In this document: piece after piece, positions 1 to 64,000 of the stretch
Numbering within the stretch: the stretch's first letter is position 1
Layout of the letters: the number at the start of each line of letters is the position of its first letter
The notes under the pieces: model-generated
Database searches by the model: none
What the model saw: the letters and a program-made list of their open reading frames with translations, nothing else
Told to the model about the DNA's origin: nothing
Assembly (NCBI RefSeq): GCF_003790525.1
Contig: NZ_CP033635.1
DNA from: Escherichia coli
GTDB taxonomy: Bacteria > Pseudomonadota > Gammaproteobacteria > Enterobacterales > Enterobacteriaceae
Strand: one strand, 5' to 3'
Length of the DNA: 64,000 nucleotides
Position numbers and translations under genes: made by a program

Positions 1-59
1 TCAGGCGATAAGGGTAACATTCGATGCCAGAACAGGCTATGGCTGGATGAGAAAACGGG

Positions 60-93
60 AAGAGGCCTCGCAAAACGAGGCCTCCGGGAGAGA
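60..93 (-). terminator. putative sdaB terminator hairpin (gaggcctcg / cgaggcctc)
   Basis: 9-bp inverted repeat with 5-nt loop immediately downstream of sdaB stop; weak U-run on minus strand. Confidence 0.35.
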
Positions 94-1461
94 TTAATCG
101 CAGGCAACGATCTTCATTGCCAGGCCACCGCGAGAGGTTTCGCGGTACTTGGCGTTCATATCTTTACCTGTTTCGTACATGGTCTCGATAACTTTATCGA
201 GGCAGACGCGCGGCTCGCTGGTACGGCGCAGCGCCATACGTGCAGCATTTACCGCTTTCACTGCCGCAATGGCGTTACGCTCGATGCATGGCACCTGGAC
301 CTGTCCAGCAACCGGGTCACACGTCAGACCGAGGTTGTGCTCCATGGCGATTTCCGCCGCGATGCACACCTGCGCCGGGCTTGCGCCTAACAGTTCTGCC
401 AGACCAGCCGCCGCCATTGAGCACGCCACGCCAACTTCACCCTGGCAACCCACTTCGGCACCAGAAATCGACGCGTTCATCTTATAAAGAGAACCAATGG
501 CGCTGGCTACCAGCAGGTAACGAGCCAGTGAGTTAGCGTTCACTTCGCGGATAAACTTATCGTAGTACGCCAGCACAGCTGGGATAATCCCGCACGCACC
601 GTTAGTCGGCGCAGTCACCACGCGACCGCCAGCAGCGTTCTCTTCGTTCACTGCCAGTGCAAACATGTTGATCCAGTCAACAACCGCCATCGGGTCAGTG
701 GTGGTTTTATCCTGGCTGACCAGCATCCGGCGTAGTGCCGCAGCACGGCGTGGAACGCGCAGTTTGCCAGGTAACACGCCTTCGGTAGAAATACCGCGCT
801 CAATACCGCCACGCATGACTTCCCAGACGTTCGCCAGGTGCTGTTCCAGCTCTTCTTTGCTGTGCAGCGCCAGCTCGTTTTTCATCATCAGGCCAGAGAG
901 TGACAGCCCGGTTTCCTGACAATGTTTTTGCAGATCGGCTGCTGAACTGTACGGATAAGGAACTTCAACCGGTGCGCTATCCTGCTGACCAAAATGTTCT
1001 TCATCAACAATAAAGCCACCGCCGATAGAGTAATAAGTCTGGCTGTAAACGACTTTATCGCCCGCCAGCGCGGTAATGCGCATACCGTTTTCATGCAGAG
1101 AAAGGTTGTCGGCATGGAAGTTCATGCACTGATCAACCGGGAACTCCACTTCATGCTGACCGTTTGCCAGCATCAGGCGACCATGAGTATTCACATCCTG
1201 AATAAAACCAGGGATGGAATCGATATCCACGGTATCCGGCAGGTTACCCGCCAGACCCATAATTATGGCGATATCAGTGTGGTGGCCTTTACCGGTCAGA
1301 GAGAGCGAGCCGTACACGTCAACCACCACGCGGGTCACGTCTTTAAGCAGGTCACGGGCAATCAGATCGTCGGTAAATTGTTTACCCGCTTTCATTGGTC
1401 CAACGGTATGAGAACTGGAAGGGCCAATGCCGATTTTGAAAATATCGAATACGCTAATCAT
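94..1461 (-). CDS. sdaB: L-serine dehydratase 2
   Basis: 455-aa ORF; translation MISVFDIFKIGIGPSSSHTVGPM is the characteristic Fe-S L-serine dehydratase N-terminus; sdaC immediately upstream. Confidence 0.9.
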   Translation of the reverse strand: MISVFDIFKIGIGPSSSHTVGPMKAGKQFTDDLIARDLLKDVTRVVVDVYGSLSLTGKGHHTDIAIIMGLAGNLPDTVDIDSIPGFIQDVNTHGRLMLANGQHEVEFPVDQCMNFHADNLSLHENGMRITALAGDKVVYSQTYYSIGGGFIVDEEHFGQQDSAPVEVPYPYSSAADLQKHCQETGLSLSGLMMKNELALHSKEELEQHLANVWEVMRGGIERGISTEGVLPGKLRVPRRAAALRRMLVSQDKTTTDPMAVVDWINMFALAVNEENAAGGRVVTAPTNGACGIIPAVLAYYDKFIREVNANSLARYLLVASAIGSLYKMNASISGAEVGCQGEVGVACSMAAAGLAELLGASPAQVCIAAEIAMEHNLGLTCDPVAGQVQVPCIERNAIAAVKAVNAARMALRRTSEPRVCLDKVIETMYETGKDMNAKYRETSRGGLAMKIVACD

Positions 1462-1518
1462 AGGAAATACATCGCGTTAAAACGGAGGAAGCGCCGCCCG
1501 AAAGCGGCGCGAAAGGAC

Positions 1519-2808
1519 TTAGCTGAACAGAGAGTAGAAGATTGCGGAGATTGCAATCAGACCCATCACGACAACGAATACGTTGCTGATGTGACCGCTG
1601 TACTTACGCATTGCCGGTACTTTCTGAATTGCGTACATCGGCATCAGGAACAGGATCATCGCGATGATTGGGCCGCCCAGGGTTTCAATCATACCCAGGA
1701 TGCTCGGGTTCAGGGTGGCAACAATCCAGGTCGTTACCAGCATGAACAGCGCAGTGATACGGTTCAGCTTGTTGATTTCGATAGACTTACCTTTACCACG
1801 CAGAGATTTAATCACCATACCGTTGAAGCCTTCACGTGCGCCCAGGTAGTGGCCGAGGAAGGATTTGGTGATAGCGATAATCGCGATAATCGGAGCCATC
1901 CACGCGATGATCGGCGCGTTAAAGTGGTTAGCCAGGTAAGACAGAATCGAGATGTTCTGCTCTTTAGCCGCAGCCAGGTCTGCCGGAGTCAGGCTCAGTA
2001 CGCAGCTGAAGACGAAGAACATTACGGTCAGCACCATCATGATGTGTGCGAATGCCAGGATCTTAGAGCATTTCTGTTCTGCCATATCGCCGTACTCTTC
2101 ACGCTTCGCAACGGCGAAAGAAGAGATGATCGGAGAGTGGTTGAACGAGAACACCATTACCGGAATTGCCAGCCACAGGGTCATCCACAGACCGTTTCCG
2201 GTTGCAGATGCAGTGTCCAGAGACAGTGTTTCCAGTGCTGCGCCGTTCCACTGCGGGATCAGGTACAGAGCCAGCAGCATCAGTACGCCAACAAACGGGA
2301 ATACCAGAATGCTCATCGCTTTAACGATCATCTGCTCACCGAAGCGAACGATGGTCATCATACCCACGATCAGGATCAGCGACAGAATCGCACGCGGCGG
2401 TGGTGTCATACCCAGCTGGTGAGACATGAAGCTTTCAACTGTATTGGTGATTGCCACGCTATAAACCAGCAGGATCGGGTAGATAGCGAAGAAGTAGAGC
2501 AGGGTAATCAGTTTACCTGCGCCAATACCAAAGTGTTCTTCTACAACCTCGGTGATGTCTTCGCCTGGGTTTTTACCAGACAGTACGAAGCGAGTCAGGC
2601 CGCGGTGAGCAAAAAATGTCATCGGGAACGCAAGGATAGCCATGATGATCAGCGGGATCATACCGCCAACACCGGCGTTGATTGGCAGGAACAGCACGCC
2701 CGCGCCGATTGCCGTGCCGTAAAGGCCCAGCATCCACATGGTGTCTGTCTTGCGCCAGGCACTACGAGAGTCTTTCGACGCAATCGTGCTGGTTTGAGTC
2801 GTTTCCAT
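1519..2808 (-). CDS. sdaC: serine:H+ symporter
   Basis: 429-aa polytopic membrane protein, HAAAP-family features, conserved position upstream of sdaB. Confidence 0.9.
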
Positions 2809-3363
2809 CTATTTCTCCTGGAGGAATGCAAATAATTCAGCTTTTAGCCAGTTCAGCCCGGGAAGGTGCCTGACCGTAAAAATGAAATCTGTCTATCGGC
2901 GATGGCTTAATCATTTACCGCCGTAATAATTTGAGGGCGGAAAGATACACACAAGTTATGTATCTATCAGTGATCTTGATCCCAAATACAATAATCTACT
3001 TGGAAGATAGATTATCCCAACGCTTTACTCTGTAAATCAAAAGTAAAAGAGAATTTAAGGGCAATATTTGCCCATTAAACGACATCTGACTTCTTCCGGG
3101 GCGCGCAATATATGTAGGTTGAACTGAAAAAATCAATACTTTTAGTTAATCATGGCGATAATTTCTTTTTCATAGCGATAAAATGTGGTTTATGAAAATA
3201 GGGAAACGTTTGCGTTACAACATAAATTGTATGACATATTAACTATAATGATATTTATCGCGTGAGGGTGGTAAGAAACATTCATATAACAAATGAAATA
3301 AATTGATGGGTATGTGACCAAAAACGAGAAAACCCGGCAACAAACGTCACCGGGGGAGGGAGA

Positions 3364-4728
3364 TTACGTGCAGATTTCGTAGCAAGGGATGTAGGCTGAG
3401 CCTGGCAACTTCATACGATGCTGGGCAACAAAACCCTGTAGCAGGTCATCCATACGACGCATAATCTCTTTATCGCCGTTGATTTTATAAGGACCAAACT
3501 CTTCAATGGCGCGAATACCGACTTCTTTTACGTTACCCGCCACAATACCGGAGAACGCACGGCGCAGGTCGGCAGCCAGCACTTCAACGGGTTGATCCGG
3601 GTAAAGCTTCAGATTAGCCATATTCTCGTGAGACGGCTCAAACGGCATTTGCAAATCTGGCGCAATGCGCATTGACCAGTTAAAGCTGTAGGCATCGCCT
3701 GTGTCGCGGCGATTTTCTTTCACCAGCGGCATCGATTTTTTCATCTGACGAGCGACTTCAGCGGCGTCATCAATGATGATGCGGTAATGGCGGCGCGCGT
3801 TTTCACCCAACGTATGCACGACAAACTCGTCCAGTACGCGGAAGTAGTCGGCGCTCTCTTTCGGGCCGGTGAGGAGCAATGGTAAAACCTGATCTTTGTT
3901 GGCCGGGTTCATTAAAATTCCCAGCAAATACAGCAACTCTTCTGCCGTACCCACACCGCCAGGGAAGATAATGATACCGTGAGCGATACGGACAAACGCT
4001 TCCAGACGTTTTTCGATATCCGGCATGATGATCAATTCGTTGACCAGCGGGTTAGGCGGTTCAGCGGCGATAATCGATGGCTCTGTCATACCAATAAAAC
4101 GACTGTCTTTGTAACGCTGCTGTGCGTGTCCGACCGCAGCACCTTTCATTGGCGCTTCCATCGCTCCCGGACCACAGCCGGTGCAGATATTCAGCTCACG
4201 CAGGCCCAGCTGATTCCCGACGCGACGGGCATACAAATACTCGTTTTCGTTAATTGAGTGCCCGCCCCAGCAGACCACCATATTTGGCGCTTCACCAACA
4301 TGCAGCGCGCGAGCGTTACGCAAGATGGAAAAGACCAGGTTAGTGATGTGGACGGAGTTGTCGAGATTCAGGTTGGGAAAACGAACGGTGTTATGGATTT
4401 GCCCGTAAACGAAGAGAATGTCGCGCAGAACCGCGAACAAGTTGGCCTGCAAAGCGCGAATAATTCGCCCATCGACAAAAGCCTCTTCCGGGGGATTAAT
4501 CAGTTCCAGCTTTACGCCGCGTTCACGGCGCAGGACGTTAATATCGAAATTTTCAAAACGAGACAGCAATTCTTTGCTGTTATCGGTCAAACTACCGGAG
4601 TTCAGTACGGCAAGTGAACAGTTGCGAAACAGTTGATAGAGGTCGCTGCTGGCGGTGCGTTTAAGCATATCCACTTCCAGCTGCGACAACATATCCATGG
4701 AGCCAAGCGGGCTAATATGTGTAATCAA
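3364..4728 (-). CDS. ppnN: LOG-family nucleotide 5'-monophosphate nucleosidase (YgdH/PpnN)
   Basis: 454-aa ORF with PGGxGTxEE LOG motif ([12 protein letters not shown]); conserved synteny with sdaC and queF. Confidence 0.85.
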
Positions 4729-4839
4729 GAAAAACTCCTTATGGGACGAATATCGTCATTCCCTTTGATTACAATAGCCCTGCCTGATGACCTTTCACAA
4801 CCTTCTGCGTGAATCCAGCACGCAAAATTGAGAAAAAAT

Positions 4840-5688
4840 TTATTGCCGAACCAGTCTTGTGGTCGATGGGACAAAATCGCTATTACTGCGCCACGGGTTA
4901 ATGTCCAGACCGCCACGACGGGTATAACGTGCGTAAACGCTCAATTTCTCTGGCTGGCAGAAGCGTAACAGGTCATTAAAGATGCGTTCCACGCACTGTT
5001 CGTGGAACTCGTTGTGATGGCGGAAAGAGACCAGGTAACGCAGCAGTTTTTCTCTGTCAATTTGGCGTCCACGATACTGAATTTGGATCGATCCCCAATC
5101 TGGTTGATGGGTGATCAGGCAGTTTGATTTCAGCAGGTGGCTGACGAGCGTCTCTTCTACTACTTTTTCGCCACTGGTGGCATTCTCCAGATAGTCAGTA
5201 GTGAATTCATAGTTATCGATAGTGATATCCTGGTCATCAATGCAAGTGCCATTGAAATGACCTATCGGTTGGCCTTCCAGTTCATCAAGACGATATAACG
5301 CCACGCTAACCTTACCCTGAGCGCAAGTGCTTAAGTCGCGCTCCAGCGTCTGGCGCACCTCATCCCAGTTATTAAAACGCGTCTGGTTAAAACTGTTGAG
5401 ATAGAGCTTAAAACTCTTCGACTCAATCAGATTTGCGCTGGTGTAATCAAGTTCAACATGACCGACGGCGACCTGCGGCAAACCTTTCGCATTCAGCCAG
5501 GAAAGTTCATATAGCGTCCAGATATCCGTACCGTGAAAAGGCAGGTTATCCGCTTTCAGACCCAGCGGATCGCGATTCAGACTACGCGGAACGCCTTGCA
5601 GTAGGCTGGCGTCATAGGTATCCCGGTAATCGGTTGATTTTCCAAGAGTCAGGCCCGCAAGTGCCTGATGGTTTGCATAAGAAGACAT
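4840..5688 (-). CDS. queF: NADPH-dependent 7-cyano-7-deazaguanine (preQ0) reductase
   Basis: 282-aa ORF, two-domain QueF architecture, conserved synteny. Confidence 0.9.
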
Positions 5689-5755
5689 GTTTCACCGTCA
5701 TAAACCAGATAAACTAAACGACAAGTGTATCTGGTTTAAGTGAAGAGAGAAATTA

Positions 5756-6301
5756 GTGGACGATTTGACCGCACAAGCCCTGAAAGATTTTACTGCACGC
5801 TACTGCGATGCGTGGCATGAAGAGCATAAAAGCTGGCCGTTGAGTGAGGAACTGTACGGTGTTCCTTCACCGTGCATTATTTCAACTACCGAAGATGCCG
5901 TATACTGGCAACCCCAGCCGTTTACCGGGGAACAAAATGTAAACGCGGTTGAACGTGCTTTTGATATTGTGATACAACCCACAATTCATACCTTTTATAC
6001 GACTCAGTTTGCCGGGGATATGCACGCGCAGTTTGGCGATATCAAACTGACATTGCTGCAAACCTGGAGTGAAGACGACTTCCGTCGGGTGCAGGAAAAT
6101 CTGATTGGTCATCTGGTGACTCAGAAAAGGCTAAAACTGCCGCCCACGCTATTTATCGCGACGCTGGAAGAAGAGTTAGAGGTGATCTCGGTGTGTAATC
6201 TCTCCGGTGAAGTGTGCAAAGAGACGCTGGGAACACGTAAACGGACGCATTTAGCCTCAAATCTTGCGGAATTCCTTAATCAACTTAAGCCTCTTCTGTA
6301 A
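5756..6301 (+). CDS. syd: SecY-interacting protein Syd
   Basis: 181-aa ORF divergent from queF, matches K-12 Syd length and position. Confidence 0.85.
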
Positions 6302-6320
6302 TCCAAATACCCCATCTGGT

Positions 6321-6338
6321 TGTGAGAGATCTCTTACA
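6321..6338 (+). promoter_or_regulatory. 18-bp perfect palindrome TGTGAGAGATCTCTTACA upstream of csrB (UvrY response-regulator box)
   Basis: perfect palindrome about 180 bp upstream of csrB 5' end; matches the recalled UvrY binding site. Confidence 0.6.
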
Positions 6339-6520
6339 GACTCTGTAGGAGATCGCCAGGAAATAAGCGAATACTTAAAAAGATAAGAATCGTTATTTTC
6401 ATTTAAAATCAATATATTGCTTGTCAATTCTTAACTTTCATATGAAATTTTCCTTAAGGCATTGTCTGTAAGCGCCTTGTAAGACTTCGCGAAAAAGACG
6501 ATTCTATCTTCGTCGACAGG

Positions 6521-6877
6521 GAGTCAGACAACGAAGTGAACATCAGGATGATGACACTTCTGAAGGACACACCAGGATGGTGTTTCAGGGAAAGGCTTCT
6601 GGATGAAGCGAAGAGGATGACGCAGGACGCGTTAAAGGACACCTCCAGGATGGAGAATGAGAACCGGTCAGGATGATTCGGTGGGTCAGGAAGGCCAGGA
6701 ACACTTCAGGATGAAGTATCACATCGGGGTGGTGTGAGCAGGAAGCAATAGTTCAGGATGAACGATTGGTCGCAAGGCCAGAGGAAAAGTTGTCAAGGAT
6801 GAGCAGGGAGCAACAAAAGTAGCTGGAATGCTGCGAAACGAACCGGGAGCACTGTGAATACAGTGCTCCCTTTTTTT
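6521..6877 (+). ncRNA. csrB: CsrB regulatory RNA (CsrA-sequestering sRNA)
   Basis: about 360 nt with roughly 20 reiterated CAGGATG / AGGA(N) motifs on the plus strand, ending in a GC hairpin (gggagcactg...cagtgctccc) plus T7 run; non-coding (minus-strand ORFs here are spurious). Confidence 0.9.
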
Positions 6878-6922
6878 ATTCCTGCTATCCTTCGCGGCAG
6901 TTTTTCTTATTGAGGTTGCTTT

Positions 6923-7252
6923 ATGACCACTCATGACCGCGTTCGTTTCCAGTTGCAGGCGCTTGAAGCGTTACTGCGTGAACATCAGCACTGGCGAAAC
7001 GATGAACCCCAGCCGCATCAATTTAATAGTACCCAACCGTTCTTTATGGACACCATGGAACCACTGGAGTGGTTGCAGTGGGTGCTGATCCCGCGAATGC
7101 ACGATTTGTTAGAAAACAACCAGCCGTTACCGGGCGCTTTTGCCGTTGCTCCCTATTATGAAATGGCGCTGGCGACGGACCACCCGCAACGCGCGCTTAT
7201 TCTGGCTGAGCTGGAAAAACTGGATGCTCTTTTTGCGGATGATGCGAGCTAA
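6923..7252 (+). CDS. yqcC: DUF446 protein YqcC
   Basis: 109-aa ORF, stop overlaps truC start; conserved synteny. Confidence 0.8.
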   Translation: MTTHDRVRFQLQALEALLREHQHWRNDEPQPHQFNSTQPFFMDTMEPLEWLQWVLIPRMHDLLENNQPLPGAFAVAPYYEMALATDHPQRALILAELEKLDALFADDAS

Positions 7253-8034
7253 TGCTGGAAATACTCTATCAGGATGAATGGCTGGTTGCGGTAAATAAAC
7301 CCTCCGGCTGGCTGGTTCACCGCAGCTGGCTGGATCGCGACGAGAAAGTAGTGGTCATGCAAACCGTGCGTGACCAGATAGGCCAGCATGTGTTTACTGC
7401 TCATCGTCTGGACCGACCCACTTCTGGTGTGTTGTTGATGGGATTATCCAGCGAGGCCGGACGGCTGCTGGCACAACAGTTTGAACAGCACCAAATCCAG
7501 AAACGTTACCATGCGATTGTGCGCGGCTGGTTGATGGAAGAAGCGGTGCTGGATTATCCACTGGTGGAAGAACTGGACAAAATCGCTGATAAATTTGCCC
7601 GCGAAGATAAAGGCCCGCAGCCAGCAGTGACGCATTATCGCGGTCTGGCGACCGTAGAAATGCCGGTAGCGACCGGACGTTACCCGACCACGCGCTACGG
7701 CCTGGTGGAACTGGAGCCGAAAACCGGACGTAAGCACCAGCTCCGTCGCCATCTTGCCCATTTGCGCCACCCGATTATTGGCGACAGCAAACATGGTGAT
7801 TTACGCCAGAATCGCAGCGGTGCTGAACATTTTGGCCTTCAGCGGTTAATGCTGCATGCCAGTCAGTTGTCATTGACGCATCCTTTTACTGGCGAGCCGC
7901 TGACTATTCACGCGGGCCTGGACGACACCTGGATGCAGGCGTTATCACAATTTGGCTGGCGGGGTCTGCTTCCTGAAAATGAAAGGGTTGAGTTCAGTGC
8001 GCCATCGGGTCAGGATGGAGAGATAAGTTCCTAA
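7252..8034 (+). CDS. truC: tRNA pseudouridine(65) synthase
   Basis: 260-aa ORF with RluA-family HRLDRPTSG catalytic motif. Confidence 0.9.
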
Positions 8035-8051
8035 TCCAGGGAGAAAACGGT

Positions 8052-8501
8052 ATGGCGGAAATTGGTATTTTTGTCGGCACTATGTACGGAAATTCGCTGT
8101 TAGTGGCGGAAGAAGCGGAAGCAATTCTGACCGCGCAGGGCCACAAAGCAACGGTATTTGAAGATCCTGAATTAAGCGACTGGCTGCCCTATCAGGATAA
8201 GTATGTTCTGGTGGTTACGTCCACGACCGGGCAGGGCGACCTTCCTGATTGCATTGTGCCGCTCTTTCAGGGAATTAAAGATACCCTGGGCTTCCAGCCG
8301 AATCTGCGTTATGGCGTGATTGCGCTCGGCGACAGTAGTTATGTGAATTTCTGCAATGGCGGCAAACAGTTCGATACCTTGTTGCAGGAACAGAGCGCTC
8401 AGCGAGTGGGAGAAATGCTGTTGATTGACGCCAGTGAGAACCCGGAACCGGAAACGGAATCAAATCCGTGGGTCGAACATTGGGGCACGCTGTTGTCCTG
8501 A
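8052..8501 (+). CDS. yqcA: flavodoxin-like protein YqcA
   Basis: 149-aa ORF with flavodoxin fold signature (TSTTGQGD). Confidence 0.85.
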
Positions 8502-8553
8502 TACGTTCAGCGAGCGGTAAATGCCGTTTTAGCAGTGCTGAATCGAATCTTTT

Positions 8554-8610
8554 CAGGCAAATGCCAGTAAAAACTGCTTCATAGCGCGGATTTTTACTGG
8601 CGTTTGCCTG
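8554..8610. repeat. long inverted repeat / hairpin (20-bp arms, 1 mismatch) downstream of yqcA
   Basis: caggcaaatgccagtaaaaa ... tttttactggcgtttgcctg; no flanking U-run on either strand. Confidence 0.5.
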
Positions 8611-8935
8611 GAGTCAAGCGATCCATTTCATACTCTTCTTTATTTCTTCGATTTAACCCTTCCTTTCTTGTTTTTGTTTTCATTTCCGTGAAGTGGATTC
8701 CACCGTCCAGGGCTAATGCCAAAATCGGGCCTCATTGAACGCATTAATGTTGTGTTGTTGCACGGTGAGCCGCTATGGCGCGCTTTTTATACTGCTATTG
8801 CCAGATATAAACACGCGCCGTATTCGGCGAACGACCTATAAAAACGGCAAAAAACACCCTACGTCACCTCTGATTTCCTGGCGATGTCGCAGTCCAGAGT
8901 GAGCGTGGCTAACGCGAATTTTCAGGAGTGCAACA

Positions 8936-10288
8936 ATGAGTTCTTTAAGTCAGGCTGCGAGCAGTGTGGAAAAACGCACGAATGCTCGTTACTGGATAGT
9001 GGTGATGTTGTTTATCGTCACATCCTTCAACTACGGCGACCGCGCTACGCTCTCTATCGCCGGTTCGGAAATGGCCAAAGATATCGGCCTTGATCCTGTG
9101 GGAATGGGCTATGTGTTCTCTGCTTTCTCATGGGCTTATGTTATCGGGCAGATCCCTGGTGGTTGGTTGCTGGATCGTTTTGGTTCAAAACGCGTCTACT
9201 TCTGGTCGATCTTTATCTGGTCGATGTTTACCTTGCTGCAAGGCTTCGTCGATATCTTTAGTGGATTCGGCATTATCGTTGCCCTGTTTACGCTGCGCTT
9301 CCTGGTCGGGCTTGCTGAAGCGCCCTCTTTCCCCGGCAACAGTCGCATTGTTGCGGCCTGGTTTCCGGCGCAGGAAAGGGGAACGGCGGTGTCGATTTTT
9401 AACTCCGCTCAATACTTCGCAACGGTGATCTTCGCGCCGATTATGGGCTGGCTGACGCATGAAGTGGGCTGGTCACACGTCTTTTTCTTTATGGGCGGTC
9501 TGGGCATTGTCATCAGCTTTATCTGGTTGAAAGTCATCCACGAGCCAAATCAACATCCGGGTGTAAATCAGAAAGAGCTGGAGTACATCGCCGCGGGTGG
9601 CGCGCTGATCAATATGGATCAGCAAAACACCAAAGTTAAAGTGCCGTTCAGCGTGAAGTGGGGGCAGATCAAACAGCTGCTCGGGTCACGGATGATGATC
9701 GGCGTTTATATCGGTCAGTACTGTATCAACGCCCTGACTTACTTCTTTATTACCTGGTTCCCGGTTTATCTGGTGCAGGCGCGTGGGATGTCGATTCTGA
9801 AAGCGGGCTTTGTGGCTTCCGTTCCGGCGGTTTGCGGTTTTATCGGCGGTGTGCTGGGTGGGATTATTTCCGACTGGCTGATGCGCCGCACGGGATCGCT
9901 GAACATTGCGCGTAAAACACCGATCGTAATGGGCATGTTGCTGTCGATGGTGATGGTGTTCTGCAACTACGTCAACGTTGAGTGGATGATCATCGGCTTT
10001 ATGGCGCTGGCCTTCTTCGGTAAGGGCATCGGGGCGCTGGGTTGGGCAGTAATGGCAGATACCGCGCCAAAAGAGATCAGCGGTCTTTCCGGTGGCCTGT
10101 TCAACATGTTCGGTAACATTTCTGGCATCGTCACGCCAATCGCAATTGGTTATATCGTTGGCACGACTGGCTCCTTTAATGGGGCGCTGATTTATGTTGG
10201 TGTTCATGCCTTAATCGCGGTACTGAGCTACCTGGTGTTGGTGGGCGATATCAAGCGTATCGAGTTGAAACCTGTTGCGGGGCAATAA
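8936..10288 (+). CDS. gudP: D-glucarate/D-galactarate MFS transporter
   Basis: 450-aa 12-TM MFS protein heading the gudPXD operon. Confidence 0.9.
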
Positions 10289-10289
10289 G

Positions 10290-11630
10290 ATGGCGACACA
10301 ATCCAGTCCTGTTATTACTGATATGAAAGTCATTCCGGTGGCCGGGCATGACAGCATGTTGCTTAATATTGGTGGTGCACATAACGCATATTTCACCCGC
10401 AATATTGTGGTACTCACCGATAACGCCGGGCATACCGGCATTGGTGAAGCGCCGGGCGGAGAGGTGATTTATCAGACACTGGTCGAGGCTATTCCGATGG
10501 TGCTGGGCCAGGAAGTTGCGCGCCTGAATAAAGTGGTTCAGCAGGTGCATAAAGGTAATCAGGCAGCCGATTTTGATACCTTCGGCAAAGGTGCCTGGAC
10601 TTTTGAATTGCGCGTTAATGCCGTGGCGGCGCTGGAAGCCGCCTTGCTTGACCTGCTAGGTAAGGCGCTGAATGTTCCGGTCTGCGAACTGTTAGGGCCA
10701 GGCAAGCAACGTGATGCTATTACCGTTCTCGGTTATCTGTTTTATATCGGTGATCGGACCAAAACCGATCTTCCTTATCTGGAAAATACTCCGGGCAACC
10801 ATGAGTGGTATCAATTGCGGCATCAGAAAGCGATGAACAGCGAAGCCGTTGTGCGTCTGGCGGACGCCTCACAGGATCGCTATGGCTTTAAAGATTTCAA
10901 ACTTAAGGGCGGAGTGTTACCTGGCGAGCAAGAAATCGACACTGTTCGTGCATTGAAGAAACGCTTCCCGGATGCGCGGATTACCGTTGATCCCAACGGA
11001 GCATGGCTGCTTGATGAAGCTATTTCTCTGTGCAAAGGGCTGAATGATGTTCTCACCTATGCCGAAGATCCGTGTGGCGCAGAACAGGGTTTCTCCGGAC
11101 GTGAAGTGATGGCGGAATTTCGGCGGGCGACCGGCTTGCCCGTCGCGACTAATATGATCGCCACCAACTGGCGCGAAATGGGCCATGCGGTGATGCTCAA
11201 TGCGGTAGATATTCCACTTGCCGACCCGCACTTCTGGACGCTTTCCGGTGCAGTCCGCGTAGCGCAGCTTTGCGACGACTGGGGGCTGACCTGGGGCTGC
11301 CATTCCAATAACCACTTTGATATCTCTCTGGCGATGTTTACCCATGTGGGCGCGGCGGCACCGGGTAATCCTACCGCTATCGATACCCACTGGATTTGGC
11401 AGGAGGGCGATTGTCGCCTGACCAAAAATCCGCTGGAGATTAAAAATGGAAAAATTGCCGTTCCTGATGCGCCCGGTCTGGGCGTGGAACTGAACTGGGA
11501 GCAGGTACAAAAGGCGCATGAGGCCTATAAACGTCTGCCTGGCGGTGCGCGTAACGACGCGGGCCCGATGCAGTACCTGATCCCCGGCTGGACCTTTGAC
11601 CGTAAACGTCCCGTTTTCGGCCGTCATTGA
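10290..11630 (+). CDS. gudX: glucarate dehydratase-related protein
   Basis: 446-aa enolase-superfamily paralogue of gudD; ATG at 10290 right after gudP stop (ORF track start 10275 likely an extension). Confidence 0.85.
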
Positions 11631-11650
11631 TTTTGAAAAAGGACATAAAG

Positions 11651-12991
11651 ATGAGTTCTCAATTTTCGACGCCTGTTGTTACTGAAATGCAGGTCATCCC
11701 GGTGGCGGGCCATGACAGTATGCTGATGAATCTGAGTGGTGCACACGCACCGTTCTTCACGCGTAATATTGTGATTATCAAAGATAATTCTGGTCACACT
11801 GGGGTAGGGGAAATTCCCGGCGGCGAGAAAATCCGTAAAACGCTGGAAGATGCGATTCCGCTGGTGGTGGGTAAAACGCTGGGTGAATACAAAAACGTTC
11901 TGACGCTGGTGCGTAATACATTTGCCGATCGTGATGCCGGCGGGCGCGGTTTGCAGACATTTGACCTGCGGACCACTATTCATGTGGTTACCGGGATAGA
12001 AGCGGCAATGCTGGATCTGCTGGGGCAGCATCTGGGGGTTAACGTGGCATCGCTGCTGGGCGATGGTCAACAGCGTAGCGAAGTCGAAATGCTCGGTTAT
12101 CTGTTCTTCGTCGGTAATCGCAAAGCCACACCGCTGCCGTATCAAAGCCAGCCGGATGATCAATGTGACTGGTATCGCCTGCGTCACGAAGAAGCGATGA
12201 CGCCGGATGCGGTGGTGCGCCTGGCGGAAGCGGCATATGAAAAATATGGCTTCAACGATTTCAAACTGAAGGGCGGTGTACTGGCCGGGGAAGAAGAAGC
12301 AGAGTCTATTGTGGCACTGGCGCAACGCTTCCCACAGGCGCGTATTACCCTCGATCCTAACGGTGCCTGGTCGCTGAACGAAGCGATTAAAATTGGTACA
12401 TACCTGAAAGGTTCGCTGGCTTATGCAGAAGATCCGTGTGGTGCGGAGCAAGGTTTCTCCGGGCGTGAAGTGATGGCAGAGTTCCGTCGCGCGACTGGCC
12501 TGCCGACCGCAACCAATATGATCGCCACCGACTGGCGGCAGATGGGCCATACGCTCTCCCTGCAATCCGTTGATATCCCGCTGGCGGATCCGCATTTCTG
12601 GACGATGCAAGGTTCGGTACGTGTGGCGCAAATGTGCCATGAATTTGGCCTGACCTGGGGTTCACACTCTAACAACCACTTCGATATTTCTCTGGCGATG
12701 TTTACCCATGTAGCCGCTGCTGCACCGGGTAAAATTACTGCTATTGATACGCACTGGATCTGGCAGGAAGGCAATCAGCGTCTGACCAAAGAACCGTTTG
12801 AGATCAAAGGCGGGCTGGTACAGGTGCCGCAAAAACCAGGATTGGGCGTAGAAATCGATATGGATCAGGTGATGAAAGCCCACGAGCTGTATCAGAAACA
12901 TGGGCTTGGTGCGCGTGACGATGCGATGGGAATGCAGTACCTGATTCCTGGCTGGACGTTTGATAACAAGCGCCCGTGCATGGTGCGTTAA
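11651..12991 (+). CDS. gudD: D-glucarate dehydratase
   Basis: 446-aa enolase-superfamily ORF; ATG at 11651 with AAGGA RBS (track start 11627 is an extension). Confidence 0.9.
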
Positions 12992-13002
12992 GACTGAAAA
13001 CA

Positions 13003-13030
13003 AAAACCGGCTCTGTCAGGAGCCGGTTTG
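13003..13030 (+). terminator. gudD terminator hairpin (aaaccggct...agccggttt)
   Basis: 9-bp stem immediately after gudD stop, between convergent gudD and barA. Confidence 0.5.
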
Positions 13031-13113
13031 AGACTGATGCCAAACGCAAAATTGCCTGTTGCGCTACGTATCAGGCCAACATACTTTTTAATTCATTGAA
13101 TTTAATTGGTTTT

Positions 13114-13148
13114 GTAGGCAGGATAAGGCGTTAACGCCGCATCCGGCA
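13114..13148. repeat. REP (repetitive extragenic palindrome) element
   Basis: gtaggcaggataaggcgttaacgccgcatccggca; classic REP consensus. Confidence 0.7.
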
Positions 13149-13221
13149 TAAACACAGGCACTTTGTCACCAGTCTGAAACCAGCTTCATAAAAAGCCGAT
13201 TGCTACTCGACAAGACGTCCG

Positions 13222-15978
13222 TTACCCGAGAATTTTGCTGGCTTCGCGCGCTACATTATCCATCTCGTCTAACAGTTCCAGCAGCTCCGGCTCCAAATCT
13301 TCTTCTTTAGTACCGCTACGTAGCTGTTGTTCGATCAGTTGGCAGAGATTTTTCATACGCGGCACACCGCTATAGCCGCAACTGCCATGCAGTTTATGAA
13401 TCAAATCAACCAGGCCTTCCGGGTTTTCTCCAACCAGCTGTTCCTCAACTTTGTTGCGAACTTCAGGCAGGAAATCGAGTAACATTTGCAGCATATCGCG
13501 CGCTAAATCGGTTTTTCCTGCTGCCTGGCGTAGTGCCAGTTGCCAGTCGAGGGTCGCATTCGGGTTCACCACAATTTCGTTGACTTCGGGCGTCACGACG
13601 CGAGAGGAAATACCGCTGCCAGGCTTATAGCGCAACAACAAATTATGCAATCGCTCTTCTTCAATCGGTTTCGCCAGATAATCGCTCATCCCTGCGCCAA
13701 GCAGCTTCTCTTTTTGCCCGGCCATTGCATGCGCCGTTACCGCGATAACCGGCGTTTGTTGCTGATGGGGGAGCTGGTGGATGAGTTCGCAGGCCCGAAT
13801 GCCGTCCATGTCCGGCATTTGAATATCCATTAAGATCAAATCGAACGGCATCTGTTTCGCCCGTTCAACCGCCTGATGCCCGCTATCGCAAAGTTCCACA
13901 TGTTGCACCATATCTTCCAGCAATGCGCCGATAAGTTTCAGGTTAGCGGGGTTGTCATCAACCGCCATGACTGTCATTGCCAGCTTACTTTCATCGGTTA
14001 CAGGCAAAAGCGTGTTTTGTTTGTGATGACAAAATTCCGTCAGGGCAGGTAACAGGCGCGTAGGTGTTAATGGTTTCAGCAGACACGCGCCGATACCATC
14101 TTGCTTAAGTTTTTCAGCATTGACTTGTGCATGGCAAGGAAGTGCCAGCATCAGAAAATCGGTCATCGATACTGCTTTCGCTAATCGCTCATGTTGCATT
14201 GTTAGCGGCTCGCGGAAGGTCACCGCGATGCCTAACAACATCATGTCGTAATGCGCGGGAGGCAGCGCGGAGAACGTTGGGCTATAAACCACTTCCAGCG
14301 GCGTTTCACTTAAAATATCCAGCGTGCATTGCGCTGCTGCGGAGTTTGGTTCGACATAGGCCAGGCGCTTACCGGCGAGGCACTGGGTGGATGGCCCTTC
14401 GATAATAATGTTCGGGTTCAGATCGAGATTAATGTGGAACCAGAAAGTTGAACCACGATTCGGCTGGCTATGGAACGAAATATCACCGCCCATTTCATTA
14501 ACCAGTTTTTGTGTAATCACCAGCCCCAGCCCGGTGCCACCATGACGGCGGGAAATACTGGCATCAGCCTGTCTGAAGGCCTGGAATAAGCGCGATTGGT
14601 CGCGTTCAGGAATACCAATGCCGGTATCCCGAATCTGCACTTCAATTTGCACTTTGGTATTACTCAGCGCACGTTTTTCTACCAGAATATCAATGTTGCC
14701 ATTCTCGGTGAATTTAATTGCATTCCCCACCAGGTTAGTGATGATTTGCTGTAATCGTAGTGGGTCGCCGATAACGTTATCAGGCACGTCGCTTTTAATA
14801 TTGAGCGTCAGTTCCAGCCCTTTATCGTGAGAAGAATGTGCCAGCAGGGTAACGACTTCATCCAGCGTGCTGCGTAGTGGGAATGGAATACTTTCCAGAA
14901 TCAGCTTACCTGCTTCCAGTTTCGAGAAGTCGAGAACATCATTAATAATTGCCAGCAAATTATTTGCCGAACGTTCAATCGTATTCAGGTGATCGCGCTG
15001 CGTTGGTGTTAATTCTGTTTTCAGCGTCAGGCGGGTAAAGCCAATAACACCATTCAGTGGTGTACGCAGCTCGTGTGACATATTTGCCAGAAACTCGGAT
15101 TTAATACGCGCCGCTTCCTGGGCGCGCTTTTTCGCCAGATCCAACTCAACGTTCTGAATTTCCATCTGCTCCAGCGTCTCACGCAGATCGGACGTCGCCT
15201 GGTCGATATTGTGTTGCATCTCTTCGTGATAAGCCGCCAGCGACATTGCCATCGAGTTGATACCGTTTTTCAGCATATCCAGCTCGCCGAGCATAAATCC
15301 TTCCACCCGGCTGTCGAGTTGCCCGCGACGGATGCGGTCGACGGTATTCACCATGTTGCGAATCGGGCCGGTAACATCGCGCATTAAGCGCCAGCCAAAA
15401 ATAAGCGCAATACCGATACAAAACAGCATCATCACGCTGGAAATAAAGATCTCTTTATATTGCTGCAAGCGAACCGATTTAAGATCCAGCTCCAGCGCAA
15501 TATATCCCAGCATATTTTGACTATTTTTGGCATCGCTACTGGGCGATTCGTCGGGGGAGTAACTTTCAGAAATAATCGGCGTGCGGAGGATCATTATATC
15601 GCCGTCACGAGTGACAGTGAGCTGGCGAGGAAACGGCACGTTGCTGCCGAGCTGCATTGATGAGGGATCAAGATGAAAATTGGAGGTGACAAAGAGTCGG
15701 TTATTTTCATCATAAACCGAAATCGCGCGAACAATATCAGAATGGCGACGATGCAGTACGCTTATTAACTGACCGATAGATTCGCGATTTTGCAGACTCA
15801 TGCCATATTCAGTAGAAACTGCAAGCGGCTCAATAATGCTGGCACCGGCATCTTCCAGTTGACGCTGCAAGTCGTTATAGCGATGCACGACGAAAAAGAT
15901 ACTCAGCAATAAACCAATAAGGACGGTCGGTGCCAGGATCAGAATCATCATGCGTGCGCGCAGGCTGTAGTTGGTCAT
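13222..15978 (-). CDS. barA: hybrid sensor histidine kinase BarA
   Basis: 918-aa ORF with HAMP, HisKA (SHELRTPLN), HATPase, receiver and HPt domains. Confidence 0.95.
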
Positions 15979-16034
15979 GGAGTTCCGTTATGGGACAATT
16001 AAGGTCACACTGTTAAATTGAGAAAGTCTCGCCA

Positions 16035-17336
16035 ATGGCGCAATTCTACTCTGCAAAACGACGCACGACGACGCGTCAGATCATAACCGTTTCAGTCAAT
16101 GACCTCGACTCTTTTGGTCAGGGCGTGGCGCGACATAACGGCAAAACGTTATTTATTCCTGGATTATTGCCACAGGAAAACGCGGAAGTTACTGTTACTG
16201 AAGATAAAAAACAGTACGCCCGCGCTAAAGTCGTACGCCGGTTAAGCGATAGCCCGGAACGCGAAACGCCACGCTGCCCTCATTTTGGCGTATGCGGTGG
16301 CTGTCAGCAACAACACGCCAGCGAGGATTTACAGCAGCGAAGCAAAAGTGCGGCACTCGCCCGATTAATGAAACACGAAGTCTCTGAAGTGATCGCCGAT
16401 GTTCCCTGGGGCTATCGCCGTCGCGCGCGTTTAAGTTTGAACTACTTACCGAAAACACAGCAACTTCAGATGGGGTTTCGCAAAGCGGGCTCCAGTGACA
16501 TTGTCGACGTTAAACAATGCCCCATTTTAGTGCCCCAACTTGAAGCATTGCTGCCCAAAGTCAGGGCATGCCTGGGCAGCTTACAAGCTATGCGCCATCT
16601 TGGTCATGTTGAACTGGTACAGGCAACCAGCGGCACGCTGATGATTTTGCGCCATACCGCACCGCTAAGTTCGGTAGATCGCGAAAAACTGGAACGCTTT
16701 TCGCATTCTGAAGGCCTGGATCTGTATCTCGCCCCCGATAGTGAGATACTCGAAACCGTCTCTGGTGAGATGCCCTGGTATGACTCAAACGGGTTGCGCT
16801 TAACTTTTAGCCCGCGCGATTTTATTCAGGTCAATGCGGGTGTGAACCAAAAAATGGTAGCGCGTGCGTTGGAATGGCTGGATGTACAACCTGAAGATCG
16901 CGTACTGGATCTGTTCTGCGGTATGGGCAACTTTACACTGCCATTGGCGACACAAGCTGCCAGTGTGGTGGGTGTAGAAGGCGTTCCGGCGCTGGTGGAA
17001 AAAGGCCAGCAGAATGCGCGTCTTAATGGCTTACACAATGTGACGTTTTATCACGAAAATCTTGAAGAAGATGTCACAAAGCAGCCGTGGGCGAAAAACG
17101 GCTTCGATAAAGTGTTGCTGGACCCGGCGCGAGCAGGTGCCGCAGGTGTTATGCAGCAAATTATAAAACTGGAACCTATTCGTATAGTTTATGTATCCTG
17201 TAATCCTGCAACGCTGGCTCGGGATAGCGAAGCGTTATTAAAAGCAGGATATACCATTGCGCGACTGGCGATGCTGGATATGTTCCCACACACGGGACAT
17301 CTGGAATCGATGGTACTTTTCTCGCGCGTTAAATAG
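16035..17336 (+). CDS. rlmD: 23S rRNA (uracil1939-C5)-methyltransferase
   Basis: 433-aa ORF with TRAM domain, Fe-S Cys cluster ([11 protein letters not shown]) and SAM-MTase fold. Confidence 0.9.
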
Positions 17337-17383
17337 TTACGATTTGCCGATTTCGGCAGGTCTGGTCCCTAAAGGAGAGGACG

Positions 17384-19618
17384 ATGGTTGCGGTAAGAAG
17401 TGCACATATCAATAAGGCTGGTGAATTTGATCCGGAAAAATGGATCGCAAGTCTGGGTATTACCAGCCAGAAGTCGTGTGAGTGCTTAGCCGAAACCTGG
17501 GCGTATTGTCTGCAACATACGCAGGGGCATCCGGATGCCAGTCTGTTATTGTGGCGTGGTGTTGAGATGGTGGAGATCCTCTCGACATTAAGTATGGACA
17601 TTGACACGCTGCGGGCGGCGCTGCTGTTCCCTCTGGCTGATGCCAACGTAGTCAGCGAAGATGTGCTGCGTGAGAGCGTCGGTAAGTCGGTCGTTAACCT
17701 TATTCACGGCGTGCGTGATATGGCGGCGATCCGCCAGCTGAAAGCGACGCATACCGATTCTGTTTCCTCCGAACAGGTCGATAACGTTCGCCGGATGTTA
17801 TTGGCGATGGTCGATGATTTCCGCTGCGTGGTCATCAAACTGGCAGAGCGTATTGCTCATCTGCGCGAAGTAAAAGACGCGCCGGAAGATGAACGCGTAC
17901 TGGCGGCAAAAGAGTGCACCAATATCTACGCGCCGTTGGCGAACCGTCTTGGGATTGGGCAACTGAAATGGGAGCTGGAAGATTACTGCTTCCGTTATCT
18001 CCACCCGACCGAATACAAACGCATCGCAAAACTGCTGCATGAACGCCGTCTCGACCGCGAACACTATATCGAAGAGTTTGTCGGCCACCTGCGCGCTGAG
18101 ATGAAAGCTGAAGGCGTTAAAGCTGAAGTGTATGGTCGTCCGAAACACATCTACAGCATCTGGCGCAAAATGCAGAAAAAGAACCTCGCCTTCGATGAGC
18201 TGTTTGATGTGCGTGCGGTACGTATTGTCGCCGAGCGTTTACAGGATTGTTATGCCGCACTGGGGATAGTGCACACTCACTATCGCCACCTGCCGGATGA
18301 GTTTGACGATTACGTCGCTAACCCGAAACCAAACGGTTATCAGTCTATTCATACCGTGGTTCTGGGACCAGGTGGCAAAACCGTTGAGATCCAAATCCGC
18401 ACTAAACAGATGCATGAAGATGCAGAGTTGGGTGTTGCTGCGCACTGGAAATATAAAGAGGGCGCGGCAGCTGGCGGCGCACGTTCGGGACATGAAGACC
18501 GGATTGCCTGGCTGCGTAAACTGATTGCGTGGCAGGAAGAGATGGCTGATTCCGGCGAAATGCTCGACGAAGTACGTAGCCAGGTCTTTGACGACCGGGT
18601 GTACGTCTTTACGCCGAAAGGTGATGTCGTTGATTTGCCTGCGGGATCAACACCGCTGGACTTCGCGTACCACATCCACAGTGATGTCGGACACCGCTGC
18701 ATCGGGGCAAAAATTGGCGGGCGCATTGTGCCGTTCACCTACCAGCTGCAGATGGGCGACCAGATTGAAATTATCACCCAGAAACAGCCGAACCCCAGCC
18801 GTGACTGGTTAAACCCAAATCTCGGTTACGTCACAACCAGTCGTGGGCGCTCGAAAATTCACGCCTGGTTCCGTAAACAGGATCGTGACAAAAACATTCT
18901 GGCTGGACGGCAAATCCTTGATGACGAGCTGGAACATCTGGGGATCAGCCTGAAAGAAGCAGAAAAACACCTGCTGCCGCGTTACAACTTCAATGATGTC
19001 GACGAGTTGCTGGCGGCGATTGGTGGCGGGGATATCCGTCTCAATCAGATGGTGAACTTCCTGCAATCGCAATTTAATAAGCCGAGTGCCGAAGAGCAGG
19101 ATGCCGCCGCGCTGAAACAGCTTCAGCAAAAAAGCTACACGCCGCAAAACCGCAGTAAAGATAACGGTCGTGTGGTGGTAGAAGGTGTCGGTAACCTGAT
19201 GCACCACATCGCGCGCTGCTGCCAGCCGATTCCTGGAGATGAGATTGTCGGCTTCATTACCCAGGGACGCGGTATTTCAGTACACCGCGCCGATTGCGAA
19301 CAACTGGCGGAACTGCGCTCCCATGCGCCAGAACGCATTGTTGACGCGGTATGGGGCGAGAGCTACTCCGCCGGATATTCGCTGGTGGTCCGCGTGGTGG
19401 CTAATGATCGTAGTGGGTTGTTACGTGATATCACGACCATTCTCGCCAACGAGAAGGTGAACGTACTTGGCGTTGCCAGCCGTAGCGACACCAAACAGCA
19501 ACTGGCGACCATCGACATGACCATTGAGATTTACAACCTGCAAGTGCTGGGCCGCGTGCTGGGTAAACTCAACCAGGTGCCGGATGTTATCGACGCGCGT
19601 CGGTTGCACGGGAGTTAG
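17384..19618 (+). CDS. relA: GTP pyrophosphokinase ((p)ppGpp synthetase I)
   Basis: 744-aa RelA/SpoT-family ORF; synteny rlmD-relA-mazEFG. Confidence 0.95.
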   Translation: MVAVRSAHINKAGEFDPEKWIASLGITSQKSCECLAETWAYCLQHTQGHPDASLLLWRGVEMVEILSTLSMDIDTLRAALLFPLADANVVSEDVLRESVGKSVVNLIHGVRDMAAIRQLKATHTDSVSSEQVDNVRRMLLAMVDDFRCVVIKLAERIAHLREVKDAPEDERVLAAKECTNIYAPLANRLGIGQLKWELEDYCFRYLHPTEYKRIAKLLHERRLDREHYIEEFVGHLRAEMKAEGVKAEVYGRPKHIYSIWRKMQKKNLAFDELFDVRAVRIVAERLQDCYAALGIVHTHYRHLPDEFDDYVANPKPNGYQSIHTVVLGPGGKTVEIQIRTKQMHEDAELGVAAHWKYKEGAAAGGARSGHEDRIAWLRKLIAWQEEMADSGEMLDEVRSQVFDDRVYVFTPKGDVVDLPAGSTPLDFAYHIHSDVGHRCIGAKIGGRIVPFTYQLQMGDQIEIITQKQPNPSRDWLNPNLGYVTTSRGRSKIHAWFRKQDRDKNILAGRQILDDELEHLGISLKEAEKHLLPRYNFNDVDELLAAIGGGDIRLNQMVNFLQSQFNKPSAEEQDAAALKQLQQKSYTPQNRSKDNGRVVVEGVGNLMHHIARCCQPIPGDEIVGFITQGRGISVHRADCEQLAELRSHAPERIVDAVWGESYSAGYSLVVRVVANDRSGLLRDITTILANEKVNVLGVASRSDTKQQLATIDMTIEIYNLQVLGRVLGKLNQVPDVIDARRLHGS

Positions 19619-19629
19619 GCCGAAACTTG

Positions 19630-19680
19630 TTCGTATCTACAATGTAGATCGATATATACTGTATCTACATATGATAGCGG
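19630..19680 (+). promoter_or_regulatory. mazEF promoter/operator region with alternating palindrome
   Basis: atctacaatgtagat palindrome and a second gtatctacatatgatag copy directly upstream of mazE. Confidence 0.5.
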
Positions 19681-19695
19681 TTTGAGGAAAGGGTT

Positions 19696-19944
19696 ATGAT
19701 CCACAGTAGCGTAAAGCGTTGGGGAAATTCTCCTGCAGTGCGGATCCCGGCTACGTTAATGCAGGCGCTCAATCTGAATATTGATGATGAAGTGAAGATT
19801 GACCTGGTGGATGGAAAATTAATTATTGAGCCAGTGCGTAAAGAGCCCGTATTTACGCTTGCTGAACTGGTCAACGACATCACGCCGGAAAACCTCCACG
19901 AGAATATCGACTGGGGGGAGCCGAAAGATAAGGAAGTCTGGTAA
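19696..19944 (+). CDS. mazE: antitoxin MazE
   Basis: 82-aa AbrB-fold antitoxin, overlaps mazF start. Confidence 0.9.
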
Positions 19945-20279
19945 TGGTAAGCCGATACGTACCCGATACGGGCGATCTGATTTGGGTTGATTTTGACCCG
20001 ACAAAAGGTAGCGAGCAAGCCGGACATCGTCCGGCTGTTGTCCTGAGTCCGTTCATGTACAACAACAAAACAGGTATGTGTCTGTGTGTTCCTTGTACAA
20101 CGCAATCAAAAGGATATCCGTTCGAAGTTGTTCTATCCGGTCAGGAACGTGATGGCGTAGCGTTAGCTGATCAGGTAAAAAGTATCGCCTGGCGGGCAAG
20201 AGGAGCAACGAAGAAAGGAACAGTTGCCCCAGAGGAATTACAACTCATTAAAGCCAAAATTAACGTGCTGATTGGGTAG
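19944..20279 (+). CDS. mazF: endoribonuclease toxin MazF
   Basis: 111-aa PemK/MazF-family ORF. Confidence 0.9.
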   Translation: MVSRYVPDTGDLIWVDFDPTKGSEQAGHRPAVVLSPFMYNNKTGMCLCVPCTTQSKGYPFEVVLSGQERDGVALADQVKSIAWRARGATKKGTVAPEELQLIKAKINVLIG

Positions 20280-20350
20280 GTGTTACTAACTCACTTCTAT
20301 TCTGGTCACAGGTTTCCACCTGACAGACCCGCAATTTTCAGGACAATTCA

Positions 20351-21142
20351 ATGAATCAAATCGACCGTTTGCTCACTATTATGCAGCGCCTGCGCGATCC
20401 GGAAAACGGCTGCCCGTGGGATAAAGAGCAGACATTTGCCACCATTGCGCCTTACACCCTTGAAGAAACCTACGAGGTGCTGGACGCCATCGCCCGTGAA
20501 GATTTTGACGATCTGCGCGGTGAACTGGGCGATCTGCTGTTCCAGGTGGTGTTTTACGCACAAATGGCTCAGGAAGAAGGGCGCTTTGACTTTAATGATA
20601 TTTGCGCTGCTATTAGCGATAAATTAGAGCGTCGCCATCCGCATGTTTTTGCTGACAGTTCTGCCGAAAACAGTAGTGAAGTGCTCGCCCGTTGGGAGCA
20701 AATCAAAACCGAAGAACGCGCGCAGAAAGCACAGCATTCGGCGCTGGATGATATTCCTCGTAGTTTACCGGCTTTAATGCGTGCGCAAAAAATCCAGAAA
20801 CGTTGCGCCAACGTTGGCTTCGACTGGACGACGCTTGGTCCGGTAGTCGATAAAGTCTACGAAGAGATCGACGAGGTGATGTACGAGGCGCAGCAGGCTG
20901 TTGTCGACCAGGCTAAACTGGAGGAGGAAATGGGTGACCTGCTGTTTGCCACGGTCAATCTGGCTCGTCATTTAGGGACAAAAGCGGAAATCGCATTGCA
21001 AAAAGCGAACGAAAAATTCGAGCGTCGTTTTCGCGAAGTGGAGCGTATTGTTGCCGCGCGTGGACTGGAAATGACAGGTGTTGACCTCGAAACAATGGAA
21101 GAAGTCTGGCAACAGGTAAAACGGCAGGAAATTGATCTCTAA
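20351..21142 (+). CDS. mazG: nucleoside triphosphate pyrophosphohydrolase MazG
   Basis: 263-aa ORF with tandem MazG domains. Confidence 0.9.
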   Translation: MNQIDRLLTIMQRLRDPENGCPWDKEQTFATIAPYTLEETYEVLDAIAREDFDDLRGELGDLLFQVVFYAQMAQEEGRFDFNDICAAISDKLERRHPHVFADSSAENSSEVLARWEQIKTEERAQKAQHSALDDIPRSLPALMRAQKIQKRCANVGFDWTTLGPVVDKVYEEIDEVMYEAQQAVVDQAKLEEEMGDLLFATVNLARHLGTKAEIALQKANEKFERRFREVERIVAARGLEMTGVDLETMEEVWQQVKRQEIDL

Positions 21143-21354
21143 GGGAATTACGCGGTCAAGCGCCATTTGTGTCATTTTTTAAATGACAAGCGCTTGATTT
21201 GCGTCAAAAACATTTACCCCAAAGGGGCTATTTTCTCACTCCTGATTTCAATAGTGCGCTGGCGAAGAGGAGGGATAATGAAAGTTTGTGGCACAGGTCA
21301 TGTTCGGGTATACTGCTTTCCCGTCCTGGTTATTCCATCGTCTTTTCAACCTAA

Positions 21355-23007
<1,653 letters not shown>

Positions 23008-23018
23008 GAAAAAAGTTA

Positions 23019-23050
23019 GAACGGCAACGCGTACCCTGGGTACGCGTTGT
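23019..23050 (+). terminator. pyrG terminator-like hairpin
   Basis: caacgcgtaccctgggtacgcgttg inverted repeat after pyrG stop. Confidence 0.4.
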
Positions 23051-23078
23051 TTGTCTGGAGTTTCAGTTTAACTAGTGA

Positions 23079-24392
<1,314 letters not shown>

Positions 24393-24433
24393 GTCTGACT
24401 TTATCTGATTTAAAAATGCCAGCCTTCGGGCTG

Positions 24434-25859
24434 TAATGCCAGTCAGTTAAGCAACTGACTGGCTCTTTTTCGGGGCTGTGGGGTATTTCCAGGGCCTCTC
24501 CTTTACCACTCTCGGGAAGGCCCTTTCCCTTCTTGTCGGTAATTTCACAAGTTGTCCCATACTTGCAAGATCGCGCATCAGCTCCGGTATACGTCCCGGT
24601 GAAGCGCCCTGCAATGTCATCAGCATTCTCATCACCATTCCACATGATTCTGAGAAACTCAGTTGATTCGGCCAGTAACCTTTCAGATATTCCGCCATTT
24701 TAATCATCTGATATCTCACCAGATTATAAGCCAGTAAGACACCCCACAGCTCTTGCTCCACAAGCTCCGGTTTTTTACTTCTCAGCGTCAGCCTGCTCAG
24801 TTGCATCGTCTGTTTTATCTCCCTGTATCCCAGTTCGATTTCCCAGCGATGACTGTACAGATCCGCCATTTCTCCTCCGGGGAAGCGCATGGCGTCCGTC
24901 ATCGACGTCAGCAGATGGCAGACTTTTCCTTTGCGCGTCACGGTCAGCAGGCGGGCTGTCACTTCATTTCCCAGTCCCGGCCACTTTTTTCGTGCCTGCG
25001 GGCTGGTTTTCAGCTTCACCAGATGATCGCCTTTACCCAGTTTTCTGATCTCTTCATATTGCGCTCCCTTTCTGAGAGGTATCATCCAGTGGCGGTGTTC
25101 TCCCGCCAGGCTCCAGGCATTTAACAGTCCCAGTGAGTAATAACCTTTATCCATTAACGTCAGAGTGTTATCGCCGGTTTGTTCTATAAGTTGCTCAGCA
25201 AGCTCATTTTCGCTGTTCTTCATCGTGCCGAAGGCTGCAGCCGTCAGCAGATGGCTGGTCAGTTCCATCTGGCAGACCATTTTGACCTGCGGGTAGAGCG
25301 CCGGGTTCCCGGCATGTGTCTGGCGGGGGAAGGCTGCATCGTTCTCTGGTGTATCCGGTGTGCGCCAGAACACACCATCGATGGCCAGCAGGGTCAGGCC
25401 GCACCAGTGCGGATGCGGCGTGGCGTTATGCCAGAGCTGCGCTGTTTTCGTGAACACGCGGCGGACAGCCTCACTTCCCAGGCGCTGGCGGGCCTGAATA
25501 ACGGCACTGGGGGCAACGAAGGGGCGATTGCCCGGCAGCATGATGTCCAGGCGATTCACAATCTGGTGAAGAGGTTCTTTACGCTCAAGCGCCATGCCAA
25601 CAATACACCAGACCATCATTTCGAGGGGAAGACGGCGCTTGCGTAGCGTTACAGTACCTGATTCGGCAAGGCAACGAGAGATGAGTTCGGGGTCGAGGTA
25701 ATCCCCCAGAGAAGTCAGTGGGTTACGCAGAGAATCGTAACGGGATACCAGATCAAGAGCCTGTCCAATGTGCATAAAAAAATCCGGAAACAAGTGAGCG
25801 TTTCCGGATTCTTACACAGCCACTGGATCGGTCAACTGATCCTTAACTGATCGGCATTA
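24434..25859 (-). mobile_element. IS4 insertion sequence
   Basis: about 1426 bp; terminal imperfect IRs (taatgccagtcagttaag / cttaactgatcggcattac); flanked by direct repeat cagccttcgggctg (13-14 bp); contains DDE transposase. Confidence 0.9.
24447..25775 (-). CDS. insG: IS4 transposase
   Basis: about 442-aa IS4-family DDE transposase ([15 protein letters not shown]...); track start 25793 is a short extension. Confidence 0.9.
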
Positions 25860-25891
25860 CAGCCTTCGGGCTGGCATTTTTTATGGCTGAG

Positions 25892-26764
25892 TTACCAGCG
25901 GCCAGACGCGCCGCCACCGCCAGAAGAACCGCCACCTCCGTTAAATCCGCCGCCAGTTGAGCCGCCACCAGAACCGCCGCTGTCTGAATGATAACTTCTA
26001 CCTGATGCTTTTTTCTGTGGGACACATAACCAGGTAAAGACCATAATGATGGTGAAAGCAAAAAAGAAGGAAAATACAGCAATGGAAAAAGTTTGATCGG
26101 AGAACAGGAATAAATCTATAAGATAGACTGTTGAAATACAAACACTGCTTTTAAATGCCCGACAAAAATTATTGCCTTGATGAAAAAACCAGAAAGGGAA
26201 GAACATCACTGCAAATACCCAAAAAATAGCAAAGTAGTAATGATCACTGGAAGACGCTGATTCACTTTCTGAAGGATTAGACGAATATTGGTGTTGTGAA
26301 GTGAGTTGGTTATTCAAAGCGATTATAGCTAATTCTAATCCCTTAGCTAATTTTTGTTTTTTAAAGGCGGGTATCATGATGCTACGGATGATATTGCCAG
26401 CCAGAGCATCGGTTACCTTTTCTTCCAGCCCATAACCTACCTGGATGCGGACAGTACGATCCGACCAGGCAACAATGATCAGTATCCCATCATTACGTTT
26501 GGCATCTCCTAAACGCCAATTGTCAAAAACTCTTGTAGCATATTGTTCAATAGAATCGTCTCCGGTGGATGGCACTATTAATACAGCGACCTGTGCCCGT
26601 GTTTTTTGTGTAATATCCTGCAGCTGTTGTGTTAGTGATTGTTGTTCAGACGTGCTTAAGGTACCAGTAATATCGGTCACCTGTTGGCGCAGCTCCGGCA
26701 CAGCAATTTGCTGGGCAAGCACAGGAAGGCACCATAAAGTGAGTAGAAAAAGGATTATACGCAT
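25892..26764 (-). CDS. ygcG: TPM-domain membrane protein YgcG
   Basis: 290 aa from MRIILF...; signal peptide, TPM domain, TM segments, C-terminal Gly/Ser tail ending GGGGASGRW. Confidence 0.8.
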
Positions 26765-26769
26765 AACGA

Positions 26770-27918
26770 TCACCAACGGTCGGATGAACCGCCGCCTCCT
26801 GAAGAACCGCCGCCACCGCGGAAAGAATTTTTCGACGAAGAGCGAGAATGAGCATTACGATTCCCCGTTTTCCTGTTGCTTTTTTCTCCTGACCCCAGCT
26901 TAAGATTGCCAGTAAATTTGGCCACAATGATCAGCAGAACGATGCCAGCAATGGTTATTGGGCCGATAAAATGATCAATTAACCCAATAATTGTTGAGAT
27001 GAATGCTATATCTTTATTACTGGCGAATACCAGGCACCATCCCACAACAATTATCAGCAGCACGACAAACAATGAGTTTCGTTCGGATTGAGAAACCTGC
27101 TGAGTCGTCTTTTGTTTTTTCACTTTAGCGTTTTTATTTTTTGGGGCCAGCATCATAGGAAATACGCGATACATATGAAAAATTACCGCGAGACGCTGCC
27201 AGCAGGTTGCTGCGAAAAATAAACTAAAACAAACGAGCGATACCCGCCGAATGATGACATCATCCTGAAAGAAGAAAAACCAGACCATAGGAGTAATCAT
27301 CGATATCATCCATATGCCAGGCCCGGGACGGCTGGTAAATCGCCAGAGGACAACGATGGCAACGATCATCAGTAATGTCCAGGCAAGACATGGCAGCGAG
27401 CGTTGCGGATTAGCAAACAGATGATTGGCTAAAGCATCCAAAGGGCTAAGATTCGCTTTTATATAGGTAAACTGTGCGATGCCTTCAATTCCCTGCGTTA
27501 ACCCGGAGAAGAGATTATTTTTTTTGAATTCCGGTTGCATATGGTAATGAACAATTTGCGCAGCTTGTTCCGGTGGCAGCATCTCTTTCAGTCCATGCCC
27601 AATCTTCATTGACGCCAGCCCTTCCGGCCAAACGACGAGAATTAAGATACCTTCGCCGTACCGCTTCTCTCCAACGGGTTTCCAGTGATATAACCCGTAG
27701 CTCTGAGAGGCTGCAAGTTTAATGTTTTTGCCCCCTGTGGTCGGCGTAACCAACACGGCCACCTGGAAGTGGTTTTGCTGCTCGAGAGTCTGTAATTGTT
27801 GATTTAAAGCAGTTTGTTCTTCTGTCGTTAATGTCCCGGTTAAGTCAGTTACTGAAGGCAATTGTTCAGCGAATGCCTGGAAACCATATAGCATCAGAAG
27901 TAAGAGAAAAATACGCAT
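26770..27918 (-). CDS. TPM-domain membrane protein, divergent paralogue
   Basis: 382 aa; signal peptide, divergent TPM-like domain, several TM segments, Lys-rich linker, C-terminal [15 protein letters not shown]. Confidence 0.7.
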
Positions 27919-27932
27919 TTCAATTCCTTTTG

Positions 27933-28826
27933 TTACCAGCGCCCGGAGGCGCCACCGCCGCCAGATGAACCGCCGCCGCCGCGGAAATTGTCATTGTCGA
28001 ATGAAGAGGATGACGATGACGAATAGTGGGAGGAAGAATTACTTCTTGTATGGCGTGATGGCTGGTTGGTATTACGCATCGAATCCCGAACCTTTTTGCC
28101 GAAGGGAGTAAAAGCGATGGCGACAGCCAGGAACGGTGTGGCGAAGCAGAGTAATGTTGCGAGCACTCCCCAGCTTCCGCTGAAACCTGCTATAGGTAAA
28201 ACAAAGGCCAGTACAATAGCTGCGAAGCAAATCAGTCCCAGCGTTTTGATATATCCTCTGGCAGAAATAAACGTCAGTATTATCGCCCAGACTAACAAAG
28301 CCCACCAACCGCTAAAGGGCAAAGGGTGATCGGTCGGTGTTATCGTTGCTGAATTATTCCCCGTCAGGCGACTTTCAATATCGTTGATCCCCTTTTGTAA
28401 ACCACCAGCCAGGTCGCCTTTTTTAAATGCCGGAATAATACTGTTGCGAATAATTTTCCCGGACTGTACATCCGTAATAATACCTTCCAGTCCGTAACCG
28501 ATTTCAATACGCACGGTATGATCCTGCCAGGCGACTAACAGTAGAACGCCATCATCGCGGTCTTTATCACCCGGTTTCCAGCTATCGAATACCCGCGTTG
28601 CGTACTGCTCGATGGTTTCATCGCCTGTTGTATCAACCACTAACACGACCAACTGTGCGTGGTTTTTTTGCGTCAGGGCTTTAATCTGGTTGGTCAGGGT
28701 GTTTACTTCGCTGTTTGTTAATGTGCCGGTTAAGTCATTCACATACTTGGGGGATTCAGGTACTGGAATTTGTGTGGCAAACACAGATGAACAGAAGAAA
28801 GCCATAAGGAAGATAAAATTTCGCAT
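27933..28826 (-). CDS. TPM-domain membrane protein, close paralogue of YgcG
   Basis: about 297 aa from MRNFIFLMAFF; shares [11 protein letters not shown] and VAW-D-TVRI-GYGLE blocks with ygcG; C-terminal [15 protein letters not shown]. Confidence 0.75.
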   Translation of the reverse strand: MRNFIFLMAFFCSSVFATQIPVPESPKYVNDLTGTLTNSEVNTLTNQIKALTQKNHAQLVVLVVDTTGDETIEQYATRVFDSWKPGDKDRDDGVLLLVAWQDHTVRIEIGYGLEGIITDVQSGKIIRNSIIPAFKKGDLAGGLQKGINDIESRLTGNNSATITPTDHPLPFSGWWALLVWAIILTFISARGYIKTLGLICFAAIVLAFVLPIAGFSGSWGVLATLLCFATPFLAVAIAFTPFGKKVRDSMRNTNQPSRHTRSNSSSHYSSSSSSSFDNDNFRGGGGSSGGGGASGRW

Positions 28827-28839
28827 AGAACTTCCCCGC

Positions 28840-29442
28840 TTAATGCGCATTAGCATTCTGGCTAAAATCTATTGTTGGGGCTTTACTTACTGCGGTGACA
28901 TCATCCGGCAAATAATTTTTCTTTGGTGTGTAATCCATGACCTTTGCGGTTAATACAGCGGGGAATTTGCGGATAGTGACATTATATTGTTCAATGGCTT
29001 TAATATATCTTCCTCGCGCAACGGCAATTCTATTTTCACTTCCTTCGAGCTGTACCATTAAGTTTTGATAGAGTTCCTGAGCTTTTAACTCAGGGTAACG
29101 TTCACTAATTATCGTTAACTGACCGAGAGTGCGAGACACCTGCGCCTGGGCTTGTTGCCAGGCTTGTAATTTTTGCGCATCTCCCGGAGCTTGCTGAAGA
29201 TCGCTACTGGCGCGATTAGCCTGGCTACGTGCCAATGTTACGGCTTCCAGTACCTCTTGTTCATGGCTAGAATAACCTTTAATACTGGCGACAAGATTAG
29301 GAATAAGATCGGCGCGACGTTGATATTGATTCAATACCTCAGACCAGGAGGCGTTAACCTGCTCATCATAGGTTTGAATATCGTTATATCCACAGCCTGA
29401 TAAATTGACAATAAATATAATTACGATGAATATCCTGAGCAT
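28840..29442 (-). CDS. lemA: LemA-family lipoprotein
   Basis: 200 aa; lipobox LSGC at N-terminus; LemA proteins typically sit next to TPM-domain genes. Confidence 0.75.
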   Translation of the reverse strand: MLRIFIVIIFIVNLSGCGYNDIQTYDEQVNASWSEVLNQYQRRADLIPNLVASIKGYSSHEQEVLEAVTLARSQANRASSDLQQAPGDAQKLQAWQQAQAQVSRTLGQLTIISERYPELKAQELYQNLMVQLEGSENRIAVARGRYIKAIEQYNVTIRKFPAVLTAKVMDYTPKKNYLPDDVTAVSKAPTIDFSQNANAH

Positions 29443-29614
29443 GTCTATGTCCCTTTTAATTAATTCCTTAAAACATAATACGCCGCTTCATTTTATTCTT
29501 TATGATCTCATCCACTTTTTGCCTTAAACCTGCCTGTAACAGAATGTTAATAAGACATGATTGTTGTGGCAGGATCTGCAATAATTAACAATTATCCACT
29601 TCACAGAGAATGCT

Positions 29615-30286
29615 ATGCAGTACCCGATTAACGAGATGTTCCAGACCCTGCAAGGTGAGGGTTACTTTACCGGCGTCCCCGCCATTTTTATTCGTTTACA
29701 GGGATGCCCGGTTGGCTGTGCCTGGTGCGACACCAAACACACCTGGGAAAAGCTTGAGGATCGGGAAGTCTCCCTTTTCAGCATTCTGGCGAAGACCAAA
29801 GAGAGTGATAAGTGGGGGGCGGCGAGCAGTGAAGATTTGCTGGCTGTCATTGGTCGGCAGGGATATACCGCGCGGCATGTGGTGATTACGGGTGGTGAGC
29901 CTTGCATTCATGATTTGCTGCCACTGACTGACCTGCTCGAAAAGAACGGTTTTAGCTGCCAGATCGAAACCAGCGGTACTCATGAAGTACGCTGCACGCC
30001 GAATACCTGGGTTACCGTATCGCCAAAGCTGAACATGCGCGGCGGCTATGAAGTGTTGTCACAGGCACTGGAGCGAGCCAACGAAATCAAGCATCCAGTG
30101 GGACGCGTACGTGATATTGAAGCACTGGATGAACTACTGGCAACGCTGACCGATGATAAACCGCGAGTCATTGCACTCCAGCCGATTAGCCAAAAGGATG
30201 ATGCCACACGTTTGTGCATTGAAACCTGCATTGCGCGTAATTGGCGTTTGTCGATGCAAACACATAAATATCTAAATATTGCCTGA
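29615..30286 (+). CDS. queE: 7-carboxy-7-deazaguanine synthase (radical SAM)
   Basis: 223 aa with CxxxCxxC-like radical-SAM Cys cluster (GCPVGCAWCDT). Confidence 0.9.
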   Translation: MQYPINEMFQTLQGEGYFTGVPAIFIRLQGCPVGCAWCDTKHTWEKLEDREVSLFSILAKTKESDKWGAASSEDLLAVIGRQGYTARHVVITGGEPCIHDLLPLTDLLEKNGFSCQIETSGTHEVRCTPNTWVTVSPKLNMRGGYEVLSQALERANEIKHPVGRVRDIEALDELLATLTDDKPRVIALQPISQKDDATRLCIETCIARNWRLSMQTHKYLNIA

Positions 30287-30371
30287 TTTGATTATTCATC
30301 ATTAATATTTAACGTTCAGGTTGAAAAACAATCGCCCCGTTTTACAGGGGCGATGCAAGATAGTGACGGGA

Positions 30372-31379
30372 TTATCGGTAGCGTTTTTGTAGACTGGCAG
30401 GAAGATAACGCTGTAATGGGGATGGCGTTTCACCTTCAATCAGTTGCGAAATAAGTTCAAAGCAGTGAAAAGCAAGTTGGCGATTATCCTGTTGTATTGT
30501 GTCGATTCTTACCGAAAGTGAATCATACAAGTAATGATCATCAAAACTCGCCAGGTGGATTTTACTGTCGAGTAAATTATATTGGCTCATATAGCGCAGA
30601 ACGCCTTCCAGTAATCCACAAGCGGCAGTGAATAAGGCTTTAGGGGGACGTCCTAAACGAGCGCATAGCGCGGCAAACATTTCATAGCCTGAGCTCGGAT
30701 GATAATTACCGTGAATAATCCATTCAGGTTGTAGCGTTACTCCGGCTTGCTGCAAGCCTTGTGTAAATCCTTCCAGTCGATCGCGAGTCGGTGACAAACG
30801 GGGTTGTCCGCCCAGAAAATAGAATTCATCCGGGTGACTCCGTGCAATATCTGCCACCAGAGCGGCGGTGGGAGAAACAGAGTCAGTAATGACCAATGGC
30901 AATGTGCTGCCGTTCATGTGGCGATCGAACAACACAACAGGTAATTGCTCGCTAAGTTTTTGATAGTCATTATCATGCAGCATACTGGATGCGACGATTA
31001 ACCCATCAACCTGGCGGGCAATCATATTGTTCACCACCATTGTTTCCTGTGAAGGATTTTCATCAGTACAGGATATGAGGAGTTGGACTCCCGCTTCCCG
31101 ACACAATGTTTCCAGTTCATGGGAAAATACTGCAAATCCGTAGTTAGTGATTTCAGGAACGACGAGACCAATGGTGTGACTGCGGTTGTCCCGTAATGAG
31201 CGGGCATGAATGCTGGGCTGATAATGCTGCTGTTGGGCAATACTCAGCACACGCTCACGCGTTTCCTGCGCAACACGTAACTCTTTGCCACGACCATTGA
31301 GAACCAGACTGGCGGTTGCTTTCGACACTCCCGCCAGTTCAGCAATGTCTTTAATAGTAACGCGTTTGGTTTTTCTCAC
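30372..31379 (-). CDS. scrR: LacI-family sucrose operon repressor
   Basis: 335 aa; N-terminal HTH ([22 protein letters not shown]) plus periplasmic-binding-like fold; last gene of the scr cluster. Confidence 0.8.
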
Positions 31380-31404
31380 GACGAGGATCCGTAATTCAAA
31401 ACCC

Positions 31405-32814
31405 TCATTCTACCATGCAGGCGCGTAGCGACCAGTAGTGTAACGTGACGTCAGACTCGCCCTGTAATATCAGCGAAGCTGGATGATGGGGAAAATAACG
31501 ATTGCTCATTACGCCTTCGCCATTATTGATGAATATCTCTATGCTGGAACTGTCACAGAGAATCTTCAGTGACGTTACGCTTCCTCGCCAGTAACGAGTT
31601 AGTTTCTCTTGCCCTGCAAGGCTTTTCCTCTGTAGTTGAATACCATCGTCATTAAGATGCAGTGCCAGTGCGTTGCCAAAATTCAGATGTAGCTCGCCTG
31701 ATGGAATGATGTCCATTTCCAGACGTTCAATTGCGACAGGCGGCGCATGATCCGCTTTTCCTTGCCAGAAGTGTTCAGCTTCACGCAGTTGCGCGAGTTC
31801 CCTGATTGGCATCTGAAATAATTTTCCCTTCTGGAATGAGAGTTCGCGAAAACAGGTCATTTGATGCTGCCAATGATGCTTTCTGGTTGGTTGCAACATC
31901 TCTTCGCCATCAGGAACCCCCATCCAGCCGACCAGTAATCGTCGCCCGTCCGGGGCTTCCATCGTCTGTGGTGCATAGAATTCAAATCCCGCATCCAGCT
32001 CTGAGAAAGCGCCATGCGTAAATTTGCCTGTCTCGTAATCAAACTGTCCATGTAGCCAGGCGCAGGGATAGGTATTCAGATAGCGCTCATGTTCGCGCGC
32101 CATTCCCTGGGGGCAGCAGAGGAGAATGTATTCACCATCAAGGGCGAAAAGATCAGGACATTCCCACATGTATCCTGCGTTATCAATTTCATTCAGACCA
32201 TTACCAGCAATTTCTCCATGAAAAGACCAGGTATAGAGATCGACAGAGGAATACAGCAGCACTTTCCCCCGTTTCTCTTTATCTTGCGCGCCAAGCACCA
32301 TGTACCATCGGCTGTTGTGCTTCCAGACTTTTGGATCACGAACATGTCCGGTGTAACCATCAGGTAACGGTATGACAGGGCCTAATTTATCAAACCCGCC
32401 CTGGTTATTTTCGGTGGCCAGACATTGCCATGCCGTTCTGCTGCCATCATCAAACTTAACATTACCGGTATAGCAAAGTGTGAGAACGCCCTGATTATTA
32501 ACCGCGCTTCCTGAGTAACAACCATTACGGTCATACTCTTTATCGGGCATTAGCGCTAATGGTTCATGCTGCCAGTGCAATAAATCCGTCGAACTCCAGT
32601 GCCCCCAACATTTGTACTTATGATTACAATCCAATGGATTCCACTGATAAAACAGATGATAGCGGCCTCCTGACCAGCAAAAGCCATTTGGATCGTTCAT
32701 TAGTCCGGTGACGGGAGCGAGATGCCAACAAGGATAGTGGGCATCTGCCTGTGCTTTGGACTGACCTTTCATCACTGCCTGTAAAATCGCGGGCATTTGT
32801 GAAGGCATCGACAT
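31405..32814 (-). CDS. scrB: sucrose-6-phosphate hydrolase (GH32 invertase)
   Basis: 469 aa with GH32 NDPNG catalytic motif. Confidence 0.85.
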
Positions 32815-34184
32815 TACTCCTCGTCTGTTTTGTATTTGAGCAATAAAGAGAGACTAAAAGCGACAGCGAAAGCAATCACCATTCCAATAATATAATTAAC
32901 CAACGATGTTGGCTGAACGATTGCCATGCCGGGTATTGCGGTCAGACCAACGGCAGTCATATAAACGTGAACAGAGACAACCCAGGCACCGCCGGCAGCG
33001 CCACCAATTAAGGCCGCAATAAAAGGTTTAACAAAACGAAGGTTGATACCAAAAATAGCGGCTTCAGTAATCCCTAACATTGCGGAAAAAGCCGAGGGTA
33101 GGGTGATTGCTTTAATTTTTGTATCTTTGGTTTTAAACCATACCGCCAGACATGCACCGCCTTGCGCAACGTTTGCCATTGCCCAAATAGGCAGCAGGAA
33201 ATTAACACCGATTGCAGGGTTACCTAAAAGTCCTGCTTCAATTGCGTGGAAGCTATGATGAATACCCGTAATAACAATCGCTGAATATAGCCCGCCGAAT
33301 AACAACCCCGCTAACCAGCCAGCGTGTGCAATCAGCGTGCTGAGAACGAAAGAGATACCATCACCTAACGCTCGCCCTGCCGGACCAATAATTAAAAGAG
33401 CGATAAAGCCAGAAATGACGACAGTCAGAAATGGCGTCAGAATGAGATCCAGAGCATCAGGGATAAACCTGCGTAACTGTTTTTCCACTATGCTCATAAA
33501 CCATACTGCCAGAAGCACGGGGAAAACCGTTCCCTGATAGCCAATCATGGCGATTTCAAAACCGAAGAAGTTCATTGTCTGAAATCCCGCAGCAACGCCC
33601 CAGGCATTTGTGAGTGCCGGGTGAGTCAGAATCCCTCCTAATGTCGCGCCAAGATAAGGATTTCCACCAAATTCACGAGCAGCAGTAAAGCCAATCAGGA
33701 TGGGGAGAATAATAAATGCGGCTGAACTGCACATATCCAGCAGGATATAAATCGCATTATCGGCATTCACCCAGCCATATGTTTTCACCATTCCCAGAAG
33801 CCCCATTAATAAACCAGAAGCAACAATGGCAGGAATGATGGGGACAAAAATATTAGAAAGCAGCCGTGCTATTCGCTGAAAAGGATTGAGTTTTTGAGCG
33901 GCGAGTCGAGCGGTATCTGCTTTACTGGATTCGCTAATACCCGCAACCTGAATAAAGGCAGCATAGACTTTATTAACCACGCCGGTGCCAAAGATGATCT
34001 GCATTTGCCCTGAATTACGAAAACAACCTTTCACTCCATCAATCTGGCCAATGGCATGTTGATCGGCAAGTGTGTCGTCAACCAGTACCAGCCGTAGGCG
34101 AGTGGCGCAATGTGCTGCACTGGCGATGTTCTCCTTACCACCTAATAAAGGAAGCAACGATTGGGCGATTTTATCGAAATCCAT
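32814..34184 (-). CDS. scrA: PTS sucrose-specific EIIBC component
   Basis: 456 aa; N-terminal EIIB Cys motif (CATRLRL) followed by polytopic EIIC. Confidence 0.85.
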   Translation of the reverse strand: MDFDKIAQSLLPLLGGKENIASAAHCATRLRLVLVDDTLADQHAIGQIDGVKGCFRNSGQMQIIFGTGVVNKVYAAFIQVAGISESSKADTARLAAQKLNPFQRIARLLSNIFVPIIPAIVASGLLMGLLGMVKTYGWVNADNAIYILLDMCSSAAFIILPILIGFTAAREFGGNPYLGATLGGILTHPALTNAWGVAAGFQTMNFFGFEIAMIGYQGTVFPVLLAVWFMSIVEKQLRRFIPDALDLILTPFLTVVISGFIALLIIGPAGRALGDGISFVLSTLIAHAGWLAGLLFGGLYSAIVITGIHHSFHAIEAGLLGNPAIGVNFLLPIWAMANVAQGGACLAVWFKTKDTKIKAITLPSAFSAMLGITEAAIFGINLRFVKPFIAALIGGAAGGAWVVSVHVYMTAVGLTAIPGMAIVQPTSLVNYIIGMVIAFAVAFSLSLLLKYKTDEE

Positions 34185-34244
34185 ATAACCCTCTAATTCA
34201 TTGTTATTTCAGTAAAAGCCTCACATTCGTGAGGCTGTCTGGTA

Positions 34245-35786
<1,542 letters not shown>

Positions 35787-35805
35787 TTATAAAAATTGCT
35801 AAAAT

Positions 35806-35879
35806 GCTAAACCGGTTTAGGTGTTGATAATAAAGCTGACTTTTTAGCCAGAGCAATTATTTTCGCTAAACCGATTTAG
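35806..35879. promoter_or_regulatory. two palindromic operator-like sites (gctaaaccggtttag at 35806-35820; gctaaaccgatttag at 35865-35879) in the scrY promoter region
   Basis: near-perfect LacI-type palindromes TAAACCGGTTTA in the scrK-scrY intergenic region. Confidence 0.55.
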
Positions 35880-35929
35880 TAAATGTGACAGGCACGACAA
35901 ATCGGGTTACAGATACAACAGCAGGATCA

Positions 35930-36850
35930 CTATTGTGAAGGGAGATCGTGTTGTCGGGGTAAGGCGGTTATCGCGCCTTTAGCCGTGGTCGCCAGAGCAC
36001 CACAAATCTGAGCTTGTGCAATGATTCGTTCAAGCTGTCTGGTATTTGTTGGTATTCCAGAATCAGCCAGACCTGCAAGTAATCCAGCGACAAAAGCATC
36101 TCCTGCCCCGGTCGTATCGACGACAGAAACAGGTTTGGCGGGATAGTGGATAAACTGCCCCTGAAAATACACAAGTACGCCATTTTTTCCTTGTGTAATA
36201 AGCAATAAAGTCAACGAATAACGTTGTACTAATGAATATGCGCCTTGCTGAACCTGGCTTTCGCCACTGATGAATAGCAACTCTTCTTCGGACAATTTAG
36301 CGATATTCGCCAGCGAAAGTGCGCGATCAAGGTATTTCCTTAATAGCGCTTCACTCTGCCAGAGATCGCTGCGGATATTGGGATCAAAACTGATGTTTCC
36401 GCCAGCCTGACGTATTTTCTCCATAGCCAGAAATGCGGTACTTCGGGAAGGTTCTGCACTGAGCGCAATGGAACAAAGATGGAGCCATTCACCCGGCCCA
36501 AATGCAGGAAGGTCACCAGGTTGTAAAAAAAGATCGGCACTTGGGCGTACCATAAAGGTAAAGTTTCTTTCTCCTTGCTCATCAAGTCCTACAGCCACAA
36601 TTGAGGTGCGTTGTTGAGGATCAAGAGACATATAATGTGTATCAACATTTTCTGTACTCAGTGTCTGATACATAAAGCGACCGAAAGGATCATCGCCAAC
36701 TTTGCCAATAAAGGCACTTTTCCCCCCCAGCCTTGCGATACCGACTGCAACATTAGCAGGCGCCCCGCCAGGACACTGTAGTAGTCTCCCCTGGCTTTCG
36801 GGTAATAAATCAACAACCGCATCACCGAGTACCCATACTCTTGCGCTCAT
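35930..36850 (-). CDS. scrK: fructokinase (PfkB family)
   Basis: 306 aa with PfkB signature (DTTGAGDAF). Confidence 0.85.
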   Translation of the reverse strand: MSARVWVLGDAVVDLLPESQGRLLQCPGGAPANVAVGIARLGGKSAFIGKVGDDPFGRFMYQTLSTENVDTHYMSLDPQQRTSIVAVGLDEQGERNFTFMVRPSADLFLQPGDLPAFGPGEWLHLCSIALSAEPSRSTAFLAMEKIRQAGGNISFDPNIRSDLWQSEALLRKYLDRALSLANIAKLSEEELLFISGESQVQQGAYSLVQRYSLTLLLITQGKNGVLVYFQGQFIHYPAKPVSVVDTTGAGDAFVAGLLAGLADSGIPTNTRQLERIIAQAQICGALATTAKGAITALPRQHDLPSQ

Positions 36851-36870
36851 AAAGGCTCCAATATACTAAT

Positions 36871-36897
36871 TGCTAAACTAATTAAATCGGTTTAGCA
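36871..36897. promoter_or_regulatory. inverted repeat tgctaaac-N11-gtttagca upstream of scrK (operator-like)
   Basis: shares the gctaaac half-site with the scrY operator-like palindromes. Confidence 0.45.
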
Positions 36898-37014
36898 ATT
36901 AAAGCATAAACGCTGCTCAGGAGAGAACAATATTCAGCAGTGGTTACCCGGTATTTTGTGGTGGAAACGTGAATATGCCGGGATTAATCATCTACCCGGC
37001 ACTGTTTATCTCAC

Positions 37015-38493
37015 TTACGCATTCGACCAGCTCTGGATCGAATCTTCATTCCCCAGCTCACCATGCATCACTTCATACGATTTTTTCAGGATCACATCAG
37101 TGTGCTTGGTTAGGTCTTTGAAAATGCCTTTATTCATCGCGTCGTAGCGTTTGGCGTTGCTCTCAACAGGCATAAAGATATCTTTCACGCGAACCATTTT
37201 GTCGACAGCCGTTGCGTAATCCGGGTATAGCCCCAGACCTGCCGCCGTATTGATCGCAGCCCCCAGACTTGCACAACCATTAATGGCGTTTCGGCGTGCC
37301 GGAAGGTTGAACACGTCGGCAAAAATCTGCATAAACAGATCGCTGTTCGAACCGCCGCCAGTAATGATCACATGCTTTGCAAAGTGATTCATTTCATTAC
37401 ACATATTGTCGTAATTGTTCTTCAGCGTCAGCGCCACGCTTTCCAGTATCGAACGATATATCCATGCGTAATCCATGCTGGAATCAAAGCCGATCATAAT
37501 CCCGCGTTTGTATGGTTCCCACGGATTGGTCAGCCAGTCCAGCACCGTCATCAGACCATTACAGCCAGGCGGCACACAAGACGCTTTTTTGTTGAGCAAA
37601 TCTTCCGGTGAAAGATCCTGTGCTTTGGCATCCTGAATTAACGACTCGCCTAGCATGTCGCGTAGCCAGCTCACCGTCCACATGCCTTTGCGAATACCGT
37701 AACCTTCATACAGCAAGGTTTGCGGAATAGAAGACATAATCGGCCAGTACGCTACCGGATCTTTCGGCAGTGCTTTGCCGTTCATCATCAACGCGATGTA
37801 AGTGCCAAGAGAAATTACCGCCGTTTCATCATCCAGTAACCCTGCTCCCAGTGCTTCTACCGGTTTATCACTGGTGGTACAAACAACGGGCAGTCCAACC
37901 GGGAAATGTGTCGCCAGCGCGGCTTGTGGTGTGATATGCCCAAGAACAGTGCCCGGCATTTGCACATCAAAAAGCATCTGTCGGGGAATATTAAACTTCT
38001 CCATTACCGCGGTATCTTCGCTCCATGCCCAGGTCTTATAATCCACCGGCCACTGACCAAAATAGTTGGCGATATTGTCTTTAAACTCGCCGGTTAAACG
38101 GTGTGTCAGATAACCTGAAAAAGAGGTGACATATGCCACATCAGGATTGGTGTGCTCGTAGGGACGTGTAACGCGTGCATCCTGCCAGCTAATCAACGGC
38201 GCAGCTGGCGTGCCATCGGCTTTCAATAACGCACGGCAGCAACGGATGGATCCCAGACCAATACCGACAATATCTTCTTTATTTCCGGCAAACTGACTCA
38301 TCAAATCGTGACCGGCAAAACATAATGATGCCCATAAATCGTCGTCAGGATGTTCTGCGGTATCGGCATCTGGCGTGTGCATCGGCTGCAATAAGCCTTT
38401 GCCTTCGCAAACCACATTACCTTCCAGATCATACATCACCACTTTTGTGCTCTGACTTCCGCCATCAATCCCTATGATGTATTTTTTCGACAT
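37015..38493 (-). CDS. ygcE: FGGY-family carbohydrate kinase
   Basis: 492-aa FGGY kinase; conserved K-12 position. Confidence 0.85.
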   Translation of the reverse strand: MSKKYIIGIDGGSQSTKVVMYDLEGNVVCEGKGLLQPMHTPDADTAEHPDDDLWASLCFAGHDLMSQFAGNKEDIVGIGLGSIRCCRALLKADGTPAAPLISWQDARVTRPYEHTNPDVAYVTSFSGYLTHRLTGEFKDNIANYFGQWPVDYKTWAWSEDTAVMEKFNIPRQMLFDVQMPGTVLGHITPQAALATHFPVGLPVVCTTSDKPVEALGAGLLDDETAVISLGTYIALMMNGKALPKDPVAYWPIMSSIPQTLLYEGYGIRKGMWTVSWLRDMLGESLIQDAKAQDLSPEDLLNKKASCVPPGCNGLMTVLDWLTNPWEPYKRGIMIGFDSSMDYAWIYRSILESVALTLKNNYDNMCNEMNHFAKHVIITGGGSNSDLFMQIFADVFNLPARRNAINGCASLGAAINTAAGLGLYPDYATAVDKMVRVKDIFMPVESNAKRYDAMNKGIFKDLTKHTDVILKKSYEVMHGELGNEDSIQSWSNA

Positions 38494-38519
38494 GATTTTT
38501 CTCCTGTAATTTTCTGGAC

Positions 38520-39797
38520 TTACTTGCTGCTAGCCATAGCAGGGGCGCTATCAGCAGTACGAATTTTTTGGAACAGCAAAAAGGTAAAGATGATCACCAT
38601 GGCAAGCGCCGCCATGCCCATTAGCCACATGTTGCGGTAGGCTTCTGCAGCGGGCAGGGTGTCTTGCCAGTGGCCGATAATCGGGTAAACGAAGACATCC
38701 GGCAGGAATCCAATCACCGAACAAATACCTACCGTGGTGCCCATAATGTAAGACGGTGTTCTCGCTTCGCCGGGGCAGGCCCAGTACAGTCCACGTGAGG
38801 CGTAGCAGGTGAATCCCAGTAGTAAAATCAGGCCAATCCCCATAGCGACCGATTGCGGGTTAGAGTTGGTAACAAGCAGGGCAGTCAGTGCCAGCAGGCC
38901 GATGATGGAAAGGATTTGAATTACGCGGGTAGGGGATTTCACTTTACTGTAGGTGGTGATAATGCCGCCAAGTGGACCACACAGCGCGCGGAAGATTTTG
39001 TTGATCACAATCCCCATGTAGCTCGCCGCCACCAGCGACATGCCGTACATTTCGGTGAGATAGTTGGTGGAGTAACTCAGAATGGCGTAGATGGTGAAGA
39101 CGCCAAAAATCACCATGCTGCAATACCAGGTGGTGCTGATGCGCAAAACAGCCAGGATGTCGCTAAGCTGGAATGATTGTTTTTCTTCGTTATTGGCACT
39201 GCGCAGGTTGTTGTTATCGCTAACAAAAAACCAGCACAGAATCCCCAACAAGATGTAAACCACACTATAGATGATAATGACCGTTTTCAGGCTGGCGCTG
39301 TCATCCGGTGCAAAGCGAGAAAAGACCCACATGGTAAACACCGCCAGCGACATTACACCGACGCCGCGCAGCCCTTCCATCCAGCCCATAATTTTCCCTT
39401 GCTCGCTATGATCGCCCAGCAACGATGCGGCTTTAATCGACACCGACCACAGCATTAAAATCGTCGTTATCGCAAAGGCAACCTGAATACAGAGCATTAC
39501 CCACAGCGGTGGATAAGTTGCCATTAACAGACCCAGTAATCCGGTAATGATCATCGCGGAAGTAATCATTTTGCGATGTGAGAATTTATCGGCAATAACG
39601 CCACTGGGCGCATAAAGAATAATAGCTGCAATACCAAAGGTACTCATTATTAAACCTATCTCGGTATTGCTGAATCCCATAAATTTCGCCATGGGAATTT
39701 GATAAATATAACGTAAATAAGCCAGGTCGAAACTAACGCCGCCGCTAAAACTAATTATCGCGAGGGTTATCCAACGGCGATATGAGTTGTGTTGCAT
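38520..39797 (-). CDS. yqcE: MFS transporter
   Basis: 425-aa polytopic MFS protein downstream of ygcE. Confidence 0.8.
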   Translation of the reverse strand: MQHNSYRRWITLAIISFSGGVSFDLAYLRYIYQIPMAKFMGFSNTEIGLIMSTFGIAAIILYAPSGVIADKFSHRKMITSAMIITGLLGLLMATYPPLWVMLCIQVAFAITTILMLWSVSIKAASLLGDHSEQGKIMGWMEGLRGVGVMSLAVFTMWVFSRFAPDDSASLKTVIIIYSVVYILLGILCWFFVSDNNNLRSANNEEKQSFQLSDILAVLRISTTWYCSMVIFGVFTIYAILSYSTNYLTEMYGMSLVAASYMGIVINKIFRALCGPLGGIITTYSKVKSPTRVIQILSIIGLLALTALLVTNSNPQSVAMGIGLILLLGFTCYASRGLYWACPGEARTPSYIMGTTVGICSVIGFLPDVFVYPIIGHWQDTLPAAEAYRNMWLMGMAALAMVIIFTFLLFQKIRTADSAPAMASSK

Positions 39798-40043
39798 ATC
39801 GTATTCCCATTTGTAATAGACAAAAAAAAGAGAAAAGTAAGCCGCCCTTTCAGGTGGATTACTTTTCTCAGGTCTCTAGTAATTGCAATAAGAAATAACA
39901 TGGAAAGCAGTGGTGTTGTGTGAGAGTAGTCACGCTTCTGCTTTTTAAAATTATTTGACAATACGAATATCACACTGTGATTACGATCACATTAGCGCTT
40001 ATGCCCTTATGCTAAAAATTATCTCCAGTTACCAGAGATAATG

Positions 40044-40090
40044 AGAAAGGTAACTTCCCTCTCGCGGGGGAAGTTACCTTTCTTTTTTTT
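40044..40090 (+). terminator. intrinsic-terminator-like hairpin plus T8 in the ygcW leader
   Basis: 17-bp stem gagaaaggtaacttccc / gggaagttacctttctt followed by tttttttt, ending 25 nt before the ygcW ATG. Confidence 0.5.
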
Positions 40091-40114
40091 GCTTTACGGA
40101 AATTGGAGTTAACT

Positions 40115-40900
40115 ATGTCAATCGAATCTCTCAATGCGTTCTCAATGGATTTTTTCTCCCTGAAAGGTAAAACAGCAATTGTTACCGGCGGGAATAGCGG
40201 TTTAGGCCAGGCATTTGCCATGGCGTTGGCCAAAGCTGGCGCAAATGTCTTTATCCCTAGCTTCGTCAAAGATAACGGCGAAACAAAGGAAATGATTGAA
40301 AAACAGGGTGTCGAAGTTGATTTTATGCAGGTGGATATCACCGCAGAAGGCGCGCCGCAGAAGATTATCGCTGCCTGCTGTGAGCGCTTCGGTACCGTAG
40401 ATATTCTGGTTAACAATGCCGGTATTTGTAAGCTGAATAAGGTGCTGGACTTTGGTCGTGCCGACTGGGACCCGATGATTGACGTGAACCTGACCGCCGC
40501 ATTCGAGTTAAGCTATGAAGCTGCAAAAATTATGATCCCGCAGAAAAGCGGTAAAATCATTAATATCTGTTCATTATTCTCTTACTTAGGTGGACAATGG
40601 TCACCTGCATATTCTGCCACTAAACATGCTCTTGCCGGATTCACCAAAGCTTATTGTGATGAACTAGGTCAATATAATATTCAGGTAAATGGTATTGCCC
40701 CTGGATATTACGCTACCGATATCACCCTGGCGACACGCAGTAATCCAGAAACCAATCAGCGCGTTCTTGATCATATTCCAGCAAACCGTTGGGGCGATAC
40801 TCAGGATTTAATGGGCACAGCCATATTTCTCGCAAGTCCGGCATCGAATTATGTCAACGGACATTTATTAGTGGTTGATGGCGGTTATTTAGTGCGCTAA
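40115..40900 (+). CDS. ygcW: short-chain dehydrogenase/reductase
   Basis: 261 aa from MSIESLN; Rossmann TGGNSGLG motif; GGAG RBS. Confidence 0.85.
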   Translation: MSIESLNAFSMDFFSLKGKTAIVTGGNSGLGQAFAMALAKAGANVFIPSFVKDNGETKEMIEKQGVEVDFMQVDITAEGAPQKIIAACCERFGTVDILVNNAGICKLNKVLDFGRADWDPMIDVNLTAAFELSYEAAKIMIPQKSGKIINICSLFSYLGGQWSPAYSATKHALAGFTKAYCDELGQYNIQVNGIAPGYYATDITLATRSNPETNQRVLDHIPANRWGDTQDLMGTAIFLASPASNYVNGHLLVVDGGYLVR

Positions 40901-40969
40901 TCCATAACGGTGGTTTCTGTTTTCTCTTATTAATGATTATTCCATTTTTATTATCAGGAAGGAATTACT

Positions 40970-42424
40970 ATGTCTTTATCTCGCGCAGCGATTGTCGACC
41001 AGCTAAAGGAAATTGTTGGTGCAGATCGCGTAATTACCGATGAAACAGTATTAAAGAAAAACAGTATTGACCGTTTTCGCAAATTTCCGGATATTCATGG
41101 CATTTATACTTTGCCTATTCCGGCAGCGGTCGTAAAACTCGGTTCCACAGAGCAAGTGTCCCGTGTGCTGAATTTTATGAATGCGCACAAAATTAACGGT
41201 GTGCCGCGTACCGGTGCTTCCGCCACTGAAGGCGGGCTGGAAACCGTTGTGGAAAACTCGGTGGTGCTCGACGGCTCTGCCATGAATCAAATCATTAATG
41301 TTGATATTGAGAATATGCAGGCCACGGCGCAATGTGGCGTTCCGCTGGAGGTGCTGGAAAACGCGTTGCGTGAAAAAGGTTACACCACGGGGCATTCACC
41401 GCAATCAAAACCGCTGGCGCAGATGGGCGGCCTGGTAGCAACCCGCAGTATCGGGCAGTTCTCCACACTCTACGGCGCAATCGAAGATATGGTCGTTGGT
41501 CTGGAAGCAGTATTGGCTGATGGCACCGTCACACGTATTAAAAACGTACCACGCCGCGCGGCAGGCCCGGACATTCGTCACATTATCATCGGCAACGAAG
41601 GTGCATTGTGCTATATCACTGAAGTAACAGTGAAAATCTTTAAGTTCACCCCGGAAAACAACCTCTTCTACGGCTATATCCTGGAAGACATGAAAACCGG
41701 CTTCAACATCCTGCGTGAAATCATGGTGGAAGGGTATCGTCCGTCGATCGCTCGTTTGTATGACGTTGAAGATGGCACCCAACACTTCACCCATTTTGCC
41801 GACGGTAAATGTGTGCTGATCTTTATGGCTGAAGGTAACCCTCGCATTGCGAAGGCGACGGGTGAAGGGATTGCTGAAATCGTGGCGCGCTACCCGCAGT
41901 GCCAGCGCGTGGACAGCAAGCTGATCGAAACCTGGTTTAACAACCTGAACTGGGGACCGGATAAAGTGGCTGCCGAACGTGTGCAGATCCTCAAAACCGG
42001 CAACATGGGCTTTACCACCGAAGTGTCCGGCTGCTGGAGCTGCATCCACGAAATCTACGAAAGCGTTATTAACCGTATTCGCACCGAGTTCCCGCACGCC
42101 GACGACATCACCATGCTGGGCGGTCACTCCTCTCATAGCTATCAGAACGGCACCAACATGTACTTCGTCTACGACTACAACGTCGTTGACTGTAAGCCGG
42201 AAGAGGAAATCGACAAGTACCACAATCCGCTCAACAAAATCATTTGCGAAGAAACCATTCGCCTCGGCGGTTCGATGGTGCACCACCACGGTATTGGTAA
42301 ACATCGCGTTCACTGGAGCAAACTGGAACACGGCAGCGCGTGGACGTTGCTGGAAGGGCTGAAAAAACAGTTCGATCCTAACGGCATTATGAATACGGGT
42401 ACTATCTATCCGATTGAAAAATAA
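40970..42424 (+). CDS. ygcU: FAD-linked oxidoreductase
   Basis: 484-aa FAD-binding PCMH-type oxidase fold. Confidence 0.8.
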   Translation: MSLSRAAIVDQLKEIVGADRVITDETVLKKNSIDRFRKFPDIHGIYTLPIPAAVVKLGSTEQVSRVLNFMNAHKINGVPRTGASATEGGLETVVENSVVLDGSAMNQIINVDIENMQATAQCGVPLEVLENALREKGYTTGHSPQSKPLAQMGGLVATRSIGQFSTLYGAIEDMVVGLEAVLADGTVTRIKNVPRRAAGPDIRHIIIGNEGALCYITEVTVKIFKFTPENNLFYGYILEDMKTGFNILREIMVEGYRPSIARLYDVEDGTQHFTHFADGKCVLIFMAEGNPRIAKATGEGIAEIVARYPQCQRVDSKLIETWFNNLNWGPDKVAAERVQILKTGNMGFTTEVSGCWSCIHEIYESVINRIRTEFPHADDITMLGGHSSHSYQNGTNMYFVYDYNVVDCKPEEEIDKYHNPLNKIICEETIRLGGSMVHHHGIGKHRVHWSKLEHGSAWTLLEGLKKQFDPNGIMNTGTIYPIEK

Positions 42425-42517
42425 TGTGTGAGGCAGCGTTCCGCGATGACGGGGCGTTGCCTTTTCGGCTTCTCAGGCGAGAAGCCGTTCTTATTACCGG
42501 ACAATGAAGGGGTAAAG

Positions 42518-43855
42518 ATGAACACTTCACCGGTGCGAATGGATGATTTACCACTTAACCGTTTTCACTGCCGCATTGCTGCGCTCACTTTCGGTGCGCA
42601 CCTGACCGACGGTTATGTCCTCGGCGTCATTGGTTACGCCATTATTCAGCTTACGCCCGCCATGCAACTGACGCCGTTTATGGCGGGAATGATTGGCGGC
42701 TCAGCACTCCTTGGTTTGTTTCTTGGCAGCCTGGTTCTTGGATGGATCTCCGACCATATTGGTCGGCAAAAAATCTTCACCTTCAGCTTTTTGCTGATTA
42801 CGCTCGCTTCGTTCTTGCAATTTTTTGCCACCACGCCAGAGCATCTTATTGGGCTGCGCATTTTGATCGGCATTGGTCTGGGAGGCGATTACTCAGTCGG
42901 TCACACCTTGCTGGCTGAATTTTCCCCGCGCCGCCATCGCGGTATTTTACTGGGCGCATTCAGCGTGGTGTGGACCGTAGGCTATGTGTTGGCAAGTATT
43001 GCCGGACATCACTTTATTTCCGAAAACCCGGAGGCCTGGCGCTGGCTGCTGGCATCAGCGGCGTTACCAGCCTTGCTGATTACGCTGCTACGTTGGGGCA
43101 CGCCGGAATCGCCACGCTGGCTACTGCGCCAGGGACGTTTTGCTGAAGCTCACGCTATTGTGCATCGCTATTTGGGGCCACATGTTTTACTGGGCGATGA
43201 AGTGGCAGCGGCGACCCATAAACACATCAAAACCTTGTTTTCTTCGCGCTACTGGCGACGCACGGCGTTTAACAGCGTCTTCTTTGTCTGCCTCGTAATC
43301 CCATGGTTTGTGATTTATACCTGGCTGCCGACCATCGCCCAGACTATTGGTCTGGAGGATGCGCTGACCGCCAGCCTGATGCTTAATGCGTTGTTAATTG
43401 TGGGCGCGCTGCTGGGATTAGTTCTGACGCACCTGCTGGCACATCGCAAGTTTTTGCTGGGAAGTTTTTTGCTGCTGGCGGCAACGCTGGTAGTGATGGC
43501 CTGTTTGCCTTCCGGCAGTTCATTAACGCTGCTGCTTTTTGTTCTCTTCAGCACCACCATTTCGGCAGTCAGTAATCTGGTGGGCATTTTGCCTGCGGAA
43601 AGTTTTCCTACTGACATTCGCTCGCTGGGCGTCGGTTTTGCCACCGCCATGAGTCGGTTGGGGGCGGCGGTAAGTACTGGCCTGCTGCCGTGGGTGCTGG
43701 CGCAGTGGGGAATGCAAGCCACCTTATTGCTCCTGGCGGCAGTGTTGTTGGTTGGTTTTGTTGTGACCTGGCTATGGGCACCAGAAACCAAAGCACTCCC
43801 GCTGGTGGCGGCGGGAAATGTAGGAGGTGCGAATGAACATTCTGTTAGCGTTTAA
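42518..43855 (+). CDS. ygcS: MFS sugar-porter-family transporter
   Basis: 445 aa from MNTSPVR; MFS sugar transporter signatures; track start 42428 is an extension. Confidence 0.8.
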   Translation: MNTSPVRMDDLPLNRFHCRIAALTFGAHLTDGYVLGVIGYAIIQLTPAMQLTPFMAGMIGGSALLGLFLGSLVLGWISDHIGRQKIFTFSFLLITLASFLQFFATTPEHLIGLRILIGIGLGGDYSVGHTLLAEFSPRRHRGILLGAFSVVWTVGYVLASIAGHHFISENPEAWRWLLASAALPALLITLLRWGTPESPRWLLRQGRFAEAHAIVHRYLGPHVLLGDEVAAATHKHIKTLFSSRYWRRTAFNSVFFVCLVIPWFVIYTWLPTIAQTIGLEDALTASLMLNALLIVGALLGLVLTHLLAHRKFLLGSFLLLAATLVVMACLPSGSSLTLLLFVLFSTTISAVSNLVGILPAESFPTDIRSLGVGFATAMSRLGAAVSTGLLPWVLAQWGMQATLLLLAAVLLVGFVVTWLWAPETKALPLVAAGNVGGANEHSVSV

Positions 43856-44612
43856 AGCCGAACCGGATGCCGGAATGCTGGCGGAAAAAGAGTGGCAGGC
43901 GGCGGCTCAGGGTAATATTGGACCAGATGTTTCGCTACTGCGAAGTTTACTCGGTGCTGATGAACAGGCTGCCGCCGCGCTGCTGTTGGCGCAGAGAAAA
44001 AATGGTACTCCGATGTCTTTAACCGCGTTGAGCATGGGGGATGAACGGGCGTTGCACTGGCTGCGCTATCTCATGGCTCTTGGGTTTGAGGAAGCTGTAT
44101 TGCTGGAGACGGCGGCAGATCTGCGCTTTGCGCCGGAATTTGTCGCTCGCCATATTGCCGAGTGGCAGCATCAGAATCCGCTGGATCTGATCATTACCGG
44201 CTGCCAAAGCAGCGAAGGACAGAATGGGCAAACGCCATTTTTGCTGGCGGAAATGCTGGGCTGGCCCTGTTTCACCCAGGTGGAGCGTTTCACACTCGAC
44301 GCGCCGTTTATCACCCTCGAACAGCGTACTGAAAATGGGGTGCGCTGTTGCCGGGTTCGCTTGCCTGCGGTGATTGCCGTGCGTCAGTGCGGTGAAGTGG
44401 CCTTGCCAGTACCGGGAATGCGCCAGCGAATGGCTGCGGGGAAAGCAGAAATTATCCGTAAAACTGTTGCTGTCGAATTGCCAGCGATGCAGTGTCTGCA
44501 ACTGGCAAGAGCAGAGCAACGACGCGGAGCGACGCTGATTGATGGGCAAACGGTAGCAGAAAAAGCGCAAAAGCTATGGCAGGACTATTTACGCCAAAGG
44601 ATGCAGCCATGA
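43833..44612 (+). CDS. ygcR: electron-transfer flavoprotein beta-subunit-like (FixA-like)
   Basis: 259 aa; AGGAGG RBS before ATG 43833; overlaps ygcS end. Confidence 0.75.
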   Translation: MNILLAFKAEPDAGMLAEKEWQAAAQGNIGPDVSLLRSLLGADEQAAAALLLAQRKNGTPMSLTALSMGDERALHWLRYLMALGFEEAVLLETAADLRFAPEFVARHIAEWQHQNPLDLIITGCQSSEGQNGQTPFLLAEMLGWPCFTQVERFTLDAPFITLEQRTENGVRCCRVRLPAVIAVRQCGEVALPVPGMRQRMAAGKAEIIRKTVAVELPAMQCLQLARAEQRRGATLIDGQTVAEKAQKLWQDYLRQRMQP

Positions 44613-45469
44613 ATATCGCCATTGTGACAATAAATCAGGAGAATGCCGCAATAGCGAGCTGGCTGGCAGAACAGGATTTCAGCGGTTGTACCCTGGCGCA
44701 CTGGCAGATTGAACCTCAGCCCGTAGTGGCGGAACAGGTGCTGGATGCGTTGGTGGAACAGTGGCAGCGAACGCCTGCGGACGTTGTTCTCTTTCCGCCG
44801 GGAACGTTTGGCGATGAACTGTCGACCCGGCTGGCCTGGCGTTTACATGGTGCAAGCATCTGCCAGGTGACTTCGTTAGATATTCCAACCGTAAGCGTGC
44901 GCAAATCCCACTGGGGAAATGCGTTGACGGCGACGCTGCAAACAGACAAACGCCCGCTATGCCTTTCGCTGGCACGTCAGGCGGGAGCAGATAAAAACGC
45001 CACGTTGTCCTCTGGGATGCAGCAACTGAACATTGTCCCCGGCGCGCTTCCCGACTGGCTGGTTAGCCTAGAAAACCTGAAAAATGTTACCCGCGACCCA
45101 TTAGCTGAAGCCAGACGGGTGCTGGTGGTGGGGCAGGGCGGAGAGGCAGATAACCAGGAAATCGCTATGCTGGCAGAAAAGCTGGGAGCCGAAGTGGGCT
45201 ACAGTCGGGCACGAGTGATGAACGGTGGCGTTGATGCCGAAAAAGTCATTGGTATTTCCGGACATCTGCTGGCACCTGAGGTGTGTATTGTTGTTGGTGC
45301 TTCCGGCGCAGCAGCGTTAATGGCGGGCGTACGCAATAGCAAGTTTGTGGTGGCGATTAATCATGACGCCAGCGCAGCGGTATTTTCACAGGCAGATGTT
45401 GGCGTGGTTGATGACTGGAAAGTGGTGCTGGAGGCACTGGTGACAAACATTCACGCAGATTGCCAATAA
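44609..45469 (+). CDS. ygcQ: electron-transfer flavoprotein alpha-subunit-like (FixB-like)
   Basis: 286 aa; ATGA overlap with ygcR stop. Confidence 0.75.
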   Translation: MNIAIVTINQENAAIASWLAEQDFSGCTLAHWQIEPQPVVAEQVLDALVEQWQRTPADVVLFPPGTFGDELSTRLAWRLHGASICQVTSLDIPTVSVRKSHWGNALTATLQTDKRPLCLSLARQAGADKNATLSSGMQQLNIVPGALPDWLVSLENLKNVTRDPLAEARRVLVVGQGGEADNQEIAMLAEKLGAEVGYSRARVMNGGVDAEKVIGISGHLLAPEVCIVVGASGAAALMAGVRNSKFVVAINHDASAAVFSQADVGVVDDWKVVLEALVTNIHADCQ

Positions 45470-45473
45470 CGTG

Positions 45474-45580
45474 TTGCCGGATGATCCTGCCTACGGTTCT
45501 GGCCTGGGGACTTGTAGGCCTGATAAGACGCGTCAAGCGTCGCATCAGGCGCTGAATGTCGGATGTGGCGTGCAGCCTAC
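45474..45580. repeat. REP/BIME cluster
   Basis: several REP units (gtaggcctgataagacgcgtcaagcgtcgcatcaggc etc.) between convergent ygcQ and ygcP. Confidence 0.75.
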
Positions 45581-45615
45581 AAATCACACAAATTCAATTC
45601 GTTACGATTATCCCG

Positions 45616-46191
45616 TTAAAGCAATTTTTTCGCCAACGTCCAGACCCCGGTATTCGTGGTGGAAAGCGCCACGACACCCGCGTTAATCGCATTACGCGCA
45701 TCTTCTTCATCGCACACCAGCCCGCCGGCAATCAGCGGTTGGCGGATTTTCTCCGTCACCCAGCCCAGCACTTTGGGCATACAGCCAGGCAGGATCTCAA
45801 TACAATCCGGATTCGATTGCGCAACTTGCTTATCAATGTTGTGAAACGAAATCGAATCAACAATAAACAGTCGATGAATACAGAAAAAACCTTCCGCTCT
45901 TGCTGCTTTCAGCATTGAGGCTTTGGTACTGATAATTCCGTCCGCCTCGGTCACCAGTTTCAAAAACTGAATCACCACTTCTTTATTTGACGCGCCTTCC
46001 AGCAAATCAACATGAATAAAAGCATATTTCCCGGCGTTCTTAATCTTTTTAACGATATTACTAATGGTGCAGATATTGCCGTACAACACGGAAATAAACT
46101 GGCATTCAGAGTCGATTGCCAGTTGCAGGCTGGCATTATCTTTAACGGCAGCAATCACCGGATTCTGGCGGAGCAGGTGTAAGAGGGGCAT
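45616..46191 (-). CDS. ygcP: GlpP-like glycerol-3-phosphate-responsive antiterminator family protein
   Basis: 191-aa ORF; family and position as in K-12. Confidence 0.7.
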   Translation of the reverse strand: MPLLHLLRQNPVIAAVKDNASLQLAIDSECQFISVLYGNICTISNIVKKIKNAGKYAFIHVDLLEGASNKEVVIQFLKLVTEADGIISTKASMLKAARAEGFFCIHRLFIVDSISFHNIDKQVAQSNPDCIEILPGCMPKVLGWVTEKIRQPLIAGGLVCDEEDARNAINAGVVALSTTNTGVWTLAKKLL

Positions 46192-46207
46192 AAATTATCC
46201 TTATTAT

Positions 46208-46468
46208 TTATCCAAAACGGTAGGTGATGCCGAATCCGGAAGGTGGATAGCGCCACTGTTGTAGTGTTTTTTCGTCGCACAGCAAACGGCAGGTGCCACA
46301 CTCCAGGCAACTGCGATAGTCAATACGTAAGTCACCTTCTGGTGTGAGCGAAAAAAGACCAGCCGGACAAGCGTTAATCAACCATTGTACCGTCTGACGC
46401 TCAACGGAGTCAGCCGGAACAATGTGCGGCGCATCGGCAACGCGCCAGAGATTACGGGCTACAGACAT
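46208..46468 (-). CDS. ygcO: ferredoxin-like protein (FixX-like)
   Basis: about 86 aa with Cys cluster (CLECGTCRLLC). Confidence 0.7.
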   Translation of the reverse strand: MSVARNLWRVADAPHIVPADSVERQTVQWLINACPAGLFSLTPEGDLRIDYRSCLECGTCRLLCDEKTLQQWRYPPSGFGITYRFG

Positions 46469-47730
46469 CGCAGACTCCTGATAACATCGCCCGCCAGATG
46501 CCACAGGCCGTGACGACGTAAATGACGCCAGAATAACTGGTGCAGCGGTGGAACAGGTTTATCACCCTGATCCCATAAATCGCGGGAAATATCCTGCATT
46601 AACGCAGGCCACGCCCGATACCAGCCAGGGCGTTGCAAAAGCGCCGGAACATGCTGATAACGTTGTAGAACATCCCACAGCAGGCTGCGCTCTACGTTGT
46701 GATGATAAAGCGCAAACAGATTTTGCGGCTCGCGGTGCTGGCAGGCGCTTATCAGCGTTTGTGCCGCCGCCTGCGCGCCAGTTAGCGCCATATCCATGCC
46801 GCGCACGGAAATTCCGGTATTGACGCAACTGCGCAACGTATCGCCCACCAGCAGCCAGCCGTTACCGGCGTATTGCACCTGCATACTGTGCAAGCCACCT
46901 TCTGGCACCAGATGCGCACCATACTCCAGTGATTCCGTGTTTTTGATAAGCGGGCGCACTGCCGGATGCGTTTTAAAGCGAGCCAGCAGCTCGCTTGCCG
47001 GAACACGACTTTGCGTAAGTGAAGAGAGCGGGCAAACAATCCCTAACGAGAGCGTTTGTTGATTAGTATAAAGAAATGCGCCGCCGGGTAAGTCATCACA
47101 GATCCCGCCGCTGAACAGCAACGCTGCGCCTTCGTTATTCTCCAGATGAAAACGTTCTTCAATAGCGGATGTTTCCAGCGACAGCACTTCTTTGATCCCC
47201 AACGCCATCGCTTCGCCAGCAGGACGAGTCACTAACCCGTGACGTTCAGCCAGGACGCTGTTGGCACCTTCTGCCAGCACCACATAACGGGCGCGGAGAA
47301 TATCGTCACCACAAATGACACCACACACCCTGCCGTTTTCTTCATACAGCGCATCCACCGTCGCACCGGGGATGCATTCGACACCTTCTTTTTCGGCTTC
47401 GGCAACCAGCCACGGATCGAACCGTGCACGTAATACACTCCAGGATTCACCGCCGGGCTGTAAGCTGGAAAACGTCGTTGCGCCATCCGGCGTTAACAGG
47501 GAAAGGCTTTCGTGAGTGATGCGTCGTTCAAGAGGCGCGGTCAGATGAAATTGTGGGAGGAGTTCCGCGAGCGCCTGGGTATATAAACGCCCGCCGGAAA
47601 GATTTTTGCTGCCGGGGATTTCAGCGCGTTCCAGTAACAAAACGGATAAACCCGCTCGCGCGCAGCGTAACGCGCAAGCGGTGCCTGCAATACCGGCACC
47701 AATAATAATAATGTCGCAGTCGTCTTCCAT
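46459..47730 (-). CDS. ygcN: FAD-dependent oxidoreductase (FixC-like)
   Basis: about 423 aa; N-terminal GAGIAG dinucleotide-binding motif. Confidence 0.8.
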   Translation of the reverse strand: MEDDCDIIIIGAGIAGTACALRCARAGLSVLLLERAEIPGSKNLSGGRLYTQALAELLPQFHLTAPLERRITHESLSLLTPDGATTFSSLQPGGESWSVLRARFDPWLVAEAEKEGVECIPGATVDALYEENGRVCGVICGDDILRARYVVLAEGANSVLAERHGLVTRPAGEAMALGIKEVLSLETSAIEERFHLENNEGAALLFSGGICDDLPGGAFLYTNQQTLSLGIVCPLSSLTQSRVPASELLARFKTHPAVRPLIKNTESLEYGAHLVPEGGLHSMQVQYAGNGWLLVGDTLRSCVNTGISVRGMDMALTGAQAAAQTLISACQHREPQNLFALYHHNVERSLLWDVLQRYQHVPALLQRPGWYRAWPALMQDISRDLWDQGDKPVPPLHQLFWRHLRRHGLWHLAGDVIRSLRCL

Positions 47731-47807
47731 GTCATGCCCCAGATATCCAGAACACAACACCCTAACATAGCGTTACTTAAGGGAAATTGACCGCCGACAC
47801 ACTCTTA

Positions 47808-48173
47808 TCATTCGCCGCGATAGATACAACCTGCGGTGCAGGTTTCTTTTACCATCACCGCACTTAACAGCGGCACAACGGGTTTAACCTGATCCCAAAT
47901 CCATTTTGCTAAAACTTCGCTGGTTGGGTTTTCCAGACCTGGAATATCATTGAGATAATGGTGATCGAGGCGCTCGTAGGTTGGCTTAAACGCCGCTTTC
48001 AGTTCAGCGAAATCGATAATCCAGCCCGTATGCGGATCGACTTCCCCGGTAATTTCCAGTCGCACCATAAAGGAATGCCCGTGCAGGCGACCACATTTAT
48101 GTCCTTCCGGGACGTGTGGTAAGCGGTGAGCGGCTTCGAAGGTGAAATCTTTAAATAACGTGGTGGACATCAT
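47808..48173 (-). CDS. queD: 6-carboxy-5,6,7,8-tetrahydropterin synthase
   Basis: 121 aa from [21 protein letters not shown]; track ORF extended to 48257. Confidence 0.85.
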
Positions 48174-48488
48174 AATTTCTCTACAGGACGATAAAACCGC
48201 CGTAGAGTACCGGAAAGGCTGTTTTTTCGCATTATCTAAAACGACTTTGTTGCGCAAAATCGCTGATTTATCTTAATGATTGGCTAAATTCATTTGTTTT
48301 TCATTGGGTTGAGTAATCTATTTTGTTGTTAAAGACTATTGCTAAAACAGGTTAGTCGATTTGGTTATTAGTTATCGCTATCCCGTCTTTAATCCACACC
48401 GTTCACCCCGTTAACCTTACCTTCTCTTCTGTTTTATGGGCGCTGACAGGGCGCAGAAACAGCTTTGCTTACTGGAACATAACGACGC

Positions 48489-50288
48489 ATGACGACACAG
48501 GTCTCACCTTCCGCGTTGCTTCCGTTGAACCCGGAGCAACTGGCACGCCTTCAGGCGGCCACGACCGATTTAACTCCCACCCAGCTTGCCTGGGTTTCTG
48601 GCTATTTCTGGGGCGTGCTCAACCAGCAGCCTGCTGCGCTTGCAGCGACGCCAGCGCCCGCCGCAGAAATGCCGGGTATAACTATTATCTCCGCCTCGCA
48701 AACCGGCAATGCGCGCCGGGTTGCTGAAGCGTTACGCGATGACTTATTAGCGGCAAAACTAAACGTTAAGCTGGTGAACGCGGGCGACTATAAATTCAAA
48801 CAAATCGCCAGCGAAAAACTGCTTATCGTGGTGACGTCAACGCAAGGGGAAGGGGAACCGCCGGAAGAAGCCGTCGCGCTGCATAAGTTCCTGTTCTCCA
48901 AAAAAGCGCCGAAGCTGGAAAACACCGCATTTGCCGTGTTTAGCCTCGGCGATAGCTCTTATGAATTTTTCTGCCAGTCCGGGAAAGATTTTGACAGCAA
49001 GCTGGCGGAACTGGGCGGTGAACGCCTGCTCGACCGTGTCGATGCCGATGTTGAATATCAGGCCGCTGCCAGCGAGTGGCGCGCCCGCGTGGTTGATGCG
49101 CTTAAATCGCGTGCGCCTGTCGCGGCACCTTCGCAATCCGTCGCTACTGGCACGGTAAATGAAATCCACACCAGCCCGTATAGCAAAGACGCGCCGCTGG
49201 TGGCGAGCCTCTCTGTTAACCAGAAAATTACCGGGCGTAACTCTGAAAAAGACGTTCGCCATATCGAAATTGACTTAGGTGACTCGGGCCTGCGTTACCA
49301 GCCGGGTGACGCGCTGGGCGTCTGGTATCAGAACGATCCGGCACTGGTGAAAGAACTTGTCGAACTGCTGTGGCTGAAAGGCGATGAACCTGTCACCGTT
49401 GAGGGCAAAACCCTGCCGCTGAATGAGGCGCTACAGTGGCATTTTGAACTGACCGTCAACACCGCCAACATTGTTGAGAACTATGCCACGCTTACCCGCA
49501 GCGAAACGCTGCTGCCGCTGGTGGGCGATAAAGCGAAGTTGCAGCATTACGCCGCGACGACGCCGATTGTTGACATGGTGCGTTTCTCTCCGGCGCAACT
49601 GGATGCCGAAGCGCTGATTAATCTGCTGCGCCCGCTGACGCCGCGCCTGTATTCCATCGCCTCTTCGCAGGCGGAAGTCGAGAACGAAGTACACGTCACC
49701 GTTGGTGTGGTGCGTTACGACGTGGAAGGCCGCGCCCGTGCCGGTGGTGCCTCCAGCTTCCTCGCGGATCGTGTGGAAGAAGAGGGTGAAGTCCGCGTCT
49801 TTATCGAACATAACGATAACTTCCGCCTGCCAGCCAATCCGGAAACGCCGGTGATTATGATTGGCCCAGGCACCGGCATTGCGCCGTTCCGCGCCTTTAT
49901 GCAGCAACGCGCCGCCGACGAAGCGCCGGGGAAAAACTGGCTGTTCTTTGGCAACCCGCACTTTACGGAAGATTTCCTCTACCAGGTGGAATGGCAGCGC
50001 TACGTCAAAGAGGGCGTGCTGACGCGTATCGATCTTGCCTGGTCGCGCGATCAAAAAGAAAAAATTTACGTACAAGACAAACTGCGCGAACAGGGCGCGG
50101 AGCTGTGGCGCTGGATCAATGACGGTGCCCACATTTATGTCTGCGGCGACGCTAATCGCATGGCGAAAGACGTTGAACAGGCACTTCTGGAAGTGATTGC
50201 CGAATTTGGTGGCATGGACACCGAAGCGGCGGATGAATTTTTAAGTGAGCTGCGCGTAGAGCGCCGTTATCAGCGAGATGTCTACTAA
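48489..50288 (+). CDS. cysJ: sulfite reductase [NADPH] flavoprotein alpha-component
   Basis: 599-aa flavodoxin plus FAD/NADPH-binding ORF. Confidence 0.95.
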
Positions 50289-52000
50289 TGAGCGAAAAAC
50301 ATCCAGGGCCTTTAGTGGTCGAAGGAAAACTGACAGACGCCGAGCGCATGAAGCTTGAAAGCAACTACCTGCGCGGCACCATTGCGGAAGATTTAAACGA
50401 CGGTCTGACCGGCGGCTTTAAGGGCGACAACTTCCTGCTGATCCGCTTCCACGGCATGTATCAGCAGGATGACCGCGACATCCGCGCCGAACGTGCTGAA
50501 CAGAAGCTGGAGCCGCGCCACGCGATGCTGTTGCGCTGCCGTCTGCCGGGTGGCGTGATCACCACCAAACAGTGGCAGGCGATCGATAAATTTGCCGGTG
50601 AAAACACCATCTATGGCAGCATTCGCCTGACCAACCGCCAGACGTTTCAGTTCCACGGCATTCTGAAAAAGAACGTCAAACCGGTGCACCAGATGCTGCA
50701 CTCGGTCGGTCTTGATGCGCTGGCGACTGCTAACGACATGAACCGTAACGTACTCTGCACCTCGAACCCTTACGAGTCGCAGCTACACGCGGAAGCGTAT
50801 GAATGGGCGAAGAAAATCTCTGAACATCTGCTGCCGCGTACCCGCGCGTATGCGGAGATCTGGCTCGATCAGGAAAAAGTCGCCACCACCGATGAAGAAC
50901 CGATCCTCGGTCAGACTTATTTGCCGCGTAAATTCAAAACCACGGTAGTGATCCCGCCGCAGAACGATATCGATCTGCATGCCAACGACATGAACTTCGT
51001 GGCAATCGCCGAAAACGGCAAGCTGGTGGGCTTTAACCTGCTGGTGGGGGGTGGGCTTTCTATCGAACACGGCAACAAGAAAACCTACGCCCGCACGGCG
51101 AGTGAGTTTGGCTATCTGCCGCTGGAGCATACGCTAGCGGTGGCGGAAGCCGTCGTGACAACTCAGCGTGACTGGGGTAACCGAACCGATCGTAAAAATG
51201 CCAAAACCAAATACACGCTGGAGCGCGTGGGGGTCGAGACGTTTAAAGCAGAAGTGGAACGTCGCGCGGGGATCAAGTTCGAACCGATCCGTCCGTATGA
51301 ATTTACCGGGCGCGGCGATCGTATCGGCTGGGTTAAGGGCATTGATGATAACTGGCACCTGACGCTGTTTATCGAAAATGGTCGCATCCTTGATTATCCG
51401 GGGCGTCCGCTGAAAACCGGCTTGTTGGAGATCGCGAAGATCCACAAAGGTGATTTCCGCATTACGGCGAACCAGAATCTGATCATCGCCGGCGTGCCGG
51501 AAAGCGAGAAAGCGAAGATCGAGAAGATCGCCAAAGAAAGCGGGTTAATGAATGCCGTCACGCCGCAGCGTGAAAACTCAATGGCCTGCGTGTCATTCCC
51601 GACTTGCCCGCTGGCGATGGCGGAAGCGGAGCGTTTCCTGCCGTCTTTTATCGACAAAATCGATAATTTAATGGCGAAACATGGTGTCAGCGATGAGCAT
51701 ATCGTGATGCGTGTAACAGGCTGCCCGAACGGTTGTGGTCGCGCGATGCTGGCGGAAGTGGGTCTGGTGGGGAAAGCGCCGGGTCGCTACAACCTGCATC
51801 TTGGCGGCAACCGCATTGGGACACGTATCCCACGGATGTATAAAGAAAACATCACCGAACCGGAAATCCTGGCGTCGCTTGATGAACTGATAGGGCGCTG
51901 GGCGAAAGAGCGCGAAGCGGGTGAAGGCTTCGGCGACTTTACGGTGCGTGCGGGCATCATTCGCCCGGTGCTCGATCCGGCGCGCGATTTGTGGGATTAA
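50288..52000 (+). CDS. cysI: sulfite reductase [NADPH] hemoprotein beta-component
   Basis: 570-aa siroheme/Fe-S sulfite reductase; ATGA overlap with cysJ. Confidence 0.95.
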
Positions 52001-52002
52001 CC

Positions 52003-52058
52003 ATCAGCCCGGTCTTGAAGGCCTGATAAGACGCGTGAGCGTCGCATCAGGCAAGGCA
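52003..52058. repeat. REP element
   Basis: gcctgataagacgcgtgagcgtcgcatcaggc between cysI and cysH. Confidence 0.7.
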
Positions 52059-52073
52059 AACAGTGAGGAATCT

Positions 52074-52808
52074 ATGTCCAAACTCGATCTAAACGCCCTG
52101 AACGAACTGCCGAAGGTAGATCGCATTCTGGCGCTGGCGGAAACTAACGCCGAACTGGAAAAACTGGACGCTGAAGGCCGCGTTGCCTGGGCGCTGGATA
52201 ATCTGCCCGGTGAATATGTACTTTCTTCCAGCTTTGGCATTCAGGCGGCGGTGAGCCTGCATCTGGTGAATCAGATTCACCCGGATATTCCAGTGATCCT
52301 CACCGATACCGGTTATCTGTTCCCGGAAACCTACCGCTTTATTGACGAGTTAACGGACAAACTCAAACTCAACCTGAAAGTGTACCGTGCTACCGAAAGC
52401 GCTGCCTGGCAGGAAGCGCGCTACGGCAAACTGTGGGAACAGGGCGTTGAAGGTATTGAAAAGTACAACGATATCAACAAAGTCGAACCGATGAACCGGG
52501 CGCTAAAAGAACTGAACGCGCAAACCTGGTTTGCCGGCCTGCGCCGTGAACAATCCGGCAGTCGTGCCAATTTACCGGTGCTGGCAATTCAGCGTGGCGT
52601 ATTTAAAGTGCTGCCGATTATCGACTGGGATAACCGAACTATTTATCAGTACCTGCAAAAACATGGCCTGAAATATCACCCATTATGGGATGAAGGATAT
52701 TTATCGGTCGGTGATACCCATACAACCCGTAAATGGGAACCCGGCATGGCGGAAGAAGAAACGCGTTTCTTTGGCTTAAAAAGAGAATGTGGGTTACACG
52801 AAGGGTAA
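52074..52808 (+). CDS. cysH: phosphoadenosine phosphosulfate (PAPS) reductase
   Basis: 244 aa from [14 protein letters not shown]; GAGGA RBS; track start 51921 reads through the REP. Confidence 0.95.
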
Positions 52809-52826
52809 ATATTGCCGGATAAATTA

Positions 52827-52864
52827 AACGCCTCTGTCAGAAATGATGGGGGCGTTTTTATTTT
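52827..52864 (+). terminator. putative cysH terminator
   Basis: aaacgcc...ggcgttt stem followed by tttttatttt. Confidence 0.4.
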
Positions 52865-53072
52865 GCGAGCAGCATTCCTGATTTTAAACGTGAACGTCGT
52901 TGGAAGAATTAACAGGTATAGAATGGCGTTGGGTGCTTGAGGCTGTCTGGCGTTAAGCATTCGCGAGGTTCCAGATGGACAAAAGCCCCAGGCGATATTT
53001 CTATCAACCTGAGGCCAGCGTTCGAACCCAAACAATTCGAATGTTAGTCTCTTCTTTGCAGGGAGGCAAGAC

Positions 53073-53225
53073 ATGCTGACAAAATATGCCCTTGTGGCAA
53101 TCATAGTGCTGTGTTTTACAGTACTGGGATTCACGCTGATGGTAGGCGACTCGTTGTGTGAGTTGAGTATCAGAGAACGTGGTATGGAGTTTAAGGCGGT
53201 TCTCGCTTACGAATCGAAGAAGTAG
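53073..53225 (+). CDS. Hok/Gef-family type I toxin (HokE-like small membrane peptide)
   Basis: 50-aa [53 protein letters not shown]; single TM helix, conserved Cys and C-terminal AYES motif; GGGAGG RBS; not in the supplied ORF track (below length cut-off). Confidence 0.8.
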
Positions 53226-53246
53226 CCACCACGCGGGGGTAAAACC

Positions 53247-54585
53247 CATAAGCGCTAACTTAAGGGTTGTGGTATTACGCCTGATATGATTTAACGTGCC
53301 GATGAATTACTCTCACGATAACTGGTCAGCAATTCTGGCCCATATTGGTAAGCCCGAAGAACTGGATACTTCGGCACGTAATGCCGGGGCTCTAACCCGC
53401 CGCCGCGAAATTCGTGATGCTGCAACTCTGCTACGTCTGGGGCTGGCTTACGGCCCCGGGGGGATGTCATTACGTGAAGTCACTGCATGGGCTCAGCTCC
53501 ATGACGTTGCAACATTATCTGACGTGGCTCTCCTGAAGCGGCTGCGGAATGCCGCCGACTGGTTTGGCATACTTGCCGCACAAACACTTGCTGTACGCGC
53601 CGCAGTTACGGGTTGTACAAGCGGAAAGAGATTGCGTCTTGTCGATGGAACAGCAATCAGTGCGCCCGGGGGCGGCAGCGCTGAATGGCGACTACATATG
53701 GGATATGATCCTCATACCTGTCAGTTCACTGATTTTGAGCTAACCGACAGCAGAGACGCTGAACGGCTGGACCGATTTGCGCAAACGGCAGACGAGATAC
53801 GCATTGCTGACCGGGGATTCGGTTCGCGTCCCGAATGTATCCGCTCACTTGCTTTTGGAGAAGCTGATTATATCGTCCGGGTTCACTGGCGAGGATTGCG
53901 CTGGTTAACTGCAGAAGGAATGCGCTTTGACATGATGGGTTTTCTGCGCGGGCTGGATTGCGGTAAGAACGGTGAAACCACTGTAATGATAGGCAATTCA
54001 GGTAATAAAAAAGCCGGAGCTCCCTTTCCGGCACGTCTCATTGCCGTATCACTTCCTCCCGAAAAAGCATTAATCAGTAAAACCCGACTGCTCAGCGAGA
54101 ATCGTCGAAAAGGACGAGTAGTTCAGGCGGAAACGCTGGAAGCAGCGGGCCATGTGCTATTGCTAACATCATTACCGGAAGATGAATATTCAGCAGAGCA
54201 AGTGGCTGATTGTTACCGTCTGCGATGGCAAATTGAACTGGCTTTTAAGCGGCTCAAAAGTTTGCTGCACCTGGATGCTTTGCGTGCAAAGGAACCTGAA
54301 CTCGCGAAAGCGTGGATATTTGCTAATCTACTCGCCGCATTTTTAATTGACGACATAATCCAGCCATCGCTGGATTTCCCCCCCAGAAGTGCCGGATCCG
54401 AAAAGAAGAACTAACTCGTTGTGGAGAATAACAAAAATGGTCATCTGGAGCTTACAGGTGGCCATTCGTGGGACAGTATCCCTGACAGCCTACAAAACGC
54501 AATTGAAGAACGCGAGGCATCGTCTTAACGAGGCACCGAGGCGTCGCATTCTTCAGATGGTTCAACCCTTAAGTTAGCGCTTATG
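53247..54585 (+). mobile_element. IS186 insertion sequence
   Basis: 1339 bp; perfect 23-bp terminal IRs (cataagcgctaacttaagggttg); flanking about 11-bp direct repeat gggtaaaaccc within a GGGG-N6-CCCC palindrome. Confidence 0.9.
53302..54414 (+). CDS. insL: IS186 transposase (IS4 family)
   Basis: about 370 aa from MNYSHDNWSAILAHIGKPEEL, recognisable as the IS186 transposase. Confidence 0.9.
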   Translation: MNYSHDNWSAILAHIGKPEELDTSARNAGALTRRREIRDAATLLRLGLAYGPGGMSLREVTAWAQLHDVATLSDVALLKRLRNAADWFGILAAQTLAVRAAVTGCTSGKRLRLVDGTAISAPGGGSAEWRLHMGYDPHTCQFTDFELTDSRDAERLDRFAQTADEIRIADRGFGSRPECIRSLAFGEADYIVRVHWRGLRWLTAEGMRFDMMGFLRGLDCGKNGETTVMIGNSGNKKAGAPFPARLIAVSLPPEKALISKTRLLSENRRKGRVVQAETLEAAGHVLLLTSLPEDEYSAEQVADCYRLRWQIELAFKRLKSLLHLDALRAKEPELAKAWIFANLLAAFLIDDIIQPSLDFPPRSAGSEKKN

Positions 54586-54768
54586 GGGTAAAACCCCGCG
54601 TACTGAATTGTGATGGTTTGGTCTCCTGCACCCTTTTTTAATTTATATTGTTTATGTGAATATTATGCCTATGTTTATTATTCATATATATTACGGATGA
54701 AAATTATTTGATTATTCATAATGTAAATATTTTATTGAACGATATATATCACAGATAATTTTTAATAT

Positions 54769-57468
54769 ATGCGTAAATATCCTTTAAGTTTACTGAAGGA
54801 TAAAAATATTGTGACTTTTTTTGATTTCTGGGGAAAAACCCGACGCGGCGAGAAAGACGGGGGCGACGACTATCACCTTCTTTGCTGGCATTCGCTGGAT
54901 GTAGCCGCGATGGGCTATTTAATGGTTAAAAGCAATTGCTTCGGACTGGCTGACTATTTTCGTCAATTAGGTTTCGCTGACACGGAGCAGGCAGCACAAT
55001 TTTTCGCCTGGCTGCTGTGCTGGCACGATATTGGAAAATTTGCCCGCTCTTTTCAGCAACTTTACCTGCACCCACAACTCAAGGTCCCGGAAGGCGCAAG
55101 AAAGAATTACGAAAAGATCTCTCATTCAACGCTGGGCTACTGGTTGTGGAACCATTATTTAAGTGAATGTCAGGAGTTGCTTCCTTCATCTTCACTCTCT
55201 CCGCGCAAACTTAAACGGGTGATGGAGATGTGGATGCCCATGACTACCGGGCATCATGGTCGACCCCCTGAGCGTATGGATGAACTGGATAATTTTCTGC
55301 CTGAAGACAAAGGTGCCGCACGAGATTTTCTCCTTGCAATCAAGGTACTGTTTCCGCTCATAGAGATCCCCACATTCTGGGATGATGACGAGGGCGTTGA
55401 ACTTATAAAACAACTTTCCTGGTATATCTCTGCAACCGTCGTACTTGCAGACTGGACGGGATCGTCAACGCGATATTTTCCACGCGTCGCACAGACAATG
55501 GATATTGAAGATTACTGGCAGAAAACTTTAGTTCAGGCTCAAAACGCCTTAACCGTCTTTCCTCCAAAAGCAGAAAGCGCGCCTTTCACCGGAATTAATA
55601 CGCTGTTTCCTTTTATTGAGAATCCGACACCGCTACAGCAAAAGGTGCTGGATCTGGATATCAGCCAGCCGGGACCACAGTTATTTATTCTGGAGGATGT
55701 AACCGGCGCAGGTAAAACAGAAGCGGCGCTTATCCTGGCGCACAGGTTGATGGCTGCGGGGAAAGCGCAGGGTTTGTTTTTTGGCCTGCCAACAATGGCA
55801 ACGGCCAATGCCATGTACGATCGACTGGTCAAAACCTGGCTTGCTTTCTATTCGCCAGAGTCCCGCCCCAGCCTGGTGCTGGCACACAGTGCCCGAACAT
55901 TAATGGACCGCTTTAATGAATCACTCTGGTCCGGTGATTTAGTCGGGTCAGAAGAACCGGATGAACAAACGTTCAGTCAGGGATGTGCGGCCTGGTTTGC
56001 CGACAGTAACAAGAAGGCGCTACTGGCTGAAATTGGCGTCGGCACGCTGGATCAGGCGATGATGGCTGTGATGCCGTTCAAACATAATAATCTGCGGCTT
56101 CTGGGACTGAGTAACAAAATCCTGCTGGCTGATGAGATCCATGCCTGTGACGCTTACATGTCATGCATTCTTGAAGGGCTGATCGAGCGGCAGGCGCGTG
56201 GCGGAAACAGCGTCATTTTGCTTTCTGCCACGTTATCTCAACAGCAGCGCGACAAACTCGTTGCTGCCTTTGCGCGTGGTATAGAGGGCCAGCAAGAAGC
56301 TCCGTTCCTGGAAAAGGATGATTACCCCTGGCTGACGCACGTTACGAAATCCGATGTGCATTCACACCGGGTAGCGACGCGCAAAGACGTTGAGCGCAGC
56401 GTGAGTGTGGGTTGGCTTCATAGCGAACAAGAGTGTATTGCGCGTATCGCATCGGCGGTAAGTCAGGGGAAATGTATCGCCTGGATCCGAAATTCTGTCG
56501 ATGACGCCATCCAGGTTCATCGTCAGTTACTTGCCCGCGGCGTCATTCCTGCTTCCAGCCTTTCACTTTTTCATAGCCGCTTTGCTTTTAGCGATCGCCA
56601 GCGAATTGAAACGGAGACGCTGGCACGCTTTGGTAAAGAAGACTGTTCACAGCGTGCCGGAAAAGTCCTCATTTGTACTCAAGTCCTGGAGCAGAGCGTT
56701 GACTGCGACCTGGACGAAATGATTTCCGACCTTGCCCCTGTTGATTTACTGATCCAGCGAGCAGGGCGATTACAGCGACATATCCGCGATATGAATGGCC
56801 AGTTAAAGCGTGACGGTAAAGACGAGCGTCACCCTCCTGAATTGCTGATTCTGGCCCCCGTCTGGGACGACTCTCCGGGTGACGAATGGTTTGGCAGTGC
56901 CATGCGTAACAGTGCATTTGTCTATCCCGATCATGGGCGAATCTGGCTGACGCAGCGTGTGCTGCGTGAGCAAGGTGCTATTCAGATGCCACACTCAGCC
57001 CGGCTTCTGATTGAATCAGTCTACGGTGAGGACGTAGTAATGCCGGAAGGGTTTGCCCGCAGCGAGCAGGAGCAAGTGGGCAAATATTACTGCGATCGCG
57101 CAATGGCTAAAAAGTTTGTACTGAACTTCAGGCCCGGCTATGCCGCCAATATCAACGATTACCTCCCGGAAAAACTGTCGACACGTCTGGCTGAAGAGTC
57201 TGTTTCCCTGTGGCTGGCTACCTGTATTGACGGTGTGGTGAAGCCTTATGCCACAGGTGCACACGCATGGGAAATGAGCGTTGTCAGAGTGCGCCGAAGC
57301 TGGTGGAAAAAACATCGGGATGAGTTTTCTTTACTGGAAGGGGATGCGTTCAGGCAGTGGTGCGTTGAACAGCGGCATGATCCGGAGATGGCAAACGTGA
57401 TTTTAGTCACCGATGACGAAAGTTGTGGGTATTCGGCTACGGAGGGATTGATTGGCAAGGTTGGTTGA
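54769..57468 (+). CDS. cas3: Cas3 nuclease-helicase (type I-E)
   Basis: 899 aa; N-terminal HD motif (HSLDVAAM), Walker A (TGAGKTEAAL), DExH (DEIHA); heads the cas operon. Confidence 0.9.
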   Translation: MRKYPLSLLKDKNIVTFFDFWGKTRRGEKDGGDDYHLLCWHSLDVAAMGYLMVKSNCFGLADYFRQLGFADTEQAAQFFAWLLCWHDIGKFARSFQQLYLHPQLKVPEGARKNYEKISHSTLGYWLWNHYLSECQELLPSSSLSPRKLKRVMEMWMPMTTGHHGRPPERMDELDNFLPEDKGAARDFLLAIKVLFPLIEIPTFWDDDEGVELIKQLSWYISATVVLADWTGSSTRYFPRVAQTMDIEDYWQKTLVQAQNALTVFPPKAESAPFTGINTLFPFIENPTPLQQKVLDLDISQPGPQLFILEDVTGAGKTEAALILAHRLMAAGKAQGLFFGLPTMATANAMYDRLVKTWLAFYSPESRPSLVLAHSARTLMDRFNESLWSGDLVGSEEPDEQTFSQGCAAWFADSNKKALLAEIGVGTLDQAMMAVMPFKHNNLRLLGLSNKILLADEIHACDAYMSCILEGLIERQARGGNSVILLSATLSQQQRDKLVAAFARGIEGQQEAPFLEKDDYPWLTHVTKSDVHSHRVATRKDVERSVSVGWLHSEQECIARIASAVSQGKCIAWIRNSVDDAIQVHRQLLARGVIPASSLSLFHSRFAFSDRQRIETETLARFGKEDCSQRAGKVLICTQVLEQSVDCDLDEMISDLAPVDLLIQRAGRLQRHIRDMNGQLKRDGKDERHPPELLILAPVWDDSPGDEWFGSAMRNSAFVYPDHGRIWLTQRVLREQGAIQMPHSARLLIESVYGEDVVMPEGFARSEQEQVGKYYCDRAMAKKFVLNFRPGYAANINDYLPEKLSTRLAEESVSLWLATCIDGVVKPYATGAHAWEMSVVRVRRSWWKKHRDEFSLLEGDAFRQWCVEQRHDPEMANVILVTDDESCGYSATEGLIGKVG

Positions 57469-57565
57469 GATGTCTGCGACAGGATTCTCTGAATAGTTGA
57501 TACACAAAAAAGGATGGAAGGATGGACAACCGACCAGGGATGGTCTTTTTTACGAGAGGATGCGT

Positions 57566-59128
57566 ATGAACTCGTTTTCACTTCTGACAACCCCGTGGTT
57601 GCCTGTTCGTTTCAAAGACGGAACGACAGGCAAGCTGGCACCAGTCGATCTGGCTGATGAAAATGTTGTCGATATCGCCGCACCGCGAGCAGATTTACAA
57701 GGTGCGGCCTGGCAGTTTTTGCTGGGACTACTACAAACCAGCTTCGCGCCAAAAGATCATCGTCGTTGGGATGATATCTGGGAAGACGGACTGGAAGCTG
57801 AAAAGCTACGAGAAGCATTGCTGTCTTTAGAACATGCTTTCCAGTTTGGGCCTGATTCATCTTCATTTATGCAGGATTTTGAGGCGCTCACGGGAGATAA
57901 AGTTCCGGTCGCTTCGCTACTGCCTGAGATTCCCGGCTCTCAAACGACGAAGTTTAATAAAGACCATTTTATCAAGCGGGGTGTAACGGAATATCTGTGC
58001 CCCCATTGCTTAGCATTGGCCTTGTTCTCTTTACAGTTGAATGCACCCGCGGGCGGCAAAGGCTATCGCACCGGTTTACGAGGCGGTGGGCCGATGACGA
58101 CTCTCATTGAATTACAGGAATATCAGGGCAATCAACAAACACCCTTGTGGCGCAAACTGTGGCTCAACGTGATGCCGCAGGATGAAGCCGACTTACCGCT
58201 ACCCAAAAAATTTGACGATCTGATTTTCCCCTGGCTAGGCCCGACGCGTACCAGCGAACTGGTCGGTGCGGTGGTAACCCATGATCAGGTCAATAAACTC
58301 CAGGCGTACTGGGGAATGCCGCGGCGTATACGTATTGATTTTAATACCACGACAGTCGGCAACTGCGATATTTGCGACGAGCAGAACGACGCGCTCCTGA
58401 GCCTGATGACGACCAAAAATTATGGTGCCAATTATGCCATGTGGCAGCATCCCTTAACGCCTTACCGTGTACCACTTAAAGAGGGTGGCGAGTTTTACTC
58501 CGTTAAACCACAACCGGGCGGTTTAATCTGGCGCGACTGGTTAGGCCTTATCGAAACGGGTAAATCAGAAAACAATACGGAACTTCCCGCGTTGGTGGTG
58601 AAACTCTTTAATGCCAGCAGTCTGAAACAGGCAAAAGTGGGCCTATGGGGATTTGGTTATGATTTTGACAACATGAAAGCGCGCTGTTGGTACGAACACC
58701 ATTTCCCGCTACTGCTCAATAAAAAAGAAGGCCAGATACCGAAGCTGCGGCTGGCTGCGCAAACGGCTTCACGGATTCTGAGTCTGTTACGGAGTGCATT
58801 GAAAGAAGCATGGTTCTCCGATCCAAAAGGTGCAAGGGGTGATTTCAGTTTTGTGGATATCGACTTCTGGAACAAAACTCAGCATCGCTTCCTGAGGTTA
58901 GTGCGCCAAATTGAAGAAGGTCAGGATGCGGATGAATTACTCGGCAAATGGCAAAAGGAAATGTGGTTATTCGCGCGTCAGGATTTTGACGAGCGTGTAT
59001 TCACTAATCCTTATGAGCCCGTTGATTTGAAACGCGTCATGACCGCGCGCAAGAAATATTTTACAACATCGGCGGAGAAGCAAAGTGCTAAAGCCGCCAG
59101 GGAGAAAAAGCAGGAGGCTGCTGAATGA
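57566..59128 (+). CDS. casA: Cascade large subunit Cse1/CasA (Cas8e)
   Basis: about 520 aa from MNSFSLLTTPWLPVR with AGGA RBS; track start 57497 likely an extension; position after cas3. Confidence 0.8.
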   Translation: MNSFSLLTTPWLPVRFKDGTTGKLAPVDLADENVVDIAAPRADLQGAAWQFLLGLLQTSFAPKDHRRWDDIWEDGLEAEKLREALLSLEHAFQFGPDSSSFMQDFEALTGDKVPVASLLPEIPGSQTTKFNKDHFIKRGVTEYLCPHCLALALFSLQLNAPAGGKGYRTGLRGGGPMTTLIELQEYQGNQQTPLWRKLWLNVMPQDEADLPLPKKFDDLIFPWLGPTRTSELVGAVVTHDQVNKLQAYWGMPRRIRIDFNTTTVGNCDICDEQNDALLSLMTTKNYGANYAMWQHPLTPYRVPLKEGGEFYSVKPQPGGLIWRDWLGLIETGKSENNTELPALVVKLFNASSLKQAKVGLWGFGYDFDNMKARCWYEHHFPLLLNKKEGQIPKLRLAAQTASRILSLLRSALKEAWFSDPKGARGDFSFVDIDFWNKTQHRFLRLVRQIEEGQDADELLGKWQKEMWLFARQDFDERVFTNPYEPVDLKRVMTARKKYFTTSAEKQSAKAAREKKQEAAE

Positions 59129-59661
59129 GTATTGTAAAAGAGGAGCACAAAGCCACGCTGCGTAAATGGCACGAAGAGTTGCAGGAAAAACGCGGCAATC
59201 GTGCCAGTCTGCGGCGTAGCACAACGGTTAATGATGTTTGTCTGTCAGAAGGTTTTCGTTCTCTGCTGATGCAGACCCACACGTTGTGGAAAATTGAATC
59301 ACAGGAGTGGCGTTTTACCGCACTGGCGCTGGTTGCCGCCGTTGCCGCCAATGTAAAAGCCATTGATGAACGGCAGCCTTTTGCCGCGCAGTTGGCGGCG
59401 GTAATGTCTGAGGGGCGTTTTACTCGCCTGTCGGCAATCAAAACGCCGGATGATTTACTGCGCCAGTTACGTCGCGCGGTCAAATTATTAAACGGTTCCG
59501 TCAATCTTATCTCTTTGGCAGACGATATTTTCCGCTGGTGCCAGGAGAGTGACGACCTGCTCAACCATCACCGCCGTCAGCAGCGGCCAACAGAATTTAT
59601 CCGTATCCGCTGGGCGCTGGAATATTACCAGGCTGGCGACGCCGATAACGAACAAAATTAA
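59125..59661 (+). CDS. casB: Cascade small subunit Cse2/CasB
   Basis: 178 aa; ATGA overlap with casA stop; operon position. Confidence 0.8.
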   Translation: MSIVKEEHKATLRKWHEELQEKRGNRASLRRSTTVNDVCLSEGFRSLLMQTHTLWKIESQEWRFTALALVAAVAANVKAIDERQPFAAQLAAVMSEGRFTRLSAIKTPDDLLRQLRRAVKLLNGSVNLISLADDIFRWCQESDDLLNHHRRQQRPTEFIRIRWALEYYQAGDADNEQN

Positions 59662-59675
59662 TAAAGGACTATCTC

Positions 59676-60731
59676 ATGACGACATTTATTCAGCTTCATT
59701 TGTTAACCGCTTACCCTGCAGCCAACCTTAACCGTGATGACACCGGTGCGCCGAAAACCGTGGTGCTGGGTGGAGCAACGCGTCTGCGCGTTTCCTCGCA
59801 AAGTCTGAAACGTGCGTGGCGCACTTCTGCACTTTTTGAACAGGCGCTGGCGGGCCATATTGGTATTCGTAGTGGGCGTATCGCGCGCGAGGCAGCAACT
59901 ATCATGATAGAGAAAGGAATCGAAGAAAAAAAAGCCATCGAATGGGCGGCAGATATTGCCGATTATCTTGGTAAAGCCAAAAAAGACAAAAAACCAAAAG
60001 ATCCGCTCACTAACGCTGAAACTGAACAGCTCGTCCATATCAGCCCGGCAGAATTTGACGCCGTAAAAGCGCTGGCCCATCAACTGGCAGAAGAAAAGCG
60101 CGCGCCAAAAGAGGACGATCTCGCTTTGTTACGTAAAGATCGTATGGCGGTAGATATCGCCATGTTTGGTCGTATGCTGGCGAATAAACCCGAGTTTAAT
60201 GTTGAAGCCGCCTGTCAGGTCGCGCACGCGTTTGGTGTCAGTGAAACGATTGTCGAAGATGATTTTTTCACCGCCGTTGATGATTTGCGCCAGGCCTCTG
60301 AAGATGCTGGTGCAGGGCATCTTGGTGAAACTGGATTTGGTTCTGCGCTGTTCTACACCTATATCTGCATTGATAAAGATCTGCTGGTCGAAAACCTCGG
60401 CGGTGACGAAGCATTAGCTAATCAGACCCTGCGCGCCTTTACGGAAGCAGCGTTTAAAGTTTCCCCAACCGGTAAACAAAACAGCTTTGCCAGCCGTGCC
60501 TACGCCTCCTGGGCGCTGGCAGAAAAAGGCACCGAACAACCGCGTTCTCTGGCGGCGGCTTTCTATGAACCCATTAATGGCACACGTCAGTTAGATGTGG
60601 CGGTGCAGCGTATTACAACGCTTCGCGAAAACATGAATACGGTTTACGAACAGAAGACCGAATGCGCAAGTTTTGACGTGATGAACAAACAGGGAAGCAT
60701 GAAGGACGTGCTGGACTTTATCTGCGCGTAA
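59676..60731 (+). CDS. casC: Cascade backbone subunit Cas7/CasC
   Basis: 351 aa; operon position. Confidence 0.85.
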   Translation: MTTFIQLHLLTAYPAANLNRDDTGAPKTVVLGGATRLRVSSQSLKRAWRTSALFEQALAGHIGIRSGRIAREAATIMIEKGIEEKKAIEWAADIADYLGKAKKDKKPKDPLTNAETEQLVHISPAEFDAVKALAHQLAEEKRAPKEDDLALLRKDRMAVDIAMFGRMLANKPEFNVEAACQVAHAFGVSETIVEDDFFTAVDDLRQASEDAGAGHLGETGFGSALFYTYICIDKDLLVENLGGDEALANQTLRAFTEAAFKVSPTGKQNSFASRAYASWALAEKGTEQPRSLAAAFYEPINGTRQLDVAVQRITTLRENMNTVYEQKTECASFDVMNKQGSMKDVLDFICA

Positions 60732-60741
60732 GGGGCGGCTT

Positions 60742-61488
60742 ATGAGCCAATATCTGATTTTTCAGCTTCATGGGCCAATGGCATCCTGGGGCGTTGATGC
60801 ACCCGGTGAGGTGCGTCATAGCCATGAACTGCCTTCGCGTTCAGCATTGCTGGGGCTGCTGGCTGCCGGGGTAGGGATACGGCGTGATGACACCGAATGC
60901 TTAAACGCGTTTAATCGCCACTATTCACTGGTGGTTTGCGCCAGCCGTAACCCGCGCTGGGCACGGGATTATCACACGGTCCAGATGCCAAAAGAGGTGC
61001 GTAAAGCGCGTTATTTCAGCCGTCGCGAAGAGTTGAGCGACCCTGATCTTCTAAGCGCGATTATCTCCCGGCGCGACTACTACACCGATGCCTGGTGGAT
61101 GGTGGCCGTGGCAACAACAGCTGATGCGCCTTACAGCCTCGAACAGTTGCAGGAAGGTTTACGCCATCCGGTTTTTCCGCTTTATCTGGGGCGAAAAAGC
61201 CATCCGCTGGCATTACCCCTTGCGCCGTTACTGCTCGAAGGCAACGCGTCTGATGCCTTACGTAACGCATACCAACAGTATCAGGATCGTTTCCACGAAC
61301 TAAAAGTCTCACTCCCGAAACTTCAGGATGAATGCTGGTGGGAAGGGGAGCACGATGGCCTGGTCTCGAGCAAAATATTACGCCGCCGGGATGTTCCTTT
61401 AAATCGTCAGCAGTGGCTGTTTGGGGAACGCACCGTCAATCAGGGGCCGTGGCTCAGCAAGGAGGAACCATGTACCTCTCAAGAATAA
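60742..61488 (+). CDS. casD: Cascade subunit Cas5/CasD
   Basis: 248 aa; operon position; N-terminal LIFQLHGPMASWG resembles the K-12 CasD N-terminus. Confidence 0.8.
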   Translation: MSQYLIFQLHGPMASWGVDAPGEVRHSHELPSRSALLGLLAAGVGIRRDDTECLNAFNRHYSLVVCASRNPRWARDYHTVQMPKEVRKARYFSRREELSDPDLLSAIISRRDYYTDAWWMVAVATTADAPYSLEQLQEGLRHPVFPLYLGRKSHPLALPLAPLLLEGNASDALRNAYQQYQDRFHELKVSLPKLQDECWWEGEHDGLVSSKILRRRDVPLNRQQWLFGERTVNQGPWLSKEEPCTSQE

Positions 61489-62116
61489 CCTTACATACCG
61501 GCCAGCTTTCGCCTGCGCAGTTGCTGCATCTGGTGGATCGCGGGGAATATGTGATGCATCAGTGGCTGTGGGATCTTTTTCCTGGCGGCAAAGAAAGGCA
61601 ATTTCTTTATCGTCGGGAAGAACTCCAGGGCGCGTTTCGCTTTTTTGTCCTGTCGCAGGAACGCCCGGCGGAAAGTGAAACGTTCACCATCGAATGCCGG
61701 TCATTTGCGCCTGAACTGCATACCGGACAATCCCTTTGTTTCAACCTGCGGGCGAATCCAACAGTCTGTAAAGCGGGTAAGCGCCACGATCTGCTGATGG
61801 AGGCGAAACGGCAGGTGAGGGGGCAGGCGGAAGGAAGAAATGTCTGGTTGCATCAACAACAGGCGGCGCTGGACTGGCTGGCAGCGCAGGGGGAGAGAAG
61901 CGGTTTTACACTGCTGGATACCTCGGTCGATGCCTACCGACAACAGCAACTGCGGCGGGAAAACTCCCGGCAACTGATCCAGTTCAGTAGCGTGGATTAT
62001 ACAGGGATGCTTACAGTCACCGATCCAGGGTTATTTCTGCAACGTCTCTGCCTGGGGTATGGCAAAAGCCGGGCGTTCGGCTGTGGTCTGATGTTAATCA
62101 AACCCGGAGCAGAGGC

Positions 62117-62120
<4 letters not shown>
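61470..62120 (+). CDS. casE: CRISPR RNA endoribonuclease Cas6e/CasE
   Basis: 216 aa from MYLSRITLHTGQ with AGGAGG RBS; ends GCGLMLIKP; track start 61332 is an extension. Confidence 0.85.
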
Positions 62121-63330
<1,210 letters not shown>

Positions 63331-63426
63331 GTTACCCGTTCTTTAAAAATAAGGAAAAGTTTGAATTTAGTTGGTAGATTGTTGTTGTGGAATAAAATTG
63401 TTTAAAAACAGATACGTATGCTTAGT
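63331..63426 (+). promoter_or_regulatory. CRISPR leader (AT-rich)
   Basis: 96-bp AT-rich segment between cas2 stop and first repeat. Confidence 0.7.
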
Positions 63427-64000
63427 GTGTTCCCTGCGCCAGCGGGGATAAACCGGTGACCATAAGGGCATTTCATACTGCCTTGCTGTGTTCCCTGCGC
63501 CAGCGGGGATAAACCGGTGAACGTGACAACGCCCGCGACAGAAACGTCGTGTTCCCTGCGCCAGCGGGGATAAACCGGGAAGAAGCGGTAAAGCGGGTTC
63601 CAGTTCAGCGTGTTCCCTGCGCCAGCGGGGATAAACCGAAATTAATTTCGAAACGGGCGTTGATGGTGAAGTGTTCCCTGCGCCAGCGGGGATAAACCGG
63701 CTGGCGCACCTTACGCAAAAATAGACGTAAAGTGTTCCCTGCGCCAGCGGGGATAAACCGCCAGGGAGCGAAGCTGTGGCCATGCTGAAAGGGTGTTCCC
63801 TGCGCCAGCGGGGATAAACCGGGGTTCTATTTCCTCGGGATTTGCCGACACGCGTGTTCCCTGCGCCAGCGGGGATAAACCGGTCAACGCTGGTCAGGCG
63901 TGGTACTTCCTCCGGTGTTCCCTGCGCCAGCGGGGATAAACCGGCTGCCGCGCTTTCGGTGTGGGAGCAGTATGAGTGTTCCCTGCGCCAGCGGGGATAA
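63427..64000 (+). CRISPR. type I-E CRISPR array, at least 10 repeats (9 complete, 10th truncated by window end), 61-bp period
   Basis: identical 29-bp repeats GTGTTCCCTGCGCCAGCGGGGATAAACCG starting at 63427, 63488, 63549, 63610, 63671, 63732, 63793, 63854, 63915, 63976; nine unique 32-bp spacers. Confidence 0.97.

Follow-up and report, generated by a model that had tools for sequence, protein, structure and literature searches.

The Hok/Gef toxin gene found between cysH and cas3 in the stretch of DNA analyzed here (64,000 nucleotides of Escherichia coli, NCBI RefSeq assembly GCF_003790525.1, contig NZ_CP033635.1; hereafter the window) belongs to the hokX/sokX locus, and the 34-codon reading frame that runs through its mRNA leader into the hok start is probably incidental rather than a Mok leader peptide, the true mok start having been lost. 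A first-pass annotation had tentatively taken this frame for a mok-type frame, by which hok would be translationally coupled and through which Sok would exert its antisense control.

The hokX/sokX locus and its surroundings

A hokX/sokX type I toxin–antitoxin locus sits between cysH and cas3 in the window, where it is cut by an IS186 element. Its main parts are as follows.

52931..53088, + strand: hokX mRNA leader, through the hok start region (full-model match to Rfam RF01794, 'sok')
52975..53033, − strand: SokX antisense RNA (reverse complement, 100% identical to K-12 sokX, b4701)
53073..53225, + strand: hokX CDS, a 50-aa Hok/Gef toxin (PGAP CDS in an identical genome, Pfam PF01848)
53247..54585, + strand: IS186/IS421 (terminal inverted repeats, transposase ORF, annotation)
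54621..54633, + strand: fbi element GTCTCCTGCACCC with a U-run after it (natural 3' end, folding back on tac)

In the Rfam cmscan search, RF01794 matched the + strand with a score of 111.1 bits (gathering score 59), and a match on this strand is the model's description of the hok mRNA leader. The 5' end of the leader, GGGTGCTTGA, is the tac element, and its initial GGGTGC(C/T)TGA is unchanged throughout 54 relatives. The 50-aa hok product matches PF01848 with 43.1 bits (cut-off 22), and PGAP labels the CDS 'Hok/Gef family protein' in an identical genome. The 487 nt from 52809 to 53295 are 100% identical to E. coli strain CM2, where the gene order is cysJ-cysI-cysH, the Hok/Gef CDS, an IS421/IS186-family transposase, and cas3. 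The hok gene at the cysH-iap position has been named hokX in the literature (PMC7232551). Based on the Rfam match, the PGAP gene order, the PF01848 match, the identity of SokX, and the published name, the window locus is the already known hokX/sokX and not a new one.

Indeed, there is no essential difference from E. coli hokX/sokX, of which sokX is annotated in K-12 and hokX was first noted in E. coli B. The two share the position (cysJIH, hok, then cas3 or iap), an identical SokX, the Hok protein found in E. coli B (WP_000956460.1), and an IS element 3' of hok, which has been reported for E. coli B. The hallmarks of a hok/sok system are all found at the locus: a Hok/Gef toxin gene, a Sok RNA overlapping the leader, and the tac/fbi and ucb/SD/dcb pairings.

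The IS186 insertion point is a GC hairpin 21 nt past the hok stop codon, with a target duplication of ~10 bp, about GGGTAAAACC, and it has shifted fbi by 1.34 kb. In an intact allele (L008), fbi lies 46 nt past the hok stop, with the U-run ending at 65 nt, and a tac-fbi pairing is predicted in the full-length fold. IS186 has severed the 3' fold-back element in the window, and such a removal of the natural 3' end is regarded in the field as inactivating. The hokX of E. coli B and the chromosomal hok loci of K-12 have been described as inactivated, several of them by IS elements, and in K-12-type strains the leader and sokX are kept while hok is lost right after its ATG.

The closest paralogue is K-12 hokE/sokE, with 83% DNA identity, 80% identity of the Hok proteins, and the same leader architecture. 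It resembles the window locus in carrying IS186 at the same relative place (as does K-12 hokC) and in missing the canonical mok ATG, but has GGGGC for the GAGGC of the window leader, with a compensating change in dcb, and its upstream ATGs (at -99 and -36) are in the hok frame and do not end at the hok start. Loci of the hokE type have, independently, an upstream ATG with a GAGG near the same place. No mokX is annotated at the locus or described in the literature searched, and a search of the literature for mokE and mokX returned fungal monacolin genes only. The prediction of Mok in hok homologues has been called 'not trivial' and was left out by recent authors (bioRxiv 10.1101/2025.08.07.668861).

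The 34-codon frame and the canonical mok start

Four elements are needed to place the long frame with respect to the mok starts of other hok loci.

52975..53079, + strand: 34-codon uORF, ATG 52975 to TGA 53077-79 (sequence, ORF list)
52941..52980, + strand: inner stem of the tac hairpin, with arms at ~52941-52952 and 52968-52980 (cmscan alignment, RNAalifold, pair counts)
53011..53015, + strand: GAGGC, homologue of the mok Shine-Dalgarno sequence (aligns with GAGGCC 5' of the mokB and mokC ATGs)
53022..53024, + strand: canonical mok start column, which reads TCG (alignment A3)

The description of the frame given in the first-pass annotation holds exactly. From ATG 52975 to TGA 53077-79 it has 34 sense codons, its end overlaps the hok ATG (53073-75) as ATGCTGA, where the overlap reads ACATGCTGA, it lies inside a genuine hok mRNA leader, within the part from tac to hok, and it takes in the entire Sok-complementary stretch (K-12 sokX corresponds to the minus strand of 52975-53033). 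A GAGG is located at 52965-68, 6 nt 5' of the ATG, and the stop at +4 relative to the hok ATG means that the frame of this allele reads into the hok TIR. When the 142-nt leader was shuffled 5000 times with its dinucleotides preserved, 4.5% of the shuffles had an ATG frame of 34 codons or more to that stop, 16% had one of 12 codons or more, and 23% had one of any length. With p ~0.045, the 34-codon frame is only mildly unusual. The uORF peptide has no family match in Pfam or NCBIfam.

The stop codon itself is made by Hok codons 2-3 (CTG ACN, encoding Leu-Thr); where codon 2 is CTA, the stop is TAA in the same position. Of 58 loci, 46 have CTGA for Hok codon 2 and the next base, 9 have CTAA, and 3 have CCGA, so that a stop is lacking only in three Met-Pro-Thr variants. 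Because it is forced by the Leu-Thr of Hok, the stop is not independent evidence for the uORF, and its conservation as TGA or TAA, which we had considered as such, was dropped for that reason. The change from CTG to CTA is a transition, and the absence of CTC and CTT is weak evidence.

The position of the start codon is where the frame departs from known mok frames. The annotated ATGs of K-12 mokB (b1420) and mokC (b0018) are located 7-11 nt inside the Sok 5' end and 7 nt past GAGGCC. The same placement has been described for the mok start of R1 (PMC9841398), and in three phage-borne R1-type loci GAGGCC is followed after 7-8 nt by ATG; these three are all that a scan of viral contigs for R1-type Hok yielded, and the calibration of the canonical placement is correspondingly small. 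In the window, SokX begins near 53033, and its terminator hairpin and U-tract finish near 52979-52984. ATG 52975 is thus found at the terminator-tail (3') end of the Sok target and next to a GAGG different from the mok Shine-Dalgarno sequence, rather than 5-9 nt past the ucb-masked GAGG under the 5' part of Sok. Like the mok frames of R1 and K-12, the 34-codon frame leads into the hok TIR and overlaps the Sok complement, but those frames start 7 nt past the ucb-masked GAGG(CC) under the Sok 5' end, whereas ATG 52975 lies ~47 nt further upstream; moreover, R1 mok, mokB, and mokC overlap much of hok, whereas the 34-codon frame ends 7 nt into it. A frame with the ATGCTGA stop would be functionally compatible, in that for R1 mok only translation as far as the hok TIR matters (PMC9841398).

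The comparison with chromosomal mok frames therefore goes against the proposal that this is a mok-type frame: mokB, mokC, and eight relatives all start 7 nt past GAGGCC, ATG 52975 lies elsewhere and is not homologous to the mok start, and the mok column of the window is TCG 53022-24. In alignment A3, this TCG is overlain by the mokB ATG and by the ATGs of four relatives (L021, L025, L031, and L044) from Enterobacter, Kluyvera, and Klebsiella pneumoniae. Since the homologous column reads TCG in this alignment, the canonical mok start is lost in the window. The loss extends to most of the 54 leaders of the hokX/hokE Hok clade that were collected in a scan of genome contigs: the canonical column holds ATG in 8, CTG in 1, and a triplet other than ATG, GTG, TTG, or CTG in 45, including TCG in 10. 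The column of the window is located at -51 relative to hok, in frame with hok and out of frame with the 34-codon uORF. Six of the eight loci that keep the mok ATG likewise have it at -51, in the hok frame, while two have it at -50 and end at the +4 stop; as aligned, the true mok starts of the clade keep no fixed frame. An earlier idea that the long frame had the right frame and the wrong start, based on the mok ATG at -50 in L021 and L025, was dropped after the formal alignment had placed the column, for the loop length of the window, at -51 in the hok frame. A surviving canonical ATG (in Klebsiella, Kluyvera, and the three phage R1-type loci) is often in the hok frame, and an N-terminally extended Hok would result.

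The start codon of the long frame is, furthermore, part of an RNA helix. ATG 52975-77 and part of its GAGG belong to the 3' arm of the tac inner stem, which is 96.1% paired over 32 diverse leaders and shows compensatory changes at six of nine pairs, a covariation reached by 0 of 500 column shuffles. The consensus 3' arm is AGAAAGAC, AGATAGAC, or AGACAGAC, and that of the hokX lineage (Escherichia species together with near-identical copies in Pseudocitrobacter) is AGATGGAC, the T and G of which are the G.U wobble states of pairs 15/50 and 14/51. Of the 54 leaders, 11 have an ATG at the 52975 column, and each of these belongs to the hokX lineage, in which ATG 52975 has probably been created by two substitutions on the 3' side of the tac stem, with pairing kept as G.U wobbles. 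In model folds, opening the site of ATG 52975 costs 10-12.5 kcal/mol compared to 6-10 kcal/mol for the hok site. These accessibility estimates come from single-sequence thermodynamic models and do not clearly separate the two upstream ATGs, at 52975 and 53041.

In orthologous hok loci, the long frame falls into three groups of alleles.

Frame reaches hok, 34 codons: window, UPEC-245U, 2013C-3513, EC571, O104:H4, E. coli B
Frame cut after 18 codons, CCCAAAC changed to CCTAAGC, codon 19 TAA: M16807, WP4, O78, UPEC_U013
Frame cut after 18 codons by a 1-nt deletion and TAG: DA33135, YP3, O157:H7

The window frame is open only through CAA at codon 19 (53029-31). In an evenly spaced sample of 60 of the 5412 matching genomes, with each identity class taken as homogeneous, the long frame is open in ~24 and closed in ~22 of the 46 hok-bearing E. 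coli rows. The first five alleles had suggested that the long frame is rare in E. coli, which the 60-record sample corrected to about half. Among representatives of other species, the frame reaches hok in 0 of 9 hokX-lineage loci. Hok is intact in all loci with a cut frame, and the protein is the same or nearly identical. Neither the start nor the read-through into the hok TIR is thus kept among orthologues: read-through occurs in this allele and fails in about half of E. coli and in the other species sampled, where the frame has 18 codons. The frame is cut in roughly half of E. coli and in every other species sampled, with hok intact, and this is the outcome by which the uORF proposal was to be refuted. 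Because CCTAAGC is also found in the outgroup L028, the open state of the long frame is probably derived.

The long frame is most likely a by-product of constraints on RNA structure and on the antisense gene. Its stop is set by Hok codons 2-3, and it is open only in the alleles with CAA instead of TAA at codon 19, which falls in a loop that also encodes the 5' tail of Sok. What conservation is seen across the frame probably results from overlapping constraints, namely those on the leader helices, on Sok together with its putative promoter, and on the site where ribosomes bind to translate hok.

The leader fold and translation of hok

The elements through which the leader may control hok are the following.

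52983..52989, + strand: ucb/anti-SD box AAGCCCC (RNAalifold pairing, full-length fold)
53019..53043, + strand: inner hairpin CGTTCGAA / TTCGAATG (RNAalifold, pair counts)
53047..53051, + strand: dcb box GTCTC (99.4% paired; pairs with the mok-SD homologue when the leader is open)
53062..53066, + strand: hok Shine-Dalgarno sequence GGAGG (invariant in relatives; spaced 6 nt from the hok ATG)

The ucb box pairs with tac in the open form and with the mok-SD homologue in the closed form. In RNAalifold, columns 1-6 pair with columns 59-63, and in the full-length fold GAGGC 53011-15 is paired with the GCCCC of ucb. The R1 leader follows the same logic of alternative pairings (PMC9841398). The pairing of GAGGC with dcb covaries, changing from A-U to G-C in 25 versus 5 sequences, and the arms of the inner hairpin (53019-26 and 53036-43) show compensatory changes at three pairs; the 5' arm carries the canonical mok column and the 3' arm carries ATG 53041. 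The tac/ucb and SD/dcb pairings and the inner stems are backed by covariation. An alternative pairing of dcb and the adjoining 3' pyrimidine tract with the hok SD/AUG is also predicted. This hairpin is 91.6% paired over the alignment and also occurs in the full-length fold, and it is invariant, so that covariation is mute on it either way.

In loci lacking the canonical mok ATG, comprising 44 distinct CDSs in 942 pairs from ~20 genera, the dN/dS of hok is 0.155, and Hok is therefore still made. In the preferred model, hok would be translated from its own strong GGAGG site (53062-66) in the open leader fold. Published Ribo-seq studies that mention sokX give a region-wide coverage ratio only, or treat the signal as contamination.

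Sok would repress hok by duplex formation and RNase III cleavage, and also by freeing the dcb/pyrimidine tract to pair with the hok SD/AUG. When Sok binding was simulated by barring its target from intramolecular pairing, 53042-57 paired with the hok SD/AUG, and the cost of opening the hok site rose from 8.1 to 11.6 or from 6.0 to 9.4 kcal/mol (~+3.4).

A broader reading, which we put forward tentatively and regard as possible rather than probable, is that the hokX/hokE clade, spanning ~20 enterobacterial genera, is largely free of the need for Mok and has re-used the mok Shine-Dalgarno sequence as an RNA switch. The canonical mok ATG is missing in 46 of the 54 leaders, Hok nonetheless evolves under purifying selection (dN/dS ~0.16), and the former mok Shine-Dalgarno sequence, the anti-SD, and dcb still covary. 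In the open leader, the old mok Shine-Dalgarno sequence would keep the dcb/pyrimidine tract off the hok Shine-Dalgarno sequence, and either Sok binding or the closed full-length fold would free the tract to bury the hok SD/AUG. Hok could in this way be controlled without translation of a leader peptide.

Alternative readings and implications for the hokX/hokE clade

A second, shorter upstream frame overlaps the putative promoter of Sok.

53041..53079, + strand: 12-codon sub-frame, ATG 53041 to the same TGA (no Shine-Dalgarno sequence; identical in all E. coli alleles sampled)
53041..53046, − strand: inferred Sok -10 box TAACAT, complement of ATGTTA (7 nt upstream of the 5' end annotated for SokX)
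53064..53069, − strand: inferred Sok -35 box TTGCCT, complement of AGGCAA (separated by 17 nt from the -10 box)

The two boxes were assigned by eye and by homology, and a consensus promoter scan listed neither a hok nor a Sok promoter. TAACAT occupies the same position as TAAGAT before the annotated K-12 sokB and is most likely the Sok -10 box, while the -35 candidate overlaps the hok Shine-Dalgarno region, where AGGCAA is invariant in 32 leaders.

One alternative is that this 12-codon frame is the equivalent of mok, with Sok occluding its initiation and with termination opening the hok Shine-Dalgarno sequence and thereby coupling hok. Its ATG is found in 48 of 54 leaders, every E. coli allele has the same peptide frame, and in 47 of the 48 loci with the ATG the ORF extends into the hok TIR, the other one (L056, Yokenella) having a premature stop. 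A 30S footprint at 53041 would overlap the Sok duplex ending at 53033, and no other site opens as much as 53041 in the Sok-bound simulation, from 12.2 to 5.8 kcal/mol as far as intramolecular pairing is concerned. However, there is no Shine-Dalgarno sequence within 20 nt, and in free mRNA the site costs 12-13.6 kcal/mol to open. Initiation might use GAGG 53011-14, brought close by the 53019-53043 hairpin in the manner of a split ribosome-binding site, for which phage T4 genes offer an analogy, or alternatively an A-rich loop. The conservation of the ATG has other explanations, as it falls on the final three bases of the inferred Sok -10 box (ATC in the sokB homologue, AGG in the R1 type) and forms the base of the covarying hairpin; for this reason we no longer count it as evidence for a start codon, and the conservation from 53041 to the stop is over-determined by the inferred -10 box and the hairpin. 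In addition, the remaining six loci have ATA, the natural state in the Klebsiella oxytoca group, the distance to hok is 32, 33, or 36 nt depending on the genus, which places the frame either on the +4 stop or in the hok frame (fr2 or fr0), and at least 12 codons are found in 16% of shuffles. We therefore consider this alternative unlikely.

The 34-codon frame could act in this allele as a working substitute for mok, in which case ribosomes would load at GAGG 52965 and ATG 52975, read across the Sok target and the hairpin of the hok SD, stop at 53077-79, and restart 4 nt upstream at the hok ATG, with Sok blocking or cleaving within the frame. The frame is open in the window with a GAGG 6 nt 5' and the ATGCTGA overlap, it spans the Sok complement, about half of the E. 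coli genomes sampled have it open, E. coli B and O104:H4 among them, and it has a shuffle p of ~0.045. In R1, furthermore, mok translation is needed only up to the hok initiation region and the sequence of the peptide is irrelevant (PMC9841398), so that missing conservation of the peptide is by itself no argument against function. Nevertheless, ATG 52975 and part of its Shine-Dalgarno sequence are buried in a strongly covarying helix, the ATG is missing from 43 of 54 related leaders, and the start is located at the 3' tail of Sok instead of below its 5' recognition end. At codon 19 the frame is broken both in CCTAAGC, the likely ancestral state, and in all hokX loci outside E. coli, with hok intact and conserved. 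This makes the substitute role decidedly improbable. Several points speak against the incidental reading as such: the frame is open in this allele and in about half of E. coli, its GAGG is ideally spaced, and its end forms a classic coupling overlap. The upstream ATG with GAGG that hokE-type loci independently have near this place counts against it too, and the chance level of 4.5% likewise amounts to non-negligible evidence.

Least probable is that the locus is translationally dead, the change of the mok ATG to TCG having silenced hok and IS186 (53247-54585 in the window) having removed the fold-back end, with no leader frame functioning: start-codon substitutions in R1 mok abolish Hok production (PMC9841398), other E. 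coli hok loci have been described as inactivated as noted above, and K-12-type strains have deleted the hok CDS outright, but the dN/dS of 0.155 over the 44 distinct CDSs from ~20 genera and the conservation of the leader helices, the Sok target, and the hok Shine-Dalgarno sequence, some of it with covariation, argue that hok is still expressed and regulated in the clade, although the IS-cut copy may be impaired.

If the 34-codon frame is incidental, as we think probable, naming it mok would be an error, since it is most likely an accident of one group of alleles. Its stop across the hok start is forced by the Met-Leu-Thr N-terminus of Hok. The rule that follows for annotators is to tie a mok call to the GAGG beneath the 5' end of Sok instead of choosing the longest ORF upstream. 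Natural allele pairs exist for both sites in question, namely CAA and TAA at codon 19 and ATG and TCG at the mok column. More generally, the clade-wide loss of the mok start in loci where Hok remains under selection questions the generality of the paradigm of mok coupling derived from R1.

The hokX deletion and IS186 in the hok 3′ UTR

K-12-type strains retain the entire hokX leader together with sokX, at 100% identity to the window up through the hok ATG. Past this codon the homology ends and cas3-upstream sequence takes over, which places the breakpoint of the hok deletion at the start codon. In the window, hok is intact and its 3′ UTR carries an insertion.

Junction and 3′ features at hokX
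Window 53075/53076; position 2767 of the compared K-12-type locus L002; NC_000913.3 near 2887300: end of homology, K-12-type hok deletion junction
Window 53247-54585: IS186/IS421, within the GGGGGTAAAACCCC hairpin, 21 nt past the hok stop
Window 54621-54633: fbi, the 3′ fold-back element, beyond IS186

IS186 is flanked by a target duplication of ~10 bp and sets hok and its 3′ fold-back element 1.34 kb apart. Since IS186 occupies the same relative position at K-12 hokE and hokC as at the window hokX, hok 3′ UTRs are suggested to be a recurrent IS186 target. The transposase frame of the window copy (IS421 family) is uninterrupted over 372 codons (53296-54414); in the 100% identical strain CM2 (L001 4494-5609), PGAP calls the IS421-family transposase a frameshifted pseudogene, and the end coordinates of the CM2 annotation and the window ORF lie 3 nt apart. 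A separate REP-like palindromic element is found in the cysI-cysH spacer (52010-52053), scoring 33.6 and 25.2 bits against naRNA4 (RF02564) on the two strands, below the gathering score of 59.5.

Upstream start codons in frame with hok

Where the canonical mok ATG (GAGGCC, 7-8 nt, ATG) is kept in Klebsiella and Kluyvera, it lies in the hok frame with no intervening stop, and the same holds for three phage-borne R1-type loci.

Upstream ATGs in the hok frame
ATG at -51: canonical mok ATG in Klebsiella and Kluyvera loci (L031, L033, L041, L042, L044, L045)
ATG at -57: canonical mok ATG in the phage-borne R1-type loci (L076-L078), stop-free
L007 438-689: upstream frame of K-12 hokE, 83 codons, continuing in frame into hokE

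Because these canonical mok ATGs are in frame and stop-free, the predicted product at such loci is Hok with an N-terminal extension of 17-19 residues instead of a separate Mok peptide. The K-12 hokE upstream ATG (AAAGATGAAGCCCC) has a GAGG 9 nt to its 5′ side; its frame also occurs in three other hokE-type loci, and in L037 is disrupted by a 1-nt deletion.

Sequence relationships of the hokX leader and SokX

A match to RF01794, which Rfam calls 'sok antitoxin', extends across 157 positions of the hok-sense strand (52931-53088). What this family models in practice is the hok mRNA leader in its tac/ucb open form, not the ~59-nt antisense Sok RNA. Near-identical hokX leaders are present in Pseudocitrobacter faecalis, P. 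vendiensis and a Pseudocitrobacter MAG (L012-L014), where the Hok protein is 100% identical to that of the window. This similarity is well above that expected from the distance between the genera, and thus suggests that these copies were recently acquired by horizontal transfer or reflect contamination.

Variants at 53027-53033 (CCCAAAC, CCTAAGC and CGT-AGC) decide whether the long upstream frame is open or closed. The same site falls in the hairpin loop encoding SokX nucleotides 1-7, its single-stranded 5′ recognition tail, and the Sok recognition sequence therefore varies between E. coli lineages.

Follow-up and report, generated by a model that had tools for sequence, protein, structure and literature searches.

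The closest described systems are the hok/sok locus of R1, the K-12 loci hokC/sokC and hokE/sokE, hokX of E. coli B and, with regard to the insertion element itself, the lon promoter. R1 hok is governed by the tac/fbi mechanism, in which the mRNA becomes active once its 3' end has been trimmed to a terminal stem-loop (PMC9841398). For the chromosomal loci, a passage of PMC7232551 that cites Pedersen & Gerdes 1999 states that insertion elements have inactivated the hok loci of K-12 and hokX of E. coli B, and a passage of PMC3562002 on gef/hokC states that the IS186 downstream of this gene is thought to disrupt fbi and that the mRNA ends within the element. Almendros et al. 2014 (PMC3903273) reported IS186 beside hok-sok in the cysH-cas3 region, at a GC-rich 'hot spot', and linked its presence there to the deletion and replacement of cas-E genes; in the words of Chong et al. 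1985, as cited in that paper, IS186 is 'GC-specific'. The lon promoter is an IS186 hot spot as well (SaiSree et al. 2001, as cited in passages of PMC3045373 and PMC4618355), and Durrant et al. (bioRxiv 10.1101/527788) found hok/sok homologues among the genes near mobile-element insertion hot spots. The insertion of IS186 into hok hairpins is thus already known from K-12 hokC/hokE, from E. coli B hokX and from the cysH-cas3 region, so that the allele described here is a further instance of a described polymorphism. What we add is the register common to four insertion sites, the occurrence of both orientations at three loci and a census figure.

The allele lies in a 64-kb window of E. coli DNA (the window being the whole stretch that was analysed). 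As in K-12 hokC/sokC and hokE/sokE, an identical 1339-bp IS186 parts the reading frame from a GCACCC fbi element and a T-run; the orientation of the element in K-12 hokE is that of the window, and in K-12 hokC it is the opposite one. The window differs from both in the paralogue concerned, in the site (cysH-cas3) and in the loop and duplication (GGGTAAAACC). The initial annotation of the window had noted that K-12 hokC and hokE have IS186 just past their reading frames, and the K-12 sequences bear this out, with the insertion in the same register. With hokX of E. coli B REL606 the window has the locus and the left junction in common (...GGGGGTAAAACC abutting CATAAGCG). In REL606, however, IS186 is inverted relative to the window, deletion of the cas genes has left CRISPR repeats as the right flank, with no target duplication, and an extra IS150 splits the hok 5' region, whereas the window has the direct orientation and has kept both copies of the duplication, the orphan fbi tail and an intact cas3.

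R1 hok/sok and hokX both combine a Hok/Gef toxin with an antisense Sok RNA, a mok-like leader ORF and (predicted, in the case of hokX) 5'-3' closure, and in both, a GC-rich stem-loop lies shortly past the stop codon and precedes a tail with fbi at its end, ~38 nt long in hokX. In contrast to R1 hok, hokX is chromosomal and its tac/fbi elements read GGGUGC/GCACCC; those of R1 are GGCGC/GCGCC. To our knowledge, the terminal stem-loop of R1 hok does not fit GGGG-N6-CCCC. By analogy with R1, the hokX mRNA would be processed at its 3' end and its product would kill. The lon promoter, finally, resembles the hok hairpins in that IS186 inserts recurrently and site-specifically, in either orientation, at a short GC-clamped motif, but in hok it hits a structured part of a toxin mRNA and in lon a promoter.

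The interrupted locus

The region comprises, in this order, cysH, its terminator, a hok/sok-type locus, IS186, a 44-nt remnant, an AT-rich spacer and cas3 (Table 1), the start codon of cas3 being situated 183 bp downstream of the IS186 end. The whole Rfam model RF01794 (positions 1-157 of 157) aligns to 52931-53088 with 111.1 bits (gathering score 59; E 7e-26), and the hokX ORF is matched by PF01848 over residues 5-46 (E 3.5e-11). NCBIfam models of the Hok family also match this ORF, with scores under their curated cut-offs, and its homologues are named 'Hok/Gef family protein' in RefSeq. The end of the mok-like ORF overlaps the hok start region by 7 nt; by comparison with mok/hok of R1 (PMC9841398), this ORF would couple its translation to that of hok. 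Taken together, the full-length RF01794 match, the Hok/Gef ORF and a sokX identical to that of K-12 identify the locus, on sequence grounds, as hokX/sokX, a type I toxin-antitoxin hok paralogue between cysH and cas3. Of this locus, K-12 MG1655 retains the 5' UTR and sokX alone, and its homology to the window ends exactly after the hok ATG.

Table 1. Features of the cysH-cas3 region in the window
Feature	Position	Strand	Basis and remarks
cysH (phosphoadenosine phosphosulfate reductase)	52074..52808	+	ORF list; cysH in annotation of homologous regions elsewhere; positional marker for the hokX locus
cysH intrinsic terminator-like hairpin, then T-run	52826..52857	+	Terminator scan; upstream of the hok promoter
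hok mRNA 5' UTR	52931..53088	+	Rfam RF01794; starts with GGGUGCUUGAGGCU (tac element); holds the Sok target and the mok/hok start region
sokX antisense RNA gene	52975..53033	-	59/59 identity to annotated K-12 MG1655 sokX (b4701)
mok-like leader ORF, 34 codons	52975..53079	+	ORF list
hokX toxin ORF, 50 aa, intact	53073..53225	+	Pfam PF01848 HOK_GEF
Hairpin 5' half, ACGCGGGG plus loop	53231..53246	+	Left copy of the 10-bp duplication GGGTAAAACC at 53237-53246
IS186, 1339 bp	53247..54585	+	K-12 IS186A identity; inverted repeats; transposase model
Hairpin 3' half CCCCGCGT (54594-54601) plus right duplication copy (54586-54595)	54586..54601	+	
Orphaned hok mRNA 3' tail	54602..54639	+	fbi GGUCUC..GCACCC at 54620-54633; T6 run at 54634-54639
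cas3 (cas-E1 type, 899 aa)	54769..57468	+	ORF list; RefSeq annotation of homologues

The IS186 copy is identical to K-12 IS186A at 1339 of 1339 positions. It is bounded by perfect terminal inverted repeats of 23 bp (CATAAGCGCTAACTTAAGGGTTG; 53247-53269 and 54563-54585), and no further copies of these repeats were found in the 64-kb window outside the two IS186 ends. The transposase ORF (53302-54414) is co-oriented with hok, matches the IS4-family model NF033592 (133.3 bits, cut-off 115) and carries the RefSeq label 'IS4-like element IS421 family transposase'. With CATAAG...CTTATG taken as the element ends, the duplication GGGTAAAACC measures 10 bp; if the ambiguous end bases are included it measures 12 bp, corresponding to the flanking direct repeat GGGGTAAAACCC at 53236-53247 and 54585-54596. 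Between the hok stop codon TAG (53223-53225) and the element there are 21 bases (53226-53246). The placement of IS186 in the initial annotation, 21 bp after the hok stop, is therefore confirmed by the inverted repeats, by the identity with K-12 IS186A and by the position of the stop codon. The motif GGGG-N6-CCCC would be expected 0.62 times per 64 kb; apart from the hok hairpin, no instance was found across the 64-kb window.

The uninterrupted site and the rebuilt hok mRNA

In-silico excision of IS186 together with one copy of the duplication gives ACGCGGGGGTAAAACCCCGCGT and rebuilds the hairpin ACGCGGGG-GTAAAA-CCCCGCGT, i.e. a GC-rich post-stop stem-loop that is present in the empty allele and split by IS186 in the window. 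Comparison with strains lacking the element had been suggested at the outset: a 400-nt reconstruction of the empty site is a 100% match to strain 2014C-3075, and an uninterrupted hokX site is present in at least 2264 of 5426 complete E. coli genomes. We rebuilt the hok mRNA by joining 52931-53246 to 54596-54639, which yields 360 nt. In the minimum-free-energy fold of this RNA, nt 1-6 and 9-14 (GGGUGC..GAGGCU, the 5' end) pair with nt 341-346 and 349-354 (54620-54633 in the window), and the post-stop hairpin forms at nt 301-322. The 5'/3' duplex comprises 12 bp with an energy of -20.6 kcal/mol and pair probabilities of ~0.97; this energy is reached by only 3 of 2000 shuffled tails and by 0.35% of genomic 32-mers. 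According to the fold prediction, the 5'/3' pairing of the rebuilt hokX mRNA is the classical tac/fbi closure. Excision and folding thus agree with two earlier proposals, namely that the insertion lies within a GGGG-N6-CCCC hairpin that is restored when the element is removed, and that the 3' segment is fbi-like and complementary to the 5' end of the hok mRNA; this complementarity, the absence of which from uninterrupted loci would have spoken against an fbi-like role, is found in the rebuilt mRNA. In the window allele, the tac and fbi partners are 1.7 kb apart.

Past the hairpin, the tail is 38 nt long. We rejected the hairpin as a candidate hok terminator, since the T-run does not follow it directly and T6 comes 38 nt later. 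The homology of the hokX alleles (91-100% identical) runs through the T6 run and ends there, and this includes B2 strains, in which iap and not cas3 lies downstream of hokX. As the homology ends at the T-run despite differing downstream DNA, the 3' end of the locus can be placed at 54639. This fits a hokX mRNA that ends at 54639 and not before 53246, the latter being a possibility that the initial annotation had named as an argument against its own proposal.

Among the hokX alleles (91-100% identical) we found no covariation of tac and fbi, because both elements are invariant; information on this point comes only from hokC and hokE. After in-silico removal of IS186, K-12 hokC and hokE have the same layout as hokX, with a GCACC(C) element ahead of the T-run, and the outermost pair of the hairpin covaries between the paralogues (C-G in hokX, G-C in hokC and U-A in hokE). 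Judged by this covariation, the post-stop hairpin is a real RNA structure.

Target register and recurrence of the insertion

The register of the insertion, with slashes marking the junctions, is GGGGG-TAAAA-CC/IS/GGG-TAAAA-CCCC in hokX, GGGG-AGTGAT-CC/IS/GG-AGTGAT-CCCC in K-12 hokC and GGGG-AGTAAT-CC/IS/GG-AGTAAT-CCCC in K-12 hokE. The third IS186 of K-12 splits the nupC terminator hairpin GCCGGGG-ATAATT-CCCCGG, in the register GGGG-ATAATT-CC/IS, and 10-bp duplications are found at all four sites. From these four sites (hokX, hokC, hokE and the nupC terminator) we deduced a target motif, according to which IS186 recognises GGGG-N6-CCCC and duplicates GG-N6-CC. The GC-clamped stem-loop a few bases past the hok stop represents a perfect case of this rare motif, and it is probably because of this perfect match that IS186 is found repeatedly in hokX, hokC and hokE, in either orientation.

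To count occupied and empty sites we searched 5,426 complete E. coli genomes with 800-nt junction queries (600 nt of unique flank plus 200 nt of the IS, coverage at least 80%), which cannot be met by hok paralogues. A count of 1693 genomes from a 1961-nt query was dropped, as it was inflated by hokE+IS186 loci able to cover at least 80% of that query. Expressed in genomes, which are clonally biased and are not independent insertion events, hokX carries IS186 in direct orientation in 171 and in inverted orientation in 597 cases, next to the at least 2264 empty sites; the respective numbers are 653, 662 and 3463 for hokC and 1288, 216 and 3378 for hokE. Depending on which of the three hok loci is considered, 14-28% of the complete genomes carry the insertion. 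Overall, 8519 IS186 copies were found in 2197 genomes, 7708 of them chromosomal, and the three hok hairpins hold ~3587 of these 7708 copies (~47%).

Strain CM2, like the window, carries IS186 at hokX in the direct orientation. In strain EC332 the identical IS186 and duplication are present in inverted orientation, while the flanks show 0 mismatches to the window in 1000 nt on each side. Identical flanks combined with the opposite orientation of the element indicate, as far as can be judged from the sequences, an independent insertion or an in-place inversion, and not simple descent. One could assume instead that each locus received a single ancient insertion that was then inherited vertically, its shared position being a coincidence or the result of gene conversion between hok loci; the clonal structure of the genome counts and the close likeness of the occupied hokX alleles would be in line with this. 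We regard such a history as very improbable, since both orientations of IS186 occur at all three hok loci and EC332 and the window differ in orientation between identical flanks, since the sequence of the duplication is locus-specific and matches the loop of its own locus, and since the GGGG-N6-CCCC register, a rare motif, is also found in the unrelated nupC terminator.

Fate of the hok transcript

If uninterrupted hokX behaves like R1 hok, its 360-nt mRNA would close via pairing of the 5' tac and the 3' fbi element, and in the closed form it would persist, would not be translated and would not respond to Sok. The active mRNA would be released later, as ~38 nt are slowly trimmed from the 3' end up to the stem-loop. 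The insertion would affect this pathway in two ways, by halving the stem-loop that would shield the processed mRNA from 3' exonucleases and by placing fbi and the terminator 1.35 kb further downstream. Transcripts that run into IS186 would fold locally at their 5' end, like the processed form, would have an unprotected 3' end, and would then be paired with constitutively made SokX and degraded. The net result would be the loss of the stable mRNA reservoir and a silent toxin gene, with the hok ORF and sokX still intact. We put the probability of this reading, hokX/sokX interrupted by IS186 and the toxin gene functionally silenced, at about 0.8; the fate of the transcript and the silencing are what we infer by analogy with R1.

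The predictions for shortened transcripts are compatible with this scheme. In transcripts ending at the hairpin or 60-600 nt inside IS186, the first 32 nt are predicted to fold as a local hairpin. A search of IS186 for a sequence that could replace fbi yielded none: GCACCC is absent, and just one 7-mer could pair with the 5' end. [quoted passage not shown] This transcript is missing from the mutants G345A and C358A, and weakening of the stem abolishes both the processed mRNA and toxicity (PMC9841398). The split hairpin of hokX corresponds, by analogy, to this terminal stem-loop in its position. Silencing is favoured because weakening of the R1 structure at the matching position abolishes toxicity, and also because each of the three hok loci is occupied in 14-28% of genomes, a frequency that a lethal deregulation would not allow. 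With sokX intact and the insertion present in many lineages, silencing appears to be the best reading.

The opposite effect, i.e. deregulation of Hok, would result if transcripts without fbi opened at once and gave more toxin, with growth or persistence phenotypes. The processed-form 5' fold predicted for the interrupted transcripts points in this direction, as does R1, where removal of fbi switches on translation (PMC9841398). The open form, however, also binds Sok, and sokX is intact and identical to that of K-12; moreover, the putatively protective 3' stem-loop is destroyed, which in R1 abolishes processed mRNA and toxicity, and the frequency of occupied alleles at three loci excludes strong toxicity. 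We therefore consider deregulation to be quite improbable.

Transcription might also continue through the element. A terminator scan of IS186 detected no convincing intrinsic terminator on the + strand, the weak candidate at 54302-54315 having a poor T-tail, and one terminator-like site on the minus strand (54032-54013). Transcription might thus run on to the original terminator and give a read-through RNA of 1709 nt. When this RNA is folded to minimum free energy, tac and fbi are closed, and 53231-53269 pairs with 54563-54601 through the IS repeats, so that, according to this model, read-through might leave hok function partly retained. Taken to its limit, this would make the insertion benign: IS186 would sit in the loop of the hairpin, its repeats would extend the stem, and a hok-IS186-fbi read-through RNA would keep the native architecture and a regulated module. 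The preserved tac/fbi helices and the extended stem in the fold, the result of the terminator scan, and the intact state of hok ORF and sokX all speak for this possibility. On the other hand, a thermodynamic fold of 1.7 kb takes no account of folding during transcription, of ribosomes translating the transposase ORF or of Rho, and while the additional ~1.35 kb are being transcribed, the 5' end would be in a processed-like fold accessible to Sok. In addition, the passage of PMC3562002 reports that the hokC/gef mRNA ends within the IS, although that IS is oppositely oriented, and in the literature such alleles are treated as inactivated (the passage of PMC7232551). A benign insertion thus seems unlikely to us, and we continue to favour silencing.

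In the occupied allele the hok ORF has not decayed, as the reconstruction from the window flanks, whole ORF included, is 100% identical to the uninterrupted strain. With the ORF intact, a loss of hokX function would not be visible as sequence decay; the insertion may simply be recent.

From the side of the element, the hok stem-loops could be viewed as the main chromosomal home of IS186 and not as an occasional landing site, given that three of them hold ~47% of its chromosomal copies in the 5,426 genomes. The transposase might also come under hok/Sok-type RNA control. In the direct orientation, the hok promoter would read into the transposase frame, and the IS repeats would re-close the hairpin and thereby keep the hok architecture. 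Alternatively, the hairpins would be selectively neutral sites, or 'safe havens', that keep IS186 alive in the species. We think that there is little chance of this wider view being correct.

Implications

The target motif of the insertion sequence coincides with a presumably functional RNA element of the toxin mRNA, and hokX provides a clean example of this. Through this coincidence, the same regulatory lesion would recur in paralogous toxin-antitoxin loci. Silencing by IS186 would also explain why many of the chromosomal hok genes of E. coli look intact and yet are considered inactive. For annotation this means that an 'intact' Hok/Gef ORF beside IS186 is no ground for recording a functional type I toxin-antitoxin system.

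IS186 at hokX in other strains

In strain EC332 (NZ_AP039429.1, positions 3100-4439 of the region L010) we found a 1339-bp IS186 identical to the one in the window; it occupies the hokX position that it has there, the 10-bp duplication is unchanged, and the 1000 nt compared on either side of the element show 0 mismatches. The EC332 copy is inverted relative to that of the window, which indicates either an independent insertion or an inversion in place. E. coli B REL606 (positions 12500-16100 of the region L012) likewise carries an IS186 in hokX that shares the left junction with the window and lies in inverted orientation; its right flank consists of CRISPR repeats and is without a target duplication, the pattern left when two IS186 copies have deleted the cas genes lying between them. 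A second insertion, IS150, is present in the REL606 hokX between the ORF and the 5' end of the hok mRNA.

The third IS186 copy of K-12, IS186C (2514273-2515617, region L011), splits the nupC terminator hairpin AAAAAGCCGGGG-ATAATT-CCCCGGTTTTTTT with a 10-bp target duplication, GGATAATTCC, and its register in this hairpin is that of the copies in the hok hairpins.

The hokX remnant of K-12 and the antitoxin strand

K-12 MG1655 (2887100-2888500, compared with window 52809-53075) has kept the hokX promoter, 5' UTR and sokX. The last position homologous to the window lies directly after the hok ATG, and beyond it follows unrelated sequence up to a cas-E2-type cas3; the toxin ORF of the K-12 hokX was lost by deletion with a very sharp breakpoint. 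As RF01794, called 'sok antitoxin' in Rfam, matches the strand of the hok mRNA and sokX as annotated in K-12 falls on the opposite strand, the model describes the hok 5' UTR and not the antisense RNA itself. Elsewhere in the window, and with no relation to hokX or IS186, lies a gene for the small RNA CsrB (6521-6880, plus strand; RF00018, 383 bits).

Features inside and downstream of IS186

The end of IS186 is separated from the cas3 start codon by 183 bp (54586-54768), the transposase of the window copy reads toward cas3, and an AT-rich spacer is still joined to this gene.

Features at hokX and IS186 (window coordinates)
Feature	Position	Strand	Remark
RF01794 match	52931-53088	+	157 nt
sokX	52975-53033	-	
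Inverted repeat inside IS186	53294-53307 / 53366-53379		14 nt, 86% complementary
Terminator-like hairpin + T-run	54032-54013	-	antisense to transposase
Spacer	54640-54768		

The inverted repeat is predicted to pair the transposase ATG (53302) with a downstream segment, and could limit translation of read-through transcripts, e.g. from hok. Where IS186 is inverted, as in K-12 hokC and E. coli B hokX, the terminator-like hairpin would face the hok transcripts.

Follow-up and report, generated by a model that had tools for sequence, protein, structure and literature searches.

An unusual C9T repeat allele in an otherwise ordinary type I-E CRISPR array of an Escherichia coli lineage

The window, that is, the whole stretch of Escherichia coli DNA analysed here (64,000 nucleotides), ends inside a CRISPR array on the plus strand (63427-64000). 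Nine copies of the 29-bp repeat GTGTTCCCTGCGCCAGCGGGGATAAACCG, called the T9 repeat below for the T at its position 9, were found with 0 mismatches between 63427 and 63943 at a period of exactly 61 bp, and a tenth copy at 63976-64000 was cut by the window edge. The 61-bp units started at 63427, 63488, 63549, 63610, 63671, 63732, 63793, 63854, 63915 and 63976, and the nine spacers in the window were 32 bp each and all different. An earlier note on this DNA had listed this repeat and these nine spacers, and they were recovered letter for letter at the positions it gave. In 100 dinucleotide-preserving shuffles of the window, 0 matches to the repeat were obtained. No other type I-E array was found in the 64-kb window at up to 7 substitutions, and an Rfam scan of 62000-64000 returned no family at E ≤ 1 (query of 29 nt, E-value corrected for 4,227 families).

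The same stretch is annotated as CRISPR by RefSeq in strains CM2 and SMS-3-5. The array beyond the window was read from these two genomes, which are identical to the window or differ by one base over 54500-64000. Over 9.5 kb, the cas-array region was 100.0% identical to CM2, EC332 and SMS-3-5, with one base different in CM2, at 62160. The full array in CM2 and SMS-3-5 comprised 22 repeats and 22 spacers, every unit being exactly 29 + 32 bp; a degenerate terminal repeat and then iap came next. The array does run past 64000, as the note had said, and the full length that it had proposed to obtain from sequence beyond the window is 22 repeats and 22 spacers in these near-identical genomes.

Eight cas genes were identified upstream of the array, all on the plus strand. 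The cas3 gene (54769-57468), encoding a helicase/HD nuclease of 899 aa, matched TIGR01587 (E = 9.6e-64) and TIGR01596 (E = 3.2e-25), both above cut-off, and an identical cas3 is annotated by RefSeq in CM2 and SMS-3-5. It was followed by casA/cse1 (57566-59128; TIGR02547, E = 1.4e-181, full-length, with the start taken from the RefSeq annotation of CM2), casB/cse2 (59125-59661; TIGR02548, E = 1.3e-29), cas7e/casC (59676-60731; TIGR01869, E = 6.8e-133), cas5e/casD (60742-61488; TIGR01868, E = 3.7e-45), an O157-type cas6e/casE of 216 aa, or cas-EO (61470-62120; TIGR01907, E = 3e-84), cas1e (62117-63040; TIGR03638, E = 4.8e-114) and cas2e (63037-63330; TIGR01873, E = 3.2e-39). All eight genes were intact and full-length and matched the type I-E NCBIfam models above curated cut-offs. 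An AT-rich leader of 96 bp (63331-63426, plus strand) lay between cas2e and the first repeat. It aligned with the leaders of K-12 and EDL933 at a mean column identity of 87%, the leader-repeat junction included, and contained a promoter-like site at 63371-63398 (TTGGTA, a 16-nt spacer and TAAAAT), which is a consensus match only. Since the leader lies between cas2 and repeat 1, directly upstream of the array and on the same strand, the spacers read from the leader-proximal end first, in the order that had been given.

Two side observations concern the DNA upstream of cas3. A frameshifted IS421 element of the IS4 family (transposase CDS 53299-54414, element end near 54584) separates a hok/gef gene from cas3, whose start codon lies about 185 bp downstream of the element; SMS-3-5 lacks this copy, and CM2 and EC332 carry it. 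The insertion could change cas3 expression. The Hok/Gef family toxin gene itself was found at 53070-53222, between cysH and the cas operon, by the RefSeq annotation of CM2 and SMS-3-5.

The gene set of a type I-E system, cas3, cse1-cse2-cas7-cas5-cas6e and cas1e-cas2e, is present in one operon-like block, and the array has the corresponding 29-bp partly palindromic repeat, 32-bp spacers and an AT-rich leader by cas2. The call of a type I-E array made in the note agrees with all eight cas genes, the leader and the 61-bp period. E. coli has two type I-E variants, one with K-12-type cas genes and A at repeat position 2 and one with O157:H7-type cas-EO and T at that position (PMC3737337). The system described here belongs to the second: the repeat starts with GTG, and the leader and cas6e-cas2 were 95% identical to EDL933, as was the cas6e-cas1-cas2-leader segment at the nucleotide level. 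The locus is CRISPR1 (CRISPR2.1, cas2-iap) of the O157-type I-E variant, and the window shows its leader-proximal third. It is a textbook type I-E system, already annotated in public genomes, and not a new kind of element.

The closest described system is the O157:H7-type CRISPR2.1 (CRISPR-A, leader-A and cas-EO; Diez-Villasenor et al. 2013, PMC3737337), with which the locus shares the cas2-array-iap position and gene order, a repeat starting with GTG, units of 29 + 32 bp, and AAG and ATG PAMs, equal to the published CWT. Unlike the O157:H7-type array, it carries C9T in 19 of 22 repeats, and this allele forms the array majority only in a lineage of 24 genomes. CRISPR I of K-12 has the same repeat length and hairpin, 27 of the 29 repeat bases, a homologous leader and spacer 22 in common with the array; K-12 differs in A at position 2, C at position 9 and a Cas6e only 26% identical. 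The K-12 repeat GAGTTCCCCGCGCCAGCGGGGATAAACCG given in the note was correct: it is the sequence of repeats 1-10 of the MG1655 array, and both changes that the note had pointed out, at positions 2 and 9, are therefore real. K-12 was the wrong reference for position 2, because the cognate repeat of cas-EO already has T there (PMC3737337), and only C9T is unusual. As a side observation, the MG1655 array (L004) contains internal stem and loop repeat variants including G18A, which would put a C9-A18 mismatch where the window array has its U-G pair.

When the repeat was folded as RNA, both forms gave a seven-pair hairpin (U5-A22, C6-G21, C7-G20, C8-G19, N9-G18, G10-C17 and C11-G16, with the loop GCCA). 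C9T turns C9-G18 into U-G, the third pair from the loop, and the wobble in the repeat stem pointed out in the note was reproduced as the pair U9-G18. The isolated repeat folded at -13.0 kcal/mol with U9 and at -15.2 kcal/mol with C9, a cost of 2.2 kcal/mol. With both flanking spacers included, the median hairpin probability was 0.84 (U9) versus 0.86 (C9), and repeats 5, 6, 7 and 10 had a predicted occupancy of 0.001-0.42 (U9) versus 0.11-0.86 (C9), all of these being thermodynamic, protein-free predictions. By these models, a possible cost of C9T is a weaker hairpin in some spacer contexts. In a search for published work on Cas6e stem mutants, the papers retrieved (PMC4288178, PMC11317134, PMC5965381, PMC3683919 and PMC3902920) contained no test of pair 9-18, and the exact repeat, in DNA, reverse-complement or RNA spelling, was not found in the papers searched.

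On DNA, the same transition changes the IR1 motif from CCCCGCG to CCCTGCG. Goren et al. found the inverted repeats essential for adaptation, with CCCCGCG anchoring one of the two molecular rulers of Cas1-Cas2 (PMC5039180). The allele is a natural experiment, the change falling inside both the Cas6e-bound stem and the ruler anchor. We consider it highly probable that C9T is a tolerated, nearly neutral polymorphism in an ordinary type I-E array, with the history and mechanism proposed below. The folding results also bear on an opposite explanation, that C9T impairs crRNA maturation and that the array of this lineage is decaying and effectively silent, which we regard as improbable. The weakening by 2.2 kcal/mol, the collapse of predicted occupancy in 4 of 21 spacer contexts and the position of the change within the CCCC/GGGG block would fit such a defect. 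However, U-G keeps pairing, the isolated repeat is predicted to form the same hairpin, and the eight cas genes remain intact and full-length. Between these two explanations stands one that we hold to be unlikely but clearly less so than a silent array: U9-G18 may not be neutral, crRNA yield may depend on the neighbouring spacers through the weakened hairpin, given the predicted occupancies at repeats 5, 6, 7 and 10, the IR1 anchor may be relaxed, and the lineage would then be a natural hypomorph. If so, the lineage would be useful for measuring the need for stem stability and for IR1 sequence in vivo.

The full array in CM2 and SMS-3-5 carried T9 in repeats 1-18 and 22 and C9 in repeats 19-21 (L001 13904-14237 and L002 13819-14152), and repeat 17 ended in C instead of G. 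The allele described in the note as fixed was indeed present in all visible repeats, but three repeats outside the window, 19-21, have the canonical C9. As is established for type I-E, each insertion duplicates the repeat next to the leader (PMC5039180). Since the first repeat is copied at each insertion, the T9 block means that the mutation arose after spacer 18 had entered. In the history that we propose, C9T would have arisen in the leader-proximal repeat once spacer 18 was in place, and Cas1-Cas2, copying the first repeat at each insertion, would have spread T9 into the next 17 units. The allele thus appears, from the order of the repeats, to have been duplicated through at least 17 acquisitions. 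As the 17 T9 units are exactly 29 + 32 bp, CCCTGCG evidently still supports accurate repeat duplication, and a transition carried through at least 17 accurate insertions indicates that position 9 tolerates C-to-T, at least for adaptation. Were maturation impaired, the allele could still have spread in this way, because adaptation acts at the DNA level and needs no working hairpin RNA.

Propagation from the leader end does not account for T9 in repeat 22. Recombined alleles were found within the lineage: SBF22 carried T before spacer 19, and M172-1 carried T before spacer 22 after a deletion. Recombination between repeats does reshuffle alleles in the lineage, as these arrays show, and the specific event for repeat 22 could not be reconstructed. 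A donor array from elsewhere was considered for the C9 block and rejected, as spacers 18-21 occur only in the lineage itself. They were private to 23 genomes, all of them among the 24 with multi-copy T9. Spacer 22, the oldest and beyond the window, matched K-12 strains exactly over 29 of its 32 bases. With the full spacer set, 4,278 genomes were matched, most of them through spacer 22 and K-12 strains included.

Seven arrays of the lineage were compared at full length, and they differed only by spacer deletions and one duplication. No new leader-end spacer was found in the seven lineage arrays, and there was no sign of current activity in them. Arrays that lose spacers and gain none would be compatible with impaired maturation, but they are equally expected of a silenced but intact system, and the pattern therefore does not point at T9.

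The exact T9 repeat was found in 29 of 5,426 complete E. coli genomes, compared with 4,299 for the canonical repeat GTGTTCCCCGCGCCAGCGGGGATAAACCG. It was present in 10-20 copies in 24 of the 29 and as one isolated copy inside a CRISPR2.3 array in the other five. In the nine genomes examined, the multi-copy T9 repeats belonged to the same cas2-iap array. The five genomes with a lone internal CRISPR2.3 copy were unrelated, and the identical C9T stayed isolated in them and was never propagated, in contrast to the window lineage, where the mutation hit the repeat beside the leader and multiplied with at least 17 insertions. Among 100,044 species represented by one genome each, the 27-mer was limited to one copy each in Mixta theicola and Pectobacterium aroidearum, and T9 was the array consensus in none of these species representatives. 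The absence of a T9 consensus across that set would be expected if the allele harmed crRNA maturation.

The segment from cas6e to the leader was at least 99% identical in only 24 genomes, the next nearest being about 95%. In the cysJIH-ygc flank, too, identity reached at least 99% in 24 genomes and was 95-99% in nearly all others; the eight best-matching genomes, for which the overlap of the lists was compared, were all on the T9 list. Because the count of 24 recurs for T9, for the cas6e-leader segment and for the flank, the allele is the mark of a single clonal lineage. Collinearity with SMS-3-5 extended over the first 52.8 kb of the window. C9T is a lineage-private allele of the SMS-3-5 clonal lineage and a clean clonal marker for SMS-3-5-like strains, whose sources in the genome collection were poultry, dogs, humans and water in several countries. 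We take SMS-3-5 to belong to phylogroup F and ST354; a literature check returned no paper with all three terms, and none of the conclusions here draws on this assignment. That T9 might stem from sequencing or assembly errors, or from repeats brought together by chance, was considered and dismissed as having practically no chance of being correct, as nine exact copies stand against 0 expected and the same allele occurs in 24 independently sequenced complete genomes.

The private cas allele could also be read in another way, namely that C9T co-evolved with lineage substitutions in Cas6e or Cas1 that altered repeat-protein specificity. The identity of this Cas6e to K-12 CasE was 26%, and it differed at 9-10 of 216 residues from the proteins of EDL933, AR437 and APEC102026, all three of which have canonical first repeats. 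Cas6e residues H84, V99, R123, N124, C194 and L195 and five Cas1 residues differed from all three of these comparators, and the cas6e-cas1-cas2-leader allele is confined at 99% identity or more to the same 24 genomes, with the next at about 95%. Moreover, the 64-kb window holds no second I-E array, its usual site being occupied by other genes, so nothing there holds the proteins to the canonical repeat. On the other hand, the flanking housekeeping DNA shows the same distribution as the cas allele, so that the substitutions in Cas6e and Cas1 resemble the usual divergence of a lineage. C9 has persisted in repeats 19-21 of the same array, and K-12 CasE recognises essentially the same hairpin at 26% identity, which means that recognition survives far larger changes in the protein. 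We consider such co-evolution very unlikely, and favour instead the tolerated polymorphism, for which the spacers provided further evidence.

The note had suggested matching the spacers to phages and looking for AAG or ATG PAMs, and P2-like and lambdoid targets were found, four of them with AAG or ATG. Spacer 4 (63639-63670, plus strand) matched gpI, for baseplate and tail formation, of a P2-like phage with an AAG PAM: the match was 31/32 in IMGVR_UViG_2529293142_000021 and 28/32 in vB_EcoM-569R10, also with AAG, the four mismatches in the latter all falling at third codon positions of gpI. Spacer 5 (63700-63731, plus strand) matched the same P2-like phage at 29/32 with the 5' flank ATA, a diverged match found only within the contig retrieved with spacer 7; an exact search of IMG/VR with its first 24 nt gave no match. 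In IMGVR_UViG_2529293142_000021, its protospacer shares the strand of the one matched by spacer 4 and starts 9 nt past the end of that one. Spacer 7 (63822-63853, plus strand) matched a long tail gene of the P2-like phage contig at 32/32 with an ATG PAM; the gene had a weak tape-measure-like family match, and the protospacer was on the same strand as those of spacers 4 and 5.

Spacer 8 (63883-63914, plus strand) matched the early region of lambdoid prophages, at 32/32 in a prophage of strain R7 and at 31/32 in a prophage of JX2, both with an ATG PAM. An estimated 400 complete E. coli genomes, EC958 among them, contain the exact protospacer of spacer 8, a number extrapolated from an evenly spaced listing. 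Spacer 9 (63944-63975, plus strand) matched the JX2 lambdoid prophage at 32/32 with an ATG PAM; its target gene lies downstream of a ydaT-family gene, and 2.5 kb separate the protospacer from that of spacer 8, which is on the same strand. The lambdoid prophage early region matched by spacers 8 and 9 is widespread among other E. coli. Beyond the window, spacer 11 pointed to the same strand of vB_EcoM-569R10 as spacer 4, with a 28/32 match in the tail sheath gene. The 5' flanks of spacers 5 and 11, ATA and ATT, were non-canonical in the diverged phage relatives available. In total, of the five protospacers matched by spacers of the window, four had an AWG PAM, AAG for spacer 4 and ATG for spacers 7, 8 and 9. 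CWT (= AWG) was shown experimentally to be the acquisition motif of the cas-EO variant, and that of K-12 is CTT only (PMC3737337).

Spacers 1, 2, 3 and 6 had no match in INPHARED, PLSDB, E. coli genomes (exact 28-nt words) or IMG/VR (exact first 24 nt). Matches of spacers 3, 8 and 9 to phages of Gordonia, Stenotrophomonas and Pectobacterium extended into the repeat and were therefore discarded as chance hits. The note had also proposed a comparison with plasmids and the host genome. No spacer had a credible plasmid target in PLSDB, and none had a self-target elsewhere in the window when up to 7 mismatches were allowed. In SMS-3-5 and MINF_1A, the spacer set matched only their own arrays.

An estimated 140 other E. 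coli genomes also carry spacer 7 in CRISPR2.3 arrays, flanked by canonical repeats where these were checked. Its presence in a different array at a different locus indicates that the P2-like protospacer was probably acquired independently. In the CRISPR2.3 array of TA8571 (L016 2501-2532), for instance, the spacer was identical to window positions 63822-63853.

Spacers 4, 5 and 7, and likewise spacers 8 and 9, cluster on one phage and one strand, and the clusters fit normal, possibly primed, adaptation. Same-strand clusters of this kind would arise about 1 time in 16 under random strand choice, by our estimate, and repeated naive acquisition would also fit. Priming needs Cascade with a mature crRNA, so that, going by the clusters, at least some T9-flanked crRNAs were probably processed. 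The same consideration counts against impaired maturation, since an array whose crRNAs did not mature would not be expected to prime. The note's judgement that the variant is probably functional holds for adaptation, on at least 17 accurate duplications and canonical PAMs; for crRNA function, the spacer clusters lend it indirect support.

In the mechanism that we propose for this tolerated allele, the array would be transcribed from the leader, and Cas6e would bind each hairpin and cut after G21, as is standard for the family. The products would be crRNAs of 61 nt with the 5' handle AUAAACCG, a 32-nt spacer and a 21-nt 3' hairpin. With such guides, Cascade and Cas3 would be directed to protospacers that have an AWG flank and lie in P2-like and lambdoid temperate phages.

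Several further observations were made on the array and its surroundings. Spacer 15, beyond the window, matched the clpA-serW intergenic region of BH100 at 30/32 (L018 3001-3030) with no canonical PAM. The matched sequence adjoins tRNA-Ser, recurs in an estimated 100 genomes and may be what remains of a phage or of an attachment site. A degenerate CRISPR2.2 relic repeat downstream of CRISPR2.3, ATGTTCCCTGCATCAGCGGGGATAAACCG, also has T at position 9, and this relic was found in five of the six CRISPR2 loci examined (L005, L006, L008, L009 and L016). The place where other E. coli have CRISPR2.2/2.3 arrays is occupied in the window by a sucrose-utilisation-like cluster (30372-36850), located between queE (29615-30286) and ygcE (37015-38493) and encoding a kinase, a carbohydrate porin, a sucrose PTS IIBC component, a sucrose-6-phosphate hydrolase and a LacI-family regulator. 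From collinearity with the SMS-3-5 annotation, an IS4 element adjoining eno was placed at 24447-25793 and a mazEF toxin-antitoxin pair at about 19.8-20.4 kb.
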